DNA from: Deferribacterales bacterium
GTDB lineage: Bacteria > Chrysiogenota > Deferribacteres > Deferribacterales > Geovibrionaceae
Assembly: GCA_050253335.1 (NCBI GenBank)
Contig: JBFWJG010000054.1
Location: 1 to 13,640 of the forward strand
Direction: 5' to 3'
Length of the DNA: 13,640 nt
Part shown: positions 1-13,640 of the stretch, one piece after another
Numbering within the stretch: position 1 is the stretch's first letter
Layout: each line of letters opens with the position of its first letter
Notes under the pieces: model-generated
The model's input: the letters and a program-made list of their open reading frames with translations, nothing else
The model's database searches: none
What the model was told of the DNA's origin: nothing
Position numbers and translations under genes: made by a program

Positions 1-815
1 TTTTTCAGGTTCAGTTCAGTTTCTTCCCGTGAGTAAAGCACGGCATTCTCCGTAAGCATGGTGAGGGCTTCCGTCAGCGCTTCCCTGTCTCCGGTGTTTA
101 TGCTGTCGGATACGGCATTAAAGTTAATCTTTATTTTTTTTGTTTTGGCGTCATTTGTTTTCCGGCTTATGGCTTCTTTCATGCACTCAGATGCGAGAAA
201 ATCGGTGATTCTGAGCTTAAATCCGGATTTAAGCCTGCACAGCATTGTGGTTTTATGAACCAGTTCGGCTATCTGCTTTGCTCCCTGAAGAATAAGCTCC
301 GCCAGCTCACGGCTTTCTTTGTCCAGATCCGGATTTTCCAGAAGCATTTCCGCGGGGCCCACAATTGCCGAAAGAGGGGTTCTGGTTTCATGGGAAAAAA
401 TGTTGATTATGTCACGCTTGACTGAATCAACCTCCTCAAGGCGCTTGAGCTTGAGGAAAACCTTGATTTTCGCCAGCAGTTCATCATCGTTGAAGGGCTT
501 GGTTATATAGTCGTCCGCTCCCGCGTCATAGCCTTTGAGCCTGTCTTCTGTCATGGATTTGCCGGAGACGAGGATTATTTTTGTGAACCTGTGGGTTTCT
601 CCCGCGCGTATCCTCCGGCAGACCTCATACCCGTCCATTCCGGGCATCATAATATCCAGCAGGATTATGTCCGGCTTGAAAGCCTTCTCCGCTCTGAGCG
701 CCTCTTCCCCGCCGGAAGCGGCGGCGCAGGAGTATTCAGAGGCGAGTATCTCCATCATTATGTCAAGGTTGACCGGATCGTCGTCCACTATGAGGATTCT
801 GTGTTCGGATTCCAT
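1..815 (-). CDS. Hybrid response regulator receiver / histidine kinase (REC-HisKA-HATPase), 3' end outside window
   Basis: Not in the ORF track; translated by hand from ATG at 815 (GGAGG RBS at 821-825 on the - strand). MESEHRILIVDDDPVNL...DIILLDIMMPGMDGYEVC...GADDYITKPF is a receiver domain, followed by H-box FSHETRTPL and N-box LTMLTENAVLYS. Frame stays open to the window edge. Confidence 0.93.
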   Translation of the reverse strand, partial: MESEHRILIVDDDPVNLDIMMEILASEYSCAAASGGEEALRAEKAFKPDIILLDIMMPGMDGYEVCRRIRAGETHRFTKIILVSGKSMTEDRLKGYDAGADDYITKPFNDDELLAKIKVFLKLKRLEEVDSVKRDIINIFSHETRTPLSAIVGPAEMLLENPDLDKESRELAELILQGAKQIAELVHKTTMLCRLKSGFKLRITDFLASECMKEAISRKTNDAKTKKIKINFNAVSDSINTGDREALTEALTMLTENAVLYSREETELNLK

Positions 816-946
816 AAAAACCTCCGGCTGGTTCTGCTAATAATAAGGCTGTTTTTGCAGCACTTCAAGACTGCATTGCGGGTTGTTCTTGTTTATACTT
901 TTTTAGGATGTTATTATCCGTTTTTTGTTTCACAGGTGTTATAAAT

Positions 947-2128
947 ATGTACGCATTCCGCAGTAAAAGCAGAATAGTGGTAACCTGCGCCAAGGGGATA
1001 AACCCTTTTCTTGAGACGGAGCTTGAGGCTCTCGGTTACGTTATAAAAAATGAGCTCACCGCAGGGCTTGAGATTGAAGGCTCCATGAAGGATGCCATGA
1101 GGCTTAACCTCATGCTGAGAACAGGCAGCAGGGTTCTTTTCCAGCTTGCCCGTTTCCGTGCGGCGGGGCCCGATGAGCTTTACAGGGAAGTGAAAAAGCT
1201 CCCCTGGGAGGATATGCTCGACCCTTCCGGATATTTCAGCATAACCTCCTCCGTTCTTAATGACAACATAAGAGACACGAGATTTGCCAACCTCCGCTGC
1301 AAAGACGCAATTGCGGACAGGATGACGGCGAAACTGGGCAAAAGACCCAACACCGGCCCTGAACTAAACTCGGCGGTTCTCTTTCTTCACTGGAGGGAGG
1401 ATGAATGCGCCCTGTACATAGATACCTCGGGAGAGGCTCTCTCCAAGAGGGGATACAGGTATAACCCCATGATGGCGCCGATGACGGAAACTCTGGCTGC
1501 GGCCGTCATCATGAAAACCGGCTGGAAGGGGACGGACAATTTCATCAACCCAATGTGCGGCAGCGGCACTTTGGCCATTGAGGCGCTTATGAGCGCCCTT
1601 AACATGGCGGGCGGAATAATAAGACGCAACTTCGGCTTCATGCACATTTTAGGCTTCAATAAAAAAGAATGGAGCGATATACGAAACGACGCGCTCCGTG
1701 TGGTTAAGAAGGAGATTAAAGGGCAGGTCATCGTCTCTGATCATGATGAAAGATGCCTCAGGGCAGTGGAAGAGAACGCCGGATACGCCGGAGTTGAGGA
1801 GTATCTGGATTATCAGCTCTGCGATTTCCGTGACTGTACGGTTCCTGACGGCGGCGGGGTGGTTATACTGAACCCGGAATACGGCAAAAGGCTGGGCGAT
1901 GAAAAGCATCTTGAATCGGTTTACGGCAGCATAGGCGACTTTTTTAAAGCCAAGTGTCAGGGCTACAGGGGCTATATCTTCACCGGAAACATGAATCTGG
2001 CAAAGCACGTCGGTCTGCGGACTGCGTCCAAAACTGTTTTCTTCAACTCGAAAATAGAGTGCCGCCTGCTTGAATATGAGCTTTACAAAGGAACAAAGAA
2101 ACATCAGGATAAAGACGATGAAGCATAG
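947..2128 (+). CDS. THUMP-domain class I SAM-dependent RNA methyltransferase (RlmL/YpsC-like)
   Basis: Motifs DTSGEALSKRGYR, APMTETLAAA, NPMCGSGT, NPEYG and an N-terminal THUMP-like region. ATG at 947 follows AGGTG (934-938) and is preferred over the ORF-track start at 908. Confidence 0.9.
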   Translation: MYAFRSKSRIVVTCAKGINPFLETELEALGYVIKNELTAGLEIEGSMKDAMRLNLMLRTGSRVLFQLARFRAAGPDELYREVKKLPWEDMLDPSGYFSITSSVLNDNIRDTRFANLRCKDAIADRMTAKLGKRPNTGPELNSAVLFLHWREDECALYIDTSGEALSKRGYRYNPMMAPMTETLAAAVIMKTGWKGTDNFINPMCGSGTLAIEALMSALNMAGGIIRRNFGFMHILGFNKKEWSDIRNDALRVVKKEIKGQVIVSDHDERCLRAVEENAGYAGVEEYLDYQLCDFRDCTVPDGGGVVILNPEYGKRLGDEKHLESVYGSIGDFFKAKCQGYRGYIFTGNMNLAKHVGLRTASKTVFFNSKIECRLLEYELYKGTKKHQDKDDEA

Positions 2129-2144
2129 TCAAGGAGCAGAAACA

Positions 2145-2606
2145 ATGATCAAAAAAGTTCTTCTCTGCGCTTTCTGCGCGGTTTTTCTCAGTGCATGTCT
2201 CACTCCCAAGGAGTGCAGGGTGGCAAAAAATGTTCTCATCATGCCTGCGGACTACAGCACGTCAGAAGGGGCGGGTGTTGATTTCGGCAAAAATTTCCAG
2301 AAGCAGCTCACCGACGAAGTGACCTCAAAGTTCAAAGCGCTGAAGGTTAAGGAAGGTTTTGAAGGCGAAAACAGCGATCTCATAGTCCGCATCGTGGTTG
2401 TGGAGTATTCCGATCCGGTTTTCAGCGACAGCCTTGTGAATTCAGGCACGGGAAATGTTGAGGTTAGTGTCAGGATCTTCAGCGGAAAAGGCGCTTTCCT
2501 GAAGGAAACCTACATAATGCGTGACCTTAAAAAAGGCACGAAGGAAGAGGTTCTCAAAAGCATAGTCGATGAGGCTGTGACGTTTATAGATAAAAAGTGC
2601 CTTTAA
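2145..2606 (+). CDS. Small lipoprotein of unknown function
   Basis: AGGAG at 2132-2136, ATG at 2145. MIKKVLLCAFCAVFLSAC has a basic N-terminus, a hydrophobic core and an LSAC lipobox. Starts 16 bp after the methyltransferase stop. Confidence 0.8.
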   Translation: MIKKVLLCAFCAVFLSACLTPKECRVAKNVLIMPADYSTSEGAGVDFGKNFQKQLTDEVTSKFKALKVKEGFEGENSDLIVRIVVVEYSDPVFSDSLVNSGTGNVEVSVRIFSGKGAFLKETYIMRDLKKGTKEEVLKSIVDEAVTFIDKKCL

Positions 2607-2646
2607 TAAAGAAAGGGGCGGAAACTTTCCGCCCCTTATTGTTTTT
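2607..2646. terminator. Bidirectional rho-independent terminator
   Basis: AAGGGGCGGAA-act-TTCCGCCCCTT (2613-2637), A-rich on the left and T-rich on the right, between convergent stops at 2606 and 2665. Confidence 0.9.
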
Positions 2647-2664
2647 AAGTTTCTGTTGTCAGTA

Positions 2665-3729
2665 TTAAAAACCTAAGCTGAGTGTCACAACGTGTCTCTC
2701 ATCCTCAAGCTGTCCTGCGTATGCGCCAAGCTCTTCCTGATAGTAAGCGTAGTCAAGCGTTATGAAACGAAGATCCACGCCGAAGCCTGCCGTGAAGTAA
2801 CCCTGATGCAGACCGGTTCTGAGCGCGAGGGCTTTCCATTTCGCCTGTGCGCCGAGGTTCATTCTTTTTGCTATGTCGCTGTCCTGATCATTAGCCTGAA
2901 GCACATCCCTTAAATCGGCAACGAAGTCCGTGGAAACGGGGCCGAACTTGGGTGAGTATGCAACGGAAAGATTCAGTGTCGTTTCAAGGTCTTTGGCGTC
3001 TCCCATGTCTGCTGTGCCTATATTATTGACGGCAGCGCCCACCCTGAGGTTTGATGTGTCCTTGGGGGTTATATTGTAGATAACGCCCACATTCGCGAGA
3101 ATGCCTGTTCCTTCCTCAAGGTCGTCTTCGATTATCTGGTCAAAGTCGTCGCTTGCTATGTCCGCAACAGAGTAAGTCTCGCTGAGGCTCTGCCTGTTCA
3201 TAAGGATTACGCTCACGCCCACATCAAGCTTGTCGCTCATGAATGAGCGTGACATCCCGCCGATCACGCCGTAGTCAATAACAGCGTCCGCGTCAAGCTC
3301 CGGGAACATTCTGTTTCTGGCTATGCCTGTAACCTGCGCGCTGGCGAAAACGCCGAGAGAGAAGTTCTTTCTGTAGTATGCGGGGAAGAATGTGCCGTTG
3401 AAGTTCTGATAATCGCCTATGATATCACGGAGAAAATCGGCAACTTCCGCTTCATCGTCCCAGTCCGTGTCGCTGTATGCGTTTTTATTGTCCTGAAGAT
3501 TTTCGTTCGCGCCTATCTGAAGGTTCAGTATGCTCCATCTGGATTTGTCTATCCTCGCGAGTCCTGCGGGGTTGTAGAAAAGAGTGTACTGATCCTCGCC
3601 CATTGCGTAGTAAGCGTCACCCATGCCGAGTGCTTTTGTTGAGCGGACTATGGATGGATATTCCAGAGAAGCCGCGAACAGAACCGAGGGCAGTATGAGC
3701 ACTGTTAAAAGAATAAGCAGTTTTTTCAT
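2665..3729 (-). CDS. Outer-membrane beta-barrel protein, FadL/PorV/TraF_2-like
   Basis: Signal peptide MKKLLILLTVLILPSVLFA. N-terminal STKALGMGDAYYAMGEDQYTLFYNPAGLA motif typical of the FadL/PorV/TraF_2 clan. Alternating amphipathic strands and a C-terminal beta-signal ending in Phe (HVVTLSLGF). Confidence 0.85.
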   Translation of the reverse strand: MKKLLILLTVLILPSVLFAASLEYPSIVRSTKALGMGDAYYAMGEDQYTLFYNPAGLARIDKSRWSILNLQIGANENLQDNKNAYSDTDWDDEAEVADFLRDIIGDYQNFNGTFFPAYYRKNFSLGVFASAQVTGIARNRMFPELDADAVIDYGVIGGMSRSFMSDKLDVGVSVILMNRQSLSETYSVADIASDDFDQIIEDDLEEGTGILANVGVIYNITPKDTSNLRVGAAVNNIGTADMGDAKDLETTLNLSVAYSPKFGPVSTDFVADLRDVLQANDQDSDIAKRMNLGAQAKWKALALRTGLHQGYFTAGFGVDLRFITLDYAYYQEELGAYAGQLEDERHVVTLSLGF

Positions 3730-4574
3730 TATATTATCCCCCCGACTATTACGTTGTTGATATAGCTTGCAATATCAGCGGCATTATATGTGTTTTCGGG
3801 AGCTTCCTGATCAAGATCGTTGAGGAATTCTTCGAAGTCTTCCTTGATGTCGCTGGTGTCGCCGCCTTTGACGCTGGTGAAAACATCAATGGCGCCGGAT
3901 ATTGCCGTGAGGTCTCTGTCTATGCGGGCGTTTGCTTCTGCTTCGTCATTTTCAGCGCTCGCGTTGTTAACAACATCCTGAGTGAGAACCACAGCGCCGT
4001 TGAGAGCTTCCGTGATGCCTTCCTCAGTGAGTGTGAGGGAATCGGCGCCGCTGACGTCAAGAACGGTTTTCGCCACGATAAGGGTTATGTCCAGTGCGCC
4101 CAGGACACCTTTCATGGTTTTTACGTCCTTGTCTGCGGAGTTGTCGTCAAGTGCGTTGAAAGCGTTTTCTATCTCTGTAAGGTAAACTGAGATCGCAATG
4201 GATGCAGCCGCTCTGTCGGATGTTGAGCCTGCCGGATCCGCGAGGATTTCATCTCCGCCGAATATGGATGCTATAACATCGAAGGTGTCGAGATCCGTGT
4301 CTGCGACTTCAATAAGGTTGATGAAGTCCACATTGACTCTTCCGAGGTACGCTGACGCAAGGTAGACCTGTTCCTTGGGCGTAAGATTGGATTTTGCGGA
4401 AAGTTTTGTGATGACGTATTCATAATTGCCGTCATCAAGCGAGGTCTGAATTTTGAATTCCTCCGCCTCGCTGCTGCTGTCATCCGCCGCATCCTCGAAA
4501 AGGTTTGTGCCGCCGCATCCCGTAAAGGTAAGAGCAAGCAGCAGAATACTGAGAAGTACTGCCAGTTTTTTCAT
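3729..4574 (-). CDS. Acidic, predicted helical lipoprotein of unknown function
   Basis: MKKLAVLLSILLLALTFTGC lipobox. AAGGGG RBS upstream. Stop overlaps the barrel start (TAATG at 3727-3731). Confidence 0.85.
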   Translation of the reverse strand: MKKLAVLLSILLLALTFTGCGGTNLFEDAADDSSSEAEEFKIQTSLDDGNYEYVITKLSAKSNLTPKEQVYLASAYLGRVNVDFINLIEVADTDLDTFDVIASIFGGDEILADPAGSTSDRAAASIAISVYLTEIENAFNALDDNSADKDVKTMKGVLGALDITLIVAKTVLDVSGADSLTLTEEGITEALNGAVVLTQDVVNNASAENDEAEANARIDRDLTAISGAIDVFTSVKGGDTSDIKEDFEEFLNDLDQEAPENTYNAADIASYINNVIVGGII

Positions 4575-4708
4575 GTTAAACCCCTTTGTTGGTTGAATTA
4601 AATTATACTACCATAAGCATGATAATATTTAAACAAAGGTTAATATAAAAGGTCATTTTACCGAAGGCGGCAATTGCTCTGTTGCTGTTTTTTATCTGAG
4701 GGAGTATC

Positions 4709-5791
4709 ATGAAAACTATGACTGCGAAGCTTATTTTACTTGTGTTTTTGTGTTTTTTTATCTCAGGGAATGCTTTTACCGCTGATCTTGCCTCCATGAC
4801 CGGACAGATGATTATGATAGGTGTAAAAGACACATCCCCTGAAGGTATGTCTCTTGTTAAGAAGCAGATAAATCAGGGGAAAATAGGCGGCGTGGTGCTC
4901 TATAAATACAATATAGACAACCCTGCGCAGATAAAGAAGCTTAACCGTGATTTAAAAGCGGCAGTCCCTGAGGATTCGCCCGTTCTGTTAACCGCGGTTG
5001 ATCAGGAAGGGGGAAAGGTTCAGCGCCTTGTGGCGGAAAAAGGGTTCAGAAGCTTTCTCTCCCATCAGGAAACAGCAGAGAAACACACCCACGAAGAGGC
5101 TTTCATACAATATTCCGAAATGGCGCAGGACCTTGCGGATTCAGGTTTCAATGTTAATTTCGCTCCGTCCGCCGATCTCAGCATAAATCCGGATTCACCC
5201 GTTATAGGCAGGCTGGGCAGAAGCTTTTCCGCCGATGCTGAAACTGTCGCTCTGTACGCGGGGGAGTTCGTCAAGGCGCACAGCAGGGCGGGCATTGTGA
5301 CTTCTCTGAAACACTTCCCCGGACACGGTAGCGCGCTGAACGATTCGCATCTGGGATTTACGGATGTTACCGGAACATGGACGGAAAAAGAGCTTGAACC
5401 CTTCAGGCTTCTCATAGACAGAGGCCTTGCCGTATCTGTTATGACTGCCCATGTTTTTAACTCTGAAATTGACCCTCTTTACCCCGCGACAATGTCGAAG
5501 AAGCATCTTGACATGCTCCGCAGGGATATGGGTTATGACGGGGTGATATTCACGGACGACCTCCAGATGGGCGCCGTGAGGGACAACTTCACTCTGGAAG
5601 AGGCTGTAATACGCGCCGTGCAGGCAGGGGCGGATGTGCTTGTGTACTCCAACTTCTTTTTCAATGATCCGCAGTTTCCCGAAAAAGCGGCAGAGATAAT
5701 AAGAAAAGCCGTTGAAACGGGGCAGATCAGTTCCGAGTCTATAAAGGCTTCATACTCAAGGATTATGAAGCTTAAACAGAATCTCCGTTAA
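4709..5791 (+). CDS. nagZ: Glycoside hydrolase family 3 beta-N-acetylhexosaminidase (NagZ-like) with signal peptide
   Basis: DQEGGKVQRL, KHFPGHGSALNDSH (the NagZ KHFPGHG-x4-DSH signature), MTAH, FTDDLQM. GAGGGAG RBS upstream of ATG 4709. Confidence 0.9.
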   Translation: MKTMTAKLILLVFLCFFISGNAFTADLASMTGQMIMIGVKDTSPEGMSLVKKQINQGKIGGVVLYKYNIDNPAQIKKLNRDLKAAVPEDSPVLLTAVDQEGGKVQRLVAEKGFRSFLSHQETAEKHTHEEAFIQYSEMAQDLADSGFNVNFAPSADLSINPDSPVIGRLGRSFSADAETVALYAGEFVKAHSRAGIVTSLKHFPGHGSALNDSHLGFTDVTGTWTEKELEPFRLLIDRGLAVSVMTAHVFNSEIDPLYPATMSKKHLDMLRRDMGYDGVIFTDDLQMGAVRDNFTLEEAVIRAVQAGADVLVYSNFFFNDPQFPEKAAEIIRKAVETGQISSESIKASYSRIMKLKQNLR

Positions 5792-6920
5792 ACATAACCC
5801 CCATAACGCTCCCCGTCAGCAGCCAGATTAGCATCGCCACTTCGGAATCTCCCATATTATTTTCCGTCATTCCGCAGAGAAGGAAGGCCACAAAAGCCGC
5901 AAGAACGGGGTATGCATAGTGTATGTTTCTTTTAGATGCCTTTATCAGCTCCCGCGCTATCCCGCCCAGCAGTATCAAAAGAGCGGTGAGACCCGTTAAC
6001 CCGTAGATCACCGCTTGATAAAGGTAGGAGTTGTGGGAGTGAGCCCTTGAGGAGATGGGCTTGCTGTTGTATTTGTCCACATATTTCTTGAAATTGCCGT
6101 AACCGATGCCGAAAACGGGGTTGTCTCTTATTATTTTCAGCGATGTCTGCCAGAGAACAATCCTCGTTCCGAAGGATGATTTGCTGTCGGCGAATTCTGA
6201 TTTGTTAAAGTCATCATATCTTTCCTGCAGTGAACCGCTGAAAGTGAGAGCGGCGGCGCAGATAATTATTATTCCCGCGGCGGCGGCAAGCCCCTTTTTC
6301 CCGAACAGGGGTATCATCATCACGCAGATTGTGACAATGAGGCTGAGCATAGGCCCCCTTGAACCGGAAAGAAGCAGAGCGGCAAACATAAGGACAGCGG
6401 CGCAGATATGAAAAAGCTTTTCTTTTCTGTTTGTTATGTTCCTGCTGAGTGCGGCGAAAACAGACAGGGATATGAGAATGACAAGGGAATTTCCGTATGT
6501 GAGAGAGTGGCTGAAAAAGCCGTCTGCCCTGTTGAAATGGTGGAGTGTGCCGTATGCGGCATAAAATTCCGCAATGCCGTACACGGCGGAAACAGCCCCG
6601 CCTGCGGAGGCGGAGAGAGCAACGGCCCTGAGGCTGTCCCTTCCCGTGACTGCGAACATAGCGGCGGGTATGTAGGCCAGTATCCAGAAATTTTTAATTG
6701 ATTTTATCTTGTTATCCAGATCAGGCGCGAACAGCGCAGTGAGAACAGCGCTGGCAAAAACAGCGGCTATGAAAATAAAAATTCTGCTTCTGAATATTGA
6801 TAAGTCGCCTTCTTTGTATATTGTCCACATGCACCAGACAATCATTACCCCAAGCATAATCTGCGAAGCACTGATGGAGATGGATTGAGAAAAACCAGTC
6901 AGGGGAAGTATATAGTTCAT
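5772..6920 (-). CDS. O-antigen ligase (WaaL/Wzy_C) family membrane protein
   Basis: Many hydrophobic TM segments. RADGFFSH, LLLSGSRG, RIVLW..SLKIIRDNPVFGIGYGNF and HSHNSYL motifs. AGGAG RBS upstream (6929-6933 on the - strand). Confidence 0.88.
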   Translation of the reverse strand: MNYILPLTGFSQSISISASQIMLGVMIVWCMWTIYKEGDLSIFRSRIFIFIAAVFASAVLTALFAPDLDNKIKSIKNFWILAYIPAAMFAVTGRDSLRAVALSASAGGAVSAVYGIAEFYAAYGTLHHFNRADGFFSHSLTYGNSLVILISLSVFAALSRNITNRKEKLFHICAAVLMFAALLLSGSRGPMLSLIVTICVMMIPLFGKKGLAAAAGIIIICAAALTFSGSLQERYDDFNKSEFADSKSSFGTRIVLWQTSLKIIRDNPVFGIGYGNFKKYVDKYNSKPISSRAHSHNSYLYQAVIYGLTGLTALLILLGGIARELIKASKRNIHYAYPVLAAFVAFLLCGMTENNMGDSEVAMLIWLLTGSVMGVMFNGDSV

Positions 6921-6941
6921 TGTTTAGGCTCCTTGAGTTTT

Positions 6942-8582
6942 TTACCCGTTCAATTCTTCGAGCACCCGCAGTATCTCGGGCAGAAGCTGTTTCTTTCTGG
7001 AGAGAACACCGGGCAGGTCGAAGCAGAAATCCTCGGTTCTGTTATAGGCGAGTATTTTCTCCGCCGCCTCAAAGCCTGTGGTGAGAAGTATGCTTTTCTC
7101 CATGATTATATCTGTCACAAGAAGCATTCCCCAGTCCAGTCCTTTTTCGGAGGTATTTTTCTTAATCTCTTCAAGCAGTGTTTCCTTGACTTCATCCATC
7201 TCCTGAAGGGTCACGACTTCCACCTGACTTATGCCGACCTTAACCCCGTATTCCTCGTATATCTTGAAGTCGGTGTTGATGATGCCTTTAGGTTCTCTGG
7301 TTTTGAGGCTGTCCGTGGCGGAGAAGATCTCCACTCCGTATTCCTCGTAGTTTATTCCTGCAGTCTCCGCCAGAGCCGTCACTGCCCGCTTGTCCTCTTC
7401 CGTGGTTGTGGGCGATTTAAGAATGACGGTGTCGGACAGTATGCCGGAAAGCAGGATGCAGGCTGTTTCCCTGTCTATCTCAACTCCGTTTATTATATAC
7501 TGCTGATAGACAAGGGTGCAGGTGCTCCCCACCGGTTTTGCGAAGAAGTGTATGGGTGTTTTGGTTTTTATTGTGCCTAGCCTGTGATGATCCACAATCT
7601 CATGGATCAGCGCCGTCTCTGCACCGTCAACCGCCTGCGAGAGCTCGTTGTGATCCATGAGGATCAGCCCTTTCTGAGTTTTTTTGATGAGATCGGAGCG
7701 GGTGATAATGCCTATCAGCCTGTTGTCCCGCAGAACGGGAAGCCCTTTATGGTCAATCTGAAGAAGCTTTTCCTTAACCTCTTCCAGATAATCGCTTTCG
7801 TCCACTGAGGGGATGTCTGTTTTCATCACAGCCTTTGTGGGTATGCTGAGCTGGAGGCGGCGCACTGTTTCGGCAGTGTCCAGTTCGGAAATGAAAACCC
7901 AGCCTTCATAGCCTGAGAAATCAAGATCCACATCGCTTTCATCCCTTATTCCCGTGAGGATTATGGCGGGGAGCTGGCTTTTCACCGCGTATTCGATTAT
8001 GTCCCTTCGTTTGCCGACTATAAGCACTATGTCTTTTGATTTCTGAAGCTCCATTCTCGCCCTGAATCTGTCATAGGGCATGGCGCCGATCATCACTGTC
8101 GCCTTGAACTCTTCCTTTTTTCCGCGGACATAGTTATACCCGCCTATGACCTTTTCAAAGTTTTCCGCCCTGAAATGAAATACGGGCTTTGTGGTTACAT
8201 CTTTTGTAGCTAGGAAGTCCGAAAGCTCGAATATGCTTACTATCCCCTTGAAAACATTTCCGCCCTCAACGACAGGAGTGATGCGGATTTTGAGCTCGTC
8301 TATGTTTCTGATTACGCCGAAAAGCGGTTCGTTTTCGTTCAGGGCAATGACCTGTCTGGTCATGACATCGCTCACGCGGGGGTAAACGTCTTTTATGAAA
8401 ACAGGGGGTGTTACGCCGAATTTATCGAATATGAATCTTGTCTGTTTGTTCAGGTTCCCGCACCTTGCGGCTGTGTATATATTTTCCGGAGCAAGCCTGT
8501 TTTTGAGCTTTGCGTATGCGTATGCCGAGGCTATGGAATCAGTGTCGGGGTTTTTATGCCCCACAACGTATATTTCAGGCAT
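6942..8582 (-). CDS. ppaC: Family II Mn/Co-dependent inorganic pyrophosphatase with CBS-DRTGG-CBS insert (CBS-PPase)
   Basis: GHKNPDTDS, DHNE, DHH, ILSDT and C-terminal SRKKQ motifs, with a central CBS/DRTGG-like insert. ATG at 8582 (MPEIYVVG) follows GAGGTGG; 546 aa. Confidence 0.95.
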   Translation of the reverse strand: MPEIYVVGHKNPDTDSIASAYAYAKLKNRLAPENIYTAARCGNLNKQTRFIFDKFGVTPPVFIKDVYPRVSDVMTRQVIALNENEPLFGVIRNIDELKIRITPVVEGGNVFKGIVSIFELSDFLATKDVTTKPVFHFRAENFEKVIGGYNYVRGKKEEFKATVMIGAMPYDRFRARMELQKSKDIVLIVGKRRDIIEYAVKSQLPAIILTGIRDESDVDLDFSGYEGWVFISELDTAETVRRLQLSIPTKAVMKTDIPSVDESDYLEEVKEKLLQIDHKGLPVLRDNRLIGIITRSDLIKKTQKGLILMDHNELSQAVDGAETALIHEIVDHHRLGTIKTKTPIHFFAKPVGSTCTLVYQQYIINGVEIDRETACILLSGILSDTVILKSPTTTEEDKRAVTALAETAGINYEEYGVEIFSATDSLKTREPKGIINTDFKIYEEYGVKVGISQVEVVTLQEMDEVKETLLEEIKKNTSEKGLDWGMLLVTDIIMEKSILLTTGFEAAEKILAYNRTEDFCFDLPGVLSRKKQLLPEILRVLEELNG

Positions 8583-8647
8583 CTGCGCCACCTCTGTAAA
8601 AATAATTCTGAACGATAACAGGGAATATCTGTTAACGCAAGCGGACA

Positions 8648-9103
8648 TCAGTAAAAAATTCTGTCGAGTTCTGCTTTTCTGTAAGCGAATATTTCTTCCA
8701 GTTTTTTCCTGACATAAAGAGCGTGTGCCAGCCTTCCGAAGAGTCCGAACGGGAGAATATAGTTCACTGTGTCGGTCATTTCCGTTCCTTTGTCGGTTTC
8801 TCTGAAGGCGTGCTGATGGTGCCAGAATTTGTATGGCCCGAATCTCTGCTCATCCACAAAGAAGAAAGGCTTCTCCGCATGGGTGATTTCCGTGACCCAC
8901 TGAACGGGAATGCCGCCGAAGGGGGTTATGGTGTAGCGGACTATCATTCCGGCGTATGTCTCGGGAGGGAGTTCTGTTCTGACTTTAAAACCCAGCCAAG
9001 GCGGGGTAATGTCCGCCAGTCTGGCGGGATCGCCGAAAAAGTCCCACGCTCTGTTTATATCCACAGGCAGAGTCTGCGTTCTCACAAGTGTATAAAGCTT
9101 CAA
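8648..9103 (-). CDS. SRPBCC (START/Bet v1-like) family protein
   Basis: AWDFFGDPARLADITPPWLGF, FVDEQRFGPYKFWHHQHAF and IFAYR motifs. TTG at 9103 follows GAGGTG (9109-9114 on the - strand). Confidence 0.88.
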   Translation of the reverse strand: MKLYTLVRTQTLPVDINRAWDFFGDPARLADITPPWLGFKVRTELPPETYAGMIVRYTITPFGGIPVQWVTEITHAEKPFFFVDEQRFGPYKFWHHQHAFRETDKGTEMTDTVNYILPFGLFGRLAHALYVRKKLEEIFAYRKAELDRIFY

Positions 9104-9118
9104 GTCATCACCTCGCTG

Positions 9119-9137
9119 CCTGACAAATCTCTGACAT
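9119..9137 (-). promoter_or_regulatory. Pho-box-like direct repeat (TGTCA cores, 11-bp period)
   Basis: The - strand reads ATGTCAG-AGAT-TTGTCAG (plus strand CTGACA at 9120-9125 and 9131-9136). Resembles the PhoB/OmpR-family 7-4-7 site and lies in a phosphate-metabolism intergenic region. Confidence 0.45.
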
Positions 9138-9322
9138 TTCTGCCACAAGAGTATTAAACACACAGTTATTTTAAGATGTATAATCGATAGTACGGTAAAA
9201 ATTCATAAAAATGAATGCCTGAAAATACGCCTTATGTTTAAAAACGAGGGGAAATTCTGTTAATCATGGAAAATACAGGCGGTAAATCATTATTTAATGT
9301 TAGAATTAATAGGGTGAATGTG

Positions 9323-9781
9323 ATGAGGCAGTATTTTATCCGCCATGCCCATGCGGAAGAAAGGCATGAATGGGAAGGGGACGATATGTCCCGTCCGCTC
9401 ACGGAAGAGGGGAAAAGGAGGATGGAGCTTGCCGCGCGGAGGTTTTTTTCCGTTTATCCCGCTCCGTACCATATAATAAGCTCCGAGGCGGTTCGCGCCG
9501 TGCAGACTGCGGAGATTCTGTGCGCCGTGACAAAAGGCAGTCTTGTCATTGAGCCTCTCCTTAACCCGGGAGCGGATATAGCCTTCTGGCTTGAAGCCGT
9601 GAAGAAGCATCCCGGAGGTTCCACCACGGCCTTTGTGGGGCATGAACCGGACATGACGGAGTTTCTTTCGTTTTATTTATCGGGAAACTCCATGGAGCTT
9701 GTGCTTAAAAAAGGCTCGATATGCCATGTGGAGAACAGGCATCTTATTAACCTTGTTCAGCAGAAACTGCTGACATATTAG
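9323..9781 (+). CDS. sixA: SixA-like histidine phosphatase
   Basis: YFIRHAHAE (RHx motif), DMSRPLTEEG, SSEAVRAVQTA, VGHEP, LKKG. ATG at 9323 follows AGGGTG. Confidence 0.88.
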   Translation: MRQYFIRHAHAEERHEWEGDDMSRPLTEEGKRRMELAARRFFSVYPAPYHIISSEAVRAVQTAEILCAVTKGSLVIEPLLNPGADIAFWLEAVKKHPGGSTTAFVGHEPDMTEFLSFYLSGNSMELVLKKGSICHVENRHLINLVQQKLLTY

Positions 9782-9791
9782 GACAGATATT

Positions 9792-11282
9792 TTGAAAAAT
9801 CTTACACTTGCTTGTGTGTCTTTCTCTCCGGATGAATTTTGTTCCTTCACCGGCTGGAATCTGCGGCAGGAGAACGCCTGCTGTCCTGAGGAATCAGGTG
9901 TTCTTCTGGATACTTTCGACTGGCTGCTCTGGAAGGCGGACTGTGTCCTCTTTGCAGGGCCGCCCCTTGCCGCCCTTTACAGAAACGGCAAAAGAATCAC
10001 TGCGGAGATTTCCGCAATTCCCGAAACCTATGAGGATATCCCTGAAGGCAGGCTCCGTGATCTGGTGCGGATAAACACCTCTCCGAGGGTGCTTGAGATA
10101 AAAGCCGAATGTACTGTGAAAACAGATTATTTCAGCGTGACAAACGAGGACGGCAAAACAGTCTGCCGGATAAGGCTGAGCTCTGCGGAGGTGAATGCCT
10201 TCTCATGCTGCTTTGCGGAGATTATTCCCCTGAAGGGCTACGGCGGAGAGGCGGCGTTTGTTCAGGCTGCTCTGGAAGATCAGAGTGGTAGGGAAACACG
10301 GAGAAGCCAGCTCGCTTACGCATTAAGGAAGTCCGGACTCAGACCCGGAGCCTATAAAACAACAGCGGAGGCCGACTGCACGCCGGACACGCCTGCGGGT
10401 GATGTTCTGCGGAGTATTCTTCTTCAGCTTCTGGACATCATGGAAATGAATGAGGCGGGGGCTGTGCGGGGGCGTGATCCCGAGTTCCTCCACGATTTCA
10501 GGGTCGCGCTGAGACGTTCCAGATCTGCTTTCAGCATGTTTAAGGGTGCTTTCCCGCAGGAGGAGCATTCATATTTCCGTGAGAAGCTTTCGGAGCTTTT
10601 CTCCCGCACGAGCCTTGCGAGGGATCTGGATGTTTATCTTAAAAAGATACAGGAATACAAAGACCTTCTGCCGGATGACATGCGCGGCGGTCTGGCGCCT
10701 GTTGAAAGATATCTGATCCGCTACCGCAGGAAGGAGCATGAACGGATTGTCTCCCTTCTGGGTTCCGCGGAGTATGCCGGCCTGAAAGCGGAGTGGAGAA
10801 GCTTTCTCACCCATGAAACACACACGGAAGAGGGCGGGCGCAGTGTGCGGAATTCCGCGCGTGAAGTGATAAAAAAGGCTTACGGCAGAATATATAAGGC
10901 CGGAAGGCGGCTGCACGGAGAGAGTCCGGCGGAGGAGATACACAGAGTGCGGATCTCCTGCAAGAAGCTCCGCTATGCTCTGGAGTTTTTCAGGCCTTTG
11001 TTCCCTGTGAAGGAAACAGACACGGTGACCCGAAAGCTGAAGCGGCTTCAGGATGCTCTGGGGGCTCATCAGGATTATGAGGTTCAGCGGGAAAAACTGC
11101 TGTATTATACCGAAGAGGCGTCAAAAAAGCTTAAAAATAAGGCCGTACTGCCGCTTGCGTCAGGCTATCTTGCCCGTTATCTGGACGAGCTTCAGAAAAC
11201 TGAAAGGGAAAAATGCCTTGAACTGATAGATGATTTTGTCTCCGTGAAGATGCGCGGACTAATAAATGAGATGCTGAAATAA
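9792..11282 (+). CDS. CHAD-domain polyphosphate-binding protein with degenerate CYTH-like N-terminus
   Basis: CHAD motifs DPEFLHDFRVALRRSRS, ARDLDV, IHRVRISCKKLRYALEFF and LKRLQDALGAHQD. N-terminal LLDTFDWLL. TTG start 10 bp after the sixA stop, with AGGA at 9780-9783. Confidence 0.9.
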   Translation: MKNLTLACVSFSPDEFCSFTGWNLRQENACCPEESGVLLDTFDWLLWKADCVLFAGPPLAALYRNGKRITAEISAIPETYEDIPEGRLRDLVRINTSPRVLEIKAECTVKTDYFSVTNEDGKTVCRIRLSSAEVNAFSCCFAEIIPLKGYGGEAAFVQAALEDQSGRETRRSQLAYALRKSGLRPGAYKTTAEADCTPDTPAGDVLRSILLQLLDIMEMNEAGAVRGRDPEFLHDFRVALRRSRSAFSMFKGAFPQEEHSYFREKLSELFSRTSLARDLDVYLKKIQEYKDLLPDDMRGGLAPVERYLIRYRRKEHERIVSLLGSAEYAGLKAEWRSFLTHETHTEEGGRSVRNSAREVIKKAYGRIYKAGRRLHGESPAEEIHRVRISCKKLRYALEFFRPLFPVKETDTVTRKLKRLQDALGAHQDYEVQREKLLYYTEEASKKLKNKAVLPLASGYLARYLDELQKTEREKCLELIDDFVSVKMRGLINEMLK

Positions 11283-11300
11283 GCAATACGGAGCTGGCTG

Positions 11301-12041
11301 ATGAAGATAATGGCTGTTTACAGCATAAAAGGCGGAGTAGGCAAAACCGCGGCGGCGGTTAATCTGGCTTACTGCGCGGCAAAAAGCGGAATGCGGACGC
11401 TTCTCTGGGACTTTGATCCGCAGGCGGCCTCCACGTTCTATTTCCGTGTTAAGCCGAAACTGAACAAAAGCATGAAAAAAGCTGTTCAGGGGAAAAGCGA
11501 CCTTGAGGCGGAGATAAAAGCCACTGATTTTGAAAATCTGGATATAATCCCGGCGGATTTTTCCTGTCGGAACATGGATCTGTTTCTGGATGCGGCGGAT
11601 AAGCCTAAGAAAGCTGTCCGTGATATGTTCAGGAGCGTAAGCGGGGACTACGATCTGGCAATAGCCGATGCCCCGCCGGGGATAACCCTTCTTTCCGAAG
11701 GGATAATGAGAGCGTCCGATGTGATAGCCGTTCCGCTCATACCGACCACACTTTCACTGCGCACCTGCGAAATGCTCCTTGGTTTCCTGAATGAGAATAA
11801 AATGAAGGATATCACCCCCGCTCTGTTTTTTTCCATGGCGGACAGACGCAAAAAAATACACCGTGAAGTTATGGATGGTGCGGAGTTTGAGGGAGCAAAG
11901 CTCCTTGAAAACCATGTACCATATTCCGCTGATGTGGAGAAAATGGGCATCCACCGTTCTCCTGTGGGCGTGTTCAGTCCTAAGAGCAGGGCGGCCGCGG
12001 CTTATGAGAATATCTGGCGGGAAATTGTAAATATTTTGTAA
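11301..12041 (+). CDS. ParA/Soj-family ATPase (orphan)
   Basis: Deviant Walker A KGGVGKT, DFDPQ, DIIPAD and Walker B IADAPP. GGAG RBS at 11290-11293. Confidence 0.93.
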   Translation: MKIMAVYSIKGGVGKTAAAVNLAYCAAKSGMRTLLWDFDPQAASTFYFRVKPKLNKSMKKAVQGKSDLEAEIKATDFENLDIIPADFSCRNMDLFLDAADKPKKAVRDMFRSVSGDYDLAIADAPPGITLLSEGIMRASDVIAVPLIPTTLSLRTCEMLLGFLNENKMKDITPALFFSMADRRKKIHREVMDGAEFEGAKLLENHVPYSADVEKMGIHRSPVGVFSPKSRAAAAYENIWREIVNIL

Positions 12042-12056
12042 AATCATCTTAAAGGG

Positions 12057-12084
12057 GTTACAAACACCGTTATTGTAATATAAT
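12057..12084 (+). promoter_or_regulatory. Putative sigma70 promoter upstream of ppx
   Basis: Perfect TATAAT at 12079-12084 with a weak -35 (GTTACA, 12057-12062, 16-bp spacer), 42 bp upstream of the ppx ATG. Confidence 0.4.
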
Positions 12085-12126
12085 GTTACTCATACAAATT
12101 TCGTAATTCCGGGGTAGTCTGCGTCA

Positions 12127-13640
12127 ATGTTAGGAAACGGAATAAACATAGCCGTGGTGGATATAGGAAGCAACACCGTCCGCCTTCAGGTTTCACAGGT
12201 TAAGGATAAGAGCTACAGGGTTCTTGAGGAATATAAGGAATCCGTGCGCCTCGGCGACGAGGTGTTCGAATTCGGAATGATTACGGAGCCAGCCCTCGCA
12301 AGGCTTTTGCAGAGCCTCAAAGAGGTGCGCGCGATAATAGACAACTGGAAGGTTCATCAGGTGCGGGCTGTGGCAACAGCCTCGTTCAGGGCGGCCTCCA
12401 ACTACAGCGAAGTTATTCAGAAGGTAATGGATGTCTGCGGCTTCGGCGTTGAGATAATCAGCGGCGAGGAGGAGGCGCGCTATACCTTCATAGCGGCTTC
12501 GGCAAATTTTGAGATAAGCAAGTACCACGCCCTTGTGCTGGACATAGGCGGCGGCAGTGCCGAATATTCCATTGTTAACAGAGGCAAACTGGAAAAAGCC
12601 CACAGCCTTGAACTCGGCTGCAACAGGCTGACAAAGATGTTTTTTAAAAGCGATCCTGTGAGCAACTCCGAATATCAGACGGTTAAGGATTTCCTTGTGA
12701 AAGAAGTGCGCAGGCTGAGGCTCCCCAAGTCCATCGATCTTGTAATCTGCACCGGCGGCTCAATGGGCAACCTCTCGACGATTCATTACCTGTCTGGAGG
12801 CCAAAGGGCAGACAGGACAGTGAAATACCTTGAGCGCAAGCATCTTAAAAAACTGATAAACGACATAAAAAATAAAACCATAGAAGAACGCAGGCAGATG
12901 CCCGGCATGGAAGAGAAAAGAGCGGACATTATCCTCGCCGCCGCCATGCAGGTGGACGCCGTTCTGGAAGAGACCGACGGCGAAGGGCTCTACACCCTCA
13001 GCGGAGGGTTGAGAAGCGGGCTCACCATAGACACCATAAACAAGATGGGGCTTGAACTCCCTTTTCAACAGAATATGGACAACATCCGCCATGCGAGGCT
13101 TATCGAGATAGGCAACAAGTTCACCTTTGAGGAGCGCCACGCAAGACAGGTTACAAAACTTTCCAAAAAGCTTTTTGACGGGCTCTGCGCGGAACTCGGG
13201 CTTCAGAAAGGGGACTGGCCCGTGCTTGAGGCCGCCTCCCTCCTGCATGACATAGGCAACTATATTTCATACTCCAAGCATCATAAGCATTCGCAGTATC
13301 TTATAATGAACTCCGACCTCATGGGCTACAGCCATGAGGAGATAAACATGATCGGCAACATCGCCAGATACCACCGCAAAAGCCCTCCCCGCTCATCCCA
13401 CAGGCTTTTTAAGATGATGAGCGAGACAGAGCAGCACAAAACAGCGGCCATGAGCGCCGTTCTCCGCGCGGCGGACGGGCTGGACAGGTCTCACAAATCA
13501 CTTGTGAAGGATGCTGAAGTCACAGTCAAACCAAAGAAAATTGAGATAAAGCTTGTTTCCGAGCACAACCTTTCCCTCGAAAAGAAAAAGTTCGGGATGA
13601 AAAAGGATCTTCTGGAAGAGATAAGCGGGAAGGAGCTGAT
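12127..13640 (+). CDS. ppx: Ppx/GppA exopolyphosphatase with C-terminal HD domain, 3' end outside window
   Basis: Not in the ORF track; translated by hand from ATG 12127. MLGNGINIAVVDIGSNTVRL, ESVRLG, AVATA, ISGEEEARY, DIGGGSAE, RADII, then LLHDIGNYISYSKHHKHS, ARYHRK and ADGLDRSH. Frame stays open to the window end. Confidence 0.95.
   Translation, partial: MLGNGINIAVVDIGSNTVRLQVSQVKDKSYRVLEEYKESVRLGDEVFEFGMITEPALARLLQSLKEVRAIIDNWKVHQVRAVATASFRAASNYSEVIQKVMDVCGFGVEIISGEEEARYTFIAASANFEISKYHALVLDIGGGSAEYSIVNRGKLEKAHSLELGCNRLTKMFFKSDPVSNSEYQTVKDFLVKEVRRLRLPKSIDLVICTGGSMGNLSTIHYLSGGQRADRTVKYLERKHLKKLINDIKNKTIEERRQMPGMEEKRADIILAAAMQVDAVLEETDGEGLYTLSGGLRSGLTIDTINKMGLELPFQQNMDNIRHARLIEIGNKFTFEERHARQVTKLSKKLFDGLCAELGLQKGDWPVLEAASLLHDIGNYISYSKHHKHSQYLIMNSDLMGYSHEEINMIGNIARYHRKSPPRSSHRLFKMMSETEQHKTAAMSAVLRAADGLDRSHKSLVKDAEVTVKPKKIEIKLVSEHNLSLEKKKFGMKKDLLEEISGKEL

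Follow-up and report, generated by a model that had tools for sequence, protein, structure and literature searches.

What is the role of an orphan ParA-type ATPase whose gene lies between a CHAD gene and ppx? The window analysed here, 13,640 nucleotides of DNA from a Deferribacterales bacterium, is an entire contig and ends in four open reading frames on the forward strand, with intergenic gaps of 10, 18, and 85 bp. These encode a SixA-like histidine phosphatase (positions 9323–9781; His_Phos_1 in Pfam), a CHAD (phosin) protein of 496 residues that begins at a TTG codon (9792–11282; PF05235), an orphan ParA/Soj-fold ATPase of 246 residues (11301–12041; AAA_31, E 1e-32), and a long-form Ppx/GppA phosphatase with an HD domain, assigned by Pfam and truncated at the contig end (12127–13640). 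The SixA-like product belongs to the histidine phosphatase family and scores 55 bits with the TIGR00249 sixA model, under the cut-off of 74.5. The Ppx product comprises Ppx-GppA, domain III, and HD domains, has its catalytic motifs, and scores 244.6 bits with TIGR03706, under the cut-off of 307. A preliminary description of this DNA had reported the same four co-oriented genes and gaps, with which the ORF calls agree, and a window free of parB, parS, minC/minE, flagellar, and chemotaxis genes. That absence holds: in a Pfam scan of 13 ORFs of the window, none matches a parB, minC/E, flagellar, or chemotaxis family, and the window contains no parS-like site within three mismatches of the consensus. 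The same genome carries a canonical parA–parB pair separately on contig C6, parS-like sites on contig C2, and, by labels read from the sequence, a gene resembling flhG and, close to chemotaxis-like genes, one resembling parA.

The conserved core of the locus is two genes, CHAD and ParA, which lie side by side far more often than expected by chance; the presence of sixA and ppx beside them varies. In the preliminary description, the proposal hinged on whether this ParA forms a clade linked to CHAD, ppk, ppx, and sixA genes, and on whether the ParA–CHAD adjacency is conserved across genomes. The clade, its ties to CHAD and ppk1, and the adjacency are borne out by the neighbourhood survey and phylogeny. 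Carriers of the ParA clade number 14/68, 26/201, 10/201, 12/201, 4/201, 10/151, and 3/151 in seven evenly drawn samples, and CHAD lies directly upstream of the clade ParA in 52 of 72 carriers, a count that excludes the centre genomes. CHAD is adjacent at 65 of the best 80 GTDB loci and at 73 of 80 metagenome loci, and 125 of the 168 CHAD–ParA pairs from all loci share a 4-bp overlap. The pair was sampled across six bacterial phyla, which are mixed on the clade tree. Presence and absence are joint within genera, where genomes G023 and G026 have both genes and G024 and G025 have neither. The clade is also tied to ppk1, which is present in 25 of 26 carriers versus 88 of 175 gammaproteobacterial genomes.

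The pairing has exceptions. ParA is not directly behind CHAD in 20 of the 72 carriers. In all 10 genomes tested with an unlinked ParA, the same CHAD subfamily is encoded elsewhere; nine of these belong to one Methylococcales-type branch, so the ten are not independent. At loci that lack the usual CHAD partner, the adjacent gene often still relates to polyphosphate, being a short CHAD gene (three loci), ppk1 (one locus), or a fused CYTH domain, and in Paracoccus the neighbours are separate CYTH and NUDIX genes. CHAD is not detectable in carriers G273, G124, G318, and G703, the third of which also yielded no ppk1, and five actinobacterial carriers have weaker CHAD matches only. Conversely, CHAD occurs without the clade ParA in 17 of 31 CHAD genomes of the window's own phylum and in 28 of 51 from Gammaproteobacteria. 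Conservation does not extend to a third gene, and no small adaptor gene was seen to recur at the loci. One plasmid copy of the ParA gene has no CHAD nearby.

The final 227 nt of the window align with the beginning of contig C48 (219 of 227 positions identical), and C48 then carries a second, motif-less ppx (ppx2) and ppk1. The cluster probably continues on C48 with the degenerate ppx2 and ppk1. In a congeneric genome assembled as one contig, the genes run sixA–CHAD–parA–ppx–ppx2–ppk1 without a break, and the relative G024 has sixA–ppx–ppx2–ppk1, with CHAD–parA cleanly missing. In the gap between parA and ppx is a promoter-like −35/−10 site with a 16-nt spacer on the forward strand (12057–12084; 10/12 consensus match). 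The number of such sites is at chance level (4 found versus 3.0 expected). The hexamers are similar in all four aligned same-genus sequences and absent from a fifth, of another genus. The site may allow ppx–ppx2–ppk1 to be transcribed separately from sixA–CHAD–parA. Within 3 kb of the module, a SixA-like gene is present at 11 of 160 loci and ppx at 5 of 80. The preliminary description had counted sixA and ppx as parts of the system; given these low counts, their retention in relatives without ParA, and the promoter-like site of ppx, neither is supported as a fixed part. The SixA-like gene is an accessory conserved in the polyphosphate cluster of this phylum and not in the module at large, and Ppx is likewise accessory to the module. 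Both would act as members of a local polyphosphate gene cluster, outside the positioning core.

The CHAD protein consists of an N-terminal domain with a degenerate CYTH/TTM fold (residues ~1–190) and a long CHAD domain (~200–496), within which PF05235 matches residues 209–436 (E 1e-58). In Foldseek searches, its structure model (pLDDT 92) matches CtCHAD of Chlorobium (Q8KE09; PDB 6qv7/6qva) at an rmsd of 1.8–1.9, with weaker CYTH matches. The CHAD domain falls in the CtCHAD subfamily, scoring 315 bits versus 135 for plant CHAD. For CtCHAD, polyphosphate binding is proven and six residues were mutated (PMC6537752). These residues, His253, Arg256, Arg260, Arg296, Arg418, and Tyr419, correspond to His234, Arg237, Arg241, Arg277, Arg394, and Tyr395 here and are kept in 57–58 of 58 partner proteins. 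The suggested tie between the CHAD partner and polyphosphate is thus upheld, and the protein is a predicted polyphosphate binder. By the behaviour of its family, it would also be expected to localise to polyphosphate granules in vivo. The ExExK metal-binding motif is found in the first 60 residues of none of the 58 partner proteins, which suggests that the N-terminal domain is catalytically degenerate and resembles CYTH in fold only. The partner consensus has no conserved basic N-terminal peptide. To our knowledge, no cellular function other than polyphosphate binding has been assigned to CHAD proteins.

The ParA-type protein was predicted to be an ATPase, and its motifs are intact throughout the clade: Lys10, Lys15, Asp37, Asp39, and Asp123 of the Walker A, A′, and B motifs are invariant in 239 of 239 sequences. 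The top Foldseek matches of its model (pLDDT 86.9) are Soj/ParA proteins, with TM scores of 0.83–0.84. A lysine-rich loop specific to the clade, residues 47–66, has a median of seven Lys/Arg and no Asp/Glu, versus 0–2 Lys/Arg in six outgroup proteins, and is partly of low confidence in the model. Arg183, the equivalent of Soj R189, lies in a DRRK patch and is Lys/Arg in 231 of 239 sequences; other patch positions are basic less often (Arg188 in 159 and Lys228 in 135 of 239). Two of the four positions of the HpSoj DNA patch are non-basic, with Lys/Arg at Tyr208 in 0/239 and at Asp211 in 2/239, which makes nucleoid binding uncertain. The window protein stops at the last core helix, with no C-terminal membrane-targeting helix, and 183 of 247 clade proteins have a C-terminal tail of at most five residues. 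Among 155 ParA–CHAD pairs, covariation yields one outlier (z 7.4), with the rest close to controls.

These features place the pair near several known systems. Like McdA–McdB, it combines an orphan ParA-type ATPase without a membrane tail and a neighbouring gene for a binder of the presumed cargo. It differs in that the partner is a 500-residue CYTH-fold/CHAD protein in place of the small McdB, that the presumed cargo is an inorganic polymer granule, and that the ATPase scores 119 bits with Soj versus 58 with McdA. Soj/ParA proteins of chromosomal ParABS systems (8ray, 2bek, and HpSoj 6iub/8jmj) share its fold (TM 0.76–0.84), its deviant Walker A, A′, and B motifs, and the R189 equivalent. Unlike ParABS, it has no parB or parS nearby, in a genome that has its own parAB. 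Unlike Soj, it has Tyr and Asp at the K227 and K230 equivalents and an extra basic loop, and the Soj stretch PxQCEYYALEG is PTTLSxRT in the clade. MinD and FlhG differ from it by their membrane-targeting helix. The CHAD protein was also compared with PptA and with YgiF; unlike YgiF, it has an N-terminal CYTH fold that lacks ExExK. AlgP of Pseudomonas aeruginosa and PhaF resemble the proposed system in outcome, the spacing of granules on the nucleoid, but are passive histone H1-like tethers without an ATPase. We know of no dedicated ATPase for polyphosphate granule organisation, and no paper was found that ties a phosin to an ATPase partner. A folD–ppk–parA–CHAD cluster of Acidithiobacillus, with parA adjoining CHAD and ppk1, has been drawn in print (PMC10892726, PMC6416229). 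Its parA is interpreted there as serving plasmid or chromosome partition, without any suggestion of a function at granules. It also differs in its CYTH domain, reported to have kept the catalytic residues.

A link of the module to polyphosphate is well supported. A role at polyphosphate granules is indicated because the genes are paired, usually overlapping, across phyla, the ATPase motifs and polyphosphate-binding residues are kept, and ppk1 co-occurs. Granule positioning, in which the ATPase–CHAD pair spaces or tethers the granules, is the likeliest role, with a probability of roughly 0.45. Judged from the sequences, the CHAD protein would be the positioning partner of ParA. It would coat granules made by Ppk1, and the ATPase would dimerise on ATP and then bind a polyanion matrix. 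This matrix would be nucleoid DNA, contacted by the DRRK patch, and possibly also polyphosphate, contacted by the extra basic loop. On meeting CHAD-coated granules, the ATPase would hydrolyse ATP and be released, and granules would be kept apart and inherited, much as carboxysomes are by McdAB. A strict McdAB-like mechanism is uncertain because only half of the DNA patch of Soj is retained. Positioning with a partner protein is described as the usual role of ParA/MinD ATPases (PMC11407121). Three published findings count against positioning: granules of Synechococcus elongatus are spaced without a ParA system (PMC13081873), phosin deletions often have slight effects (PMC6537752), and P. aeruginosa uses AlgP (PMC11894788). 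In a more tentative and far-reaching form of the positioning proposal, the module would be the first known machine dedicated to partitioning polyphosphate granules at the expense of ATP, and it would be present in at least six phyla. The polyanion-binding surface of its ATPase would have been rebuilt to recognise DNA as well as polyphosphate, and a phosin made of a dead CYTH domain and a CHAD domain would activate the ATPase in the manner of ParB.

The main rival is granule remodelling, in which the ATPase would be a granule-bound switch. Its basic loop would attach it to polyphosphate, and it would spend ATP on adding or removing the CHAD coat or on gating the access of Ppk1, Ppx, or CYTH proteins, thereby controlling granule size and turnover. 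The basic loop, the half-lost DNA patch, and neighbours that vary among polyphosphate-handling domains suit such a switch; the retained R189 equivalent within the DRRK patch, the closeness in fold to chromosome-partition proteins, and the family's more common role in positioning cargo (PMC11407121) make it less likely than positioning. The altered patch and the gain of a predicted polyanion-binding loop would also fit reversed roles, with CHAD-coated granules as the landmark or matrix on which the ATPase positions or tethers a chromosome region, an enzyme complex, or other cargo. Granules bind to the nucleoid and influence its structure (PMC13081873, PMC11894788), but no other cargo is indicated because the pair has no conserved third companion gene, and such a reversal is improbable. 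Still harder to credit is a mobile cassette whose two genes travel together without a shared function, the role of the ATPase being unrelated. It would explain the patchy distribution, the mixing of phyla, the unlinked carriers, and the plasmid copy without CHAD. Against it stand the overlap kept at median identities of 54% for ParA and 34% for CHAD, the retention of both genes where unlinked, matches in just 9 of 72,556 plasmid records and none to the ParA clade in phage records, and the strong tie to ppk1.

The spacing and inheritance of bacterial polyphosphate granules were called unresolved in 2026 (PMC13081873). The module is not a universal answer to granule spacing, because most sampled ppk1 genomes are without it. 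It does name a specific ATPase, a specific partner, residues that can be tested, and cultured carriers, in Paracoccus, Methylomonas, Nitrosomonas, and Thalassobaculum. If granule positioning is true, ParA/MinD biology would gain a new class of cargo, phosins would gain a function, and two genes would serve as a tool to place phosphate stores.

The SixA-like (9323–9781), CHAD (9792–11282), ParA-like (11301–12041) and Ppx (12127–13640) genes all lie on the forward strand, separated by the gaps of 10, 18 and 85 bp noted in the preliminary description. By Pfam and NCBIfam, the first encodes a histidine phosphatase that falls under the sixA cut-off, the second a CHAD protein, and the fourth a long-form Ppx/GppA; the third encodes a ParA-type ATPase whose scores reach none of the named NCBIfam cut-offs. 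The window spans the entire contig C54 (JBFWJG010000054.1), and its final 227 nt are identical at 219 of 227 positions to the start of C48, another contig of the source genome. The 8 mismatches of this overlap (window 13414–13640, C48:1–227) all fall within its first 101 nt, a pattern suggestive of mixed strains in the assembly. C48 continues with a second ppx and then ppk1, and the unbroken order sixA-CHAD-parA-ppx-ppx2-ppk1 is found in a same-genus genome assembled as one contig. The second ppx (ppx2, C48:234–1751), directly after that of the window, is Ppx-like but lacks the catalytic EEA and GGGS motifs, and its product is possibly a pseudo-enzyme regulator. The ppx-ppx2-ppk1 trio is kept in the relatives examined. 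A Lacticaseibacillus preprint reportedly concerns a Ppx that is needed for polyphosphate accumulation. The gap between parA and ppx holds a promoter-like site that recurs in all four same-genus sequences aligned, with the number of sites in the scan at chance level.

Two genes upstream and divergent (6942–8648, reverse strand) is a CBS/DRTGG-containing DHH-DHHA2 protein of the family II pyrophosphatase type, identically placed in the single same-genus genome compared. Two adjoining reverse-strand genes at 2665–4574 encode proteins of 354 and 281 aa with no Pfam match, one resembling an outer-membrane barrel and the other an acidic lipoprotein.

The source genome also has a separate parAB, an FlhG-like gene and a chemotaxis-linked ParA-like gene, and therefore the ATPase of the window is a true extra ParA. 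Its nearest named relative is in Limisalsivibrio acetivorans (63%). With a profile made from 61 relatives, every clade member reaches 232 bits or more, and the three matches from outside the clade stay at or below 163 bits; a quick tree of 132 rows recovers the members as a moderately supported group (SH-aLRT 82), set on a long stem and with phyla intermixed. Counting the genome on which each sample was centred, the clade is carried by 14 of 68 genomes in the organism's own phylum, 26/201 Gammaproteobacteria, 10/201 in the phylum of Trichloromonas (presumably Desulfobacterota), 12/201 Actinomycetota (after removal of 3 low-scoring matches), 4/201 Alphaproteobacteria, 10/151 Acidobacteriota and 3/151 in the phylum of a Myxococcales genome. 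Only 9 of 72,556 plasmid records match the clade, and the phage records searched gave no match.

The adjacency of ParA and CHAD, on whose conservation across genomes the preliminary description had staked its proposal, recurs widely. With the seven centre genomes excluded, CHAD lies directly upstream of ParA in 52 of 72 carriers: 11/13 in the own phylum, 18/25 in Gammaproteobacteria, 7/9 in the Trichloromonas phylum, 5/11 in Actinomycetota, 2/3 in Alphaproteobacteria, 7/9 in Acidobacteriota and 2/2 in the Myxococcales phylum. One further carrier has CHAD adjoining on the opposite strand and one ends at a contig edge. Among the best 80 of 558 GTDB matches, CHAD is adjacent in 65, a fragment in 1 and unlinked in 12, and the remaining 2 loci end at a contig edge; ten of these 12 unlinked genomes were tested and all hold a full-length subfamily CHAD elsewhere, nine of them forming one branch. 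With the CHAD domain of the window as sole query, 64 adjacent pairs were found at these 80 GTDB loci. The best 80 of 588 metagenome matches, many of them close kin, comprise 73 adjacent pairs, 6 edges and 1 unlinked case. Of 168 pairs, 125 have a 4-bp overlap between the two genes. In Gammaproteobacteria, a CHAD-alignment match occurs in 23/26 carriers versus 28/175 non-carriers, and ppk1 in 25/26 versus 88/175; related genomes are not independent observations here, and the contrast is enlarged by small genomes. These tallies take in G114, a genome marked as unpublished and counted as having CHAD and ppk1 and no ParA of the clade.

Within the own phylum, G023 and G026 carry both genes and G024 and G025 neither, the order in G024 being sixA-ppx-ppx2-ppk1. 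There, 17 of 31 CHAD genomes are without an ATPase-clade ParA. Conversely, no CHAD was found in carriers G273, G124 and G318, no subfamily CHAD match in G703, and no ppk1 in G318; in G273, ParA sits 2 bp behind ppk1, in the stead of CHAD. In five actinobacterial carriers, all from a single branch, the only CHAD matches are weaker ones located elsewhere.

No third gene conserved with the pair was found within 3 kb around 160 loci, where the recurrent neighbours are SixA-like genes (11), ppk1 (7) and a PstS-like phosphate-binding protein (6); ppx is near the pair in 5 of 80 loci. The clade linkage envisaged in the preliminary description is supported for CHAD and ppk1 and not for sixA and ppx as fixed parts, and its four-gene machine thus reduces to CHAD and ParA inside a polyphosphate cluster. 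Paracoccus plasmids carry the order small gene-CHAD-ParA-CYTH-NUDIX. The small gene (62 aa; L271:3299–3487, L272:3288–3476), which overlaps the CHAD start and has no counterpart in the window, possibly encodes a lineage-specific regulator or adaptor. At two gammaproteobacterial loci (L280, L281), a short CHAD and ParA are immediately preceded by a PIN-PhoH gene, a phosphate-related neighbour. Among the 27 long relatives scanned with Pfam, 6 carry a CYTH fusion and another five align to these; of eight ParA-CYTH fusion loci, seven lie behind CHAD and one at a contig edge. Such fusions (P0132, P0143, P0192, P0203, P0207, P0221; listed loci L149–L154, L173, L186, L188) are ~500–545 aa, with a CYTH-domain start that is E-x-E-x-K-like and intact in some and degenerate in others. 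A single sequence on a single contig, P0174, joins a clade ParA to a sucrose-phosphate phosphatase (HAD) domain.

In the CHAD protein model (pLDDT 92), the N-domain is rich in beta structure and the CHAD domain is helical. The top Foldseek match of the model is the Chlorobium protein CtCHAD (rmsd 1.9), followed by CYTH enzymes (E ~2e-3). Since the ExExK motif is present in 0 of 58 partner CHAD proteins, the N-domain is likely to lack catalytic activity. CtCHAD belongs to the partner subfamily (315 bits) and has been crystallised with polyphosphate, which it binds at Kd values of 1.9 uM and 147 nM (PMC6537752). The six residues mutated in CtCHAD correspond to H234, R237, R241, R277, R394 and Y395 of the window protein and are kept in 57–58 of 58 partners; this conservation within a polyphosphate-binding subfamily argues strongly that the window protein would bind polyphosphate as well.

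A functional tie of the module to polyphosphate, taking its three possible roles jointly, is well supported. The likeliest single role, at a probability of roughly 0.45, is the spacing or tethering of granules through an McdAB-like cycle. The ATPase has a Soj-like fold and no membrane tail, and none of its catalytic residues varies across 239 sequences. The equivalent of Soj R189 is kept, within a DRRK patch, whereas positions equivalent to K227 and K230 of HpSoj (PMC6393308) are basic in only 0 and 2 of 239 sequences. Loop 47–66 has a median of 7 basic and 0 acidic residues, against 0–2 basic in six outgroups. With the DNA patch changed and a basic loop gained, two other roles stay in play: the ATPase may instead act on the granule as a remodelling switch, which is the less probable case, or the roles may be reversed, with granules serving as the matrix, which is improbable. 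Covariation over 155 ParA-CHAD pairs yielded a single outlier (z 7.4), with all other values near those of the controls. Should granule spacing be the role, the module can be no more than one answer among others, because S. elongatus spaces its granules with no ParA (PMC13081873) and P. aeruginosa does so with AlgP (PMC11894788, PMC9239181).

A folD-ppk-parA-CHAD cluster has been noted in Acidithiobacillus (PMC10892726, PMC6416229); there its ParA is labelled a partition protein and given no granule role. No proposal of a granule machine built from this pair was found in the main texts of the literature searched, and a term search of the available text of a 2024 review of ParA/MinD cargos did not return polyphosphate (PMC11407121). 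The two-gene CHAD-ParA module, functionally unstudied so far, is real and widespread, and it probably extends the theme of ParA/MinD ATPases working with a partner to a new cargo.
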